DNA from: Promethearchaeota archaeon
Lineage (GTDB): Archaea; Asgardarchaeota; Lokiarchaeia; Sigyniarchaeales; SOKP01
Reading direction: 5' to 3'
Assembly (NCBI GenBank): GCA_048938895.1
Contig: JBHLLU010000002.1
Span: 64,001-128,000 of the forward strand
Length of the DNA stretch: 64,000 nucleotides
The notes below the pieces were generated by a model. That model made no database searches and had not been told where the DNA came from. It saw only the letters and a program-made list of their open reading frames with translations. Positions within the stretch are counted from its first letter, which is position 1. Every line of letters starts with the position of its first letter. The translations under genes and the position numbers were made by a program. This document shows, piece by piece, positions 1 to 64,000 of this stretch.

Positions 1-177
1 ACTGATAAAATAAAATTAGTTATTAAGTATCGATAACAAATTTTTTTAAGAAAAATACTTTTACCTTCATAAGATTATCGATGGTTTTGTTTGATCAAAC
101 ACAATAAGTAAATATCTTGTTATTTTACAAAATCGTAAATCAATTTTTAAAAATTATTGACGAGATTCGAAATAAAT

Positions 178-786
178 ATGAGCGAGAATGTAGAAAAATA
201 TATTAAAAGAAAAGTGTATAAGGCTACAAGCTCAAAAATAGCTCAAAAATTTGTCGATGCCGGTTTAGAAAAACTTAGAGCTTGCATAAATTGTGGTACA
301 TGCACAGGTGGATGTCCTTCAGGAAGAAGGACCGCATATCGCACCAGATCTGCTATTAGACGTGCATTAACTGGGGATGAATCTGTATTGAAAGATATTG
401 ATATATGGCTTTGTTCTACTTGTTATTATTGTTATGAGCGTTGCCCCAGAAATATTCCTGTCACTGACATGATTATTAAACTTAGAAATATTGCAGTTGA
501 GGAGGGATATATTTTAGATGCGCATTTTGGATTAGCAAATAATATTTTTTATGCTACAGGGCATGGAGTGCCTGCTAATGGTGAAAATAATAAAAAGTGG
601 AGAGACTTAAGAGAATCATATGGATTACCTCCATTACCACCTACAGTACATTCCTATCCTGAGGCTGTGAAGGAGTGCCAAACACTTATGAAAGAAGTGG
701 GATTTCGAGATTTAATGGACAATGTTGAAAAATTAAAGGAAGAACGAAAAAAAGAAGATGAAAAACATGAGGGAGAATCAAAATGA
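178..786 (+). CDS. hdrC: Heterodisulfide reductase subunit C
   Basis: Two Fe-S motifs (CINCGTCTGGCP, CSTCYYCYERCPR); overlaps the hdrB start (ATGA). ATG 178 preferred over TTG 157. Confidence 0.9.
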   Translation: MSENVEKYIKRKVYKATSSKIAQKFVDAGLEKLRACINCGTCTGGCPSGRRTAYRTRSAIRRALTGDESVLKDIDIWLCSTCYYCYERCPRNIPVTDMIIKLRNIAVEEGYILDAHFGLANNIFYATGHGVPANGENNKKWRDLRESYGLPPLPPTVHSYPEAVKECQTLMKEVGFRDLMDNVEKLKEERKKEDEKHEGESK

Positions 787-1733
787 ATGAGGATTATAAA
801 TGGCATTATGGCCTTTTTTTAGGTTGTGTAATTCCAAACCGGTATCCCATGATAGAAGCTTCAATTCGTAGTGTTTTTGAACATTTGAATGCTGAGTTAT
901 TAGATTTACCAGGAGCATCATGTTGTCCGGCACCAGGAGTTTTTAGAGCATTTCACATTCCAACGTGGCTTGTAATTGCTGCTAGAAATATTGCTATTGC
1001 AGAAGAATTAGGAGTAAGTCCTCTTACTGGTTGCAATGGGTGTTATGGAACTCTTAGAGACGCTTGGTACGAACTTGAACATGAATTTGATATGAAGAAA
1101 AAAGTTAATGAATATCTAGCTAAAATAAACCGTGTATATAAAGGGAATTTAGAACCAAAACATGTGGTTCAAGCTTTATACCTCGATATGGGAATTGATT
1201 ATCTCAAAGATCATATTAAATATAAATTTTCAGATTTAAAGGTTGCTGTCCATTATGGATGTCACATTGTAAAACCAAGTGATAAGAGACCGTGGGAAGG
1301 TGAATATGAAGCTCCAACATTTCTTGATCGAATTGTAGAATTAACAGGAGCAAAAAGCATAGATTATAAAGATAAATTTATGTGTTGTGGTGCTGGAGGT
1401 GCTGTAAGAACAGCAGTGAAAGAAGTTGCTGACGATTTTACTCGGGAAAAATTAACAAATATGCGAAATGCAGGAGTGGATATTATCATTGATTGTTGTC
1501 CGTTTTGCCATTTACAATTAGATCTCGGACAAATGGAAGTAAATAATTTGTTTACTAATGAAATTGGTGAACCATTCAAAATTCCCGTAATATATATCAC
1601 TCAACTATTAGGAGTTGCGTTTGGGATAGATCCAAATTTATTAGGATTAATTAAAAATCATGATTTACAAGGTGTTTCTCCCTTTATTTCAGTGGATCCA
1701 TTCCTCAATATTGTAAAAGAACAATTAGTATAG
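783..1733 (+). CDS. hdrB: Heterodisulfide reductase subunit B
   Basis: Two CCG domains: FLGC...SCCP...CNGC and HYGCH...CCGAGG...CPFCHLQ. Confidence 0.93.
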   Translation: MNEDYKWHYGLFLGCVIPNRYPMIEASIRSVFEHLNAELLDLPGASCCPAPGVFRAFHIPTWLVIAARNIAIAEELGVSPLTGCNGCYGTLRDAWYELEHEFDMKKKVNEYLAKINRVYKGNLEPKHVVQALYLDMGIDYLKDHIKYKFSDLKVAVHYGCHIVKPSDKRPWEGEYEAPTFLDRIVELTGAKSIDYKDKFMCCGAGGAVRTAVKEVADDFTREKLTNMRNAGVDIIIDCCPFCHLQLDLGQMEVNNLFTNEIGEPFKIPVIYITQLLGVAFGIDPNLLGLIKNHDLQGVSPFISVDPFLNIVKEQLV

Positions 1734-1746
1734 GTGGATAAAGAGA

Positions 1747-3744
1747 TTGACAGAAATTAAAAAGGAAATTAAAGTCACTGGAAATGAAAGACCGAAAATT
1801 GGAGTCTTTATTTGTCATTGTGGAGTAAATATTGGTGGTGTCGTTTCGGTTCCAGATTTAGTGGAATATGCTAAAACACTTCCTAATGTAGAAGTTGCAG
1901 AGGAATATAAATTCTTTTGTTCTGATGTGGGGCAAAAGATGATAAAAGAAGATATAGAAGCAGGTAAGATAAATAGGGTGGTAGTGGCAGCTTGTTCTCC
2001 TAGAATGCACGAACCAACGTTTAGAATCGCCTGTAAAGAAGCGGGATTGAATCAGTTTTTGTTTGAAATGGCTAATATCAGGGAACATTCAACTTGGGTT
2101 CATATGAGAGAGCCTGAAGGTGCATATGAAACTGCAAAAGATCATATTAGAATGGCTGTAGCGAAAGCAAGAGAGTTAATACCCTTGGAAGTTCAAAAAG
2201 TAAAGGTAGAACCTAAATGCTTAATTATTGGGGGCGGGATTGCTGGAATGAATGCTGCTTTAGATCTAGCGACTGAAGGGTATAAGGTGTATTTAGTTGA
2301 AAAAACCCCCACAATCGGTGGACATATGGCTCAACTTGATAAAACTTTTCCCACTATGGATTGTTCTTCCTGTATTTTAACTCCTAAGATGAGTGAAGTA
2401 TCCCGAGAGAAAAATATTGAACTCTTAACTTACTCAGAAGTTGTGGAAGTAACAGGTTATGTAGGTAATTTTGATGTTACTATTTTAAAGAAACCTCACT
2501 ATGTAGATCAAGAAAAGTGTACAGGATGTGGAATATGTGTTGATTATTGTCCTGTGGTTGTTGGAAATGAATTTGATCTAGGATTAGCGACACGAAAAGC
2601 TATTTATGTTCCTTTTCCCCAGGCCGTTCCCGGTCAATATACTATAGATATGGATCATTGTATAAAATGTGGGATATGTGCAAGAATAGATGTTTGTGAA
2701 CCTGAAGCAATTAATTATGATGATGAACCAGAAGAAATCAAGATTAAAGTGGGTACTATAATAGTTGCTACAGGATGGGACTTATTTGATCCCACCGGAT
2801 TAAAACAATATGGTTATGGAAGATATCCTAATGTTATAACTGGGCTCCAAATGGAACGTTTATTGAGTTCGTTTGGACCAGTAGTAGGAAGGCCTGTGCG
2901 TCCTTCGGATTTAAAAGAACCTCATAGTATAGCCTTTTTGCAATGTGTAGGAAGTAGATATTTTAGGGAGGGTGGAAATCAATATTGTTCTAGAGTTTGT
3001 TGTATGTATGCAACAAAACAAGCAAGACAATATAAAGAAAAGCATCCTGATGCTGATGTATATATATTCTATATGGATATTAGAGCATTCGGTAAAGGTT
3101 ATGAAGAGTTCTATGAATCAGCTGCAAGAAATTTTGGAATAAACTATATCAGGGGAAGAATCGCAGAAGTAAGTGAAGATGAGGATCATAATATCATTAT
3201 TCGAGCTGAAGACACTTTAATGCAACAGCCTATTGAATTAAAAGTAGATTTATTTGTTCTTTCAACAGGTATAGAACCAAGGGCAGATTCAGATATGATA
3301 ACTTCTTTACTGAGAATCCAGAAGTCCGCTGATGGGTTTTTCTTGGAAGCCCATCCAAAATTAAGACCTGTTGATACTTTAACAGAAGGTATTTTTATTG
3401 CTGGTGTAGCTCAAGGGCCTAAAGATATTCCTGATGCAGTAGCTCAAGCTAAAGGTGCTGCTTCAAGTGCTTCTGCATTAATGGCTCAAGGAGAAGTGGA
3501 AGTTGAACCATTTTTCGCAGTGGTACGTGCAGAGCGCTGTATTGGTTGCGGAATGTGTGTTGAAAATTGCGCGTATGGGGCAATTGATCTTGTTGATGAT
3601 AAACGATTTGGAACTATTGCAAAGATTAATGAAGCCCTATGTAAAGGATGTGGTGCTTGTTCAGGAAATTGTAGATGTTCCGCAATTGATATCAAGGGAT
3701 TTACAGGAGAACAAATTTACTCTATAATAACTGGAAGATTATAA
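1747..3744 (+). CDS. hdrA: Heterodisulfide reductase subunit A (Cys form)
   Basis: GVFICHCG, ACSP, GGGIAG FAD motif, DKTFPTMDCSSC, ferredoxin inserts, CSRVCC; TTG start after AGGTGG. Confidence 0.95.
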   Translation: MTEIKKEIKVTGNERPKIGVFICHCGVNIGGVVSVPDLVEYAKTLPNVEVAEEYKFFCSDVGQKMIKEDIEAGKINRVVVAACSPRMHEPTFRIACKEAGLNQFLFEMANIREHSTWVHMREPEGAYETAKDHIRMAVAKARELIPLEVQKVKVEPKCLIIGGGIAGMNAALDLATEGYKVYLVEKTPTIGGHMAQLDKTFPTMDCSSCILTPKMSEVSREKNIELLTYSEVVEVTGYVGNFDVTILKKPHYVDQEKCTGCGICVDYCPVVVGNEFDLGLATRKAIYVPFPQAVPGQYTIDMDHCIKCGICARIDVCEPEAINYDDEPEEIKIKVGTIIVATGWDLFDPTGLKQYGYGRYPNVITGLQMERLLSSFGPVVGRPVRPSDLKEPHSIAFLQCVGSRYFREGGNQYCSRVCCMYATKQARQYKEKHPDADVYIFYMDIRAFGKGYEEFYESAARNFGINYIRGRIAEVSEDEDHNIIIRAEDTLMQQPIELKVDLFVLSTGIEPRADSDMITSLLRIQKSADGFFLEAHPKLRPVDTLTEGIFIAGVAQGPKDIPDAVAQAKGAASSASALMAQGEVEVEPFFAVVRAERCIGCGMCVENCAYGAIDLVDDKRFGTIAKINEALCKGCGACSGNCRCSAIDIKGFTGEQIYSIITGRL

Positions 3745-3802
3745 CCATATTTATTCCATTTTTTTACCTAATTTTAATGTATGCTTGATAAGCAGAAAAT
3801 AA

Positions 3803-4288
3803 CTAACGAGGTATCCATTTAGGAACTCTCTTCTTGTATTCTAAATATTTCTCCTTAAATAATATTTCAAGCTGTTTCTCCTCATAAGTAGCTAATCGAT
3901 CATAAATAATAAAAACTATTATCCAAATTGCAAAAGATATCAAGGAAATCGATAAAAAATTGCATGATAGATATATGAGTAAAACGCCAAGATACATTGG
4001 ATGCCTTACATGCTTAAAAATTCCTTCGGTTATAAGTTCATCCTTATTTTCAGGAGTTCGAAATAATATATTATGGGAACTTCGAATTAGTAAATAAGCT
4101 ATAACGATCAGGATAATAAATATTACAATTCTGACGATTAAATGAATAAAATTGTTTAATAGGATTGAGAAGGAAAAAACTAACGAATCAAGAATCCAAA
4201 CTGATGTAAAGGTAATCATAGAAAGCAATTGGAAGAGATGAGAATGAGGCGCTTCGATTCCTAATCTATGTTCTTGATGAGGACTCAT
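3803..4288 (-). CDS. Isoprenylcysteine carboxyl methyltransferase/PEMT-family membrane protein
   Basis: LITEGIFKHVRHPMYLG and EE...YLEYKKRVPKWIP family motifs; several TM segments. Confidence 0.85.
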   Translation of the reverse strand: MSPHQEHRLGIEAPHSHLFQLLSMITFTSVWILDSLVFSFSILLNNFIHLIVRIVIFIILIVIAYLLIRSSHNILFRTPENKDELITEGIFKHVRHPMYLGVLLIYLSCNFLSISLISFAIWIIVFIIYDRLATYEEKQLEILFKEKYLEYKKRVPKWIPR

Positions 4289-4389
4289 TTTTTAACAGAT
4301 TTATAACTTTTTTTGTTATTTTTTTTTAATCTTAATATAGAAATTAGGCATACCTAAAAAAAGTGACTATAGATTATAGATAATTATAG

Positions 4390-6471
4390 TTAATTTTCCC
4401 AAGTAGATTGCAGTAATTTCATTGCTTGGGTAATATCATGAGTTGGTGGTTTACAAATTTTATTTATACAAATATAAGCTGTTGCTTTTTTATCCAAATT
4501 AATGAAAAATTCTACAAAATTAGATAATTTATCAATATCTGGAATTTCTTGATCAATATTTCTCTTTAATATCACTTTGTTAGGAATATATTCATTTCTA
4601 AAAGCCTCAATCATTGTTTTTGTATCCTCATCCTCCGTATTACCAGCAACTACTAATGAATATGTTGGGCCAATAGCAAAATCAACAGCTACCAAGAATT
4701 GAGTATGAGCCAAAGGATTACTTCTAATTCGTTCTGAAAAGACTTTATTTAAAATATAAGCTTTTTCCTCTAACTCTGAATCTCCTGTGATATAACTTAA
4801 TCTTAGTAAATTCAACATAGCTATTGAATTACCAGAGGGAATAGCTCCGTCATATACTTCCTTTTGACGTGTCAATAATTCTTCTGCATTTTTAGCTGTA
4901 AAATAAAATCCACCGATATTATCATCCCAAAAATCTATTAATTGAATAGCATGTAGTTTTATCGCGCATTCTAAATAAAAAATATCGAAGGTGGCTTCAT
5001 ATAATTCAATTAATCCCCAAATAAGAAAACTATAATCTGTCAAATAACCATCAATTTCTGTGCTGCCATCTTTATAGCGATGGAGAAGTCTATCATTTGA
5101 ATCAAAAAAGTTTGAAAAGATGAAATTTACAGCATTTTTAGCTATTTTTAGATATGAATCTTCCTTAAAAACAATAGCTCCTTTAGCTAAAGCAGCAATC
5201 ATTAATCCATTCCAATCTGTTAGGATTTTTTTATCTTTATGGGGATGAATTCTTTTGTCCCTTTCTTCAAATAATACTTTTCGAATCTGTTCAGCCTTTT
5301 GTTGATGTTCATTTATTATGAATTCCTTAAGATGTAAAATATTTTTTGTTGTTTTTTTCCCTGTAGCCTCTTCTAAGTAATTACCTAATTCTTCTACATT
5401 ATAGGTTTCTGTAACAAATTCGAGATCAACGCTATTTAATATACTTGCTAATTCTATTTTAGACCAAACATAGAATTTTCCTTCTTCACCTTCACTATCT
5501 GCATCTTCAGCTGAATAAAAACCTCCCTCCGGAGATAACATATCCCTTATTACATATCTAAAGATTTCTTGTGCTGTATTTTTATATATCTCTTTATTTG
5601 TTGCCTGATAGGCTTCAATATAAGCCATAGCAATTAGCGCTTGGTCATAAAGCATTTTTTCAAAATGAGGTAAGAGCCAAGATGAATCTGTTGAATAGCG
5701 ATGGAAACCAAAACCAATATGATCATAAATTCCACCCTTTCTCATTTCTTGAAGGGTTTGCTCTACCATTTCTAATGCATTTTTTTCCCCAGTACGCTTC
5801 CAAAACCTCAGTAAAAATATAAGATTATGAGGTGTTGGGAATTTAGGGCGAGTACCAAATCCCCCATAAGTTTCATCAAATTGACTTTCTAATAATTGAT
5901 ATGTTTTTTTAAGAGTTTTTTTTGTAAATTCTGCTCCAGGTGCTTCTTGATCGAGATTTTGGAGACTAAAGGCTATTTTATCGGCCGAGTTTACTAATTC
6001 ATGTCTCTCGTTATTCCAAAGTTCTTTTATTCTGTTAATTAACTCCACTAATCCTATTCGGTTAAATCTCGTATGTTTAGGGAAATAAGTTCCTGCGAAA
6101 AATGGCTTTTTTTCAGGAGTCATAATTATTGTAAGAGGCCAACCACCTGAGCCTGTCATCATTTGACAAACAGTCATATAGATTTTATCTATATCGAGGC
6201 GTTCTTCTCTATCTACTTTTATAGAAATGAAAGTTTCATTCATTAATTTAGCAACATCTTCATCTTCAAACGATTCATGAGCCATAACATGACACCAGTG
6301 GCATGTAGAATATCCTATCGATAAAAATACAGGTTTATTCTCATGTTTAGCCTTAAGAAAAGCCTCATCCCCCCAAGGATACCAATCTACGGGATTATGA
6401 GCATGTTGTAGTAAGTAAGGGCTTTTTTCATTTATAAGTTTATTTGGTTTTATCAGAGTTGAATCAGTCAA
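4390..6471 (-). CDS. Thioredoxin-domain protein, YyaL/SSP411 family
   Basis: [48 protein letters not shown]. Confidence 0.92.
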
Positions 6472-6634
6472 TTAAACATCACCATTCTAATAAATCAATA
6501 TAAGGTGTAAATATCAAACTATTGCTTATATTTCATGGGGTAATATATTTAATGTCAAACTAATCTAAAGATAAAAAGTAGGAAACATAATAATATATAA
6601 ATTATATTTTTCGAGTTTAACTAGGTGAAAAAAA

Positions 6635-7201
6635 ATGAAAGTGGTATTGTTTAATGGAAGTCCCCGAAAAAAAGGAAATACATTTCATTGTTTGAATACA
6701 GTAATGGAGGAATTAAAATCTGCTGGGATTGAGTGTAAATATATATGGATAGGCATGGAAAAGCTACAAGGATGTACCGCTTGTAATCAATGTGTAGTAA
6801 ATAACGACCAGAAATGTGTTATCGAGGGGGATAAAATGAATGATTATATTCAAGAAATACTTCAGGCAGATGGAATAATTATTGGTTCTCCTACTTATTT
6901 TTCTGATTTATCAGTAGCTACTAAAGCTTTAATTGAACGAGCGGGTTTTGCAACTGGTAGACTTTTAAAAAATAAATTAGGGGCTGCTGTCGTAGCTGTT
7001 CGAAGAGCGGGAGCTAACCATGTATTTTCAAGTATCAATTATTTCTTTTTAATAAAAGAAATGATTGTAATTGGGAGTACTTATTGGAATATGGGAATAG
7101 GAAGAGCTCCAGGAGAAGTTTTAGATGATATAGAAGGGATACAAACCTTTAAGAATTTAGGTAAAAATTTTGCTTATGTGCTTAAAAAAATGAATGCTTA
7201 A
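6635..7201 (+). CDS. Iron-sulfur flavoprotein / NADPH-dependent FMN reductase family
   Basis: GSPRKKGNT, CTACNQC...C, GSPTYF; GGTGA RBS. Confidence 0.88.
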   Translation: MKVVLFNGSPRKKGNTFHCLNTVMEELKSAGIECKYIWIGMEKLQGCTACNQCVVNNDQKCVIEGDKMNDYIQEILQADGIIIGSPTYFSDLSVATKALIERAGFATGRLLKNKLGAAVVAVRRAGANHVFSSINYFFLIKEMIVIGSTYWNMGIGRAPGEVLDDIEGIQTFKNLGKNFAYVLKKMNA

Positions 7202-7211
7202 TTTTTTTTTT
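7202..7211 (+). terminator. Probable archaeal oligo-T terminator
   Basis: T10 directly after the stop codon, between convergent genes. Confidence 0.45.
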
Positions 7212-7232
7212 CTATTTGTTAGAAGTATCCAA

Positions 7233-7793
7233 TCATTTGTTTCCATAATTATCAATGAAGATAAAGTCTGCTAATTTCTTTCTTGGGGGTCTCTGCTTCT
7301 CCCCCAATTTCATAGCATCAGAAAGAACGGGATTGATTTCATTTGAATGTTTCCCAATAATTACAAGTGTAATTAGTCTCATCTCTTCAGGTATCTGTAA
7401 GATTTCTTTTGCCTGAGTTTCTCTAAATCCAGCAATAGGGTGGGCTACTAAACCTAACTCAGTTGCTCGCAAAATCAAAAATGCTGTGGACATTCCTGTA
7501 TCAAATAAATAGTATAATCGTTCCTTAATCATACAATCATTTTCGGGTTTGCTAAATATTGCTATAATCATCGAAGCTTTTTCTACCCATTTATTTCCTT
7601 CTGAAAGAGTAGTAAACAACTCTTTTAAAATGCCTTGATCTCGTACAAAAATAAAATTCCAAGGTTGTTTATTAGCACATGAAGGAGTTATTTGGACTAC
7701 TTGGGCCAAATCAAGAATCAATTCATCATTTATTGCAACGGGATCTAGTGATCTATAAGCTCTTCTTCTTTTTATTGCATCTATAACATCCAT
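7233..7793 (-). CDS. Nitroreductase family protein
   Basis: IKRRRAYR, PSCANKQPW, DTG...LRATELGL. Confidence 0.88.
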   Translation of the reverse strand: MDVIDAIKRRRAYRSLDPVAINDELILDLAQVVQITPSCANKQPWNFIFVRDQGILKELFTTLSEGNKWVEKASMIIAIFSKPENDCMIKERLYYLFDTGMSTAFLILRATELGLVAHPIAGFRETQAKEILQIPEEMRLITLVIIGKHSNEINPVLSDAMKLGEKQRPPRKKLADFIFIDNYGNK

Positions 7794-7819
7794 AATAAGA
7801 GAAAAAAATTATTAAAAAT

Positions 7820-8305
7820 TCATTTTTTTAATTTTGTTAAAACGTTTTGTACATCTTCGGCATGACCGTTAACAGACACTTTCGGCCAAATATGCACTAT
7901 CTTTCCTTCTGGGTCTATTAAAAATGTACTTCGAACGACACCCATATATTCTTTTCCTCCAAATTTCTTTAGAGCCCATTTTCCATATTCTTTAATCACC
8001 TTTATCTCAATATCACTTAGCAATGTAACTTTTAAATTCTTCTTTTCAATGAATTTAGCATGAGATTCAGGACTATCTGGGCTTACACCAATAACTACTG
8101 CATCCAGCTTTTCTAATTTTGGTAAAATCCCCGTAAAACCTATTGCTTCAGTTGTACATCCTGGTGTATTATCTTTAGGGTAAAAATAGAGAATTACATA
8201 TTTGCCTTTAAAATCATCAAGACACCTCTCTTCATTATCTTTATCGGGGAGACAGAATTTTGGGGCGTCAGAACCAACTTTTAATTCAATTATTTGTTGT
8301 GTCAT
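7820..8305 (-). CDS. bcp: Peroxiredoxin, BCP/PrxQ family
   Basis: YFYPKDNTPGCTTEA, VVRSTFLID. Confidence 0.92.
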   Translation of the reverse strand: MTQQIIELKVGSDAPKFCLPDKDNEERCLDDFKGKYVILYFYPKDNTPGCTTEAIGFTGILPKLEKLDAVVIGVSPDSPESHAKFIEKKNLKVTLLSDIEIKVIKEYGKWALKKFGGKEYMGVVRSTFLIDPEGKIVHIWPKVSVNGHAEDVQNVLTKLKK

Positions 8306-8499
8306 ATCTTACTCAATTTGAATTGGATCTATTAATAATATACTAATTAAAAATAGGTTCTTTGTATTATCAATATTCGCGTTATGAAGTATTAGACTGA
8401 AATAAAAAGAGTTTAATAAAATAACAATGTAAATAATTTTAATTAATAAATTATAATATCATTTTTAGTAATTTTTAGTAATGAAGTGGAGGAAACAAG

Positions 8500-8916
8500 A
8501 TGAGCGAGAATTTTAACGATTTTCCTGTCGTTATGGAGATACCAGTTCGATGGGGTGATATGGATGCAAGAGGGCATGTTAATAACACAATCTATTATCG
8601 TTATTTTGAGAGTACGCGAATTGCTTTATTCCAATATTTCGATATATATGAAGAACCTACGGAAGTTCATGTAGGACCAATTTTATCATTTCAAAGTTGC
8701 TACTATAAAGCACCATTAGTCTATCCAGATACAGTTTTGGTTGGGGCAAAAATTATAGGTATAGAAGGATCTAAAATAATTATAAAGCATCTATTGTTTA
8801 GTAAGAAATTGAATAGGATAGCTGCTGAAGGTGAAGCTCATATTATTTGGTATAATTATGAAGAGAAGAAAAAAGTCAACATCTCAGATGAACTTAAGAG
8901 CAGCTTACTAGGTTAA
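8500..8916 (+). CDS. Acyl-CoA thioesterase (4HBT hot-dog fold)
   Basis: VRWGDMDARGHVNN..YYRYFE motif. Confidence 0.88.
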   Translation: MSENFNDFPVVMEIPVRWGDMDARGHVNNTIYYRYFESTRIALFQYFDIYEEPTEVHVGPILSFQSCYYKAPLVYPDTVLVGAKIIGIEGSKIIIKHLLFSKKLNRIAAEGEAHIIWYNYEEKKKVNISDELKSSLLG

Positions 8917-10403
8917 GGGTCATTTCTAAAGGGATGACGCGCATTTTCTGCATTATTTATTCCATCATCAACAGTTGGTAAACCTTCCATTGCTTTTCGT
9001 ATGGCATTTCGAGTTGCTTTATAATTGTTGATAAATACTCTTTTTCTAGCACTAGCACTAGGATGAACAAATACATTAGCAATGAGAACGATATCATCTG
9101 CCGCTTCTTTAGGAAGTATTCCATCCTCTACGCATTGTATAACTGCCTTGGCGATTGCTGCTTGAGCTGGTCCGTAGGTAAGACTTGCATGACGAAGTGA
9201 AGTAGGTCGTACAGTTGGGATCATAATTGTTGCTGGTTTTACCTGCATATTGGGTTCAAGAATGACTTGAAGTCCTTCACGCCCTTCTTCTGGATTGGTT
9301 AAAGCTTGGGCATACGCATTACCTACGGGGCCATTTTTATTTCCAATTAGAATATCTATGTGCGCAAGCTCAACTCGGTCACCTACTAGAGACTCTCCTA
9401 CTTTCAATTCAAAATCAGTAATCTTTTTAGGTGTAATTCCAACGGCGTAAAAACGACTAGTAATTGGTTTTTCACCTAAGTCAAATTCGAGTTCTGTTTT
9501 TTCAATTAATCCTAATTTTTCGAGTTCCACTCGTAATTCATCCTTTATTTCATAAGAAAGTGCATCACCTAACACTAATGGTTGACGTGTAGTACCTACG
9601 GGAAGTTTCATCATATTTAAACAAGATTTAACCCCTAAAGCCCCAGAATTTATTAAAAGCCTTGCTATTTTTTGTACTTTTTTTTGAAGTATTTGTGCTT
9701 CTGGTAATCGGTTATTCTGAACATGATCATAGATTTCAAGCCAAATTTTAGGAAAAACATTTGCCGAACCTAAAATACAACCAGCTGCACCTCCTGCTAA
9801 GGCACCTAACACATTTTCATCCCATCCAATCAATACAGAAATTTTATCACTAACTTTTTCTAATAATGCTGAAAAGTATTTATAGTCGCCACTGGAATCT
9901 TTAATTCCAACGATGTTATCAATGTCGACTAAGTCTTCAACAACAGTCCAGGGTAATTCTACGCCTGTACAAGCAGGGATATTATATAAAAGTATCGGGA
10001 TGTCTGTTTTCTCAGCTATTGTAAAATAGTGATCATATAATCCTTTTGCTTTAGGTTTTAAGTAATAAGGTGTAACAATTAGTACCGCATCTACCCCTAT
10101 ATCTGTTGCAGCGTTAGTAGCTTCTATCACCAACTTCGTACCAGTTTCACCTGTTCCTGCAATAACAGGAACTCTCCCATTAGTTTCATCAACCACAATC
10201 TCTGTTACTTTCAAACGCTCTTCAAATGTCATATTAACAAACTCACCTGTGGTTCCTACAGGAACAAGCCCAGTGACTCCTTGATCAATAAGGTGATTAA
10301 CTAAATTTCTTAAATTCTCTTCATTTATAGATTCATCACCTTTATTAAAAGGAGTTACTAAAGCAGGCATAACACCTTTAGGCCTAAAATCAAATGTACT
10401 CAT
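8913..10403 (-). CDS. DapA-family class I aldolase fused to formaldehyde-activating enzyme (Fae)
   Basis: N-terminal GTTGE, PYY, LYNIP, GIKDSSGD; C-terminal VGESLVG..AHIDILIG..GPVG, GPAQAAIAKAV, NYKAT..AIRKAM, HPF typical of Fae. Confidence 0.88.
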   Translation of the reverse strand: MSTFDFRPKGVMPALVTPFNKGDESINEENLRNLVNHLIDQGVTGLVPVGTTGEFVNMTFEERLKVTEIVVDETNGRVPVIAGTGETGTKLVIEATNAATDIGVDAVLIVTPYYLKPKAKGLYDHYFTIAEKTDIPILLYNIPACTGVELPWTVVEDLVDIDNIVGIKDSSGDYKYFSALLEKVSDKISVLIGWDENVLGALAGGAAGCILGSANVFPKIWLEIYDHVQNNRLPEAQILQKKVQKIARLLINSGALGVKSCLNMMKLPVGTTRQPLVLGDALSYEIKDELRVELEKLGLIEKTELEFDLGEKPITSRFYAVGITPKKITDFELKVGESLVGDRVELAHIDILIGNKNGPVGNAYAQALTNPEEGREGLQVILEPNMQVKPATIMIPTVRPTSLRHASLTYGPAQAAIAKAVIQCVEDGILPKEAADDIVLIANVFVHPSASARKRVFINNYKATRNAIRKAMEGLPTVDDGINNAENARHPFRNDP

Positions 10404-10423
10404 TCAATTTATACCTCCTGAAT

Positions 10424-11710
10424 TTATTCATAATGATGTAATTTGGTTGCTGCAATAAAAGATAATCCATTTTTAGTAAGAGCTTCTGCTGTAGAGTTCA
10501 CCGCATCATATCGATCGAGATGATTAATTCTTAAGGAATCCCATAATCCTGCTTTTATTAACTCTTCTTTAGGCATAAAATATTCAAGTATATCTGTAGG
10601 ATGTTCTCTTTTTCCGTCTACTTCTACGTTTCCCCCTTCATGTTTAGCGCTAATATTTCTAACCTTTTTTGCTAAATCTATTAATTCATCTCTTCTATCA
10701 TATGGTTGTCTGACAATACTTTTCCAAGTCTCTGTTATATGATGTTCTAATCTTACTACATCTTCAAATCCAAATGGTTTTCGGATATATGCTGCCATTT
10801 CAATAGTTTCATTATTTACTGAATTTGATAAATTAAAACCGATTAATGGACTTGTTCCATCTTCCCGAGCAAACAGTTTTGCTGTGAGTAATGTCCATAA
10901 GCATGAATAGGGATTATCATTACCCATATAAACACTTATTTTGAATTCATTATTAATTCCCAATTTATATAGGAAATAACCCAAAAGTACCGTACCAGGA
11001 TTAACATTTAGAGCTTGCTTTATTCCATAATTTGTATAATAATAAAGATATTCATCAATCCATTTTAATGCAAAATCATTAGGTTGTCCTACTCCACCAA
11101 AATATCCCGTAATAGTATCTGGACCACCTAAATGTACATTCACTGGCATTCCATCTGGACCAGGAGCAGTTCCTTTAGTATCAAGCGTCTCAACCCACGT
11201 GGAGCCAATTATTTGCATAGCTGCGGTCATTGCCAATAAATCCCCATCCTTTTCTTGTTCTTTCATTCTTCTTACTCTTATTATTCGTCCTGGAACTAAT
11301 TTCTTGTTTTTAATTGCATCTTTAGCTATATCAATTAAAAATGAAAAATATTGACATGCTGAAAGTTCCAATGTCACCGCATAATCCTCTTTGAATTCCA
11401 TTTTTGATGCATTCTCTCCCAGGATTTTTTTCCTATAATCCGCTATACTAATAAATGAATGCTGGTCACGAGATTCTATAAGCCATTCAATATCCTTGAC
11501 ATAATCAGAATTAATTTTTTCTAATCGACTGATTAAGTAATCGAACCTACTCACTTCTTGAAATTTTCTATTAATCTCTTCGATGCCACCATATTTTTCA
11601 ACTATGTTAAATAGTTCATTTATTAAAGGATTACTCTCATCCAGTAAAAAATCATTAACAGTTTTAAGTGCATCCTTGGATATTTCTAATTGTTTTCTTA
11701 AATCTTTCAT
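10424..11710 (-). CDS. Conserved uncharacterised protein, probably an enzyme
   Basis: 428-aa ORF with motif-like segments (VETLDTKGT, HLGGPDTITGYFGG, EHHITET, SAKHEGG); 20 nt upstream of the aldolase-Fae gene. Confidence 0.8.
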   Translation of the reverse strand: MKDLRKQLEISKDALKTVNDFLLDESNPLINELFNIVEKYGGIEEINRKFQEVSRFDYLISRLEKINSDYVKDIEWLIESRDQHSFISIADYRKKILGENASKMEFKEDYAVTLELSACQYFSFLIDIAKDAIKNKKLVPGRIIRVRRMKEQEKDGDLLAMTAAMQIIGSTWVETLDTKGTAPGPDGMPVNVHLGGPDTITGYFGGVGQPNDFALKWIDEYLYYYTNYGIKQALNVNPGTVLLGYFLYKLGINNEFKISVYMGNDNPYSCLWTLLTAKLFAREDGTSPLIGFNLSNSVNNETIEMAAYIRKPFGFEDVVRLEHHITETWKSIVRQPYDRRDELIDLAKKVRNISAKHEGGNVEVDGKREHPTDILEYFMPKEELIKAGLWDSLRINHLDRYDAVNSTAEALTKNGLSFIAATKLHHYE

Positions 11711-11903
11711 TATAAAAGTCTACCATATCTATTTTTTTCATTATCTATACCCATAGGTCTCCCACAAACGCATAATATATTGGATAGACCATAAATTTAA
11801 TACAAGATTCACTATATTATAAATTTAATTCAATATTGCTAAAAACTTATAAAGTGCTTCATGATTCTAAAAATTAGTATTAAAAATATACAAGGTATCT
11901 TAA

Positions 11904-13259
11904 ATGTATAAATACAGTGTCTCAATATTAGGAACCGGTTTTATTGGATTGTGCTCAGCAGCGTGTTTTGCCGATAAAGATATTAAGGTTTTGGCTTCTA
12001 CTCACAATCAAAGAAAAGCAAATATGATTAATGATGGAATTGCTCCATTTTTTGAAGCAGGACTCCAAGAAATGATGGATAATATAAAAAAATCTAATCC
12101 TGAACTATTAACCTGTATTACTAACCCAGTACAAGCTGTACTTGATACTGATATTTCAATGATTACCCAAGGTACTCCAATGAGGGAAGATAAAAGTATT
12201 GATCTGAGTTTTATAGAAAGTACTGCTCAAGAAATAGGGAAAGCATTAAAACAAAAGGATGATTATCATTTGGTTGTAGTTCGATCTACAGTTGTTCCTG
12301 GCACTACAAGAAACTTGGTTAGTACTATTATTAAACAAGTGTCTGGAAAAGAAACAGGTAAAGATTATGGATTATGTATGCAACCTGAATTTTTAGCTGA
12401 AGGACGTTCAATCGAAGATACTTTACATCCTGATAGAATAGTGATTGGGGAATTCGACGAAAAAAGTGGTGCTATGCTTCAGGAATTCTATGAATATTTC
12501 TATGGAAATCATTTAGAAAACTGTCCCATCTTACGGATGAATTTAGAAAGCGCTGAATTAGTTAAATATGGAAATAACTGCCTATTGTCTACAAAAATCA
12601 GTTATGCCAATGAATTTGCTAACTTTGCTGAACTTGTACCGAATGTCGATGTTGTCCAAGTAATGAAAGGTGTTGGACTAGATTATAGAATAAATTCAAG
12701 ATTTCTTGGTGCGGGAGTAGGATTTGGTGGTTCTTGCTTTCATAAAGATGTTAATGCAATAAAGGCTTGGTCAAAATCTAAAGGATACACTTCTAGGTTG
12801 TTAGAAGCGGTACTAGATATTAATGATGATCAAGCAATTCATATTATTGATATTGCTGAAGAACTTGCAGGTAAATTAGCAGGCAAAAAAATAAGCCTAC
12901 TAGGACTTGCATTTAAACCAGGAACAGACGACATGAGAGAAGCTCCAAGTATTCGAGTAGTAAATGAACTAAGGAATCGAGGGGTAACCAATATTATTGG
13001 TTATGACCCAAAGGCAAAAGAAACAGCTAAAGAAGTTTTTGGAGATTCTATCAAATATGCTAATTCAATTGAAGAAGCTTTAAAAGGTTCTGATTGTGCA
13101 CTTCTCATCACTGATTGGGAAGAATTTAAAACATTAACACCAGGTGATTTTAAAAAATATATGAAAACGCCCAGTCTTGTTGATGGAAGAAGAATTTATG
13201 ATTATGAGGAATTTGACAACGTTTTGCAATTCAGAGCAATAGGACATATAAAATTATAA
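11904..13259 (+). CDS. UDP-glucose/GDP-mannose dehydrogenase family
   Basis: GTGFIG, RSTVVPGTT, PEFLAEG, GFGGSCF, GLAFKPGTDDMRE. Confidence 0.92.
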   Translation: MYKYSVSILGTGFIGLCSAACFADKDIKVLASTHNQRKANMINDGIAPFFEAGLQEMMDNIKKSNPELLTCITNPVQAVLDTDISMITQGTPMREDKSIDLSFIESTAQEIGKALKQKDDYHLVVVRSTVVPGTTRNLVSTIIKQVSGKETGKDYGLCMQPEFLAEGRSIEDTLHPDRIVIGEFDEKSGAMLQEFYEYFYGNHLENCPILRMNLESAELVKYGNNCLLSTKISYANEFANFAELVPNVDVVQVMKGVGLDYRINSRFLGAGVGFGGSCFHKDVNAIKAWSKSKGYTSRLLEAVLDINDDQAIHIIDIAEELAGKLAGKKISLLGLAFKPGTDDMREAPSIRVVNELRNRGVTNIIGYDPKAKETAKEVFGDSIKYANSIEEALKGSDCALLITDWEEFKTLTPGDFKKYMKTPSLVDGRRIYDYEEFDNVLQFRAIGHIKL

Positions 13260-13318
13260 TTGAACTTACTACCATCATTAAAAAAAATAGGAAACTAAAT
13301 TCCAAACTAATTTATTGT

Positions 13319-14278
13319 TTAAATTTTCAAATTTTTTAGTTTTTTGAGCAAAATTAATGTTGTAATACTGATTGTAGCGATTATTAGAATGGTATTATAA
13401 CTGGGAATGTTTTCTGAAGGTGCTTCCCCGATAATTTGATAATTACTAATTGGAGCAATTAATGGATGATAATCAGTATAAATCCATTGAGATGATGGTA
13501 AGTGCTGATCCATTATAACAGGTTCATCTCCGATTCCATCGTTGTTATTATCTTCTCCTTGATATCCACCCCAATGATTACCAAGATATTTAGTAAATGT
13601 TCTACTGTTATAAATATATTTCATTTTGGTTGGTGTACGAAATCTGTTATTAACACTCCACCGATATTCGAATCCCATTAAATTTGTTTGGTGATTATCG
13701 TTAAGATAAATTACATTGCTATTAGACGCAAAAAAGCGGAGACCATTTTTTCCTATAAAATAATTTAGTGAAACGACATTATCAATACATTCATGTAAAA
13801 TGATCCCATAAGCATTTGGACTAGTAACCCGATTATTGTGTAAGGTTCCATGATTGACAGAAATTAATTTAATCCCCGCATCATAAGTGTCTGAACCACA
13901 ATTTGAAAGGGAGCAATTTTGGATAATGAAATATTCTGATGTATTTTCTACTAATATACATGAACCCACACCTCCTCCATCTATCTCCAAATCTTCAATA
14001 AGATATGGATTAGATTCCGTACCATCCCCTATGCAAATGCCAGCAGTCTTTGCGTCAGACCAGTTATTATTAATATGTATTTTTACAGATATTGCAGAGA
14101 TTTTCAAGTTCTGCTTATAGATTGTTGATGTGCTACTAGTCTTATTGCCAATTCTAAGAATATCATTATTTATTGTTATAGTTGATAAAATGAAAATGAT
14201 TCCCACACTTATCAGAAATAGCCTTTTCACTTTCATATTTATTTCTGTCAAAAGCTTATATATATGTTTTTTTATCAA
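13319..14278 (-). CDS. Surface protein with NosD/right-handed beta-helix repeats and a C-terminal membrane anchor
   Basis: GDGTESNPYLIE, Asn-rich repeats, GNHW..Y.G.D.NNDGIGD.P; ends IPSYN-TM-KK. The true start may be the internal Met (MKVKR). Confidence 0.8.
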   Translation of the reverse strand: MIKKHIYKLLTEINMKVKRLFLISVGIIFILSTITINNDILRIGNKTSSTSTIYKQNLKISAISVKIHINNNWSDAKTAGICIGDGTESNPYLIEDLEIDGGGVGSCILVENTSEYFIIQNCSLSNCGSDTYDAGIKLISVNHGTLHNNRVTSPNAYGIILHECIDNVVSLNYFIGKNGLRFFASNSNVIYLNDNHQTNLMGFEYRWSVNNRFRTPTKMKYIYNSRTFTKYLGNHWGGYQGEDNNNDGIGDEPVIMDQHLPSSQWIYTDYHPLIAPISNYQIIGEAPSENIPSYNTILIIATISITTLILLKKLKNLKI

Positions 14279-14364
14279 AAATTAAATTCTTCAAAATTTT
14301 TCAAATCATTTTGGTATAATAATATAAAAACTCATCTCAGTCTACAAAAAGCTTAAATACTTAC

Positions 14365-14922
14365 ATGAAACAAATCTTTATAATGAAAAAATCTAGGATA
14401 TTGGTAGCTTTATTATCCAGCGGGATACTTTTTTTAATTTCTTTTATCCCCATTAGTTATGGTAATCCCGTAATTATTTATAGTAAACCCAATTTTAAAG
14501 CGCTACTCCTTACTTTAGGTCTCCTAATTTACCTTCTGCTCATAACTATTATAATCGAGCTAGGACTATTATATTTAATTTTTCATAAAGATATTGTTGA
14601 TTCAAGATGTTCTCTCAAATTCATCAAGTCTGTCATTGTAGTGAATTTATTTACATTTCCTATTACCCAATTAGTTGGACTTATCTTATCTGTTCTGTCT
14701 ATTCAAATTTTCCTTCTAATATTATTATCTGAAGTATTCCCATTTTCAATTGAATATACATTATATCTCAGAATATTTGATGCTTTTTATGAATCTCAAG
14801 ATTTTGTAAATCCTATCCCTAAAAAAAAAGTATCATTCTCAACCATTATAGCCAATTTGACTACAATGTTATTAGGTATTTTTATTTTTCTTCCCCAAAT
14901 CCTATCAACCGCTTTTGGTTAA
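14365..14922 (+). CDS. Hypothetical multi-pass membrane protein
   Basis: 185 aa with about 5 hydrophobic segments. Confidence 0.7.
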   Translation: MKQIFIMKKSRILVALLSSGILFLISFIPISYGNPVIIYSKPNFKALLLTLGLLIYLLLITIIIELGLLYLIFHKDIVDSRCSLKFIKSVIVVNLFTFPITQLVGLILSVLSIQIFLLILLSEVFPFSIEYTLYLRIFDAFYESQDFVNPIPKKKVSFSTIIANLTTMLLGIFIFLPQILSTAFG

Positions 14923-14971
14923 ACTTTCAATATTATAATTACTTAATCGATCTATTAAAGGAAAATCCACC

Positions 14972-16780
14972 ATGAGAAAAGAAAGAGGTTTAGAACGGAG
15001 TATAGATAATCTGTTTATAATATCAATTGTTCTTAATATTCTTTTTTTTGTAGCTTTTCTCACAATAATTCCACCTATAAAAACTGAACCCTATTACCCG
15101 AGTTTTTATAACGTTGTAATTGGATATGGTAGTAATCCCGCAGCACTTGATCCTATTGATACATGGGACGCTCCTTCTCGTGTTTTCCAACACCAAGTTA
15201 CTCAATCTCTAGTTGAATATGATCTATCTACCCATCCAAATTATCAATTAAAACCAGTTCTATCTGAATATTGGATTTGGGAAAATATTACGAGAATTTC
15301 TTTTAAATTAAGAGATAATGTATACTTTCATGACAATACTCGAATGACTGCTGAAGATGTAAAATGGAATTTTGAAAGACTTATGTGGCTCTGCAATGCT
15401 ACGGGAACTCTTCCTGCAAATGACAGCTCTTGGGAGGCATTTCCTTCAAAATTATTCTTTTTTGAAAATGGAACTTATATTTTTAAGAGTTTTGAAGCAA
15501 ATGATACAATTGACCCACTAAGTTTCACGATAAATTTGAATGCTCCTTTTTCAGCATTGTTAGATCTTCTTACTTTTGGTGCAATCAACATTTTATCTCC
15601 TGCATCTACTCCATTTTATAGGTATTTAGATTTAGCAGAAGAAAAATTAATTGGTACCGGTCCATATGAATATGTGCATTTTAAAAGAGATAAAGAAGTG
15701 AGACTATCTAGGAATGATTTATATTGGGCATTTCCAGGATATTTTGAAACGGCAGTATTTCGAATTATTGAAGATGATACAGCACGGATGACTGCAGGTT
15801 TAGCTGGACAGTTTGATTATGTTAGTGGTGTACCAGAATCTTATATCGATACCTTTAATGGTGATCCTAATTTCCATGTGGAAGATGTCGGCGAAGATTT
15901 ATGTTATTTTTATTTAGAAATTTATTGTGGTGCAAGAGATACGACTGGAGACTTAATAGTCCCTGGTGATTATCAATATCAGAGAAATAATGCAACATTA
16001 AGAAGAGCAATAACGCTTGCTATTAACTATACTTACATCTATGATGTAATTCAGAACGGATTAGCTACCGAGGGGACAACAGCAGTTCCTCGAGCGATGC
16101 CAGGTCATAATGCATCAGTAGTTCAAGCAAGCTATTATAATTTTACCACTGGCATAAAAATGGCAAGAGATCTCATGAAAATATATAATCCTATTTGTGC
16201 TACATGGGACTCAAGCTACCCCGGAACTGATGAGGGTTTATGGACTAATGCAAATCTACTTGGAAGATCTTTTTATTTATATAGACATTTTGGAAGTATT
16301 ATAAATCAAAATCTGAATCTATTAATAGATTCTAATCTTAATTTAATCGGAATTCAAGCTTCAGAAATCCCAATAGATTGGGATCCAATCTACTTCCTAG
16401 AAGAGAAAAAACCGTGGGAAATGGATCTTAGATATATTGGTTGGTGTCCTGATTATTTAAATCCCTATAATATTATTGATCCCTTGTTTAATCTTGAATC
16501 TTATTCTTGTTTTTCAAGGATTAATGATACAAGCATTGGAGGGTTATCTTATATGATGAAAGCTGCGATTAAAGAGACGAATAGAACTAAACAGTTAGAA
16601 ATTTATGGAAATATTCAATCATATATTTTTGATGTCGATCGACCACTTACACCGGCAAGTCATGTTCACATTCCTCTTTGGGTTTACCATCTAGAGCAAA
16701 TCCATAAAAAATCATTGAAAGGAGTTCACTACAATGTAATGAAACTTTTAGAAGTTAAGAATTGGTATGAGGATGATTAA
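14972..16780 (+). CDS. ABC transporter substrate-binding protein, family 5
   Basis: LDP.D, FKLRDNVYFHD...TAEDVKW.FER, IGTGPY, LRRAI..AINY; N-terminal TM. Confidence 0.88.
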   Translation: MRKERGLERSIDNLFIISIVLNILFFVAFLTIIPPIKTEPYYPSFYNVVIGYGSNPAALDPIDTWDAPSRVFQHQVTQSLVEYDLSTHPNYQLKPVLSEYWIWENITRISFKLRDNVYFHDNTRMTAEDVKWNFERLMWLCNATGTLPANDSSWEAFPSKLFFFENGTYIFKSFEANDTIDPLSFTINLNAPFSALLDLLTFGAINILSPASTPFYRYLDLAEEKLIGTGPYEYVHFKRDKEVRLSRNDLYWAFPGYFETAVFRIIEDDTARMTAGLAGQFDYVSGVPESYIDTFNGDPNFHVEDVGEDLCYFYLEIYCGARDTTGDLIVPGDYQYQRNNATLRRAITLAINYTYIYDVIQNGLATEGTTAVPRAMPGHNASVVQASYYNFTTGIKMARDLMKIYNPICATWDSSYPGTDEGLWTNANLLGRSFYLYRHFGSIINQNLNLLIDSNLNLIGIQASEIPIDWDPIYFLEEKKPWEMDLRYIGWCPDYLNPYNIIDPLFNLESYSCFSRINDTSIGGLSYMMKAAIKETNRTKQLEIYGNIQSYIFDVDRPLTPASHVHIPLWVYHLEQIHKKSLKGVHYNVMKLLEVKNWYEDD

Positions 16781-16811
16781 TCAAACTTTTGTTATTAATA
16801 GAGGTTAAGAA

Positions 16812-18638
16812 ATGGACTTAAAAAAAAAGGATTTAGCCATTACTATACTAACAGTATTAGTCGGAGCATCATTGATAAGCAATATTATTCTTCCATTATC
16901 CCCCAGAAATACTACTGATACCCCTTATCATTCTAATTACACGGCAGTAATTGGGGGGGTTAATTCTTATATTGTGCTTGATCCAATTGATACTGGGGAT
17001 TACTATTCTCGTATGATACAACATCAGATAACTCAGTCTTTAGTTGAATATGATTTATCTTCATATTCTAGAATCGGTATACATAATTATAGCTTAAAAC
17101 CTGTACTTGTAGAATATTGGATATGGGAATCACCTACTCGAATTTCTTATAAATTAAGAGAAAATGTATATTTTCATGATAACACATTAATGACTGCTGA
17201 AGATGTAAAGTGGAATTTTGAAAGAGGGCAATGGTTTTGTAACACTACGGGAGATCTACCACTCAATGAAACATCTAGGGAAGCTTTTTCGTCAAATTTA
17301 TTTTTTTTTAGTGATGGGACCCCAATCTTTAATAAATTTATTGCCAATGATACGAGGGATCCATTTAATTTCACTTTAATTTTGAACACTCCTTTTGGAG
17401 CATTAAATGATTTTCTTGCTTCTGGTCTTGTGAAAATTTTAAGTCCTGAATCCACCCCTTTCTACAAGTATTTGGATATAACTAAGGATAAATTAATTGG
17501 TACGGGCCCCTACGAATACCTACACTATGAAAGATATAAAGAATTAATTTTGAAAAGGAGCAGTATTTATTGGGGTTTTGCAGGATATTTTGAGATGATT
17601 GAGTTTAGATTTATTGATGAACCTACTTCTATCTCACATAATTACTTTACTGCAGCTTGTAATGGAGAATTTGATTACTTATTTGAAATTCCTCCTCTAA
17701 CATTTTGTGGTCCTCCTCCATATTTAGTTATAGATGTCGGTGAGGATCTATGTTATTTTTATTTAGAAATTTATTGTGGTTCCAGAAGTCCCAATGGCAC
17801 AATGCTAGGGAATCCTCAATATCAGAGAAATCCTCCATACTTAAGAAGAACTCTTGCATTGGCAATCGACTATACATATATTTATGATGAAATCCAGAGT
17901 GGTTATGGCATTGAGGGAACTACTGCTGTCCCTCGTGCAATGCCTGGACATAATGCTTCAGTAATTCAAGCAAGTGATATATCTCGTACTTATGCTTACA
18001 ATCTCGCAGAAGCAAGACAAATCTTAAAAGATAATGCTGCAGATATTGTTGCACGTGGCGGTCTCAATGTTAGCAATTATGATATTAATAACGATTCAGA
18101 TTGGATTGGGAAAAATATACTTGGTAGAAACTTAGAAATTAATTGCCATTTTGGAAGTACAACGAATTTGCGTTTAAATCAATTATTGAGTTTAAATTTT
18201 GATTTAATAGGAATCCAAATTAGTGAAACTACAAGAGATTGGAAAGAATATCTGAGCGTGGGGGAACAAACCCCTTGGGAAATGGATCTTAATTATATGG
18301 GTCGGTGCCCTGATTATTTAAATCCCTATAATATTATTGATCCCTTGTTTAATTTAGATTCTAATTCTTGCTTTTCAAGAATTAATGATACAACCAAAGG
18401 TGGTTTAATTGATATGATGGACACAGCAATTAAAGAGACGAATAGAACGAAACAATTAGAAATTTATGAAAATATTCAATCATATATATTTGATGTCAAT
18501 CGACCACTTACACCAGCCAGTCATGCGCATATTTCTGGTTGGGTTTATCTAATAAAACAAGCTCATATGCCAGATTTAAAAGGAGTTAACTATAATGTTA
18601 TGAAAATTATTGAATGCTGGAAATGGTACTATGAGTGA
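16812..18638 (+). CDS. ABC transporter substrate-binding protein, family 5 (tandem paralog)
   Basis: Same motifs; colinear similarity with the upstream gene. Confidence 0.88.
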   Translation: MDLKKKDLAITILTVLVGASLISNIILPLSPRNTTDTPYHSNYTAVIGGVNSYIVLDPIDTGDYYSRMIQHQITQSLVEYDLSSYSRIGIHNYSLKPVLVEYWIWESPTRISYKLRENVYFHDNTLMTAEDVKWNFERGQWFCNTTGDLPLNETSREAFSSNLFFFSDGTPIFNKFIANDTRDPFNFTLILNTPFGALNDFLASGLVKILSPESTPFYKYLDITKDKLIGTGPYEYLHYERYKELILKRSSIYWGFAGYFEMIEFRFIDEPTSISHNYFTAACNGEFDYLFEIPPLTFCGPPPYLVIDVGEDLCYFYLEIYCGSRSPNGTMLGNPQYQRNPPYLRRTLALAIDYTYIYDEIQSGYGIEGTTAVPRAMPGHNASVIQASDISRTYAYNLAEARQILKDNAADIVARGGLNVSNYDINNDSDWIGKNILGRNLEINCHFGSTTNLRLNQLLSLNFDLIGIQISETTRDWKEYLSVGEQTPWEMDLNYMGRCPDYLNPYNIIDPLFNLDSNSCFSRINDTTKGGLIDMMDTAIKETNRTKQLEIYENIQSYIFDVNRPLTPASHAHISGWVYLIKQAHMPDLKGVNYNVMKIIECWKWYYE

Positions 18639-19063
18639 TATACCATTTTATAATGCGTCTCTGTTTTTTCTTTCACTTTGAACCCAAGTCGTTCATACAA
18701 TCTTTGAGCCTTTTCATTCGAAATCAAAACTTGGAGATATACGTCCTTTTGTTCTTCTTTCGCTTTTTTTAACAATTCTTTGATTAATGTAGTACCAATT
18801 CCTTGATTCTGAAACTGTGGTAGAATTTCTATTAATGAGAAAAAGAAATGATCTTCTTCTTCTCTGATTGAAATACAGCCAATGTCTTTACCTGATTTGG
18901 TTACTATCTTAAGTTGAACTGGTTTAAAATGCTTAAAATGATAATCTTTCTGCCATTCTTCATCCCATCCCCATGTTTTAGTAATATACTCTCTTAAAGT
19001 AGCTTTTTTAAGAAGATAGCAGAAGTCGTAATCTGTCTCTGTTGCTTGGCGTAATTGAATCAT
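18629..19063 (-). CDS. GNAT acetyltransferase
   Basis: QFQNQGIGT motif A; N..A.RLYERLGF. Confidence 0.88.
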   Translation of the reverse strand: MIQLRQATETDYDFCYLLKKATLREYITKTWGWDEEWQKDYHFKHFKPVQLKIVTKSGKDIGCISIREEEDHFFFSLIEILPQFQNQGIGTTLIKELLKKAKEEQKDVYLQVLISNEKAQRLYERLGFKVKEKTETHYKMVYHS

Positions 19064-19173
19064 GTATTAATTGCTATTTATTAAATCTTAATTAAAGTTA
19101 ATATTATTTTAAATAATTTTAAATCTTATAAGTCTTAATCCATTTCTAAAAAGCTATTCTAAAAAATTTTATT

Positions 19174-20154
19174 ATGCCTTCAGAAAAATCCTTAGGTGAA
19201 TATTTTAATAATACTGGTCGTGAAGATGTGTTATCTGGAGGAGTAAAAATGATACCCATCCAGACACAATTTGGTGAATTTAAAGTTTGGACGAAAAGGA
19301 TAGGAAATAATCCAACAATCAAAGTCCTTCTGTTGCATGGAGGTCCGGGTGCAACACATGAATACTTTGAATGTTTTGATAGTTTTTTTCCTGCAGAGGG
19401 TTTTGAATATTACTATTACGATCAATTAGGATCTTTTTATAGTGATCAACCTGAGGAACCGGGATTATGGGAGATTCCAAGATTTGTGGAAGAAGTAGAA
19501 CAAGTTAGAAAAGCTTTAAAATTAAAAAAATCAAACTTCTATCTATTTGGGCAATCTTGGGGAGGCATACTAGCAGTTGAATATGCATTAAAATATCAGG
19601 GTAATCTTAAAGGTCTAATAATCTCCAACATGATGATGAGTGCCCCTGCTTATGGAAAATATGCTGATGAAGTCCTTGGACCTAAACTTGATCCCAAAGT
19701 TTTAGCTGAAATTAAAGATTTGGAGGCTAAGGAAGATTTTGATAATCCTCATTATATGGAATTATTATTATCTAATTATTACACAGAGCATTTTGTACGC
19801 ATACCTGTTGAGCAATGGCCAGAACCCATTAATCGAACATTCAAACATCTTAATGAGGATGTTTATGTACCAATGCAGGGTCCTAGTGAATTTGGGATAA
19901 GGGGTACGTTAGAAAATTGGGATAGAACTTCTGACTTATCTAAAATAAAAATTCCTACTTTAGTAATCGGAGCTACTTACGATACAATGGATCCCGAGCA
20001 TATGAGATGGGTATCTACCCAAGTACAACAAGGACAATTTTTATTATGCCCAAATGGTAGTCATTGTGCTTTCTATGATGATCAGAAGAAATTTTTTGAG
20101 GGGTTGATAAAATTTATCAACGATGTAGATCAAAAAACGTTTTCTCCAAAATAA
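19174..20154 (+). CDS. Proline iminopeptidase-family alpha/beta hydrolase
   Basis: HGGPG, YDQLGS, GQSWGG nucleophile elbow, GSH. Confidence 0.9.
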   Translation: MPSEKSLGEYFNNTGREDVLSGGVKMIPIQTQFGEFKVWTKRIGNNPTIKVLLLHGGPGATHEYFECFDSFFPAEGFEYYYYDQLGSFYSDQPEEPGLWEIPRFVEEVEQVRKALKLKKSNFYLFGQSWGGILAVEYALKYQGNLKGLIISNMMMSAPAYGKYADEVLGPKLDPKVLAEIKDLEAKEDFDNPHYMELLLSNYYTEHFVRIPVEQWPEPINRTFKHLNEDVYVPMQGPSEFGIRGTLENWDRTSDLSKIKIPTLVIGATYDTMDPEHMRWVSTQVQQGQFLLCPNGSHCAFYDDQKKFFEGLIKFINDVDQKTFSPK

Positions 20155-20278
20155 AGATTTAATCGTTTAAGAAAGAAATTGATATCAAAAGAATTAATAG
20201 ATTTTTTATCAAATATAATATAAGAAGCGATTATTTTTTATAGATTTATGATTACATAATCATATTTTCATTTCTTTC

Positions 20279-20306
20279 TGTGCAAAAATAAAATAGATTT
20301 GTGCAA
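20279..20306. promoter_or_regulatory. Paired TGTGCAA sites, candidate operator
   Basis: TGTGCAA at 20279 and 20300 (21-nt spacing) upstream of the 20436 operon; the motif recurs at 26444, 26611, 31209, 31351 and 31382. Confidence 0.5.
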
Positions 20307-20435
20307 TATTATGTGTTAATGTCACAAAAAAAGTGAAAAAACATCTAATTTTTTATAAGTTCATAATCTTATGAATATTGAAACAAAGAATAATACTATT
20401 TCAATAATTGAACATTTAAGAAGTAGGTTCTAAAA

Positions 20436-20930
20436 ATGGCTACAGAGTATGCAATTCTCGCGAAATTAGGTGGTTTCATTGGAAGTAATCCTGAAATAAT
20501 AAGCTCAACTCCTTCTCTAAAATCAATTATGACTGAAACCGAACTTCTTAGTAAATGTTTTCCTATTGGTTCTAAAGTTGGACAATTCATCGAAGATAAG
20601 TTAAATAAATATCTAGTATTATCATACATTTTTAAAGTAAAACAAGAGCGTGAGAGAGATGATTTATTCTCTTTATCAATTCTCCTAAATAAACATGATA
20701 AAATTGATATATACAAACATACTCTGAAAGAACTTGTAGATATTTTAGAAGAAAATGGATTACTTAGTGAATTGATTTTAACTAAATACCATAATCTCAT
20801 TTATGAAGGGATGAATCAAGAAAAGGATATTCTCATTGAAAACAAATTTATAGAATTATCGAGAATCTTTAGAGATATTAAAGCAAAGGTTTTAAAACAA
20901 AAACCACAGTTAAAAGGAAGTTTTTTCTAA
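20436..20930 (+). CDS. Putative uDENN/longin-like domain protein
   Basis: KCFPIG and R..LFSLSIL segments resemble uDENN hallmarks; stop overlaps the next ATG. Confidence 0.6.
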   Translation: MATEYAILAKLGGFIGSNPEIISSTPSLKSIMTETELLSKCFPIGSKVGQFIEDKLNKYLVLSYIFKVKQERERDDLFSLSILLNKHDKIDIYKHTLKELVDILEENGLLSELILTKYHNLIYEGMNQEKDILIENKFIELSRIFRDIKAKVLKQKPQLKGSFF

Positions 20931-21568
20931 TGGTAGAAGATATTATTGTTGAAAATCTAAGAGTAATAGGTTATTTTCTTAGCGCTACTCTTATTCCATT
21001 TGCTACAGTAATCTTAGGAAGGAGGATTATTAAAGAAAAAAGGACAACAGGGCAACATAATAATGTTCGTTTAATAATTTTTGGAATCTTATTTAGTTTC
21101 GCCCTAATGAGTGTTTTGGAATACTTGGTTGAGTTGTCATTATTCCCAGAGGAAATATTTGGGTATAGTATAACATATATAAATTTATATTCGATATTAA
21201 TTGGTACTATGGTATCTTTAGGTCTTAGTTTAGTATTTTATATTAATAGATTGGAGACTTTTTATTTCTTTTCACTATTTATCTTTGGTGGAATGATAAT
21301 TTTTTATTACTTAACTGGATTTAGCGACTGGCTTGAATTGTATATACAAATAACAGCTGTACTGTGTCTCTCATTTATATATTTTACAAGTTTTCGAGTG
21401 AGAGATAATGGAGCACTTGGCTTAGCCATCTTTTTTACTTTAGCCTTTAGTACTTTGGTAATCGAGATTTCTTTTGTCAATCAGATAATAATATTTACAT
21501 ATAATATATTTATTTTGTTTTTCTCGCTGGGACTATTTAGGCCATTTAAAGAGGAGGTTATTCAATAA
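20930..21568 (+). CDS. Hypothetical membrane protein (about 7 TM)
   Basis: Seven hydrophobic stretches by eye; translationally coupled. Confidence 0.75.
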   Translation: MVEDIIVENLRVIGYFLSATLIPFATVILGRRIIKEKRTTGQHNNVRLIIFGILFSFALMSVLEYLVELSLFPEEIFGYSITYINLYSILIGTMVSLGLSLVFYINRLETFYFFSLFIFGGMIIFYYLTGFSDWLELYIQITAVLCLSFIYFTSFRVRDNGALGLAIFFTLAFSTLVIEISFVNQIIIFTYNIFILFFSLGLFRPFKEEVIQ

Positions 21569-21569
21569 A

Positions 21570-22220
21570 ATGCCACAGTTTCTCTATATGATAATAGAAG
21601 GTATGTATTTTATATTTGGCTTATTATCGATAAAAATTACCTTAAATACTTGGAAAGATAATAAAAACCGGATTCTAATTGCCATCTCTGTATACATGAT
21701 TGCTGTCTTAATGAAATCTGTAATTGATATGTTGTTTTATCTTCTTGATCTTAATTTGGACGTTGAAATAATTGGATATGTTACCATTGGGCAGATAATT
21801 GGCAATATTTTATTCGTGATTCAACTGGAATTTATATTTTTCTTAAAAAAGTTGACTAAATTATATACGCTTCCCTTCATCATAGCTTTCTATCTTATTG
21901 CTGGAAGAATTCAAGTAAATTCAGCTCTACCATTCATCATATATGCTATGTTGGTGGGTTATGGATCTGCTTATTTACTAATTAAAGATGGAAAAAGAAA
22001 GCTAAATGGACAAGCAGTTGGGATGGGCTTATTCTTCTTGCTTTGGGCTTTAGGACAAACTGTTCCCATTGAAGTATTTTTTATTTTCTGTAGGTTATTC
22101 GCAATGATATTACTCTTTTTAGGTACTAAGGGATTCTATGAAAAGTATATTTTCCCAGATCTAGAGGAAGAAAAGAAAATTATGGGTGCTTGGATCGCAA
22201 AATTTGTCATAAAGGATTAG
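21570..22220 (+). CDS. Hypothetical membrane protein (about 7 TM)
   Basis: Seven hydrophobic stretches; GAGGAGG RBS. Confidence 0.75.
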   Translation: MPQFLYMIIEGMYFIFGLLSIKITLNTWKDNKNRILIAISVYMIAVLMKSVIDMLFYLLDLNLDVEIIGYVTIGQIIGNILFVIQLEFIFFLKKLTKLYTLPFIIAFYLIAGRIQVNSALPFIIYAMLVGYGSAYLLIKDGKRKLNGQAVGMGLFFLLWALGQTVPIEVFFIFCRLFAMILLFLGTKGFYEKYIFPDLEEEKKIMGAWIAKFVIKD

Positions 22221-22461
22221 TTCGATATAGATTTATTTTATGATAAAAACCAGATTTCAATTTTTTATTGAACCTTGACTAAGTTGAATTTACCTAGACT
22301 ATATTTGATTCTGAAAGAGGATATCAGCAAATTAACAAGAAGAATCTTATTTGTAGCAATAGAACAAAAATCAGTAAAAAAGCTCAACTTTTTATTTTAA
22401 AATCAGCATAATTAGTTAAGAATAAAATCATTATTTCAAACTACTCTACTAGTTGGCAAAA

Positions 22462-23358
22462 ATGGGAATTAGAAATCTTCTAAAAAGAGTTTTTACAAAA
22501 GAAAAGAAAGTTGTTATATGTGGATTAGATAGTGCTGGAAAGAGTACTATGGTTAGTTTTCTTCAAAATGGAACCTTTATAGAACACACTCCAACAATGG
22601 GTAAAGAATTGACCACTTTGCAAGTGCAAGGTATTAGAATAAATTTAATCGATATGGGAGGGCAAAAAGATTTTCGAGATTTATGGCTAGGAGAAGCTTC
22701 ACAAGCTGAGTGCGTTATATTTATGATAGATGCTCATGCTAAAGAAAGATTTAATGAAGCAAAAAGGGAGTTATGGAAATTATCAGATAATTTTAAGAAG
22801 AATCCATTGATTGTTTTAGCAAATAAATATGATCTGCAACCGGTGGCGAGTATCAGTGATATAATCGAAGTTTTAGATTTGAATAAATTACCTTCTTTTG
22901 AAGTTATGCCTATTTCATGTAAAACGGGATACGGAATTGTCAAAGCATTTATGAAAATTTATTATAAATTAACTGGAAGTCAACTAACTAAAAAAATTAA
23001 CACAAAAGCAGTAACAATTTTCGATCAAGGTGGTGTACCCCTTACATCTTCTTCAGATGAGGATATTCTTCAAGGAGGACTTTTCTCAGCAATTAACAGC
23101 TTTGTCAAACAATCATTCCATTCTGATTTGGATCAACTAAAATTTGGTGACAATTTAATTATCTTTAAGCGATCTAAAAATTTGTTAGGTTCTATTGTAA
23201 TTAATAATGGTGATAGGGTGAATGTTAAATATGCTGAAGATGGTTTAGATGAACTATTAACACACCTAGAGAATATGTGCCCTGAACTTGAAAAAAATCA
23301 AACAGATTCAGGAAAGATTGAATTCTTAGTGAAACAATATGCTTCAAATCTTTTATAA
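22462..23358 (+). CDS. Arf-like small GTPase with C-terminal longin/roadblock-like domain
   Basis: G1 GLDSAGKST, G2 PTMG, G3 DMGGQ, G4 NKYD, G5 SCK; N-terminal MGIRNLLKRVF helix; C-terminal IFDQGGVPL...GGLFSAINSFVK. Confidence 0.88.
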   Translation: MGIRNLLKRVFTKEKKVVICGLDSAGKSTMVSFLQNGTFIEHTPTMGKELTTLQVQGIRINLIDMGGQKDFRDLWLGEASQAECVIFMIDAHAKERFNEAKRELWKLSDNFKKNPLIVLANKYDLQPVASISDIIEVLDLNKLPSFEVMPISCKTGYGIVKAFMKIYYKLTGSQLTKKINTKAVTIFDQGGVPLTSSSDEDILQGGLFSAINSFVKQSFHSDLDQLKFGDNLIIFKRSKNLLGSIVINNGDRVNVKYAEDGLDELLTHLENMCPELEKNQTDSGKIEFLVKQYASNLL

Positions 23359-23559
23359 TATTATTTTCTTTTTCTTATTTTTCAAGAAATTCTTTATAGA
23401 GAAATAGTTTAAACTAGTTATCTATCAATAAAAGTTGAAGAATTTTGAATTTTGTACAAATTGAAATGAGAAAGTAATTATACAATCAAAAATTTTTGCA
23501 GAATAAGCTACTCGAGGTATTTTTGAACTCAACAAACAAAAAATAAAGAGTTTTACAAT

Positions 23560-24333
23560 ATGATTATGATTCTGTTTACAATTCTATTATGGATCATAAT
23601 ACTTGATAACTTACTTCTTGGGATTTTTTTACTCATCAAAGCATTCCAAATTAAGTTTATTAATCTCTATTCAATGGGTATCGGTTTTGTATTATTTTTT
23701 GTTGGATTGTTCGGTAATTTTGTATTAGGTTATGGTTATTTCTTTGAAGAATTATTTGTATTTATAGGTTATTTCTTAATCGCTTTCTTTACTTACTTAA
23801 CCTTCCATAGACGGAAGGTTGATTACAAAGCTAGACTATTATTATACTTATCATTAGTCTTTATGTTCACTCGAATCTTTCTTGGTTTGTTGGTTGAAAT
23901 TAATTTAAATCCAGTTACTAGATATTCTGAACTGATTATAATAAACTGCTGTCTATTCCTAGTTTTTTATTGGTTAGGATGGTCTTCTTTATCTGCGTAT
24001 AAAAGATTGCGTAACATTAATGTTGCTCCTTGGTTAAAAACAAGATATAAAGCTATTTCTATTGTTTCTTTTTTATGGCCATTCCATGCGCTATTAGGTT
24101 TATTCTTACCGTGGAATACTGAGTTTGGTGATCCTTCTGATATAATAAGTTTGATCCACTTCAGTATAACTGTAATTTTAAGCTTGATTTTTATAATAGG
24201 AATGATTATCGCGTGGATAATTCCTGAATATCTAAAAAATTACATAAATAGTAAAAAAGGGTATGAACCTCCGGATGATAAAGAATTATCTGAAGATGAC
24301 CTAATGAAGTTGATAAAAAGTCAATTGCCATAA
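23560..24333 (+). CDS. Hypothetical 7-TM membrane protein, paralog of 29965..30771
   Basis: About 7 TM; PWLKTRY, AWIIPEYLK and ELSEDDLM motifs shared with the paralog. Confidence 0.78.
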   Translation: MIMILFTILLWIIILDNLLLGIFLLIKAFQIKFINLYSMGIGFVLFFVGLFGNFVLGYGYFFEELFVFIGYFLIAFFTYLTFHRRKVDYKARLLLYLSLVFMFTRIFLGLLVEINLNPVTRYSELIIINCCLFLVFYWLGWSSLSAYKRLRNINVAPWLKTRYKAISIVSFLWPFHALLGLFLPWNTEFGDPSDIISLIHFSITVILSLIFIIGMIIAWIIPEYLKNYINSKKGYEPPDDKELSEDDLMKLIKSQLP

Positions 24334-24471
24334 GATAATAACAAATAATTAATTATCAAGAGTGAACTCTTCAGATTGGCATTTAAGCAGAAGTTGGCTT
24401 TAAACTCAGTAAACAACTGAAGATTATAGATAGTTCATGCTCATTATAAATTTTATAATTATATTATAAAT

Positions 24472-26346
24472 TTATCTGCTAAATACTATTGGAAGTGTAA
24501 AATAGAAAGTTGAACCTTTATTTCGACCTTTTGACTCAACCCAAATCTCTCCTCCATGCAATTCTATGATTTTTTTTGATATGTACAAACCTAATCCAGA
24601 ACCACCTAATATATCATCGAATCCTTGGTTCTTTCTGCTAAATTTTCCGAACTTTTGAAACAGCTTCTCTTTCTCATCCTCAGTAAAACCAAAACCATCA
24701 TCTTTTATCGAGGTAACAATAGTATTACCCTTAATTTCAGATCGTAGTTCTATCAATCCCCCTGGAGGAGAATAATTTATAGCATTGTTAAGTAAATTTG
24801 AAATAACTTCACGAATTTGCTCTTTATTAAATTTAGTAATCCCAATATCTTTTATATCTACATCAATTTTTAATAATTTCATTTTGGCGAAAGTTTGTAA
24901 TTCATCAACACATGATTTTATAAGTGTTGCAATATCTCCTTTTGAAGTAATTAATTCGATTTTACTAGTTTCTAATTTTGAACTTTCAATTAATTTATGG
25001 ATTATATCCTCAATTCTTTCGCAACCTCTTTGAATTGAATCTATCATTTTCACTACTTCTGGTTTTAAATTTTCATAATGTAAATTTAAAATTAAGTCGG
25101 CGTTACCCTTTATAGCTACTAATGGTACTTTTAGCTCGTGAGATGCTCTTCTAAGAAATTCATTTTTTAAATTGTTCAATTGTTCTAACTCTTTATTTTG
25201 TTCTTTTAATTTTTCCTCGGATTCCTTTAATTTTCTTTCACTGGTTTTACGATCAGAAATGTCTCGAGCTATGGTAATAATTTTCTTATTACCGGCACCA
25301 TCTACAAAATTCTTCGCCGAAATTTCCAACCATTTATAGCTACCATCTTCATGTTCAAAACGTGTTTGATATGAGCCTTTTCCTTTTCTTAATATTTTAC
25401 CTAATAAAATAGCTGATCGTTTTCGATCATCTGGGTGTACAAGAGTAAGAGGACTTTCTTTTAATAGTTCTTTTTTAGAATAGCCAAGAATCTGTCTATG
25501 TACATTTTCATTTAGATCTTCATATTCAAATTTATTATTTAGTACTTTAATGAGATCATTCGCATTTTCAAAGATTAATCTATATTTTTCTTCAGATTCT
25601 CTTAATTTGATTTCTATTTCCTTTTCTCTGGTGATATCTCGAGAAACTAATAATATCCTTTTATTACCATTCGAATCAAATGTTACCCTTCCGTTTACAT
25701 CCATCCATTTATAGGAATTGTCTTTTGTGCGCATTCTATATTGTCCTCGGCCTTGACCTTCTTTTAACGCTTCTTTTAAAAGAAGTTTAGCGTGTTTTAT
25801 ATCATCGGGATGCAAAAATTCCAAAGGAGATTTGCCTATGATTTCTTCTTTTGAAAATCCTGATATCCGTTCCTGTGTTTCATTTATAAATAATAACTCG
25901 AATTTATCGTTAAAAACTGAAATCATATCATTAATATTATCTGTAATGAACTGATATTTTTCTTCAACCTCTTTTTGGACCGATATATCTCTTAATACTG
26001 CAGTAAGTTTTATGTTTTCATTTTCCCGTAAAATAGTTCCATTGGCAGATAAATGTACATAATGTCCATCCTTATGTAATGCTCTGTATTCAGCAGATAT
26101 TGGACCTCCACCGTCTATTAAGTTTTTCATTTTACTCAATAAATTAGGAAGATCTTCGGGATGGATGAATTTAAAACCATTAGTTCCAATAACTTCCTCA
26201 GGATTATAACCAAGAATATTTTTTACTTGTGGACTCACATAAGTAAAATATCCATCTAAATCAGATTCTACTATGATATCTCTAATATGATTTACAATTA
26301 ATTGTAGATGTTCTTTAGTATCTTTTTTTTTTTTGTTGTTTGACAT
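24472..26346 (-). CDS. Cytoplasmic sensor histidine kinase, 3 PAS domains
   Basis: Three HP.D/RDI(T/S) PAS repeats, ASHELK H-box, NLLNNA, DDG.G, GLGL. Confidence 0.92.
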   Translation of the reverse strand: MSNNKKKKDTKEHLQLIVNHIRDIIVESDLDGYFTYVSPQVKNILGYNPEEVIGTNGFKFIHPEDLPNLLSKMKNLIDGGGPISAEYRALHKDGHYVHLSANGTILRENENIKLTAVLRDISVQKEVEEKYQFITDNINDMISVFNDKFELLFINETQERISGFSKEEIIGKSPLEFLHPDDIKHAKLLLKEALKEGQGRGQYRMRTKDNSYKWMDVNGRVTFDSNGNKRILLVSRDITREKEIEIKLRESEEKYRLIFENANDLIKVLNNKFEYEDLNENVHRQILGYSKKELLKESPLTLVHPDDRKRSAILLGKILRKGKGSYQTRFEHEDGSYKWLEISAKNFVDGAGNKKIITIARDISDRKTSERKLKESEEKLKEQNKELEQLNNLKNEFLRRASHELKVPLVAIKGNADLILNLHYENLKPEVVKMIDSIQRGCERIEDIIHKLIESSKLETSKIELITSKGDIATLIKSCVDELQTFAKMKLLKIDVDIKDIGITKFNKEQIREVISNLLNNAINYSPPGGLIELRSEIKGNTIVTSIKDDGFGFTEDEKEKLFQKFGKFSRKNQGFDDILGGSGLGLYISKKIIELHGGEIWVESKGRNKGSTFYFTLPIVFSR

Positions 26347-26670
26347 TTTAAAAATGTGTTCTTGTTATTTATTGATTACAAGATTTAGACCTCGAATATA
26401 TAATAGTTGGAAATCTATTTCTTAAAAAGCTTGTTAAAAAATTTGTGCAAGAAATATTTAGCTCTCAAGAACTTTTGTACATTTAGATCAATCAAAATAA
26501 AGATAAAAATGAACTTATTAAAGTCTTATTTTGCCTATATCTTTTCATGTTGATAGAACGTATTTTCATTATTAACAGTTGTTAATTATAAGAAAAAAGA
26601 TAATTTTTTATGTGCAAAATTATTTATTTTTATTAAAGAAAATTAAAAACATAATTTCGGATAAAGAAAA

Positions 26671-27567
26671 ATGGCGCAAAAAGTCCAAAAAACAGAAGAA
26701 ATGAAGAATTATGAATTAGAAACAGGGAAAAATGCAATTTGGAATAATGAAATTACTAAAGGATTCTTAAAATGGCAAAAAGGTGAACGTCTTTACGACA
26801 TTGATAAAGAACGTGTTGCACTCTATGTTTCTAAGAATATGAAAGAAAGGTGGGTATCATTTGTCAAAAAAAGCAATTATTCTACTCTATCAAAATTAGT
26901 TAAAGAAGCAATCGATTTTTATATTCAATATAAATCTTCCCCCTATAGTGAAAAAGAACCAGAAAATACTAACGTGCTTTCAAGAATTTCTCATGATTTA
27001 AAAGAAAGATTAACCACAATTATGGCTTATCTACAATTACTAATTGAAGGGAAGGAATATTCTCTAGATTTTGGGGTTGTTACAGAATTAAAGAACATTT
27101 ATAACCAGTGCCTTTCTTTTGAAGAATTTATAATATCTAATTTTGAAAACTTAAAACTTGAAGAGGAAAAAATTATGGATAGAGACAAAATCAAATATGA
27201 TATTTTAATCATAGAAGATAATATTGAGACACTGAATTTTCTAATAAGATACTTTGGGCATTTAGGATATTCTTGTAAAGAAGCAAGAGCGGGTAAGAAG
27301 GGATTAGACCTTCTAAAAGAGTCTAAACCATTAATCATATTACTTGATATTATTTTACCAGATATAAATGGGTATGATTTTCTAAAATCAGTCAAATCGA
27401 ATCCTGATTATAATGATATTAAAATCATATTCTTAACTGCTGTACCAAGTTCAGAAGTTGCGGAAAAAATGGTTGAATTTGGTGTTGATGGTTTAATATC
27501 AAAACCTTTTAATTTAAAAGATTTTGAACTAGTCGAGAAGTTTCTGAAAGAAATAAAAAAAAAATAA
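26671..27567 (+). CDS. Response regulator with RHH-like and HisKA-like domains ahead of the receiver
   Basis: KERVALYV...STLSKLVKEAIDFY; ISHDLKERLTTI; receiver IIEDN, LLDIILPDING, FLTA, SKPF. Confidence 0.8.
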   Translation: MAQKVQKTEEMKNYELETGKNAIWNNEITKGFLKWQKGERLYDIDKERVALYVSKNMKERWVSFVKKSNYSTLSKLVKEAIDFYIQYKSSPYSEKEPENTNVLSRISHDLKERLTTIMAYLQLLIEGKEYSLDFGVVTELKNIYNQCLSFEEFIISNFENLKLEEEKIMDRDKIKYDILIIEDNIETLNFLIRYFGHLGYSCKEARAGKKGLDLLKESKPLIILLDIILPDINGYDFLKSVKSNPDYNDIKIIFLTAVPSSEVAEKMVEFGVDGLISKPFNLKDFELVEKFLKEIKKK

Positions 27568-27576
27568 TTTATATTC

Positions 27577-29844
27577 CTAACCATTCTCCCTCATTTCTTT
27601 AAAAAAACGTATAAAGAATTTAGCACCCTTGTTTCTTCCATCAGATTCAACTAATACTTTGCCTCCATGAAGCTCTACTATTTCCTTTGTAATATAAAGT
27701 CCTAAACCTGCTCCCTCTATGTCCACATCAAGATCCTGACCATATCGCTCAATTTTCCCAAACTTTTGAAATAGTTTCTCTTTTTCTTCCAGGGTAATTC
27801 CTACTCCATTATCTTCTACAATGATGTCAATTAAATTTTCTGACTCTTTTAATTCTATTCTTATCTTTCCTCTAGAAGGTGTATTTTTGATTGCATTCGA
27901 AATAAGGTTTATTATTGATTGAGAAAATCTATTTTTGTCTACATTATAATAGATTTCATTAGGTAAATCCAAATCGATATTTATTTGTCTCGATGATGCT
28001 AGATACATTAATTCCTTGACACATTCCCTCATTACTTCACTTAAGTCTTGTTCTTCGAGATTAAGATTTAATTGTTTAATATCCAATTGAGAAGCATCTA
28101 ATAAATTATCTACAAGCTCTTTTAACCGTATTATACCACTATGTGATATTTCAAGATAAGATCTTATCTCTTCATTTAAAGTTGAATCTCTTAATAAGAG
28201 TTGAGATACACCATAAACCGATGTGAGTGGGGTTCTTAATTCATGCGAAATCCTTGTAATAAGTTCTTTTCTTAATTCATCTAATTCTAATAGTCTCTTG
28301 TTTTCTTCAACTATTAGATTCTCTGCCTTTTTCCTTGTTGTTACATCAATGAGAGAAACTAAAACTGCATTTTTTCCTTGATATTGGATTACCTTAGAAT
28401 TTATTTCGATCCATATTACTTCACCAGATTTTGTAAATAATCTGTAAGGGTGAGCTCCTTCTATGCCAAAGCTTCCCGTTTCCATTCTTTGGAATCTTTT
28501 CATCGCAATTGATAAATCCTCAGGATGAACTAATTTGAAGAATTCGTTTGGCGTCCAAGTTGATACTTCTTGTTGGGAATATCCTGTTGTATTTAATAGA
28601 GCCTCGTTAGCATATTTTATTTTCCCATCTTGTAGAATTACTATTCCTAAAAAGGATTGCTCAGTAATAGTTCGAAATTTTCCTTCTGATTCTATTAACT
28701 CTAATTCTGCTTTCATTCGCTCAGTAATGTCTCGATCAATACCACGATATCCTTGAAAATTTCCTTCAATATCAAAAATTGGAGCACCACTCGTTTCAAG
28801 TATTATAATTTGTCCATTCTTGTGTAAATTTCTATTTACCAACCCTTCAAACGAGCTTTGGGATATAATTATCTCCTCAAACATTTTTCTCACACGCTTA
28901 GCTTCCTCTCCTGGCATTAAATCGAATGGAGTTTTACTTATAACTTCTTCAGGCTCATAACCTAGTAGTTCTCTAATTTTTGGACTGGAATAAACATATT
29001 TATTATTTCGATCCACTTCCCAAATCCAATCACTGGTAGTCTCGACAAGACTTCTAAATTTCTCCTCAGATTCTTTTAATTTTTCCCCTGCAATTTTTCG
29101 TTCTGTAATATCTTCATAAGTGCCAAGAATTCCTATAATTTTGTCCTCCGAATCATGGAGAGGGATTCGATTTATATCTAACCATGCTTGTTTTCCATCT
29201 GCTTGGGTTTGTGGTTCAATGACGTGATATTCGGGTTTTCCAGATTCCATCACTAAACGCTCAATTTCATAAAATGATTCTGCTTCTTCAAATCTCCACG
29301 CTAAGTCATGATCTATCTTTCCTATTATATTTTCTGGATCTCCAACACCAGCTACTCTAGCAAAATTTCTGTTGCACCCTAGGTATTTTGAATCAATATC
29401 TTTCCAAAAAATATGTTGAGGAATATTATCTAATACTAACTGAAACATTCGCTTTGAATTATTCAATTCATCAAGTAGAGCCTTTTGGGTTGTGATATCT
29501 CTCATTACAGTTATAAAAATACGTTCTCCATCAATTTTATTTTTCATGAGCTTTGTTTTAAATTCTCCATAAAAAGAACTTCCATCAGGCTTTAATAATT
29601 TGTATTCATGTTTTTTTATGGATCCTTTTGTCTTGAGTTCCTTAAAATTTTCTTGAAGTTCATTATGTTGTTCTGAAACCACAAAATCAGAGATATGCTT
29701 TCCAATAAAGTAATTTTTATCTTCAATATCGTAAAAATCTAAAACATTTTGTGAAACGTTAATTACTTTCCCCTCAAAATTAAAAATTACAACGAGATCT
29801 GGTATGGCGTTAACTAATTCCTCCAAAAAAGTATTCATCATCAT
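27577..29844 (-). CDS. Cytoplasmic sensor histidine kinase, 4 PAS domains
   Basis: Four PAS repeats, [28 protein letters not shown]. Confidence 0.92.
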
Positions 29845-29964
29845 TATAATAATCTAAAAAATTTAATGAAATTATATTGTATAATTATAGTGAATAAATT
29901 TAACTTTATGTTTAAAAATTCTAATATTCCCCTGTTTTAATGAGATTTAAAATATATTATGAAT

Positions 29965-30771
29965 TTACTTATCTTTACTAAGCTCTTTTTCAATGACTTC
30001 CATTAGTTCATTTTCACTATACTCCTTCTCAGATAGTCTCTTAAAACCTCTATTATAGAATTTTTTTAAGCGTTTTGGCATTATCCATGCGATAAATGCA
30101 CATATAGAATAAAAAATTGTAAATCCTAAAATTATATATGAATAAATAACATTTGGAAACTCATATAATCCTATTACATTGTAGGGAATGAAATAATATA
30201 TAAAAATACTTAAAGAATAAATAATAGAACTCAAGCCAATCAATTGATATCTCTTTTTAACCCAAGGCTCAATATTGATATATTTTAAGTAGTAGTAATA
30301 TTTCAATGCAATTATACCTAACCAGAGATGAGACAATAAAAACGATATTGTTATTGAAAAAAGAATAAAGAAGTAGTATACTAAGTTAGACTCTTCTAAA
30401 GAAGTAGTCATAGGTATTGAAATTTGAAAGATTAATCTAATGATGAAATCTATACTTCTGACTATGATCAAAATTAATAGAAAGATCTTAAAAGGACTCT
30501 TTTTATCTTTGAAAAATGTTAATTTAGTAAAAATCACGATTAGAATATTTGGAAATTGATTTAAGAATAAAGTTATTATAATTAGTGATGGAACTAAGGC
30601 ATAGAAAACCAATCTTAAACTAGTTATAAGGAAAAACAGGATTAAAGGGAGTAGATTATAAGTCTTTGTCTTTATCATTTTAATTAAAAGAAAAGTAGCT
30701 ACAAACAGTTGTAATACAATCCATACTAGCTGAAATGAGTAATTAATAATAACTACTGTCTGCAATAACAT
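29965..30771 (-). CDS. Hypothetical 7-TM membrane protein
   Basis: About 7 TM; PWVKKRY, AWIMPKRLK, EYSENELM; GGAGG RBS. Confidence 0.78.
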   Translation of the reverse strand: MLLQTVVIINYSFQLVWIVLQLFVATFLLIKMIKTKTYNLLPLILFFLITSLRLVFYALVPSLIIITLFLNQFPNILIVIFTKLTFFKDKKSPFKIFLLILIIVRSIDFIIRLIFQISIPMTTSLEESNLVYYFFILFSITISFLLSHLWLGIIALKYYYYLKYINIEPWVKKRYQLIGLSSIIYSLSIFIYYFIPYNVIGLYEFPNVIYSYIILGFTIFYSICAFIAWIMPKRLKKFYNRGFKRLSEKEYSENELMEVIEKELSKDK

Positions 30772-30783
30772 AATAATCCTCCC

Positions 30784-31059
30784 CTATATCTTCTCCATTG
30801 TGATTAATGATTGATTTTCCAATATTTCTTTTAATAATATTTCTATAATTTGCTTAAATTTCTTAATATTCAGGTTCTCAAGTCTTCTTTTTAGAGAATT
30901 TTGAATAACTTTTTGATAATCCCTTAAATCCATCGTATTTAGTTTCTGAAACGGGGTAAGTTCTTCTTTAATTGCTAATTTAATAAGACCCCTTGAAGCC
31001 GCTTCCGATATACCAATTTCTTTTGATAATATTTCTCCTAGGTAATAGATTATCTGTAT
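30784..31059 (-). CDS. Small helical protein (91 aa) missed by the ORF track; putative ATA start
   Basis: Open frame IQIIYYLGEILSKEIGISEAASRGLIKLAIKEE...ENQSLITMEKI*; GTGAGGT 7 nt before ATA; ends 12 nt before the next gene. Confidence 0.68.
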   Translation of the reverse strand: MQIIYYLGEILSKEIGISEAASRGLIKLAIKEELTPFQKLNTMDLRDYQKVIQNSLKRRLENLNIKKFKQIIEILLKEILENQSLITMEKI

Positions 31060-31427
31060 ATTGCTAACCTCACTTCAAGATAGAAATTTAATTTTATTAG
31101 TGATGTGGGTATCTCTTAATATGTTTATTAATATCGGTTATTATATAATAAATTTTTTTTTGTTATAGCCTTATATTCGCTGTTTGATGCACAGTCATTA
31201 TCATAAATTTGCACATGAGAATAAGATTTTCGATTATTTTATGCAAAATTCTAAAAAATTGATAAAAATTCGTTCTGTTAATAATAACAAAATTATAGAG
31301 GATCATCTTTTAATTTATTAATTTTTTTTAGTATTATAATCATTGGGTAATTGCACAAAATAGATTTAGAATCAGACCTTTTTGCACAAAACCCGAACAT
31401 AATATAAGTCTTAAATGATGATCATAA

Positions 31428-31700
31428 ATGGATTGTTATGATGAAATTTTGGAAATATATCAAAAAAATAATAAAAAAGATAGATTCATAACATATTTGA
31501 CATATCTAATAAACAAAAAATCAAAAGTTTTAACTGAATTACAATTTCAAAATTGCCTGATACTAATATTAGCAATTTGGAATCCTAAGTTCATTGATTT
31601 ATATGTTAGAGAAGGGGAAGACGCAAAGTCACTCCAACAGGAAAAGAAAGAAAAATTTATTAAAATTTTAAAATCTGAATTTAAAGATTTTAATAATTAA
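31428..31700 (+). CDS. Small hypothetical protein, paralog of 33504..33764
   Basis: MDCYD...YL..LINKK...L...QF.N...L.LAIW shared with the paralog. Confidence 0.75.
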   Translation: MDCYDEILEIYQKNNKKDRFITYLTYLINKKSKVLTELQFQNCLILILAIWNPKFIDLYVREGEDAKSLQQEKKEKFIKILKSEFKDFNN

Positions 31701-31729
31701 ACAATAGAATAATAAAAAAAGGAATTAAA

Positions 31730-33232
31730 ATGACAGTTTCATCTCACAATAATATAATAAAGAATTCGGAAGGGATTTTTCAAACGCTAATTACTCATAT
31801 TAATTATATAATTATCGAGTTAGATTTAAATGGTAATATTATTTATATGAATGCTCAAGCAAATAATCTCTTAGGATACAATTCAGAAGAAATTTTAGGA
31901 GTAAATTGTTTTAAATTCATCCACCCCGAAGATCATTTAAAATTAATTAGTAAAATGAAATTTTTAATACAATATGGGGGTTCAATATCAGATGAATACA
32001 GAATATTGCATAAAAGTGGGCAATATCTACTGCTTTCTATAAATGGAACTGTACAAAGGGATAAAAGATCCATCATACTTATTGCAATATTACAAGATGT
32101 TTCCCAGATAAAAAAAAAAGAAGAAAAATACCGATTTATTACAGAAAATATTAATGATATTATTACAGTGTTTGATGATAAACTTGATTTAATATTCATA
32201 AATGAAACTCCAGAAAAAATGTTAGGCTTCTCCAAAGAAGAGATGATTGGGAAATCTGTTTTTGATTTTTTACATCCTTATGAATTAAACAATACTACGG
32301 ATATATTCTTGAAAACATTAAAAGAGGGTCAAGGGAGGGGACAATTTAGAATACGCCTGAAAAATAATTCATATAAATGGATGGATATAAACGGAAAAGT
32401 AACCATTGATTCAGAAGGAAATAAAAAGATGATATTAGTATCTCGAGATATTACAGAAGAAAAAGAAATAGTAAAAAGACTTAAAGAATCTAAACAAGAA
32501 TTAAAAGAAAAGAATTTAGAGTTGGAAAAAATAAACTTCCTGAAAAATGAATTTCTTTGTAGAGCTTCTCATGAATTAAAAGCGCCATTAGTAGCTATAA
32601 AAGGTAATGCTGATTTAGCACTCAAATTACATTATGAAAATTTAAAACCAGAATTAATTGTGATGCTAAATGAAATTCAAAATAAAAGTGAACAACTGAA
32701 TAGAATCATTAATAAACTTATATCAAGTTCCAAATTAGAAACTAGTAAAATTGAACTGCGAACTACCAAAGAAGATTTAAGATCTCTAATAGAAGGATGC
32801 GTGAATGAGCTGCAAACTTTCGTTAAAGTGAAAAATTTTAGAATTAAATTAGACTTAAATCATCCTATAATTACGAAATTTAATAAAGAACAGATACATG
32901 AAGTTATTACGAATCTTTTGACCAATGCGATAAATTATTCCCCTCCTGGAGGAATTATAGAAGTAAAATCTAAAATGAAGGGTAATACTATTATTACATC
33001 TATAAAAGATGAAGGCCTTGGCTTTACCGAAGATGAGAAAAAAAAACTATTTCAAAAGTTTGTAACAATAAACAGAAAAATTAAGCAATTTGATGTTTTA
33101 GTTGAAGGTTCAGGTTTGGGTTTGTATATTACAAAAAGTATATTAGAATTGCATGGAGGAGAAATTTGGGTTGAATCAAAAGGTAGAAATAAAGGTTCAA
33201 CCTTTTATTTTACACTTCCAAAAACATTGTAG
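31730..33232 (+). CDS. Sensor histidine kinase, 2 PAS domains (close paralog of 24472..26346)
   Basis: ASHELKAPLVAIKGNADL, NLLTNAINYSPPGG, GSGLGL. Confidence 0.9.
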   Translation: MTVSSHNNIIKNSEGIFQTLITHINYIIIELDLNGNIIYMNAQANNLLGYNSEEILGVNCFKFIHPEDHLKLISKMKFLIQYGGSISDEYRILHKSGQYLLLSINGTVQRDKRSIILIAILQDVSQIKKKEEKYRFITENINDIITVFDDKLDLIFINETPEKMLGFSKEEMIGKSVFDFLHPYELNNTTDIFLKTLKEGQGRGQFRIRLKNNSYKWMDINGKVTIDSEGNKKMILVSRDITEEKEIVKRLKESKQELKEKNLELEKINFLKNEFLCRASHELKAPLVAIKGNADLALKLHYENLKPELIVMLNEIQNKSEQLNRIINKLISSSKLETSKIELRTTKEDLRSLIEGCVNELQTFVKVKNFRIKLDLNHPIITKFNKEQIHEVITNLLTNAINYSPPGGIIEVKSKMKGNTIITSIKDEGLGFTEDEKKKLFQKFVTINRKIKQFDVLVEGSGLGLYITKSILELHGGEIWVESKGRNKGSTFYFTLPKTL

Positions 33233-33264
33233 ATAAATCTAAATTAAAAATAGGGGATAAAATT

Positions 33265-33426
33265 ATGTATGAATATAACTATTTAAAGAAACTGATTCAG
33301 TTTCTCATAAATCGAGATCCACAATCGAATATTTATGCTGGTTGGTTGGAAACATTACAAAATTTAGAAACGAAAAGCAATGAACTTCGAAAGATGATAA
33401 ATGAAGAAGTGAAACGATATCGTTAA
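33265..33426 (+). CDS. Small hypothetical protein (53 aa)
   Basis: ATG after GGGGA; MYEYNYLKKLIQFLINRDPQ...EEVKRYR*. Confidence 0.5.
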   Translation: MYEYNYLKKLIQFLINRDPQSNIYAGWLETLQNLETKSNELRKMINEEVKRYR

Positions 33427-33503
33427 AGAATGAGATTATGGATTATCGTTTATGAATAATTATGTTAAATAAAAGAAACTCGTTTTATAGAGGTATATTA
33501 CTA

Positions 33504-33764
33504 ATGGATTCTTATGATAAGGATATAAGTTTAGTGAATAAAAATGATGAATTTCAAATGTGGTTAAAATATCTAAAGGAATTAATTAATAAAAAAACAG
33601 AGACATTGTCAATTCTGCAATTTAAAAACTATAAGCTTTTAACATTGGCTATCTGGGAGGATAACTTTGTCAAAAAATATTTTAAAAGAAGTATAGAAAG
33701 AAATGAACTTAGTCAAGATCTAAAAGAAACAATAATAACAATATTAAGAGCCAAACTGAAGTGA
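33504..33764 (+). CDS. Small hypothetical protein, paralog of 31428..31700
   Basis: Start moved to ATG 33504 (GAGGT RBS; alignment MDSYD vs MDCYD). Confidence 0.72.
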   Translation: MDSYDKDISLVNKNDEFQMWLKYLKELINKKTETLSILQFKNYKLLTLAIWEDNFVKKYFKRSIERNELSQDLKETIITILRAKLK

Positions 33765-33797
33765 TTTTTATTGTTAAGAACGCTACGTAAAAGAGAT

Positions 33798-33947
33798 ATG
33801 AGAAAAGTTCTAAAAAACCTTGATCTGTTCAAACAAATAGAAATATTTAAACGTGGAGAAGACACACAGGGATTAAAAGTTTTTTTATGGGAACAAAAAA
33901 CAAAATCATGGAGAAGAGTTATTAATTTAGATCAAGAGATTAAGTAG
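33798..33947 (+). CDS. Small hypothetical protein (49 aa)
   Basis: MRKVLKNLDLFKQIEIFKRG...WRRVINLDQEIK*; may start at TTG 33771. Confidence 0.4.
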   Translation: MRKVLKNLDLFKQIEIFKRGEDTQGLKVFLWEQKTKSWRRVINLDQEIK

Positions 33948-34232
33948 GTTTACTGATAAAATTGTAGAAGTGTGTTCAATTAGATTCATGAGTATTATGG
34001 ATATTGTTTAAACTTTCTTCACTAAATAATTCCTCAATTTTTTGTTGATATATTTAGAAGAAAAAAACAGAGAAAGCATATTTTTTTCATTAAGTTAATT
34101 TAACTTTTAGAGCGTCAGCTAAGCGTTCAAGCTTATTTGCTGTAGCAGAGTATATCACTAAATTCATTAAAAATAACAAATCTGTACAAAAAAGAATCGA
34201 TTTTTAAATTTCCTTTTTTTTGATCAAAGATG

Positions 34233-35018
34233 TTAATCTAATTTTCTTATTACAAAACTTCTATGTGAAACTGAAGCATGTTGAATCCCTTCATAGATAT
34301 AACTTATATTTTCATCCCTTTGCTGCATCCCTATAATGTAAAGCATAGGTAAGTAGTGCTCATTAGTTTGAAAACCCCTTTTGCTTAATTCTATTAGATC
34401 ATAATTAACTAAAACATTGATATCATGTGAATCTAGTGCGTTTTTTTGAATACTGTCTAATTCAACAGCCCATTTAAATGGTTTTGCATTCATATCCCAA
34501 TTAATTTCCCTGAATGTATGGATTAGATTACCACTTCCAATAAAAAGATAATTCTGTTCTCGTAATTTAGCTAATTTTTGTCCAAGTTCATAGTGATATT
34601 GTGGAGCGTATCTAATATCTAGGCTTAATTCTATTACCGGAATTGCTCCTGAAGGCAATAAATTCTCTAATACAATAGTCGCAGCGTGATCTATTCCCCA
34701 TTCATTTGTAGTGCTTAAGGTCTCTGGTAATAATCGAGTAATTTCATTAGCAATTTTAGATGATCCTTTAGCGGGATAAATATATTCATAAAAATGTTTA
34801 GGAAAACCATAATAGTCATAAACCATCTTGGGATGATCATCATTTGTTAATAGTGTTCCATGAGTCAACCAATGTGCCGAAATTATTATAATTGCTCTCG
34901 GTTTATACTTAGAGAATAAGTGTTTGCCAAAATCTTTCAATGATTTAGTAAAATCATTTTCATTAAATATATTATAAGGACTCCCATGACCTATAAAGAG
35001 CGCAGGTAATCGTGTCAT
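34233..35018 (-). CDS. Extradiol ring-cleavage dioxygenase, LigB/DODA (YgiD-like)
   Basis: PALFIGHGSP, ISAHW, YDYYGFP, WGIDH, GSGNLIH, EHYLP. Confidence 0.88.
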   Translation of the reverse strand: MTRLPALFIGHGSPYNIFNENDFTKSLKDFGKHLFSKYKPRAIIIISAHWLTHGTLLTNDDHPKMVYDYYGFPKHFYEYIYPAKGSSKIANEITRLLPETLSTTNEWGIDHAATIVLENLLPSGAIPVIELSLDIRYAPQYHYELGQKLAKLREQNYLFIGSGNLIHTFREINWDMNAKPFKWAVELDSIQKNALDSHDINVLVNYDLIELSKRGFQTNEHYLPMLYIIGMQQRDENISYIYEGIQHASVSHRSFVIRKLD

Positions 35019-35133
35019 ATTTAGAAATTTAATTTGGATTATTTGAATTTACCTTCTTAAAATGATAAATGTCTCTAATCATTAGTTAATAAAATATAAA
35101 TCTTTAATCATTGGTTATTGTAAAAAATTTCAA

Positions 35134-37497
35134 TTAACCCATCTTGACCTTAATAATATGCTTTTTACCATCATTGAATACTGGTAAAAGATTACCTTCG
35201 ATATCTTTATCATCAATCGTAGCCTTTTTTATTCCTATTGATATTCGTTCTGGATTTAGAACTGATATATCATATACCGCATTTCTAAATTTCCGAATTA
35301 CTCTATATTTATTCCAATCTTTCGGTATGCACGGATTTACTTTTAAACCTTTAAAAGTAGGTCTTAACCCGAGGATCCAATCCACGGCGGTCTTCATTGT
35401 CCATGAGGCAGTTCCTGTCAGCCATGAATTCTTGGCTGTACCGAACTTTGGATGATCATTACCAGTTATCATTTGAGAATAGATATAGGGTTCAGTTTTG
35501 TGTATTTCAGCAATCTTATTTTTTGTAGTCGGAATAATTTTTTTATAATATTCATAAGCAATATCACCTCGTCCTAAAATGCATTCTGCTATTACTGCCC
35601 ATGGATTAGTGTGGCAAAAGATGCTAGCATTTTCTTTAAGACCTGGTGGAAAAGTAGAAATTCCCCCCATTTTAGGATAAAAACGTGAAAACGGTGGGTA
35701 TAATAATTTAATACCGAAATCAGTGTTAAGAAATTTCCGAACAGAATTCATACATTGGAAACTCCGCTCTTTTGAAGCAATACCACTAAATACAGCCCAT
35801 GATTGAGTATTTAAAAAAATTTTACCCTCATTGTTATTCTGACTACCAATCACTTCTCCATCATCATCAAAAGCACGGACATACCATTCTCCATCCCAGG
35901 CGTTTTTATTTATGTTATCTTTAACCCTTTTAGCCAGATTATTATATTCATTAAAATCATTTTTAAGATTGAATCTTTCTGCTATTTCTCCTAATTCTAA
36001 TAATGCCTTATAGAATTGCATAGCGACCATCACGCTCTCTCCATTTTTATTAGGACCATGAAGTTGAAGTGTATCGTTCCAATCTGCCGTACCTATCAAA
36101 GGAAATCCATGTGGGCCTATATTATCACTCGTGAATTTTATCGCTCTTTTCAGATGCTCATAAAAAATTTCTTCAGATCCCTCAACAAATTTAATTTCTT
36201 CTTCTAAAATGGACAGATCTCCTGTTTCTTTTAAATAATTACTAGCTGCAAAAATTAACCATAAATGGTCATCTCCAAAGAATTTCATCTTAGGATTAAT
36301 ATAATTGGGATAATCTCCCTTGCCTGTCAGAGGAAAATAAATATGATATACTTTTCCACTTTCGAATTGAGTTTTAGCAAGCTCTATTAACCGATCACGA
36401 ACTTTGTTTGGAAGAGCGTGACAAACACCTAAAGTATCTTGGTTACTGTCACGAAAACCAAGACCTCTACCTATTCCAGTTTCATAAAAAGAAACATATC
36501 GCGCCCAATCAAAAGTTGTTTTGCATTGATATGGATTCCAAACATTAATAATAGAATTGAAATCATGATCTGGAGTATCCACAATCAAATTCTGAAGATA
36601 ATTATCCCAAACCTCCTTTAAATTTAAAAACTCAATTTTCACATTCTCATCATTCCTATACTTATTTATTAAATGTTTTGCATGTGATTTTTCTTTTACA
36701 ACTCCTAAAATAAAAATAATTTCTTTAGTTTCGTTTGGATTTAACCTAACCTCATTACATGTAGCAGCAATAGGATTTCCTCCAAGAGCTTGAGAATTTT
36801 CACATCTCCCTTGTTCAACACTTATAGGATTTGCTTCAGAACGATAAGTTCCTACAAAAGCTTCACGATCACAATCATAACTAGTAATATTTCCATTTGA
36901 ATAGAAAAAAGCAATATACGTAGATAGATCGAATAAATGATAAAAAATTGTCTTATCATCTGCAGAATATCTGGAAACTGCAACATTTTGAATATATTGA
37001 AGATCTTTTTGATCTGATTCAGCATTCCATAAACAAAACTCAGCATATGAGAATATTTTTAATTCTTTTCTTTCTGAGGATTTATTTTGAACTTTTAAAA
37101 ACCATATTTCTACATCATCTTTAATAGGTACAAAATATAGAATCTCAGCATGAATTCCTTGAAAGGATGATGAAAATTTTGTGTATCCTAACCCATGTCG
37201 ACATTCATAATGATCTAGCTTCTTTATAACAGGTTGCCAAGTAGGAGACCAATATTCGGAGTCATTTTCACCTTTAATATAGATGTATCTCCCTGGTCTG
37301 TCGACAGGTAAATTATTATACCTGTATCGAAGAATTCTCAAATCTTTTGGATCAATATAAAAACTATATCCACCCCCAGTATTAGAGATCATAGCACAAT
37401 ATTTACCATTACTTAGATAGTTCATCCATGGAAGTGGTGTGTCAGGTCTAGTAATTACATACTCATTCTGTTCCTTATCAAAATATCCAAACAACAT
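35134..37497 (-). CDS. GH94 glycoside phosphorylase (specificity uncertain)
   Basis: GYFD..EYVITRPDTPLPW, GLGFRDSNQD, ADWND catalytic Asp, KENASIFCH, SWLTGTASW. Confidence 0.92.
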   Translation of the reverse strand: MLFGYFDKEQNEYVITRPDTPLPWMNYLSNGKYCAMISNTGGGYSFYIDPKDLRILRYRYNNLPVDRPGRYIYIKGENDSEYWSPTWQPVIKKLDHYECRHGLGYTKFSSSFQGIHAEILYFVPIKDDVEIWFLKVQNKSSERKELKIFSYAEFCLWNAESDQKDLQYIQNVAVSRYSADDKTIFYHLFDLSTYIAFFYSNGNITSYDCDREAFVGTYRSEANPISVEQGRCENSQALGGNPIAATCNEVRLNPNETKEIIFILGVVKEKSHAKHLINKYRNDENVKIEFLNLKEVWDNYLQNLIVDTPDHDFNSIINVWNPYQCKTTFDWARYVSFYETGIGRGLGFRDSNQDTLGVCHALPNKVRDRLIELAKTQFESGKVYHIYFPLTGKGDYPNYINPKMKFFGDDHLWLIFAASNYLKETGDLSILEEEIKFVEGSEEIFYEHLKRAIKFTSDNIGPHGFPLIGTADWNDTLQLHGPNKNGESVMVAMQFYKALLELGEIAERFNLKNDFNEYNNLAKRVKDNINKNAWDGEWYVRAFDDDGEVIGSQNNNEGKIFLNTQSWAVFSGIASKERSFQCMNSVRKFLNTDFGIKLLYPPFSRFYPKMGGISTFPPGLKENASIFCHTNPWAVIAECILGRGDIAYEYYKKIIPTTKNKIAEIHKTEPYIYSQMITGNDHPKFGTAKNSWLTGTASWTMKTAVDWILGLRPTFKGLKVNPCIPKDWNKYRVIRKFRNAVYDISVLNPERISIGIKKATIDDKDIEGNLLPVFNDGKKHIIKVKMG

Positions 37498-37618
37498 TTG
37501 AACTCTATACTCGCTAAATTTTAAAAAATATAATCTGAAGTTATTAATATAATTAATGATGCTGGGTATGAAATCAGATCAGGGGAAAAATATAAAACAT
37601 TATTATCAATTCTAAGAA

Positions 37619-38674
37619 TTGAAAAGAAAATTAGTATTGAATTACAGACTAGTTATGAACTCAAAAATCAAAATCAATAAATATATTACAGTTTGTTTAG
37701 AACATAATAAAATATTGATTTATATCCAAGGAGAAAGATTCCAAGAACTTGAGTATTCCTTCTTAAATAGAATATTAAATGCTAACAAAGATAAAATAAA
37801 GGAAACAATAACTCAAGGTAAAATTTACTGGAATCATCATAAATTTAACTCAAAAAATGAATGTTTCCACATTTTCGTTAATATTTTGAAATTTTGGATT
37901 CGAAATAATTATGATACTGGTATCTTACTATATAATTTTTCATTTCCTTTACTAAAAAAATTAGTTGAGGTTGGAGATCCCCAAGCAAAAAAGGCATTTA
38001 TTAATGAAATTCTAAAGAATCTGTGGGGTGCTGATCCATTAGTTGTAAAATATCTTATTAATGAAAAATATGATGATTATGTAGGTATTTATAATACCAG
38101 AAGAAATATTCATACCCCTAATATTAAGGGAATAAAACTCACTTTGATTATTTGTATTTTGAATATTTTTATTTATATTCTTTTCACTGAGGTTTTTCAC
38201 ATAGAGGAAATCTTTATTTTTGACTTACCTAAAATTATAAATAAATTTGAATTATGGAGAATATTTACTTCAATTTTTATACATTCAGGAAGATTTTCTT
38301 TACTCATTAACACTTTTTTTTTAATTAGTGTAGGTTCATACTTCGAAATCAATAATCTTATTTCTAAACATGTATATTTGATCGTATATTTTATTTCTGG
38401 AATAATGGGTAATATTGGATATATGCTGATATCTTCACAAATATCTTATTACGTTTCATCAGCAGGAGCTTCAGGAGCAATATTCGGATTAACTGGAGCT
38501 TTTATCATCGTTTTAATAATAAAGGAGAAGTATTACTGGTCAATAATATATAGTGCTATTTGCGGATTCTTCTATTTTTATACAATCGATCCCCAGATTA
38601 ATTATATTTCTCATCTTTTTGGATTTATTACTGGAATTATCATATACGTGTTAGTATATGTTATGGAAAATTGA
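37619..38674 (+). CDS. Rhomboid intramembrane serine protease with N-terminal soluble domain
   Basis: ELWRIFTSIFIH, GASG catalytic Ser, SHLFG catalytic His. Confidence 0.85.
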   Translation: MKRKLVLNYRLVMNSKIKINKYITVCLEHNKILIYIQGERFQELEYSFLNRILNANKDKIKETITQGKIYWNHHKFNSKNECFHIFVNILKFWIRNNYDTGILLYNFSFPLLKKLVEVGDPQAKKAFINEILKNLWGADPLVVKYLINEKYDDYVGIYNTRRNIHTPNIKGIKLTLIICILNIFIYILFTEVFHIEEIFIFDLPKIINKFELWRIFTSIFIHSGRFSLLINTFFLISVGSYFEINNLISKHVYLIVYFISGIMGNIGYMLISSQISYYVSSAGASGAIFGLTGAFIIVLIIKEKYYWSIIYSAICGFFYFYTIDPQINYISHLFGFITGIIIYVLVYVMEN

Positions 38675-38698
38675 TTTCTAATGAACTTTCGAAGGTAA

Positions 38699-40099
38699 TT
38701 ATCTCCATTTTTCTATCGATTTTTCTAAATTTTCAATTGCTTCTAATTCGCATATCTTGACATTTTTAAGAATTTCTGCTCCTTTCTTCCTATGTTCCTG
38801 AGTAAGCTGGCCATTCTCTGGTTCGAAGTATGGAAATAAGACCGTAAAATTTTCGAGATGTATTTTAGCATCCCTATAATTTTTACTTGCTTCCCTCAAA
38901 TTGAATCCTTGAGGAGAGTTTTTATATTTACGAGATAACCTATTTAAATACTCCGAACTTACATCTTTCGCATCGAAATAGTATATTCCTAAAACGGAAT
39001 TTCCAAAGATATCAATATTTTCCTCTTTTCCTTTATTTAACATTGATATCCAGAAATCATATGCTTGGGGACCAACATTATATTCTTCATTAGAAAATTT
39101 TATTCCTTTAGCAAGTTCGACAGCTCGCTCTAAAGCTTTTTTTTCTATAACTTCTGTATCTTCTCTTTCTTTTTTTGTATCAAAATAGTAGTATATAAAC
39201 TTATCAAGTATCTGAAGTTGATCAAATCTAACGGGGACTTCATCCCGTCCTTCTTTTCGATAATAACTACTTACAAGGTAACTTTCATTTCTGTAACCGT
39301 TAATTATACCAAATCCTGCACCGTGGATTCCAAATAGTATAACTGGGATATCATAATTATCTATAATTTCTTTAACTTGGTTAAATTGTTTCAAGGCTAA
39401 ATCAAGATCTTGTCCAACTATATTCCATTTTCCTGGACTTTCTCTTTTTTGTTCCCATTTTTTTAATTGCCAGCCAAAAGATTCAGTACCTCTATAAATT
39501 TCTTGCCAAGCATCATTAGGGTTTCTCTCTTTAATCAGGGATGTTCTGATCATTCCAGGTATACTTACTAGAAAGCAATAACCTGTAATACCACTTATGT
39601 AAACATAATCATGTTGAACTCCCAAAAAATTTAGAACTCCTGTGATTGAGGATATATAGGAGTTCCAACCTCCTTCGTATAAAGCAGGGATACTTACCTT
39701 ATTCTCGTTTATTCTTCTTTGGACTTTTATAAAATCTGGCCATTCAGGCCATTCATTCAGTATTTTTTCATGTTCATTTTGAGATTGATCATTAATAAGT
39801 TTATATGCATTAATTATGCTAACAATAAACTCGATACCAGCTTCGGTTATTTGATATCTTCCCCATTCTTCTTTTTCGACTAATTTTGATCTTAAGAGTA
39901 GATCTAGATGATGATTAATCGTAGTACGTTTGACATTTAGGCGATCTAGCATAAATGAAAAACTTCGAGGTCCTTTTAAGAGATATCCCAATATTACAAG
40001 ACGTTTCGAAGAACCAGCAGCCTTTAAAATCGTCGTAATATCTTTAAATGATTCTAATATTATTTCTGAAATATCATCTGGTGAACGCTCGTTTTCCAT
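38699..40099 (-). CDS. ArsR-type winged-helix regulator with large C-terminal domain
   Basis: SKRLVILGYL..GPRSF...RTTINHHLDLL...GRYQITEAG; divergent from the ABC operon. Confidence 0.8.
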   Translation of the reverse strand: MENERSPDDISEIILESFKDITTILKAAGSSKRLVILGYLLKGPRSFSFMLDRLNVKRTTINHHLDLLLRSKLVEKEEWGRYQITEAGIEFIVSIINAYKLINDQSQNEHEKILNEWPEWPDFIKVQRRINENKVSIPALYEGGWNSYISSITGVLNFLGVQHDYVYISGITGYCFLVSIPGMIRTSLIKERNPNDAWQEIYRGTESFGWQLKKWEQKRESPGKWNIVGQDLDLALKQFNQVKEIIDNYDIPVILFGIHGAGFGIINGYRNESYLVSSYYRKEGRDEVPVRFDQLQILDKFIYYYFDTKKEREDTEVIEKKALERAVELAKGIKFSNEEYNVGPQAYDFWISMLNKGKEENIDIFGNSVLGIYYFDAKDVSSEYLNRLSRKYKNSPQGFNLREASKNYRDAKIHLENFTVLFPYFEPENGQLTQEHRKKGAEILKNVKICELEAIENLEKSIEKWR

Positions 40100-40327
40100 T
40101 TTAAAACCTCTAGTAATAAAGACATATTTGATCTAAGCAAATAAAACTTTTTTATCTAAAAAAATAGTACATTTTTCATATTTGTATAATATTTATAGAT
40201 TAAAATTTATATTTAAAAATTTCTTAAATTTTATATTCTTAACTTAATTCAAACTACTTTATTAAGTCTACTTGTCAGTTACGAAACCGAAAAGTTTATA
40301 TATATATTGATGAAGATATTAGAATCA

Positions 40328-40349
40328 ATATACTATTTTTTTAGTATAT
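40328..40349. promoter_or_regulatory. Inverted repeat ATATACTA-N6-TAGTATAT, candidate operator
   Basis: Perfect 8-bp arms just downstream of a BRE/TATA-like AAAAGTTTATATATA upstream of the SBP gene. Confidence 0.35.
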
Positions 40350-40432
40350 CCAATATAATAAAAATTTGAGTGTTTTAAAAAACATATTTTTTTAGAAAAA
40401 ATTAAATACAAAAAAAATATCGGGAAAAAAAA

Positions 40433-42409
40433 ATGAAAATTGGAAACAAATTTCCGATTGCTATAGGTGTATTATTATTTGTGATAATTCCTATAGCAAT
40501 GAGCCCTGTCTCAGTAGCAGCAGTCCCCGGTATTCCCAAAAAGCGATCTACAGATTCGCCTCGTTATCAAACTATGTGGATGGCAGGAAGTTATAATGGT
40601 GCAGGTAATTTTATACCATGGAGTACTGGTTTACACCCAGGTACAGATTGCGGAATGTATGAAGCCTTATTTGGGAGAAATACTTTACTTGGAGTGGATG
40701 TTCCATGTATAGGTACTTCCTATGCTTGGAATGCGGATGGTTCTTCCGTTACTATCGAATTAAATCCTAATGCTAAATGGTCTGATGGTGAACCAATTGA
40801 TGCTTCAGATGTGGCATATAGTTTTGAACTTGCTGGTAAGCAAGCTAGATATAAAACTGATTTTGCATTAAGATTTGCTGATTTTGTTGTAGTAGATAAT
40901 GATACAGTTCGATTTGATATGAACCCCGGTTTTAATTTTAGTCGACAAGTCGAAGTTTGGATGAAAGGTAACATTCCAATTATACCTGAACATATTTGGA
41001 CTACAATTGAAGCTGAAGAAAGTGATGCTGGTGATTTCTCAACCGCAGCCTTTCAATATGATTGGTTTGATAAGGCAGATACACCTGACGAATGGAAAGT
41101 AATTTCTGGTCCTTATGCTCCTGTCTATCGAAATGCAATGGAGACAACTTGTATATATCAGTATCGAGGAGAAGATTGGTGGGGGCATGATATTCTTTAC
41201 ACAGATCTCCCAAATTATTCACCAGAACAAAGAGATAATCCTGGTAAAGAAGGTGGTATTCCTAAATATTTGGCATCCAACGCGTTTTGGGATAATCCAG
41301 CACAAGATCTTGCCTTTATTGAAGGAACAATAGATTTATTTGGTGGTTATTATGCTAACATCTGGGAAGTATGGGAAACCGCTGATCCAGGTAGCTCTCA
41401 ATCATATGTTACTACTTGGTATGGTCATAATCCTCCATATATGTTAGCAGCAAGTGCTCTTATGAATCTTGTTCCTAATCATGAGCTTGCAAATTCACCT
41501 TTAGGGGTAGCAGAATTCAGACAAGCCTTATCATATGCTATTAATTATGATCCCATTCCTGGCGATGCTGCCTCGGGATATTGGACACAAGCTAAGCCTG
41601 GATGGATCGATAATAATAGTATATTACATGAGCCCTACTATAATGCCACAATTACTCAAGACTATAGAAAATATTTAAATGTTTCTAAAGCAATAGAGAT
41701 ATTAGAAGGCATTCCTGGTATGACGGGTAATGTAACTGACGGATGGACTTATAATGGAGTTCCTGTTGGACCTTACACGGCAATTACTCCTACTGGCTGG
41801 ACTGATGCTACTGCATTTACAACCTATGTAACTGATGATATAAGAACGAATTTAAATATCGACATAACGGTTTCGGAAGTTGAATATGGAACTGTTTATC
41901 AAGATTCAATAGCCAATAAAAACTTTGAGTTTGCCATGGGTTGTGTTGGGAATCGGTTAGCAGATCCTCCTGCAAGATTTCTTGATTATCTGAGAGGAGA
42001 GCACTTATGGAATAAAAACCAAAGCAGCTGGGTTAACGATGAATTTAATGACTTATGGAATTTATTAGATGCTGCACCTGAAGCAAACTATTCAGCTTAT
42101 TTGAACAGAATGCAAGAAATTATAGCACAAGAAGTTCCAGAAATAGCAGGCTTTGTTAATGGATATTGGTATGCTGTTTCTGAGTATCAATGGACAGGCT
42201 GGGCTACTGAAGCTAATGACTTCCAACAGATAATTACCTCTTGGACTGATGATCAATTCTGCATGAAAGCAAGATTAATGTTGAATTTAGTAAACACAGG
42301 CAGAAAACCAGAAGCAGCGATTCCATGGTTTGGTTTAGAAATCTTTCTATTAGTGGGAGTCGTTTCTCTTACAATTGTAACTGTTTTTAGATTAAAAAGA
42401 AAGAGGTAA
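40433..42409 (+). CDS. ABC substrate-binding protein, family 5 (probably oligosaccharide-binding)
   Basis: Signal peptide, AKWSDGEPIDASDV, FRQALSYAINY, PTGWTD, C-terminal IPWFG-TM-KRKR; flanked by GH94 genes. Confidence 0.88.
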   Translation: MKIGNKFPIAIGVLLFVIIPIAMSPVSVAAVPGIPKKRSTDSPRYQTMWMAGSYNGAGNFIPWSTGLHPGTDCGMYEALFGRNTLLGVDVPCIGTSYAWNADGSSVTIELNPNAKWSDGEPIDASDVAYSFELAGKQARYKTDFALRFADFVVVDNDTVRFDMNPGFNFSRQVEVWMKGNIPIIPEHIWTTIEAEESDAGDFSTAAFQYDWFDKADTPDEWKVISGPYAPVYRNAMETTCIYQYRGEDWWGHDILYTDLPNYSPEQRDNPGKEGGIPKYLASNAFWDNPAQDLAFIEGTIDLFGGYYANIWEVWETADPGSSQSYVTTWYGHNPPYMLAASALMNLVPNHELANSPLGVAEFRQALSYAINYDPIPGDAASGYWTQAKPGWIDNNSILHEPYYNATITQDYRKYLNVSKAIEILEGIPGMTGNVTDGWTYNGVPVGPYTAITPTGWTDATAFTTYVTDDIRTNLNIDITVSEVEYGTVYQDSIANKNFEFAMGCVGNRLADPPARFLDYLRGEHLWNKNQSSWVNDEFNDLWNLLDAAPEANYSAYLNRMQEIIAQEVPEIAGFVNGYWYAVSEYQWTGWATEANDFQQIITSWTDDQFCMKARLMLNLVNTGRKPEAAIPWFGLEIFLLVGVVSLTIVTVFRLKRKR

Positions 42410-42532
42410 TCGATATAAGCATATATAATTTTAAAATTAAATAACTTTTTTTTCTTTTATTATTACGATTAAATATATAAATTATTAAAGAAATTATAAA
42501 ATACAAATAAACTTCTTTACTATGATACTCTA

Positions 42533-43873
42533 ATGAGATTAACAAAAATGGGAATAACAGAGAAAAAGGAAATTGAAGAACAGGATTCTCTTTCACTAGA
42601 TAGAAAAACTCTTGGTATTATTATGGAAGTGCCTGGAGTGATTTTGTTATTTGTTTTTTCGTTTTTGGCTTTGATAGATATTTTATATTTTATATATTTT
42701 TTACATCCTAGATATTTTAACTTTTATATATTTTACATCCTAATTCCTGCCTTCTTGACGGTCTTACTTGCGATATTTGGAGAAATTCTTAGGAGTAGTG
42801 ATAAAAAGGATATGGCTGTATTTACTACTACTAATCGTAGACTTATAAAAATCATTTCACATTTTAAAAAAATCATTTCAAATTCCTTTTTACGTATGGC
42901 CATAAAAAAAGGAATTTTCTATTTTGTTGTATTTTTCATCGCAGTTACATTAGCTTTTCTGATACCCAGACTGGTACCGGGGAATGTTTTGGAATATATT
43001 TATCAAAGACCACAAGGAACCCCTCAAGCAGTGTGGGATGAACAAATAAAGGGATTGGAAGAGTATTTAGGATTAAATTATCCACTTCCTATTCAATATA
43101 TTAACTTCTTAAGAAGTTTCTTTTTTGGATTTGATTTAGGATATTCTACGTTATATAGGCTTGAACCGGTAATAAACATAGTTGAAAGAACACTTCCCTA
43201 TACTTTAATGTTAGTTATTCCAGTTTTAATAATTACTTTTTACATTGGAAATTGGATTGGAGCCCGTGCGGGTTATTCTGGAAAAAAAAAAGATAAAATC
43301 CTTTATTATGTGTTTGTGGTATTACAAACAGCACCTTTTTTTTGGTTGGGATATGTATTTGTGGATTTGTTTATTGTTGAATTAAATTGGTTTCCTTATG
43401 GAGGAACTGTACCTCCTTGGGCATGGGACTGGAATGCAATAACTACAATATTTAATCATTATTGGTTACCTCTCGTAGTTTTAATCCTTACGAATATTGG
43501 AGGATGGTCTACTGGAGCATATTCACTTATGACTTTTGAAAAAGGTGAGGACTATTTAGCATATGCAAATAAATTAGGATTTAAAGATAAAACAATGCGT
43601 AAATATGCCTTTCGTAATAGTATGTTACCACAATTTACTGGATTGAATTTACGTTTTAACGGATTGATTGGGGCAACATTGATTACGGAAGTAATCTTTA
43701 ATTTTCCTGGTTTAGGGGCTACAATGCTTCAAGCTTTTAACAATCATGATTATAATTTAATTATTGGAACTTTTATAGTAACTATTATTGTAGTAGTTCT
43801 GGGAAATTATTTAATAGACATGTGCTATGCGGTACTTGATCCCAGAATACGAGTTGGAGGTAAAGGTGAATAA
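42533..43873 (+). CDS. ABC permease, DppB/OppB-like, with N-terminal TM extension
   Basis: PRLVPG, FDLGYS, TEVIFNFPGLG, LDPRIR. Confidence 0.9.
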   Translation: MRLTKMGITEKKEIEEQDSLSLDRKTLGIIMEVPGVILLFVFSFLALIDILYFIYFLHPRYFNFYIFYILIPAFLTVLLAIFGEILRSSDKKDMAVFTTTNRRLIKIISHFKKIISNSFLRMAIKKGIFYFVVFFIAVTLAFLIPRLVPGNVLEYIYQRPQGTPQAVWDEQIKGLEEYLGLNYPLPIQYINFLRSFFFGFDLGYSTLYRLEPVINIVERTLPYTLMLVIPVLIITFYIGNWIGARAGYSGKKKDKILYYVFVVLQTAPFFWLGYVFVDLFIVELNWFPYGGTVPPWAWDWNAITTIFNHYWLPLVVLILTNIGGWSTGAYSLMTFEKGEDYLAYANKLGFKDKTMRKYAFRNSMLPQFTGLNLRFNGLIGATLITEVIFNFPGLGATMLQAFNNHDYNLIIGTFIVTIIVVVLGNYLIDMCYAVLDPRIRVGGKGE

Positions 43874-43878
43874 AAAAC

Positions 43879-44796
43879 ATGACTAAAGAATTAGAGATAG
43901 AAGGAATAGAATTAGAAGAGAGTTCTTTTAAAGAAGTCTTAAAGGAGAAATTTCACAATGCTATGGCTCGATATAAAGCTCAATTAATTTTACTTCTTGT
44001 TTTTTTAATTGTAGTATTGATAATTGTAATCTTAACCTATATTCCTCCTTTTAATAAACCTGAGAAAGTTTATTGGGTAGAAGGTAGCAGAGATAATTTT
44101 AGTGATCCAACATTAAAACATCTTTTAGGGACTGATCAACATGGAAGGGATTACTTAACTCGTCTATTGCATGCTATTAGAAATTCTTTAGCATTTGGTT
44201 TTATCACGGGTTTACTATGCACGGGAATAGCTGTATTTCTAGGTATAATTGGACCCTTTAAAGGGGGAGCTACAGATACAACTACTTCCTTTATTACGAA
44301 TATTGCTTTAGTTTTCCCTCAAATACCTTTTATTTTATTAATGTCGGCTATTTTACAAACTCGTGAATGGTGGATAACGATGCTAATCATAGGATTATTC
44401 ACCTGGCCTTGGGCGGCGCGTTCTATTAGATCTCAAGTTTTGACATTAAAAGAAAGAAATTATGTAAAAGTTGCAAAAATGTCCGGTTTAAAAGCATCGC
44501 AGATAGCTTTCGGAGAAGTTTTACCTAATGTGTTACCCTATATATTCTTGGCTTTTATTATATTTTTAGGTAATGCTATTATAATTGAAGCAGGAATAGC
44601 AATTATTGGATTAGGTCAACAAAATTGGTTAACATTAGGTTTATTATTGAATGACGCAGTAAGGTGGGGTTTGATATTTCCTAGAAGACTTTATGCTATG
44701 TGGTTAACTCCGGGAATTTGCTTGATATTAATATATTTAGCATTCTTCATAATACACTCAAGTGTAAGTCGGACCTTTGAACAAAGAAAAGTATAA
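43879..44796 (+). CDS. ABC permease, DppC/OppC-like
   Basis: HLLGTDQHGRD, WPWAARSIRSQVL, EAA-loop region. Confidence 0.9.
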   Translation: MTKELEIEGIELEESSFKEVLKEKFHNAMARYKAQLILLLVFLIVVLIIVILTYIPPFNKPEKVYWVEGSRDNFSDPTLKHLLGTDQHGRDYLTRLLHAIRNSLAFGFITGLLCTGIAVFLGIIGPFKGGATDTTTSFITNIALVFPQIPFILLMSAILQTREWWITMLIIGLFTWPWAARSIRSQVLTLKERNYVKVAKMSGLKASQIAFGEVLPNVLPYIFLAFIIFLGNAIIIEAGIAIIGLGQQNWLTLGLLLNDAVRWGLIFPRRLYAMWLTPGICLILIYLAFFIIHSSVSRTFEQRKV

Positions 44797-44815
44797 AATA
44801 TTAAGAAAGAAAAAT

Positions 44816-45814
44816 ATGACAGAAGAAGTAATTAAAATAAAGGATCTTAAGGGCTATTATAGAGGATCATTTGGGGTTGTTCATGCTGTTGATGGAGTAT
44901 CATTATCTGTTAATAAGGGAGATATAATGGGAATAGCAGGTGAATCTGGATGTGGAAAAACATCTTTAGCAGAATTAATAACAGGAAGACCGATACAATT
45001 GTTACATCATGAGGAAGGACAAGTTTACGTCAATAATCTTTCAATGTATGAATTAGATGCAGAGGTTATAAGAAAAGAAATTCTCTGTAAAGTGATGGGA
45101 TATGTACCTCAAGCTTCTCAGAATTCATTAAATCCAGTTAAAAGAATTAGAAATTTTATATTAGATGCAATGATAGAACGGATAGGAACAAAACCTAAAA
45201 ATAAAGAAAAAGTTTTAAATCAAGTAGCCGAACACTTTAAAAAATTGGGTTTAGAACAATCAGTTATAGATAAATATCCACATGAACTTAGCGGGGGAAT
45301 GAAACAACGTGTCATTGTAGGCATATCTACCCTATGGAATCCACTTATATTAATTGTAGACGAACCAACAAGTGCATTAGATGTAACTACTCAACAACTT
45401 TTGATAAAAACATTAATTAATCTGAAAAAGGCAGGAATTGTTGAGACAATATTATTTATTTCTCATGATCTTCCCACTCTAGCACAAATTTGCAATTTAT
45501 GCATAATAATGTATGCTGGAAAAATTGTCGAAAAAGCAAGTATGGATGATATCATTAGTAATCCTCAACACCCATATACTAAAATGTTGATACGTTCGAT
45601 AGCATGTTTTAACCCAGATGGATCTGCTGAGACAAACTTAGAGGGAATTCCAGGAAACCCTCCAGATTTGAAAAATCCTCCTAAAGGTTGTAGATTTTAT
45701 CCACGTTGCACAAGTAGATTAGAAAAGTGTAAGGAAAACTATCCCCCATTTTTCATTCCAAGAACAGAGAGTAATCCAGTAGCATGCTGGTTATATGAGG
45801 AGGTTGGTGATTAA
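44816..45814 (+). CDS. ABC ATP-binding protein, DppD-like
   Basis: GESGCGKT, LSGGMKQR, DEPT, C-terminal GCRF..RC..C..C; ATG 44816 preferred over TTG 44777. Confidence 0.92.
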   Translation: MTEEVIKIKDLKGYYRGSFGVVHAVDGVSLSVNKGDIMGIAGESGCGKTSLAELITGRPIQLLHHEEGQVYVNNLSMYELDAEVIRKEILCKVMGYVPQASQNSLNPVKRIRNFILDAMIERIGTKPKNKEKVLNQVAEHFKKLGLEQSVIDKYPHELSGGMKQRVIVGISTLWNPLILIVDEPTSALDVTTQQLLIKTLINLKKAGIVETILFISHDLPTLAQICNLCIIMYAGKIVEKASMDDIISNPQHPYTKMLIRSIACFNPDGSAETNLEGIPGNPPDLKNPPKGCRFYPRCTSRLEKCKENYPPFFIPRTESNPVACWLYEEVGD

Positions 45815-45816
45815 TA

Positions 45817-46617
45817 ATGAAGAAGGAAATATTAAAAATTCAAAATCTTACAAAAAAATATACCTCTGGTCTTATAAGAACCAAAGAGACAATAGCAGTT
45901 AAAGATGTCTCATTTAATTTATATTATGGAGAGATTATTTCTCTTGTTGGTGAAAGTGGAAGTGGAAAAACAACTATTGCTAATTTAATATTAAGGTTTA
46001 TTCAACCAACAGAAGGAAAAATATTTTATGATGGGAGAGAAATCCATAATATTCCAACGAGAGACTATTATAAAAATGTTCAAGGGATCTTTCAAGACCC
46101 TTATAGCTCTTTTAATTATTTTTATAGAATTGATCATATGTTAAATCAAGCTTTAAAATATAGTCTAAAAGGTATTGCTAATAAAAGAAAAGAACTTGAA
46201 TCTGCGTTAACTATTGTAGGACTTAATAAAGGAGATATCTTGGGAAGATTTCCACATCAAATATCAGGAGGTCAATTGCAGCGTGTTTTAATCGCAAGAG
46301 CGTTATTATTTAAACCAAAATTGATAATCGCAGATGAACCAACAAGCATGATTGATTCAAGCTCCCGGGCAGACATATTGAACCTTTTCAAAGAATTAAG
46401 AAAAGGAACAACTTATACAGAAGGTATTTCAATAATATTCATTACACATGACATAGGACAAGCGCAATACGTATCAAATCGGGTAATAATTATGAAAGAG
46501 GGGAGAATTGTTGAAGAAGGTCCAACAAGTGACGTTTTTCTCAATCCTTGTCAGCCGTATACTCAAAATTTATTAGGTTGTTGTCCAAGTATTTATCGAA
46601 AATGGGAATTGGATTAA
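45817..46617 (+). CDS. ABC ATP-binding protein, DppF-like
   Basis: GESGSGKT, ISGGQLQR, DEPTS. Confidence 0.92.
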   Translation: MKKEILKIQNLTKKYTSGLIRTKETIAVKDVSFNLYYGEIISLVGESGSGKTTIANLILRFIQPTEGKIFYDGREIHNIPTRDYYKNVQGIFQDPYSSFNYFYRIDHMLNQALKYSLKGIANKRKELESALTIVGLNKGDILGRFPHQISGGQLQRVLIARALLFKPKLIIADEPTSMIDSSSRADILNLFKELRKGTTYTEGISIIFITHDIGQAQYVSNRVIIMKEGRIVEEGPTSDVFLNPCQPYTQNLLGCCPSIYRKWELD

Positions 46618-46710
46618 ATAAATGAGGTTACATATGCAAATCTAAAATTTTGTAAATGAGTTCAGTCAGAAAGGTAAAATTGTATCATTTTTATCAAGTT
46701 TAATTATAAT

Positions 46711-49167
46711 ATGGTGAAGATTTTAAAATTTGGATATTTTGATGATGAAAAGCGAGAGTATGTAATTACAAGGCCAGATACTCCTCTTCCATGGATTAAT
46801 TATTTGGGCTGTGAGTCATATTTTGGTATAATTTCTAATACTGCAGGTGGATTTTCCTTTTACAAAGATGCAGGATTACGACGTTTAACTCGATATCGAC
46901 ATAATAATGTTCCTTCTGACTCCAATGGACGCTATTTATATATTCGCGATAATAAGAATTCAGAGTTTTGGTCTCCTACTTGGCAGCCTACTCGCAGTAA
47001 TTTGGAACAATATAAATGTAGACATGGATTAGGATATACCATAATTAATTCCAATTACAAAAATATTGAAGCGAAAATCTGCTATTTTATTCCTTTAGGT
47101 AATAATCTAGAAATCTGGCAACTTACTCTAAAAAACCATCGAAAAAATATAATTGATTTATCAATCTTTTCTTGTATTGAATTTTGTTTATGGAATGCAT
47201 ACGATGATGCCACAAATTTTCAAAGAAATTTCAATCTTGGAGAAACTGAGGTTGAAAGTGGAGTAATTTACCATAAGACTGAATATCGTGAAAGAAGAAA
47301 TCATTTTGCGTTTTTTGCTTGTTCAGAATCCATTGAAGGTTTTGATACACAGAGAAATGATTTTTTGGGATTATATCGTGGTTGGGATAACCCTCTTGCA
47401 GTAGAGGAAGGCCAATCATCTGATTCTATAACCCATGGTTGGGCACCTATAGGTTCTCATCATTTGAAAATTACCCTAGATCCCGGTGAAACACATCAGA
47501 TTATTTTCCTTCTTGGTTATCATGAAAATGAAGCTAGCCAGAAATTTGATCCCATTGACTCTCAAAAAATTAATAAAACAACAGTTATGAAGATAATCAC
47601 TAAATTTTTAAATCCAATAAATGTTAACAATGCGTTTAAAACTCTAAAAATTCATTGGGAAAAATTACTTGGTGTTATGCAAGTTGACACGCCTGACATT
47701 CACACTAATAGAATGGTTAATATTTGGAATCTCTATCAATGTGTAATTACATTTAATTTAGCTAGATCTGTTTCACTTTTTGAATCTGGAATTAGTAGAG
47801 GGATTGGATTTCGTGATTCTAACCAAGATTTACTTGGATTTATACATATGGATCCAACAAAAGCTCGAGCACGAATTTTAGATCTAGCATCTACTCAACT
47901 ACTAACAGGTGGAGCTTATCATCAATTCCAACCGCTAACAAAACGGGGTAACAATGCAATTGGGAGTGGATTTAATGATGATCCACTATGGTTAGTATTA
48001 AGCGTTGCAGTATATTTAAAAGAAACAGGAGACTGGGGTATTCTAGATGAGCAACTACCCTATGAGAACAAGTCTGGAACGGAACAACCATTAATTCACC
48101 ATTTAAAGAGTAGTCTACATTACATACACGAACGGATAGGTCCACATGGATTACCACTTATCGGTCGTGCAGATTGGAATGATTGTTTAAATTTAAACTG
48201 TTTTTCTGAAGTTCCTGGTCAGTCTTTCCAAACAACGATAAATAAGGAGGGGAATGTAGCCGAATCAATGTTTATAGCTGCTTTATTCGTTAAAGTAACA
48301 AAAGAGTTTGCTAAAATCCTTCAACAAAGGGATTTAGTTGATCAATCGAAGAAGTATTTCGAATGGGCAGAAAGTATGAATTCTACGATTTTAAATTATG
48401 GTTGGGACGGAGAATGGTTTATCCGGGCTTATGATGATAATGGGAATAAGGTTGGGTCTCATGAATGTGAAGAGGGTCAAATTTATATTGAACCCCAAGG
48501 ATTTTGTATTTATGCTGAAGTGGGTATAAATGAAGGCTTAGCAGAAAAAGCACTAGATTCTGTAAAAAATAAATTAGCTACAGACAACGGTATTATGCTG
48601 CTTCAACCTCCATATTCCAAATATTACTTAAATTTAGGTGAAATCACATCATATCCCCCTGGATATAAAGAAAATGGGTCAATATTTTGTCATACAAATC
48701 CTTGGATTATGATCGCCGAAACTTTGGTGGGAAACGGTGATGCAGCACATAAATATTATACACTGATTAATCCATCAGTACGAGAATCCATAAGTGATGT
48801 CCATCGTTGTGAACCATATGTTTACGCACAAACTATTGCTGGAAAAGATGCACCAACATCCGGAGAAGCCAAAAACTCTTGGTTGACTGGAACCGCTGCT
48901 TGGAATTTAATAGCAATAACAAATTATATCCTTGGTATACGTCCTGATTACAATGGGCTATGTATTTCACCAATAATCCCAAAAAATTGGTCTGGATTTA
49001 AAGCAACTCGCACATTTCGCAGTGTAAAATATCAAATCTCTGTAGAAAGGGTTGGTATGGGTAATAATTCAATAATTTATGTTAATAATAAACAAATTGA
49101 AGGGAATATCATACCATTACCCCCTCCAGGGGCAGAAGAAATATTCATAAAAGTTAAAATCTCCTGA
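46711..49167 (+). CDS. GH94 cellobiose phosphorylase-like enzyme
   Basis: GRADWNDCLNLNCFS.PG.SFQT, HKTEYRERRNH, NSWLTGTAAW as in characterised cellobiose phosphorylases. Confidence 0.9.
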   Translation: MVKILKFGYFDDEKREYVITRPDTPLPWINYLGCESYFGIISNTAGGFSFYKDAGLRRLTRYRHNNVPSDSNGRYLYIRDNKNSEFWSPTWQPTRSNLEQYKCRHGLGYTIINSNYKNIEAKICYFIPLGNNLEIWQLTLKNHRKNIIDLSIFSCIEFCLWNAYDDATNFQRNFNLGETEVESGVIYHKTEYRERRNHFAFFACSESIEGFDTQRNDFLGLYRGWDNPLAVEEGQSSDSITHGWAPIGSHHLKITLDPGETHQIIFLLGYHENEASQKFDPIDSQKINKTTVMKIITKFLNPINVNNAFKTLKIHWEKLLGVMQVDTPDIHTNRMVNIWNLYQCVITFNLARSVSLFESGISRGIGFRDSNQDLLGFIHMDPTKARARILDLASTQLLTGGAYHQFQPLTKRGNNAIGSGFNDDPLWLVLSVAVYLKETGDWGILDEQLPYENKSGTEQPLIHHLKSSLHYIHERIGPHGLPLIGRADWNDCLNLNCFSEVPGQSFQTTINKEGNVAESMFIAALFVKVTKEFAKILQQRDLVDQSKKYFEWAESMNSTILNYGWDGEWFIRAYDDNGNKVGSHECEEGQIYIEPQGFCIYAEVGINEGLAEKALDSVKNKLATDNGIMLLQPPYSKYYLNLGEITSYPPGYKENGSIFCHTNPWIMIAETLVGNGDAAHKYYTLINPSVRESISDVHRCEPYVYAQTIAGKDAPTSGEAKNSWLTGTAAWNLIAITNYILGIRPDYNGLCISPIIPKNWSGFKATRTFRSVKYQISVERVGMGNNSIIYVNNKQIEGNIIPLPPPGAEEIFIKVKIS

Positions 49168-49207
49168 AAGATCCAATGAATACATGTTTATGAGTTCAAA
49201 AACTATC

Positions 49208-50632
49208 TTATTTTTTTCTAATTTTCATAATTCTGGTTTTTTCTTTCAACATAGAAACTGCCTGAACAGCTTCTTCAATACTATGAAAGACGGGAATATT
49301 TGACAATTCTAAAGCTTCAGTAATAGTTCCATACTTTGGAATATAAGGGATAAAACAAATAACAGGTTTTCTTGAATAGATAACTGTATTCGCAATTCTT
49401 CGTCCAATCTGAAAAGTAATAGATGGTGTATATGGTAAAATTAACACTATAATGCACTCAATTCGTTCAATATTAGATAAGTATTTAATCAGATTTTCTA
49501 AATCTTCATCTCTTGCCGATCCTGTAAGATCTATCGGGTCATTAAATGTTGCTATACTTCGGGCAACTGGATTTACTAGTTCTTTCATTTCCTGTTTTTC
49601 TTCTTCTGTGAAATCAACCACAGACAATCCATATTCTTTTAATAAATCAGTACAAATTACACCATGACCGCCTGATAAAGAAAGTATCGCTACTTTTCCC
49701 TCTTCAATTGTATTGGGATTAAAAGGCTTCTTCTTATGTGATAATATATCTAATAATTTTAAATCTGTCAACAACTCAAGTTCTGTAAATGGTTGTATTA
49801 TCAAATTTTGTTTTAATGCCGCTTGAAGTATTTTTTCATTACCTGAGAGACTTGCAGTATGAGACTGGGTTGCTCTTTTACCTTTTTCAGATAAACCACC
49901 GAAATATACGATGACATCATCTTCAGATTCTCTCGCTAATTCGAGAAATTCCCTACTTTTGGAGGATTTAAAAGCCTCTAAATAAAATGCAATATTACGT
50001 GTCTCTTCATCTTGTGTACTAAAGTATTTTAGTAGCATTGCTTCATCTACGATTGCGCGATTTCCTATGGATACTGCGGTTGAAACTCCTATATTAATTT
50101 GATTAAATTTATGAAAAAATTGATCAACTAAAACCCCTCCTGATTGGCTAATTAGAGCAACTGAACCCTTTGGAGGACGCGTTATCCGCTCTGTCGGCAT
50201 GAAAATTGTGTCTAACAACGGAGGTGAATATACACCTATGCAATTCGGCCCAAGAACTGCAATATCACTATCATTTGCAATTTTTATGAGTTTTTCTTGA
50301 CGTTTTATTCCATCTCCCCCTATTTCTGCAAATCCTCCACTTACTATTATACAAGCAGAAATATTGTATTCCACACACTGTTGTACATAATCAAGAGTGT
50401 CTTTTGCTGGTATTGCGATTACTAGTACATCTGGAGTTTTTGGAAGTTCTCCCAAGTTTTTATTTAATTCTACTCCCTCAATTTCTCCCCCTTCTGGATG
50501 AATGCCGTAGACATCAACCTGCATCTCAAAAACATTTTTAATAAAAATGATTCTTCCCGGACTTAAAGGATTTTTTCTACTAATTCCAACTACAGCCATA
50601 GTTTTTGGTTTAAACAGTTTTTCTAAATCCAT
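49208..50632 (-). CDS. Acyl-CoA synthetase (ADP-forming) alpha subunit-like
   Basis: CoA-binding N-terminus, SGGFAE, GPNCIG, SQSGG, SHTASL phospho-His, DPIDLTG. Confidence 0.85.
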   Translation of the reverse strand: MDLEKLFKPKTMAVVGISRKNPLSPGRIIFIKNVFEMQVDVYGIHPEGGEIEGVELNKNLGELPKTPDVLVIAIPAKDTLDYVQQCVEYNISACIIVSGGFAEIGGDGIKRQEKLIKIANDSDIAVLGPNCIGVYSPPLLDTIFMPTERITRPPKGSVALISQSGGVLVDQFFHKFNQINIGVSTAVSIGNRAIVDEAMLLKYFSTQDEETRNIAFYLEAFKSSKSREFLELARESEDDVIVYFGGLSEKGKRATQSHTASLSGNEKILQAALKQNLIIQPFTELELLTDLKLLDILSHKKKPFNPNTIEEGKVAILSLSGGHGVICTDLLKEYGLSVVDFTEEEKQEMKELVNPVARSIATFNDPIDLTGSARDEDLENLIKYLSNIERIECIIVLILPYTPSITFQIGRRIANTVIYSRKPVICFIPYIPKYGTITEALELSNIPVFHSIEEAVQAVSMLKEKTRIMKIRKK

Positions 50633-50682
50633 ACTTTTCCCTATATTTTCTATCTTTTTTTAAAATCGTTTAAAAATATTAG

Positions 50683-51522
50683 TTAAAGAGATTCTAGAAT
50701 ATTGCTTATTTTTTCTAATCGTTCATTCCTCGATAGTCTTTTAGTAACAGGATTATGATTTCCATATAATTCTTTATGATAAACAGATCTTTTACTTTTA
50801 TAAAATATTCCAATTTTGAATTTATGGGAATTTCTAGCGACTTTTAATGCTTCTTCTCGTGTCTGGGGTAAAATCTCCAGATATTCAATATTTTTTTTAT
50901 AATCAGCCCACTCTCGATATGATACGGCTGGTTGCAATACTTCTATGAATGAAAAACCTTCATGTTCTATAGCTTCTACTATTATATTCGTAAGATGTTT
51001 AAGTTCACCCGCATAAGCTCTTGCTACGAAAGTTGCTCCAACTTCTATCATGAGGGAAATTACATTGAATGGATCTTCAATACTCCCTAAAGGTGTTGAG
51101 GGTCCTTCCCATCCCTTTTCAGTTAATGGAGAAAACTGACCTGTAGTTAGAGCATACACACTATTATTATGTAAGATATAAGTCATGTCTTGGTTTCTTT
51201 TAGCCGCAAAAATAGTATGAGCCAATCCTTCTCCTAATCCATTTCCATCTCCCGAAAAATTTATTACCTTTAAATCGGGATTAGCTATTTTTATACCTTC
51301 TGAATTGGAAGTATTTCTACCATGTAAACCATAAAAACCACTGAGATTAAGATAATCAAAGATCTTTGCATGACACCCAATCCCTGCTGTTATTACTATT
51401 TTTTCTCTCTCAATTCCTTTTCCTTCCAAAATCGGAACAACCTTTTTTATCGCATTAAGAATTCCAAAATTTCCACATCCTGGACACCATGTATTTTCAG
51501 CATAAGTAATAAAATCTTCCAT
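50683..51522 (-). CDS. korB: 2-oxoacid:ferredoxin oxidoreductase beta subunit
   Basis: WCPGCGNFG, GIGC, GDG..NN TPP motif. Confidence 0.9.
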   Translation of the reverse strand: MEDFITYAENTWCPGCGNFGILNAIKKVVPILEGKGIEREKIVITAGIGCHAKIFDYLNLSGFYGLHGRNTSNSEGIKIANPDLKVINFSGDGNGLGEGLAHTIFAAKRNQDMTYILHNNSVYALTTGQFSPLTEKGWEGPSTPLGSIEDPFNVISLMIEVGATFVARAYAGELKHLTNIIVEAIEHEGFSFIEVLQPAVSYREWADYKKNIEYLEILPQTREEALKVARNSHKFKIGIFYKSKRSVYHKELYGNHNPVTKRLSRNERLEKISNILESL

Positions 51523-51525
51523 CTT

Positions 51526-53184
51526 TTAGAGTACCTCCTTTATCTTATTTGACAAATCATCTGGGTCAAATGGTCGTCCATTGTATTGTTTTATTGTATC
51601 CTTTATTTGTATTCCTGCTTTTTCTTTAAGGAGAGAAGTAAACTGACCCGAAATACTTTGTTCTATAACAATATTATCTTGATTTTTAAATTCTATTAGG
51701 TCCCAGCTAGGAAAAGGACTCAAAAAGATTGGTGCCACAACTGTCGGGTTCATCCCACCATGTTTAAGAGCTTCTAAAACGCTCATATATGTAGATCCAT
51801 AAGTAAAAATATTGATGGGGGTTTCTCCACGAATTATCTTAACAGTTTGTTTTCCTTTTAAATAATCTATTAATGTTATGAGTTTTTTATGCCTTTTATC
51901 ATGCATAAAGGAAATTTTATTTGCATTTTCAGTAGTAATACCAAATTCATCATGTTCATAGCTGTTCCATTTAATTATCTTTTTTGATGGTGGGAATACC
52001 AATGGGGAAATTCCATTGTCGGTATTTTGGTAACGGTTAAATTCACCATCGGCATGTAATTTTGGTTCTGCCCATGCAGATTTTTCTAAATCAATCTCAA
52101 CTGTCATATGACTTTCTGAAAGGTGCTTCTCTGTTAATAATATTCCTGGTGTTTGAAATTTCCATACTAAATCCAACATTTCAGCAGTGAGATAATATGC
52201 TTCTCTAATGGTTCTCGGAGATGCTACTATTCTTAAAAAATCACCATGACCTGCAGTTAATGCAAAAGCTAAATCTGCCTGTTCTGTGTAAGTAGGGACT
52301 CCTGTAGCAGGTCCTGGTCTCTGAGAAAATATGATTAATACTGGTGCCTCTGTAATTCCCGCTAAAGAAAAACCTTCTGTCATAAGCGCAAATCCCCCTC
52401 CACTCGTACCAACCATTGATTTTGCTCCAGAAAAAGTTGAACCAATTGCCATATTAATTACAGCTATTTCACTTTCAGGTTGTACAACAGCAAGACCAAA
52501 ATTTTTAGCTTCTCGAGCAAGTGTATGCAATATTGTGGATGCTGGTGTCATAGGATATGCATAATACGCATCCAAACCCCCTGCAATTGCCCCAAGACTA
52601 ATTGCTTCATTTCCAGTTATAATTGGTCTTTTTTTATCTCCTTTTTCTAATGTATAAGTTGCTCCACAGTCAGGAAAAATTAAATCGTAAATTGTATCCG
52701 CAAACGCAATATTATCTTCTATTCCTCTAGGATATTCGTCTTTAATAATTTGATTCATTTGCTCTTTTTTAAAACCTATAAATGCAGATAAAATCGCTAC
52801 TGCACCAACTCCATACATTAAGCTTTTCATTGGATATTTTTCTGCTTCAGAAGATAATGGGATTCCTATACCGTTTTCAGATTCATGCTCATCTGAATTG
52901 AAAATCATTATTCCGTTATCTGCAATATCATTAATGTGAGTTTCATAACTTCTTTTGTCAAAATTCACCACTAAATTAGCTTTCATATAATGACTACTAA
53001 TCCAGTGAGAAGAAGTACTGATAACAGAAAAATTATGGCCACCGCGTATTAAGCTCATGTAATCATCCATCTGAAACACATGACGTCCCATACTTGAGAA
53101 TATATGTGCCGCTACCGAACCTGCTTTTTTTACTCCCTCACCCGCTTTACCACCAACAAGAAAAGTAAATACATCTTGATTCAT
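51526..53184 (-). CDS. korA: 2-oxoacid:ferredoxin oxidoreductase alpha (gamma-alpha fused) subunit
   Basis: GGKAGEGV, IRGGH, GNEA, YPMTPAS, QRPGPATGVPT. Confidence 0.9.
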   Translation of the reverse strand: MNQDVFTFLVGGKAGEGVKKAGSVAAHIFSSMGRHVFQMDDYMSLIRGGHNFSVISTSSHWISSHYMKANLVVNFDKRSYETHINDIADNGIMIFNSDEHESENGIGIPLSSEAEKYPMKSLMYGVGAVAILSAFIGFKKEQMNQIIKDEYPRGIEDNIAFADTIYDLIFPDCGATYTLEKGDKKRPIITGNEAISLGAIAGGLDAYYAYPMTPASTILHTLAREAKNFGLAVVQPESEIAVINMAIGSTFSGAKSMVGTSGGGFALMTEGFSLAGITEAPVLIIFSQRPGPATGVPTYTEQADLAFALTAGHGDFLRIVASPRTIREAYYLTAEMLDLVWKFQTPGILLTEKHLSESHMTVEIDLEKSAWAEPKLHADGEFNRYQNTDNGISPLVFPPSKKIIKWNSYEHDEFGITTENANKISFMHDKRHKKLITLIDYLKGKQTVKIIRGETPINIFTYGSTYMSVLEALKHGGMNPTVVAPIFLSPFPSWDLIEFKNQDNIVIEQSISGQFTSLLKEKAGIQIKDTIKQYNGRPFDPDDLSNKIKEVL

Positions 53185-53388
53185 AGTTCTTTAATCCCTA
53201 AATGTTAAATTAAGAATGTCTAATGATTAACTTATTTATAGTTTTAGCCCTTAATTATTTAAATATATGGATTATAAAATCTCAATTCAATCTTTTTGAT
53301 ATTAAAGACTCATTGAGATATCTTAATTCTAAAAATTTATATATTTAAGAGATTTATAACAAGAAAAACTAAAGGATGGTGAAATGTT

Positions 53389-53934
53389 TTGCTTGAGGGG
53401 CCAAATATTAATTTAAGAATTATAGAACAAGAAGATATTCCTCTCTATCATGAGTGGATGAATACACCTGAAATTAGGGGTAGGTATAATGCAGGTACTT
53501 TTAGGCAAGCCTCAAAGGATTTATTGAGAAATGCTTTTAGTAATTTATCTGATAATCTTCAAATTTTCATAATCGAGAAGAAAGATAAGACTAGAATTGG
53601 GCTCATTTTATATTTTCTCGTAAAAGGTGGACCTGTTGAATTATTAGAAATTGGTTTTTTACTAATCCCATCTGAACGACAGAAAGGTTATTGCACAGAA
53701 GCAGTCAATATTTTTGTGGATTATTTGTTTCTAACTAAAAATATATCACGTATTCAAGCAACAGCAGACATTAGAAATATTGGTTCATATAAAGCTCTTG
53801 AAAAAACAGGCTTCACTAGAGAAGGAATTATGCGAAATATGATATTTAATCAAGGCAATTGGAGAGATTTCGCTCTTTATAGTATTCTTAGAGAGGAATG
53901 GAAAGAACCTAAAATTCTTAAATCTGAAAGATAA
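53389..53934 (+). CDS. GNAT acetyltransferase, RimJ/RimL family
   Basis: EIGF...RQKGYCTEA, N..S.KALEKTGF.REG. Confidence 0.88.
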   Translation: MLEGPNINLRIIEQEDIPLYHEWMNTPEIRGRYNAGTFRQASKDLLRNAFSNLSDNLQIFIIEKKDKTRIGLILYFLVKGGPVELLEIGFLLIPSERQKGYCTEAVNIFVDYLFLTKNISRIQATADIRNIGSYKALEKTGFTREGIMRNMIFNQGNWRDFALYSILREEWKEPKILKSER

Positions 53935-53951
53935 ACATTATAATTGCGTTT

Positions 53952-55094
53952 TTAAAAAAGAGCAAATCCACAAGAAGGACAATTTTTTTTATCTCCTATC
54001 ATAATTTTGCTACAATTAGGGCAGATTTTCACCGTAGTTTTCCTTCTTTTTTTTACTTTTTCATCGGATTGCGATTTTTTGGCTTCCATCATTGCCCGAA
54101 TTTCTACTGCCATTGGATCTTCAGTACGTACCACTTTAGGTTCACCTTTTAATTCGATTTCATGCAAATATTCAATTATATTCCTTTTTTTCATTTTTGT
54201 TAATTCTGCAATAGTAGGTATCTTTCCAACTCGAACATCATTCAAGTAATCTTTATCAAGTTTTAGAATATTAAAACAATTATGACAACGAAATACATAC
54301 GGTATTCCTATATTGGAAGTTTCTGCCCATTGAGCCCAACATACTTTATGTGCCGGAGTATCACATGAAGGGCATATTACCATACCTTCATCATCTTTAT
54401 TAAAGCAAATAGAACATGTTGTTATCCCACTAGCTTCTGGAGGTTCATCAGCTAAATTTATGTAAAAAGGTTGGTTATCTGGAAGAATTCTAATTTTTTG
54501 TTTTACAAAAGAAGGTTCTGAAATATGTTTTTTTTCGGATAATTCTGCTAAAATAGGACTCAGATCTTTAACATTCTTTATCCCATATAATTCTCCGTTT
54601 GATAAATTTGCTATTTTCAACAATTTTTGTGCTTGATCTGAATACGGGCTTCCTATAAAGATAATGTCAATAAAAACGGGCATATCTCTAACTTTATTAA
54701 TTAACCCTTCGAGTGCAGGGAGATACTCATCGGGTACTTCATATGCACCATCGTCGACCAATATCAACAAGCGAAAAAATTTCTCAGAGATCTTTTTAAA
54801 TACCTCAATAATAAAGGTAATAGCGATAAATACACCACCTGCAATGTTAGCTCTAGTAAGATTTTTACCTAATGATTTTAAAGTCTTCAATATATATTCT
54901 GGGTCAAAAGTAAAATGATCTAGATAATTTGGTCCATCCTCTTGAAACCAAATCAGATTAAATCGATCAGAAGGATCGATTGATTGTTTATTCTGTAAAA
55001 ATTCTCCGATTATATTATATACTTGGCGCACTTTAGTAATTTCAGGAGTTAAAGCATAAAAAATAAGACAATCTTCACTTTTTGTAGATTCCAT
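53952..55094 (-). CDS. vWA-like domain + C4HC3 (PHD/RING-variant) finger + C-terminal zinc ribbon
   Basis: DRFNLIWF, RLLILVDDG, FIDIIFIG, IANLSNGELY; CSIC..CPSC..H..C..CHNC; CPNC..CPSCG. Confidence 0.75.
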   Translation of the reverse strand: MESTKSEDCLIFYALTPEITKVRQVYNIIGEFLQNKQSIDPSDRFNLIWFQEDGPNYLDHFTFDPEYILKTLKSLGKNLTRANIAGGVFIAITFIIEVFKKISEKFFRLLILVDDGAYEVPDEYLPALEGLINKVRDMPVFIDIIFIGSPYSDQAQKLLKIANLSNGELYGIKNVKDLSPILAELSEKKHISEPSFVKQKIRILPDNQPFYINLADEPPEASGITTCSICFNKDDEGMVICPSCDTPAHKVCWAQWAETSNIGIPYVFRCHNCFNILKLDKDYLNDVRVGKIPTIAELTKMKKRNIIEYLHEIELKGEPKVVRTEDPMAVEIRAMMEAKKSQSDEKVKKRRKTTVKICPNCSKIMIGDKKNCPSCGFALF

Positions 55095-55376
55095 GTTGTC
55101 AGACTATGATATTGAGTAAGATTTAACAAAATCTCTTTAATAAATGATTCGGGTGAGAATTAATAAGTTTAAGGTATAGTAAAATTTCAATCTTTAATTT
55201 AAGCGTTTTTTATAAGATTACCTTTATGAACTATACAACAAATTTTTTATAAAAATATACTTTCTCCAAATTAAGTTTAATATATTTTGAAGGATCTTTT
55301 AAAATTTTAAAAGCAATAAATCTTTTACGCTTTTGTATGTAATAAAATTCATTACAATCAATTACGAGATAAAAAT

Positions 55377-55637
55377 ATGCAAGTATATCGATTAAAAATA
55401 AACAGAAACATCTGTATTGGTTGCAACGATTGTGTAGTTAGTTGTCCAATAAATTTTACACAGCTTAAGGAAAAAGGGTATCTAACCGAAGAAAATGCCG
55501 TAGTTTTGGTTAAAAATGGAATGGCCTATGATATATATGTCGAGAATAGAAAAAGTCCAAATTGTGATGGATGTGGTGTTTGTGTAAAATTTTGTCCTGT
55601 TTCTGCAATTGAGTTACATTTAACCGAAGAAAAATGA
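55377..55637 (+). CDS. fwdG: 2x[4Fe-4S] ferredoxin, FwdG-like
   Basis: CIGCNDCVVSCP and CDGCGVCVKFCP; first gene of the fwd operon. Confidence 0.75.
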   Translation: MQVYRLKINRNICIGCNDCVVSCPINFTQLKEKGYLTEENAVVLVKNGMAYDIYVENRKSPNCDGCGVCVKFCPVSAIELHLTEEK

Positions 55638-55638
55638 G

Positions 55639-56370
55639 GTGAATAATATTTCGTTTCCAAAAATATCAAGATCAATTAGTCAAGATGTTGAACATGTGAA
55701 AGTGCAATTTCTTACTGAGAGTTTAGAATTAATTTTAGACCGTACTAAATGTGTGGGATGCGGAACATGCGCTCGAGTTTGTCCTAAGGATGCTATTTCT
55801 CGTGGACCAGTTGGCTCATCTCGTCGTTTTCCAACTTTAGAGGATATTATACCAGAAGTATACGATCCTAAAAAATGTGTTTTTTGTGGTACGTGTGTGT
55901 ATATGTGTCCTTTTTCGGCTCTAACTCTAAAAAAAGATGGGGAAGTTATAGAGCTTAATGATATTCCTATAGTTGCTCAAAAAGTTGTACCAAAGCTGGA
56001 ATTTGAAGCAAAAAAGGTATCAAGTTATAATGGGACTGAAAGGATTGCTAAACAATATTGTAATGGGGAGGTTCGTATTGTTGATGAAGAATGTCCTGGT
56101 GGATGTCAAACTTGTTATGAAGTTTGCCCTTCATTTGCCATTTCACTTCCAGAAAAATCAGATAAGGGTTGGGAAACAGTTCCAAATGTTGTAGTAGATG
56201 AGGAAAAATGTATTTTTTGCGGATCCTGTGACAATGGATGTCCCACTGGTGCTGTAAAACTAAAAATTACCGAAGTCAAAACTTCTGGAGAATCTAGTGA
56301 GATGTTTTGGGAACCTCTTTTAGAGAGGTTAAAAACTTTAAGATGGAGTGAAAAAAAGGAGGAGGATTAG
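55639..56370 (+). CDS. fwdF: Polyferredoxin (4 clusters), FwdF-like
   Basis: Four CxxCxxCxxxCP-type motifs; operon context. The start may be ATT 55648. Confidence 0.72.
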   Translation: MNNISFPKISRSISQDVEHVKVQFLTESLELILDRTKCVGCGTCARVCPKDAISRGPVGSSRRFPTLEDIIPEVYDPKKCVFCGTCVYMCPFSALTLKKDGEVIELNDIPIVAQKVVPKLEFEAKKVSSYNGTERIAKQYCNGEVRIVDEECPGGCQTCYEVCPSFAISLPEKSDKGWETVPNVVVDEEKCIFCGSCDNGCPTGAVKLKITEVKTSGESSEMFWEPLLERLKTLRWSEKKEED

Positions 56371-56375
56371 ATAAC

Positions 56376-56771
56376 ATGATTATAAATAATCTAGTTCTAA
56401 TTACTTGTCGAACAATCGATCAAGGTGTTGCTCTAGAGGGAGGAAAAGTCTCCAGGGAAGCTGTACGAGCAGCAGCAATTTGCGCTTTTGATAAGGAAGA
56501 TTTCAAGAAATTGGATTGCATTGTAGGAACTCCTGTAAAAGTTATCACTGATTATGGAGAAGTCCTCGTATATTCAACAATCTCAGAGGAAGGACCCCAT
56601 CCAGGGATTATATTTATACCTATGGGACCGTGGGCAAATCAAGTTGTTAATCCAGATTCACAATCCTGCGGTACACCAACTTATAAAGGAATGAAAGCAA
56701 CAGTAGAAGCAGTACCAAACGGTAAGGTTTTAGGTTCTGTAGAATTAATAAATACATTAAAGGAGGGTTAA
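56376..56771 (+). CDS. fwdD: Formylmethanofuran dehydrogenase subunit D
   Basis: LITCRTIDQG, G.IFIPMGPWAN.V, GTPTYKG. Confidence 0.92.
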   Translation: MIINNLVLITCRTIDQGVALEGGKVSREAVRAAAICAFDKEDFKKLDCIVGTPVKVITDYGEVLVYSTISEEGPHPGIIFIPMGPWANQVVNPDSQSCGTPTYKGMKATVEAVPNGKVLGSVELINTLKEG

Positions 56772-56772
56772 T

Positions 56773-58127
56773 ATGGTAGAAAAAATAAATACAACCACAG
56801 ATGTAGTCTGCCCGTTTAGATAGGATCTTATCGATTTATCGCGGTCTGTGGCACTCTCTGTGATGATTTAGAAGTTGATGTGGATATAAACGAAAATAAA
56901 GTAGTAGAAGTCAGAAATGGCTGTCAAATAGGCACAAAAAAATATTTTGCTTCAAACCCAAGTGATCATCGCTATGAAAAACCATTAATAAAAGATAATG
57001 GCTCTTTTAAGGAAGTTTCATGGGATGAAGCATTAGATAAAGCAGCTGATATTTTAATAAGTGCCAAAAGACCCTTGTTATATGGATTTTCAAGTACTGA
57101 ATGTGATGCACAAGGGAAGGGAGTTGAGTTAGCAGAAATATTAGGGGCTGTTTTAGATAATACTGCTTCCGTGTGTCATGGGCCTTCTTTATTAGCAATT
57201 CAAGATGTTGGAGCACCCACATCTACATTAGGTGAATATAAAAATCGAGCTGATCTTGTAGTATTCTGGGGTTGCAATCCTGTTCACGCCCATCCAAGAC
57301 ATTTGGGCAGATATAGTGAGTTTGTTAGAGGATATTTCAGAAAAGATGGAAGAAATGATAGATATATAATTGTAGTAGACCCAAGAAATACTCATACTGC
57401 TCAAATAGCAGATTTATTTGTTCAAGTTAACCCAAGTGAAGATTATGAATTATTAAACGCTATTAGGGCTATCCTTAGAGGTACTGAATTAGATGGGAAG
57501 GAAGTTTCTGGAGTACCAATGGAAGATGTTATTGCTTTAGTAAACAAATTGAAATCATGTAAATTTGGTGTGATTTTTTTTGGAATGGGTTTAACTCAAT
57601 CTCTCGCGCATCATAGAAATATTGATGCTGCAATTTGTTTGGTAAGAGAATTAAATGATTATACCAAATTTTTGCTAACCCCCATGAGAGGGCATTATAA
57701 TGTTGCTGGGGCAAACCAAGTTTTCTCATGGCAAACAGGTTATTCATATTCTATTGATTTTTCCAGAGGATATCCTCGGTATAATCCCGGAGAATTTTCT
57801 TCTGTTGAAGTATTAATAAGAGATGAAGTTGATGCTTCTCTAATAGTAGCATCTGATCCTGCTAGTAATTTTCCTGCTGCATCAGTTAAAAACATGTTTA
57901 AACATCCTTTAATATCCATTGAACCTCATCACACCCCAACTTCTGTGAATGCTGATGTTATATTACCTCCTGCTATTGCTGGAATTGAATGTGAAGGGAC
58001 AGCATATAGAATGGACAGTGTTCCACTCAGACTTCGAAAAGTCAAAGATGCTCCTGGTGAATGCTTAACTGATAAAGAGATATTAGAAAGGTTAATTGAA
58101 GTCGTAAAGCGTAAAAAGGGGGAATAA
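56773..58127 (+). CDS. fwdB: Formylmethanofuran dehydrogenase subunit B, split: join(56773..56817,56847..58127), 441 aa
   Basis: AGGAGG RBS + ATG 56773; exon 1 MVEKINTTTDVVCPF; exon 2 CGTLCDD...ASVCHGPS...WGCNPVHAHPRH...MRGHYNV; spliced length 1326 nt = 442 codons including stop. Confidence 0.9.
56818..56846 (+). other. 29-nt bulge-helix-bulge intron in fwdB mRNA
   Basis: AGATAGGATCTTATCGATTTATCGCGGTC; 4-bp central helix CCGU/GCGG with 3-nt bulges UUA and UCU; removal restores the frame and CPFCGTLC. Confidence 0.88.
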
Positions 58128-58982
58128 ATGATGTCAGAAGTGAAATTAAAATTAAAGAAAGAACCTAATTTTCCTTTAGAAGCAGACAACATTAGTCCTG
58201 ATCAATTTGCAGGCAAAACTATTGCCGAAATAAAAAAATTAGTTGTATATCACGGAAACGAAGAAAAAACATTAGGAGATTATTTTGATGTCTCTGGAAA
58301 AGCTGGAGATCTAGCAGAAATGAAAATTGAGATAGAAGGAGACCTTTCTAACATTAAACGTATTGGCGAAAAGATGAGTGGAGGTGAAATAGTTATTAAT
58401 GGTAATGTTGGTATGCATGTTGGGAACCATATGACTGGAGGAAAAATATTAGTTAATGGAAACGCTGATGATTGGGCAGGTGCTATGTTAAATGGTGGTG
58501 AATTAGAGATAACTGGAGATGCTGGACATTATGTTGGTGCTGCTTATAGAGGTTTTTGGAAAGGAATGCAAAACGGAATAATTAAAGTTCATGGGAAAGT
58601 AGGTAATGAAGCTTTAACGTGGGTTACTGGTTCAAAGCCAGGAGAAAGATTTCCGACATTAATATGTGGAAGCGCTGGAGCTTTTTTAGGGATTCATGGT
58701 CATGGTGGAACTATCATCGTTGATGGAGATTGTGATCGATGTGCAGGAGCGGACCAAGTCCGAGGTACTATTGTCGTAAAAGGTAAAGTCTCACGAATTC
58801 TTCCTTCATATAAGAAGATAGGTGAAGTAAAGGAAATAGAATTGATGAGTGGGGAAAAAATAACAGGAAAATTTATTGAGTACAGTGGAGATCACTCTGT
58901 GGAGAAAAATCACTCTAAGATAGATAAGAAAACCGGAGAAATCTCAAATAGCTCCAATGGGAGATTATTTGTAGCTTCCTAA
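58128..58982 (+). CDS. fwdC: Formylmethanofuran dehydrogenase subunit C
   Basis: PLEADNISPD, GxxMxGG beta-helix repeats, YVGAAYRG.WKGM. Confidence 0.93.
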   Translation: MMSEVKLKLKKEPNFPLEADNISPDQFAGKTIAEIKKLVVYHGNEEKTLGDYFDVSGKAGDLAEMKIEIEGDLSNIKRIGEKMSGGEIVINGNVGMHVGNHMTGGKILVNGNADDWAGAMLNGGELEITGDAGHYVGAAYRGFWKGMQNGIIKVHGKVGNEALTWVTGSKPGERFPTLICGSAGAFLGIHGHGGTIIVDGDCDRCAGADQVRGTIVVKGKVSRILPSYKKIGEVKEIELMSGEKITGKFIEYSGDHSVEKNHSKIDKKTGEISNSSNGRLFVAS

Positions 58983-59101
58983 AATTATTTAAATTAGTAT
59001 CTTCTTCTTAATAATTATAATTTATAAAAATACTAATTATATTTTAACAACTTTAGTATAATAATCAGAGTAATATAAAACAATTTTGAGATAATGATAT
59101 T

Positions 59102-59704
59102 ATGAGACATACAACCGGAATCACTTTAATGATCATTGGGGGAATATTAATGATCATAAGTTCTACAGTAGGGAGTATAGGGGTTTACGAATTTCTTAGA
59201 GATTATATCACTAACGAATATCCAGATTTGGAAGAACTATTAAATATCATTGTAAACATTATAAGATTTATTGCTGATTGGGGTGGAGGAGCAATAATTT
59301 TCGGAGCTTTTTTAATAATCTTGAAGCAATATAGATTAGGAAAATGGATTATTGGTATTGGATTAATGTTTGGTTCGCTTGCATTGATCATATGGTTGAT
59401 TTCTAATGGAATAGATCTTTTTAATATTGAGTTAGATCCTCAATTAGAACTATACTTAAACAATATTAAAGGCTTTTTCACATATGGAACAAGTTTTCAA
59501 TTTGCAGGTGTTGCAATAGCAATTATTGGCCGTTGGTTTATTAGAAAACCGAAAAAAGCAAAGGATCTTGAGATTTTTGAAGAAGGAGCTGAACCAACTA
59601 ATTTAGATTCTCAAGAAATTAAGCATTGCCCTAATTGTGGTGTTCCATTACCCTTAAATGCGAATTTTTGTAATGAATGTGGAACTGATTTTGAAGATCG
59701 TTAA
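59102..59704 (+). CDS. Membrane protein with C-terminal zinc ribbon
   Basis: About 4 TM; CPNCG.....A.FCNECG. Confidence 0.78.
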   Translation: MRHTTGITLMIIGGILMIISSTVGSIGVYEFLRDYITNEYPDLEELLNIIVNIIRFIADWGGGAIIFGAFLIILKQYRLGKWIIGIGLMFGSLALIIWLISNGIDLFNIELDPQLELYLNNIKGFFTYGTSFQFAGVAIAIIGRWFIRKPKKAKDLEIFEEGAEPTNLDSQEIKHCPNCGVPLPLNANFCNECGTDFEDR

Positions 59705-59824
59705 AATCCTCTAGTATTTTCTTTTTATTATTTTTCTTATTCTGAATAAATATTATAAACAATGATGTCTAAATTATAAACTATAATTCAAATATCTATT
59801 TATTATTTAAAGGGTGAAATTTAA

Positions 59825-62800
59825 ATTAAAAATTATAAATCTTTAGTCATTTATTTCTTTCTATGTACCATTGCAATATTGAATCCAATATCGTTAATAT
59901 TATCTCTTCCTAGTCAGACATTTACTATATCCTCCACTCCCGATCTTGCTCAACCAAAACATTTAATAATTGGAGCTATGGGTATACCTGATGAGTGGGA
60001 TCCCGCTGTTTCAGAGGGGTACAATATCTTGAGTGAATATTATTCAGTAAATTGCTTAGAGTCAGTGCTCTGGGTACCTGATAAATCTTTAGATCTTAAA
60101 CCAAATCTCGCAACCACTTGGGATGTCGAGTATTGGCCTGAAGAACTAAACACGATGGGATTTATTAATACAGGTGGAATAAAATCAATTACATTTACAC
60201 TACGAGAGAATGTCCAATTCCATGATGGCTCCGATTGGAACGCGACAGTATTTAAGTGGAACATCGATCGAATAAACATCATTAGTGGTAATTATACAGG
60301 ATTATGTCAAAATACAGAAGATAATAATGCTGAAGGAAATAACATGCATACTATTCTTGTGGAGGATTTTAAGCCATATTTCACTCCATCATGGAATATG
60401 TCTCAATATGACTCTCCAAATCTTGGAACTACTCCTCCTGCAACGGATCCGGGAGTTAATGATTATGCCTATTATAACTTAGGACCCAATGCCTCTTTAG
60501 TTGATTATGGTGATGCTGTCAATCCCCTCATCTTACCAAATAATACTTTTCGTAATCCAAATCCTTATGGTGGTTGGGATTATGCTGCGGGGGCAGCTAT
60601 TCATTACGCGCCATATGATAGATATTCTATTATAAATTATGTAGAAATTCTTGAAAATCCACAATCTGGAGGGAAGGTTAAGGTTCATTTCAACCATTGG
60701 ACTACAAGCGGATTAGCAGGCGGTACAGGTTATCCAATGATTTCTTATAATGCTTATAGACAGGATTATACCACGAGAGGAATCTACGGGTATGAAAATG
60801 GTGTTGATGATCCTCGAAATGCAGGACCTCTCACTCACATGATTGGGACAGGTCCTTATATATATGGGGAATATGATGAAACAGGATCACAGGGCTATAT
60901 CATGAAAAACCAAAATTACTGGAACAGAACTGCTCTAGAAATCAACGATTGGTTTGATGCGGATATTGTTGATATAATTGTATTTCCAACGGGTCAATTG
61001 GGTACTGATGCTATGAATATAGCATTACTTACTCATGCTCTTGATTATGTAGTAGAAACTTCAATGTCAAATTTAGATTATGATGCAGTAACTGCAAATC
61101 CTAACATTAATTACCTAGAAAGAGGGGTCAGTGACTATATTTCAACTATAACTATGAATTGTATTAATGAAACCTGGTGGGCTTGGCCGTGGGCTGATAT
61201 GTGGCGTCGAGGTTGTTATACTGGTGCAGGCGATAAACCTTCTGGTGGTATTCCACGCGCAATGCGAGAAGCTATGAGTTATGCCTTTAATTACGACTTG
61301 TATATCAATACTGCTATGGATGGAAGGGTGGTAAGGTCAGGACTTCTAGGGATTGATAACATATATTATAACTCCTCTATACCTTTAGCTGATTATAATG
61401 TTACTAAAGCACGTGAAATTTTACTTACTACTGAGACTGATCCAATTCTCTTTAACATTTCAACACCGGTCCCGCATGAACCAACCTATATTTATAAAGC
61501 CGGTTACCCATTTGGAGATCATAATGCAATATCACTCAACCCAGATAACTACAACTTCAGTAAAATGTGTGCTGTTCGAGGTTTAACTGTAAGTAGCTCT
61601 GATCTAGATTGGCAAGCTGTTGCTGATGTAAACCCAATATATACCTTTAATTTTTATTGGGATTCTATTCATGAAGACGTAAAGAGTGTATTACTAGTCT
61701 CTCTTAAAAATATTGGGTGTACACTAAAAGATACAACTGGAGTAACTAATAGAGTACCAACTATCATTTGGGATACCGTTCGTATTGGACATTTGACCAC
61801 ATTCGATGGAACTTATGGTATCTTTTCAAGTAATGGGTGGGTAATGGATGAATTTATGCCTCCCAATAGTCCAGAGTCAAATCTCTATTGGGCTACTGGA
61901 GATCCTGATAGTGGTAGATGGAGAACCCAGGGTGCTTCGGGGATTACAAGCTGGCATTATTGGGGAAATTTCGGATTCAATTTTGACGCCGATGTTGATT
62001 ACTGGTTAGAACGTATTACGTTGTCGGACCAAACAACAAAGATGAATTATATTAGTAAGATAGTTGAAAAAGAACAAACAGAGATATTTCCAAAGATTTA
62101 CATTTCTCAAGGAATAAAAGGACTGGCACTTTGGAATGATTGGGAAATGAATCTGATCAGAGGAGATCATTTCTTTGCCAGTTTTCGCTATGTACCACCC
62201 TCACCGCCGGGAGAAGTTGAATTAACTTCAGATGCTGGGACTCCCGATATTGATGGTAATTTTAATTTAGTTTGGAATGTTTCTATAGGAGCTGATAATT
62301 ATACTATTTACAGATATAACCATGAAATAACAGAGATCAACGGTAGTTTAATTCCAATTGCTTATCAAACAGCAACCTCACCACACCCTATTTTTGGGTT
62401 AACTGATGGGGAGTATTACTTTATCGTTGTTGCCCATAATGAAAACGGAGACACATTATCAAATAATTTTCACATATCTGTTCAATTATCGCAAGATCCT
62501 CCGCAGTCATTTATCTTATCTTCTGATGCTGATTTTCCCGATAATGATGGCTTTTTTAATTTGAGTTGGACATATCCAGATGGAGCAGATAATTATTCGT
62601 TATATATGGATGATCAACAAATCACAGTAATAGACAATGGTGTTACATTATTGCTCGATCAAATTGCTACATCTCCATTTCCCGTTACTGGATTAACAAA
62701 TGGTGAATATTATTTTGTAGTGGTGGCTCATAATAAATATGGTGATACAATGTCAAATAATGTGCATATTACCGTTAATATACCTGGAGGGGCAGAAGAT

Positions 62801-62893
62801 ATTCTTGGTTATAATACAATACTAATATCTTGTATCGCTATATTTACTGCGATATTTCTGTATAAAAAAAGGAGATTTAAGTTAGACTCCTAA
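59825..62893 (+). CDS. Large family-5 solute-binding protein with two FN3-like repeats and a C-terminal anchor
   Basis: FTLRENVQFHDG, IGTGPY, MREAMSYAFNY; two SDA..PD.DG.FNL.W...GL..GEYYF.VVAHN repeats; ILGYN-TM-KKRR. Start extended to ATT 59825 (signal peptide, GGTGA RBS). Confidence 0.85.
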   Translation: MKNYKSLVIYFFLCTIAILNPISLILSLPSQTFTISSTPDLAQPKHLIIGAMGIPDEWDPAVSEGYNILSEYYSVNCLESVLWVPDKSLDLKPNLATTWDVEYWPEELNTMGFINTGGIKSITFTLRENVQFHDGSDWNATVFKWNIDRINIISGNYTGLCQNTEDNNAEGNNMHTILVEDFKPYFTPSWNMSQYDSPNLGTTPPATDPGVNDYAYYNLGPNASLVDYGDAVNPLILPNNTFRNPNPYGGWDYAAGAAIHYAPYDRYSIINYVEILENPQSGGKVKVHFNHWTTSGLAGGTGYPMISYNAYRQDYTTRGIYGYENGVDDPRNAGPLTHMIGTGPYIYGEYDETGSQGYIMKNQNYWNRTALEINDWFDADIVDIIVFPTGQLGTDAMNIALLTHALDYVVETSMSNLDYDAVTANPNINYLERGVSDYISTITMNCINETWWAWPWADMWRRGCYTGAGDKPSGGIPRAMREAMSYAFNYDLYINTAMDGRVVRSGLLGIDNIYYNSSIPLADYNVTKAREILLTTETDPILFNISTPVPHEPTYIYKAGYPFGDHNAISLNPDNYNFSKMCAVRGLTVSSSDLDWQAVADVNPIYTFNFYWDSIHEDVKSVLLVSLKNIGCTLKDTTGVTNRVPTIIWDTVRIGHLTTFDGTYGIFSSNGWVMDEFMPPNSPESNLYWATGDPDSGRWRTQGASGITSWHYWGNFGFNFDADVDYWLERITLSDQTTKMNYISKIVEKEQTEIFPKIYISQGIKGLALWNDWEMNLIRGDHFFASFRYVPPSPPGEVELTSDAGTPDIDGNFNLVWNVSIGADNYTIYRYNHEITEINGSLIPIAYQTATSPHPIFGLTDGEYYFIVVAHNENGDTLSNNFHISVQLSQDPPQSFILSSDADFPDNDGFFNLSWTYPDGADNYSLYMDDQQITVIDNGVTLLLDQIATSPFPVTGLTNGEYYFVVVAHNKYGDTMSNNVHITVNIPGGAEDILGYNTILISCIAIFTAIFLYKKRRFKLDS
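62200..62780 (+). repeat. Tandem intragenic duplication of an about 98-aa FN3-like domain (approximate bounds)
   Basis: PPGEVELTSDAGTPDIDGNFNLVW... vs PPQSFILSSDADFPDNDGFFNLSW..., both ending GDT.SNN.HI.V. Confidence 0.8.
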
Positions 62894-62905
62894 TTACCAA
62901 AATTC

Positions 62906-62914
62906 TTTTTTTTT
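62906..62914 (+). terminator. Probable oligo-T terminator
   Basis: T9 12 nt after the stop codon. Confidence 0.4.
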
Positions 62915-63034
62915 CTATAGTTTTGCTATACGATATAATAGTAAATAAAAAATTTTTTTAAAATATATATTTCAATAACTAATTTAGGCAAGTACTCATA
63001 ATGAAAATTAAAGGTTAAAATTTGGTCTGAAATT

Positions 63035-63847
63035 TTGTTTAAGAGAAAGATTAATATTACCAGAATTAAGAAACAAGAAAAAGAGAATCTTCAAGATATT
63101 GTTCTCATTGAGCAGTCTGTTGATATCTTTCTCAATTCCGAACCATTTGTTAATATTATATGTTTACCAAAAGATTTATATGAATTAGCTTATGGTTTTT
63201 TATTTTCAATAGGGATAATAAATTCTATTGATGATGTTAAAAAAATTAATGTATCAGAATTAGAAAATAAGATATTAGTTGAATTACAAGATAAAATTAA
63301 CTTAAAAATTGAGGACATAAAATTAGATAACGTAAGTAGAGTCATTGATACATCTTGTGGAATATCATCACCTTGGAGAAAATTAATAAAAAGAAAAATA
63401 GATGAAGCCAAAGTAAAGAATAAACTCTGGGATAACCAATTAAAAATTAAATCTGATATTATTCATTCTGCTATCAAAAAAATGCATGCTGAAACTTCAC
63501 TTTATCGAGAGACTGGAGGATGCCATGGTGCAGCAATTTGCGATCTTAATGGAAATTTATTAAGCGTGAAAGAAGATATAGGTCGACATAATGCAATTGA
63601 CAAGGTTATCGGTCAAATGTTATTAAAAAAGCAAAGTTTTGAAAATGTAATTTTAATTACGACTGGAAGATTAACAGGTGATTCTGTATTGAAGGCAATA
63701 AGACCAAACATTCCCATCATCGCCTCTATTTCTGCACCCGTAGATACTGGAATAAAGTTGGCATTAGCTTATGGGATAACCTTAATCGGATTTGTACGGG
63801 GTAGGAGAATGAATATCTATACTCACCCCGAAAGAATTGAAATATAA
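63035..63847 (+). CDS. fdhD: Formate dehydrogenase accessory sulfurtransferase FdhD
   Basis: TSCG, ETGGCHGAA, EDIGRHNAIDKVIG, TGRL, LIGFVRG.RMNIY. Confidence 0.92.
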   Translation: MFKRKINITRIKKQEKENLQDIVLIEQSVDIFLNSEPFVNIICLPKDLYELAYGFLFSIGIINSIDDVKKINVSELENKILVELQDKINLKIEDIKLDNVSRVIDTSCGISSPWRKLIKRKIDEAKVKNKLWDNQLKIKSDIIHSAIKKMHAETSLYRETGGCHGAAICDLNGNLLSVKEDIGRHNAIDKVIGQMLLKKQSFENVILITTGRLTGDSVLKAIRPNIPIIASISAPVDTGIKLALAYGITLIGFVRGRRMNIYTHPERIEI

Positions 63848-64000
63848 ATTCTCTCGTTTTCTTACTTTTTTCTAATTATATTTATCATCAAGCTTGATCT
63901 ATTTGATTTAACAAATTTTTTAACTAATTCTTAATAGATCTAAGTAATAATCAGAATCATAATCAAATTATAAAAATAAACATAAAAAGTTGAACTATTA

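What the first reader, a model, noticed from the sequence alone, without database searches (positions are those of the whole stretch)
56796..56862. Canonical bulge-helix-bulge intron inside the fwdB mRNA: apparent tRNA-type splicing of a metabolic gene in an Asgard archaeon
Seen in sequence: the real fwdB start (AGGAGG, ATG 56773, right after the fwdD stop) reads MVEKINTTTDVVCPF-R-TAG, and CGTLCDD continues in another frame. Removing exactly 56818..56846 (29 nt) gives VVCPFCGTLCDD and a 441-aa ORF. The RNA folds into a BHB. The central 4-bp helix is C56812-G56844, C-G, G-C, U56815-G56841. The 5' bulge is UUA (56816-18) and the 3' bulge is UCU (56845-47). The intron helix is GAUAG(56819-23)/UUAUC(56836-40), extendable by AUC/GAU. 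The exon helix is CUGC(56808-11)/GUGG(56848-51), continued by AGU/ACU and CACAGA(56796-801)/UCUGUG(56857-62). Established: archaeal splicing endonuclease EndA cuts after the second nucleotide of each bulge, and RtcB ligates. That rule predicts cuts at 56817|56818 and 56846|56847, the same boundaries the protein motif needs, so two independent lines agree. BHB introns are known in archaeal tRNA and rRNA; the mRNA example I know is crenarchaeal cbf5. I know of none in an Asgard energy-metabolism gene. Inference: the unspliced RNA yields only a 16-aa peptide and splits the CxxCxxxC Fe-S motif, so splicing is obligatory and could gate Fwd expression. Such genes would be miscalled as truncated or pseudogenes. 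Caveats: the exon helix has two G-U pairs and the 3' bulge does not end in A.
Basis: partly seen in the sequence, partly recalled or inferred. Interest (0 to 1): 0.97.

Follow-up and report, generated by a model that had tools for sequence, protein, structure and literature searches.

The report
tRNA-type mini-intron splitting fwdB
A 29-base insert that breaks an energy-metabolism gene of an Asgard archaeon has exactly the RNA shape cut by the tRNA-splicing enzyme, and similar short inserts sit in other genes of this lineage, including RNA polymerase, so these archaea very probably splice some messenger RNAs.

Summary
fwdB (TIGR03129, E 6e-179) is split by 29 nt at 56818-56846. Exon 1 (56773-56817) runs into a stop, and exon 2 starts at 56847. 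The minimum-energy fold is a strict hBHBh' motif whose predicted cuts are the only ones that restore VCPFCGTLCDD.

A strict motif at one given position and length occurs by chance about 7 times in 100,000. Comparative data support an RNA intron:
- 7 of 42 congeneric fwdB genes carry a 29-nt insert, at two sites 7 nt apart. Their sequences differ but their pairing is kept.
- Exon wobble bases covary with intron presence.
- A near-identical DNA contig lacks exactly these 29 nt.

The genome has two diverged EndA paralogues and one RtcB.

A structure-blind comparison with a relative found more 30-85-nt inserts obeying the same rule, in essential genes. rpoA1 has three sites, in 9 of 52 genomes, and dnaG has one, in at least 15 of 54. 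Others lie in a uppS-like and a cinA-like gene.

No RNA data were available, so splicing itself is inferred, and the suggested regulatory gating is untested. Seven literature searches found no report of BHB introns in Asgard protein genes.

The parts
56376..56771 (+). fwdD-like gene directly upstream; its stop is at 56769-56771
   Evidence: ORF. NF042908 FwdD, E 1.2e-30, 106 bits, below the curated cut-off of 175.
56761..56766 (+). AGGAGG ribosome-binding-type motif 6 nt before the fwdB start codon
   Evidence: Read from the sequence. The same arrangement is seen in most orthologues.
56773..56817 (+). fwdB exon 1: 15 codons, MVEKINTTTDVVCPF
   Evidence: The reading frame and the peptide are conserved in all intron-bearing and intron-less orthologues.
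56818..56846 (+). 29-nt BHB intron. The unspliced frame reads R and then a stop.
   Evidence: Absent from 35 of 42 congeneric orthologues and from a near-identical DNA contig of run X7.
56847..58127 (+). fwdB exon 2: 426 codons plus the stop, starting CGTLCDD
   Evidence: TIGR03129 FwdB, E 6.2e-179, 594.9 bits, profile positions 7-420 of 421.
56812..56815 (+). 5' strand (exon) of the central 4-bp helix, CCGU. It pairs with 56841-56844.
   Evidence: All 3 site-A carriers have the CCG proline codon, against 1 of 30 intron-less orthologues.
56816..56818 (+). 5' bulge UUA; predicted cut between 56817 and 56818
56819..56840 (+). Intron hairpin (helix h'): 56819-23/56836-40 and 56825-27/56833-35
   Evidence: In G048 one A-U pair is G-U; in G064 one pair is broken.
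56841..56844 (+). 3' strand (intron) of the central helix, GCGG
56845..56847 (+). 3' bulge UCU; predicted cut between 56846 and 56847
56796..56811 (+). 5' strands of the exon-exon outer helix (h): 56805-11, and further out 56796-801
   Evidence: The G-U pair 56810/56849 is G-C in G048 and G064 through a synonymous TGT-to-TGC change.
56848..56862 (+). 3' strands of the outer helix: 56848-54 and 56857-62
56880..58127 (+). The truncated 415-aa ORF (GTG start) that a mechanical ORF listing gives for this gene. It lacks the first three cysteines of the N-terminal Cys motif.
58128..58982 (+). fwdC directly downstream
   Evidence: TIGR03122, E 9.6e-74.

Best explanation
Positions 56818-56846 are a 29-nt archaeal bulge-helix-bulge intron inside the coding sequence of fwdB.

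Proposed mechanism:
- The pre-mRNA folds so that exon bases CCGU (56812-15) pair with the intron's GCGG (56841-44).
- This 4-bp helix is flanked by two 3-nt bulges on opposite strands, an exon-exon helix on one side and an intron hairpin on the other.
- The two-subunit splicing endonuclease EndA cuts after the second base of each bulge, at 56817|56818 and 56846|56847.
- RtcB joins the exons and probably circularises the intron.
- The mRNA then encodes a 441-aa FwdB with the intact Cys motif CPFCGTLC.
- Unspliced RNA gives only a 16-residue peptide.

Shown: the structure, its exact register with the reading frame, its conservation and covariation, the presence of the enzymes, and the precise presence/absence polymorphism in DNA.

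Inferred: that cutting and joining take place, and that EndA and RtcB do it.

The intron is one of a population of mostly ~30-nt introns of the same kind in protein genes of this Promethearchaeota family (rpoA1, dnaG and others). It most likely persists as a tolerated, constitutively spliced element and not as a dedicated switch.
For: 1. Geometry. The minimum-energy fold is a strict hBHBh', with about a 7e-5 chance per position and length. Only the BHB-predicted deletion has 4/4 central pairs among the 3 deletions that restore the protein.

2. Relatives.
- 7 of 42 congeneric fwdB orthologues have a 29-nt insert. Site A is in G000, G048 and G064. Site B, 7 nt downstream, is in G019, G022, G047 and G069.
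- 2 further site-B carriers with 30 nt were found among 47 loci.
- The other 35 read VCPFCGTLCDD without a break.
- Site-B introns differ almost completely in sequence yet fold alike. 5 of 22 RNAalifold pairs keep pairing through changes on both sides.

3. Exon wobble bases that must pair with the intron covary with its presence.
- The proline codon is CCG in 3/3 site-A carriers, against 1/30 intron-less.
- The cysteine codon is TGC in 4/4 site-B carriers, against 1/30 intron-less.

4. Exon 1 keeps its start codon, frame and peptide in all 7 carriers.

5. In site-B carriers the exon-1 frame stops before the exon-2 frame opens, so no single frameshift can link them (read).

6. A 447-nt DNA contig of run X7 differs at 9 letters and lacks exactly 29 letters here. 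X2 contigs contain the insert.

7. Enzymes. There are two EndA paralogues of 202 and 200 aa, 30% identical, each with the N- and C-terminal endonuclease domains, and one RtcB.

8. The rule generalises. A comparison with 2.4 Mb of relative G006, made without using structure, found further inserts in rpoA1 (85 nt), dnaG (37 nt) and others.
- In 14 of 14 instances, the best placement consistent with the protein has at least 3/4 central pairs.
- 9 of 14 have 4/4 plus a flanking helix of at least 3 bp, against 1 of 679 shifted controls.
- rpoA1 site R2a shows a compensated central pair: exon GGGC with intron GCCU in G017, and GGAC with GUCU in G069 and G045.
Against: - No RNA evidence. No listed sequencing run that holds this DNA is RNA, so neither the spliced junction nor a circular intron was seen.
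- The fold energy is not significant on its own (z -1.19).
- The outer helix has G-U pairs.
- Site-B introns and several of the other introns are relaxed motifs. They lack an adjacent outer helix or have 3/4 central pairs.
- Whether this lineage's EndA accepts relaxed motifs in an mRNA context is untested.
- Related genomes are kin, so the counts of carriers and codons are not independent events.
- The cut position (after the second bulge base) is recalled from the literature; the paper that defines it was not held.
Confidence: 0.85

Rival explanations
1. The insert is an inactivating insertion. On this view fwdB is a pseudogene, or is made only as an N-terminally truncated protein from GTG 56880, and nothing removes the 29 nt.
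For: - A mechanical ORF listing gives only the 415-aa truncated ORF.
- The genome has a second, distant FwdB-like gene on C102, 34% identical, which could make this copy dispensable.
- No RNA data are available.
Against: - Exon 1, its start codon and its ribosome-binding motif are intact in all 7 carriers, and exon 2 is 84-95% identical to intact orthologues without stops.
- Inserts of one size persist at two sites across species, with compensated pairing.
- Exon wobble bases covary with the intron.
- Inserts obeying the same rule interrupt rpoA1 and dnaG, which are found once per genome in nearly all genomes searched and are essential in general knowledge.
Confidence: 0.04
2. The ribosome, not an RNA-processing enzyme, skips the insert, either by programmed frameshifting or by translational bypass of the phage T4 gene 60 type.
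For: - A stop codon follows the 5' boundary almost at once, and a hairpin lies in the gap. Both are features of known bypass sites as I recall them.
- At site A the two frames overlap by about one codon, read.
Against: - There is no slippery heptamer at 56812-56823.
- The codon before the gap (UUU) does not match the triplet before the landing point (GUC). At site B the pair is GGA against GUA (read).
- In site-B carriers the two frames do not overlap at all.
- A frameshift at site A would insert about 10 residues into the Cys motif.
- The 85-nt rpoA1 insert and the exact 4-bp/3-nt bulge geometry are not explained.
Confidence: 0.03
3. The inserts are removed from RNA by some other, unknown endonuclease/ligase system. 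Alternatively they are footprints of a small mobile DNA element, and the BHB-like fold is incidental.
For: - Several introns are relaxed motifs, with 3/4 central pairs or no outer helix.
- The size clusters at 29-31 nt, in 8 of 11 sites.
- Distribution on the FwdB tree is patchy. Site-B carriers fall in at least three places, as expected for gain and loss.
Against: - The intron sequence has no other copy in the genome.
- There are no target-site duplications.
- The pairing involves exon bases and is maintained by covariation, which points to selection on the RNA structure that EndA recognises.
Confidence: 0.07
4. The insert is an assembly or binning artefact.
For: The genome is a metagenome-type assembly of 174 contigs with 7.5% contamination.
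Against: - The same insert is present in contigs of another sample (X2).
- It is present, with point differences, in two other species-level genomes.
- A closed relative (G006, one contig) has introns of the same kind in other genes.
Confidence: 0.01

Closest known systems
BHB intron in the cbf5 pre-mRNA of Crenarchaeota (Watanabe 2002; Yokobori 2009, PMC2738675: abstract and two passages read)
   Same: [quoted passage not shown]
- The host has a hetero-oligomeric EndA.
- The intron is present in some lineages and absent in others (gain and loss).
   Different: - A different phylum (Promethearchaeota, an Asgard lineage) and a different gene (fwdB, a metabolic enzyme).
- Here it is not a single gene: at least 9 genes and 11 sites were seen in two genomes and their relatives.
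- Most of these introns are ~30 nt.
- cbf5 splicing was shown experimentally; here it is inferred.
- PMC7714728 (passages) states that cbf5 was the only reported coding-region case up to 2020.
Non-canonical BHB introns of archaeal tRNA genes, very abundant in Asgard archaea (PMC11291895 and bioRxiv 10.64898/2026.10.13.758758, passages read)
   Same: - The same motif (two 3-nt bulges across a 4-bp helix), the same enzymes and a similar size range.
[quoted passage not shown]
- Gains and losses are frequent.
- This genome is also rich in tRNA introns: 13 of the 24 tRNAs found by ARAGORN have one.
   Different: - The host RNA is an mRNA.
- The exon half of the motif is constrained by codons, so pairing is adjusted through synonymous sites.
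- There is no tRNA body to help recognition.
BHB intron in the 5' UTR of Haloferax volcanii HVO_1309 (PMC7714728, passages read)
   Same: An mRNA that is a substrate of EndA, confirmed there in vivo and in vitro.
   Different: That intron lies in the untranslated leader. Here the intron interrupts the reading frame and splits a metal-cluster motif.
Unconventional splicing of XBP1/HAC1 mRNA in eukaryotes (IRE1 cuts, RtcB or Trl1 joins; abstracts in the listing)
   Same: - A very short intron (26 nt in XBP1) is cut from a folded mRNA by a protein endonuclease and sealed by the tRNA ligase.
- Its removal changes the reading frame.
   Different: - The endonuclease is IRE1, not the tRNA-splicing endonuclease.
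- The motif is two stem-loops, not a BHB.
- XBP1 splicing is a regulated stress switch, and no regulation is shown here.

Membership tests
Archaeal BHB (EndA-dependent) intron | [quoted passage not shown] | tested here: met
   The minimum-energy fold and the explicit pair lists give central CG, CG, GC, UG and bulges UUA and UCU.
Archaeal BHB (EndA-dependent) intron | Flanking helices h (exon-exon) and h' (intron), i.e. the strict hBHBh' form | tested here: met
   Outer run of 4 bp and inner run of 6 bp adjacent to the bulges. Site-B introns of relatives lack the adjacent outer helix, so they are the relaxed form.
Archaeal BHB (EndA-dependent) intron | Cuts inside the bulges (after the second base; recalled rule) give a functional mature RNA | tested here: met
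   In silico only. The predicted junction restores VCPFCGTLCDD and a 441-aa FwdB. The same rule fits 14 of 14 other instances with at least 3/4 central pairs.
Archaeal BHB (EndA-dependent) intron | The host encodes the splicing endonuclease and the RtcB ligase | tested here: met
   PF01974 hits at C83 and C123, both over the cut-off, and one PF01139 hit. The two EndA proteins are 30% identical, each with both domains.
Archaeal BHB (EndA-dependent) intron | Structure kept in relatives through compensatory change | tested here: met
   Site A: one G-U to G-C and one A-U to G-U among 3 sequences. Site B: 5 of 22 pairs with changes on both sides among 5 sequences. Exon wobble bases covary with the intron. 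The sequences are few and related.
Archaeal BHB (EndA-dependent) intron | Cleavage and ligation observed (spliced RNA, circular intron, in-vitro cutting) | not testable with these tools
   No RNA run was listed, and there are no wet-lab tools.
Programmed translational bypass (T4 gene 60 type) | Matching take-off and landing codons around the gap | tested here: not met
   UUU against GUC at site A and GGA against GUA at site B (read).
Programmed -1/+1 ribosomal frameshift | Overlap of the two frames, with a slippery sequence | tested here: not met
   There is no slippery heptamer at 56812-56823. In site-B carriers the exon-1 frame stops before the exon-2 frame opens.
Pseudogene | Loss of constraint: decay of the upstream exon, further frame breaks | tested here: not met
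   Exon 1 is intact in 7 of 7 carriers. Exon 2 has no stops and is 84-95% identical to intact orthologues.
Rfam RNA families | Match to a curated covariance model | tested here: not met
   0 matches at E up to 1 in 55000-59000.

The most novel reading that the evidence does not exclude
Protein-coding genes of this Promethearchaeota (Asgard) family carry a whole population of mostly ~30-nt BHB mini-introns. These include core genes such as RNA polymerase subunit A' (three sites, two of them 5 nt apart and occupied together in two genomes), primase DnaG, a uppS-like gene and fwdB. The introns are gained and lost between species, hold the exon sequence under structural constraint, and make EndA/RtcB splicing a routine step of mRNA maturation. 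On this reading, tRNA-type splicing of mRNAs is a general feature of gene expression in close relatives of eukaryotes, and many of their genes are currently mis-annotated as truncated or broken.
Probability: 0.7. Interest if true: 0.9.

Novelty: new member of a known kind. Interest (0 to 1): 0.82.

Why it matters
BHB introns in coding sequence have so far been reported for a single gene, crenarchaeal cbf5, plus one 5' UTR in Haloferax (PMC7714728, passages read).

Here the same mechanism appears to interrupt a key enzyme of the Wood-Ljungdahl/methanogenesis-type C1 pathway. The extended search also found it in RNA polymerase, primase and other genes across many species of an Asgard family.

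If confirmed:
- Genomes of this lineage need intron-aware gene calling. fwdB, rpoA1 and dnaG would otherwise be scored as truncated, split or missing, which distorts metabolic reconstructions.
- It gives a natural system for studying how an enzyme-based splicing pathway spreads from tRNA to mRNA.
- It adds a concrete data point to the debate on interrupted protein genes near the origin of eukaryotes, although the mechanism is tRNA-type and not spliceosomal.
- It shows RNA structure constraining synonymous sites.

Tried and rejected
1. RNA evidence. The look-up of sequencing runs listed 20 runs, and no RNA holder was listed. The one read-laying run therefore used DNA contigs only.

2. Genome-wide ORF-merging screen. 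I tested whether strict BHB hits merge open frames in G000. It was not informative: true cuts and cuts shifted by 1-2 nt gave the same counts (800 against 731-773 at 50 or more codons on each side). The hits were dominated by gaps between neighbouring same-strand genes. It therefore says nothing about how many introns exist.

3. blastn indel screen, G006 against G000. It was noisy. It missed fwdB and dnaG, and most of its 16 kept candidates were intergenic or terminal differences. o329/C159:13563, o1144/C51 (a tRNA upstream of a gene), C47, C135 and C95 were rejected after alignment.

4. tblastn for split matches, G000 ORFs against G006, gave 0. In-frame inserts are aligned through, and parsing for gaps that contain stops was needed.

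5. The intron as a repeated mobile element: no second copy in G000.

6. Rfam: no match.

7. RNAalifold on 13 dnaG introns did not return the BHB; it chose local hairpins. For dnaG I rely on explicit pair lists and the codon association.

8. The 31-nt insert in the gamma-carbonic-anhydrase-like gene (C123) has only 3/4 central pairs and no inner helix next to the bulge. It stays a weak case.

9. The frame choice of the script was wrong for at least two rows (fwdB-B and rpoA1-R1). For early stops I use the peptide strings, plus my own reading.

Marck and Grosjean 2003 is not held, so the cut-position rule is recalled. Supplements of papers were not seen. The tRNA-intron preprint's supplements may list non-tRNA inserts that I could not check.
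Full report
**What is in the window.**
- Downstream of a fwdD-like gene (56376-56771) there is an AGGAGG motif and an ATG at 56773. Its frame reads MVEKINTTTDVVCPFR and stops.
- From 56847 another frame reads CGTLCDD... for 426 codons. It matches NCBIfam TIGR03129, formylmethanofuran dehydrogenase subunit B, with E 6.2e-179 from profile position 7 onward.
- fwdC follows directly.
- A mechanical ORF listing gives only a 415-aa ORF from GTG 56880.
- Removing 56818-56846 (29 nt) gives 15 + 426 = 441 codons, the length of the uninterrupted orthologue of relative G002 (P0001).

**The RNA fold.**
  - outer helix 56805-11/56848-54, with 56796-801/56857-62 further out;
  - central helix 56812-15/56841-44;
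  - bulges 56816-18 and 56845-47;
  - intron hairpin 56819-23/56836-40 and 56825-27/56833-35.
- Its energy is unremarkable (z -1.19).
- The geometry is not. A scan of the whole 4.65-Mb genome for this strict motif at intron lengths of 14-120 found 71,909 hits. By my arithmetic that is among about 9.9e8 trials, or about 7e-5 for one given position and length.
- Three 29-nt deletions would restore the protein, because TTT and TTC both encode Phe. Only the one given by the rule 'cut after the second bulge base' has 4/4 central pairs with 6 inner and 4 outer pairs. That rule is recalled; the defining paper was not held.

**Relatives.**
- The window is G000:C12:64001-128000.
- Relatives carry record titles naming Promethearchaeota or Promethearchaeia, with a few MAGs labelled with other Asgard names. 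This phylum sits in the kingdom Promethearchaeati, which I take from recall to be the Asgard group.
- In the genus, 42 of 54 genomes have an fwdB orthologue at E <= 1e-100. 35 read ...VCPFCGTLCDD... without interruption and 7 have a 29-nt insert.
- Site A (between Phe15 and Cys16) is in G000, G048 and G064. Site B (7 nt further on, after the first base of the Thr codon) is in G019, G022, G047 and G069.
- Two more site-B carriers with 30 nt turned up among 47 loci of a wider scan (L250 and L265). In 7 of those 47 loci my pattern did not find the motif.
- Order-level relatives L020-L026 have no insert.
- Site-A introns are near-identical. Their differences keep or improve pairing: one G-U becomes G-C through a synonymous TGT-to-TGC change, and one A-U becomes G-U. 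One pair is broken in G064.
- Site-B introns share the central helix GCGG/CCGU (3/4 in G047 and L265) and the AAA bulge. Their hairpins are almost entirely different, and RNAalifold finds 5 of 22 pairs kept through changes on both sides. They lack an adjacent outer helix, which is the relaxed motif.
- On a FwdB tree the three site-A carriers lie in one well-supported clade of seven. That clade also holds three intron-less genomes and one site-B carrier. The site-B carriers are scattered over at least three places, so gains and/or losses were repeated.

**Exon constraint.** The exon strand of the central helix uses wobble positions.
- Site-A carriers have the proline codon CCG in 3/3, against 1/30 intron-less genomes.
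- Site-B carriers have the cysteine codon TGC in 4/4, against 1/30.
- The genomes are kin, so these are not independent counts. The direction is the one the BHB model predicts.

**DNA polymorphism.**
- Contigs of another sample (X2) cover 56793-56954 with 8-9 differences and no gap.
- One 447-nt contig of run X7 differs at 9 letters over 56600-57010 and lacks 29 letters, listed as seven small deletions between 56818 and 56852.
- The insert is therefore real and is a discrete unit that close strains have or lack.

**Enzymes.**
- G000 has two genes with the tRNA-intron endonuclease catalytic domain and one RtcB.
- The two endonuclease proteins (202 and 200 aa) each have the N- and C-terminal domains and are 30% identical.
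- ARAGORN finds only 24 tRNAs, 13 of them with introns. That agrees with reports of heavily interrupted Asgard tRNA genes (PMC11291895, passages).

I compared it with G000 at the protein level, without using any structure. This found further inserts.

| Genome | Gene | Insert | Central pairs | Flanking helices |
|---|---|---|---|---|
| G000, C159 | rpoA1 | 85 nt | 4/4 | inner 4 |
| G000, C144, minus strand | dnaG | 37 nt | 4/4 | inner 3 |
| G000, C101 | AIR-synthase/HypE-like | 30 nt, in frame, two stops | 3/4 | inner 6 |
| G000, C123 | gamma-carbonic-anhydrase-like | 31 nt | 3/4 | weak case |
| G006 | uppS-like, at the DGNRRW motif | 30 nt | 3/4 | inner 7, outer 3 |
| G006 | cinA/MoaB-like, at GGLGPT | 30 nt | 4/4 | inner 3, outer at least 7; strict motif |
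| G006 | unnamed | 30 nt | 4/4 | inner at least 7 |

Gene names other than fwdB rest on my reading of conserved motifs, not on a family search.
- Over 14 instances, all have at least 3/4 central pairs at a placement consistent with the protein.
- 9 have 4/4 plus a flanking helix of at least 3 bp.
- Among 679 controls with the same length shifted by up to 25 nt, the figures are 126 and 1.
- The screens miss short exons; fwdB itself was missed. The number found is therefore a lower bound.

**rpoA1 and dnaG across relatives.**
- *rpoA1 (first 300 aa).* 52 of 54 genus genomes match and 9 carry inserts.
  - Site R1 (30 nt): G048 and G049.
  - Site R2a (30 nt): G017, G045, G069, G062 and G043.
  - Site R2b, 5 nt further on: 85 nt in G000 and G022, and about 35 nt in G062 and G043 by my reading.
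  - G062 and G043 thus carry two introns 5 nt apart.
  - R2a shows a compensated central pair: exon GGGC with intron GCCU in G017, GGAC with GUCU in G069 and G045, and the G-U intermediate in G062 and G043. One hairpin pair is U-A, G-U or A-U.
- *rpoA1 at class level* (138 genomes, 132 matched).
  - Five more genomes of the same family but other genera show +30-nt matches with stops, or matches split near residues 45 or 77-81 (G130, G145, G140, G092, G097). I did not inspect their sequences.
  - None of the 18 matched genomes outside the family shows stops inside. G077 has a frame break and G070 an in-frame insertion.
- *dnaG.* 54 of 54 genus genomes match.
  - Of 44 loci examined, 15 have a 37-40-nt intron at the same site (GQ|TE), with central GGCC/GGCU and AAA bulges.
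  - The neighbouring Gly codon is GGC or GGT in 15/15 carriers and in 3/29 non-carriers.

**Rivals.**
- A pseudogene does not fit the intact exon 1, the conserved exon 2, the covariation, or the occurrence of the same kind of insert in rpoA1 and dnaG.
- Frameshifting or bypass does not fit. There is no slippery site, and the take-off and landing triplets do not match. In site-B carriers the two frames do not overlap.
- An assembly artefact is excluded by independent assemblies.
- A repeated mobile element is not supported.
- What remains open is only whether EndA/RtcB, and not some other RNA-level activity, removes the inserts. It is also open whether removal is regulated.

**Literature.**
- Seven full-text searches found no report of BHB introns in Asgard protein-coding genes or in fwdB.
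- PMC7714728 (passages) states that besides tRNA and rRNA only the crenarchaeal cbf5 mRNA, and in that study the 5' UTR of HVO_1309, were known.
- PMC2738675 (abstract and passages) describes gain and loss of the cbf5 intron, its relaxed motif, and the link to hetero-oligomeric EndA.
- Subscription journals and supplements were not searchable, so prior description cannot be excluded.

**Verdict.** The interpretation as a BHB intron is strongly supported by sequence and comparative evidence, at about 0.85, but it is not yet shown at the RNA level. As a single case it is a new member of a known kind. The wider pattern it led to is the more important result.

Noticed in passing
G000:C159:~9090-9175 (+), outside the window: An 85-nt insert in the RNA polymerase A' gene, after GHFGHI-E. 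The central helix is 4/4 and the predicted cuts restore HIELARP. Across the genus the first 300 codons have three intron sites (R1, R2a, R2b) in 9 of 52 genomes.
   Followed up: yes
L220 (G062:C62:7266-8227) and L221 (G043:C27:29753-30714): There appear to be two introns only 5 nt apart in rpoA1: 30 nt at R2a, then about 35 nt at R2b. By eye, the exon strand of the second central helix spans the first splice junction (4/4 pairs after the first splice, 3/4 before). This would suggest ordered splicing. It was read from the alignment and the placements, and was not computed.
   Followed up: partly
G000:C144:~15764-15800 (-), outside the window: A 37-nt insert in the DnaG-primase-like gene at GAIFGQ|TEGLL. 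The same site carries a 37-40-nt intron in 15 of 44 genus loci examined. The adjacent Gly codon is GGC or GGT in 15/15 carriers against 3/29 non-carriers.
   Followed up: yes
G000:C101:~4437 and G000:C123:~71048-71078: A 30-nt in-frame insert with two stops in an AIR-synthase/HypE-like gene (central 3/4, inner 6). A 31-nt insert in a gamma-carbonic-anhydrase-like gene has a poor BHB (3/4, no inner helix next to the bulge).
   Followed up: partly
G006:C1 near 1410049, 1505071 and 1621977 (loci L135, L140, L146): The closed relative has 30-nt in-frame inserts with stops in a cinA/MoaB-like gene (strict hBHBh', outer helix of at least 7 bp), a uppS-like gene (inside DG|NRRW) and an unnamed gene.
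   Followed up: partly
All intron sites listed above: In 10 of 11 sites the unspliced exon-1 frame meets a stop within 4 codons of the 5' splice site. Examples are R-stop in fwdB and dnaG, C-stop at rpoA1 R2a, and I-stop in the uppS-like and the unnamed gene. The exception is the 85-nt rpoA1 intron, at 11 codons. This may limit translation of unspliced mRNA, or it may reflect A+T richness and how the in-frame cases were found. It was read; the script mis-set some frames.
   Followed up: partly
Intron sizes across sites: Eight of 11 sites have introns of 29-31 nt. The others are 37-40 nt (dnaG) and 35 or 85 nt (rpoA1 R2b). The fwdB site-A and dnaG introns both begin A-GAUAG and end AUC-G..., which hints at shared ancestry or a shared enzyme preference. 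This was not tested.
   Followed up: no
G130, G145, G140, G092 and G097 (same family, other genera): The rpoA1 matches have an extra 30 nt with stops, or are split near residues 45 or 77-81. None of the 18 matched genomes outside the family has stops inside. The sequences were not inspected.
   Followed up: no
G053:C297:3515-4663: The dnaG match is 30 nt longer than expected and has one TAA, yet the GQ|TE site is uninterrupted. There is probably another intron site in dnaG, which I did not locate.
   Followed up: no
G000, whole genome: ARAGORN finds only 24 tRNA genes, 13 of them with introns, in a genome scored 98.7% complete. Many tRNA genes are probably too interrupted to be detected.
   Followed up: no
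L133:18038-18139 (G006 dnaG N-terminal region): A run of about 102 masked bases (34 X in the translation) lies just upstream of the dnaG intron site in G006. It limited the use of G006 as a reference there.
   Followed up: no
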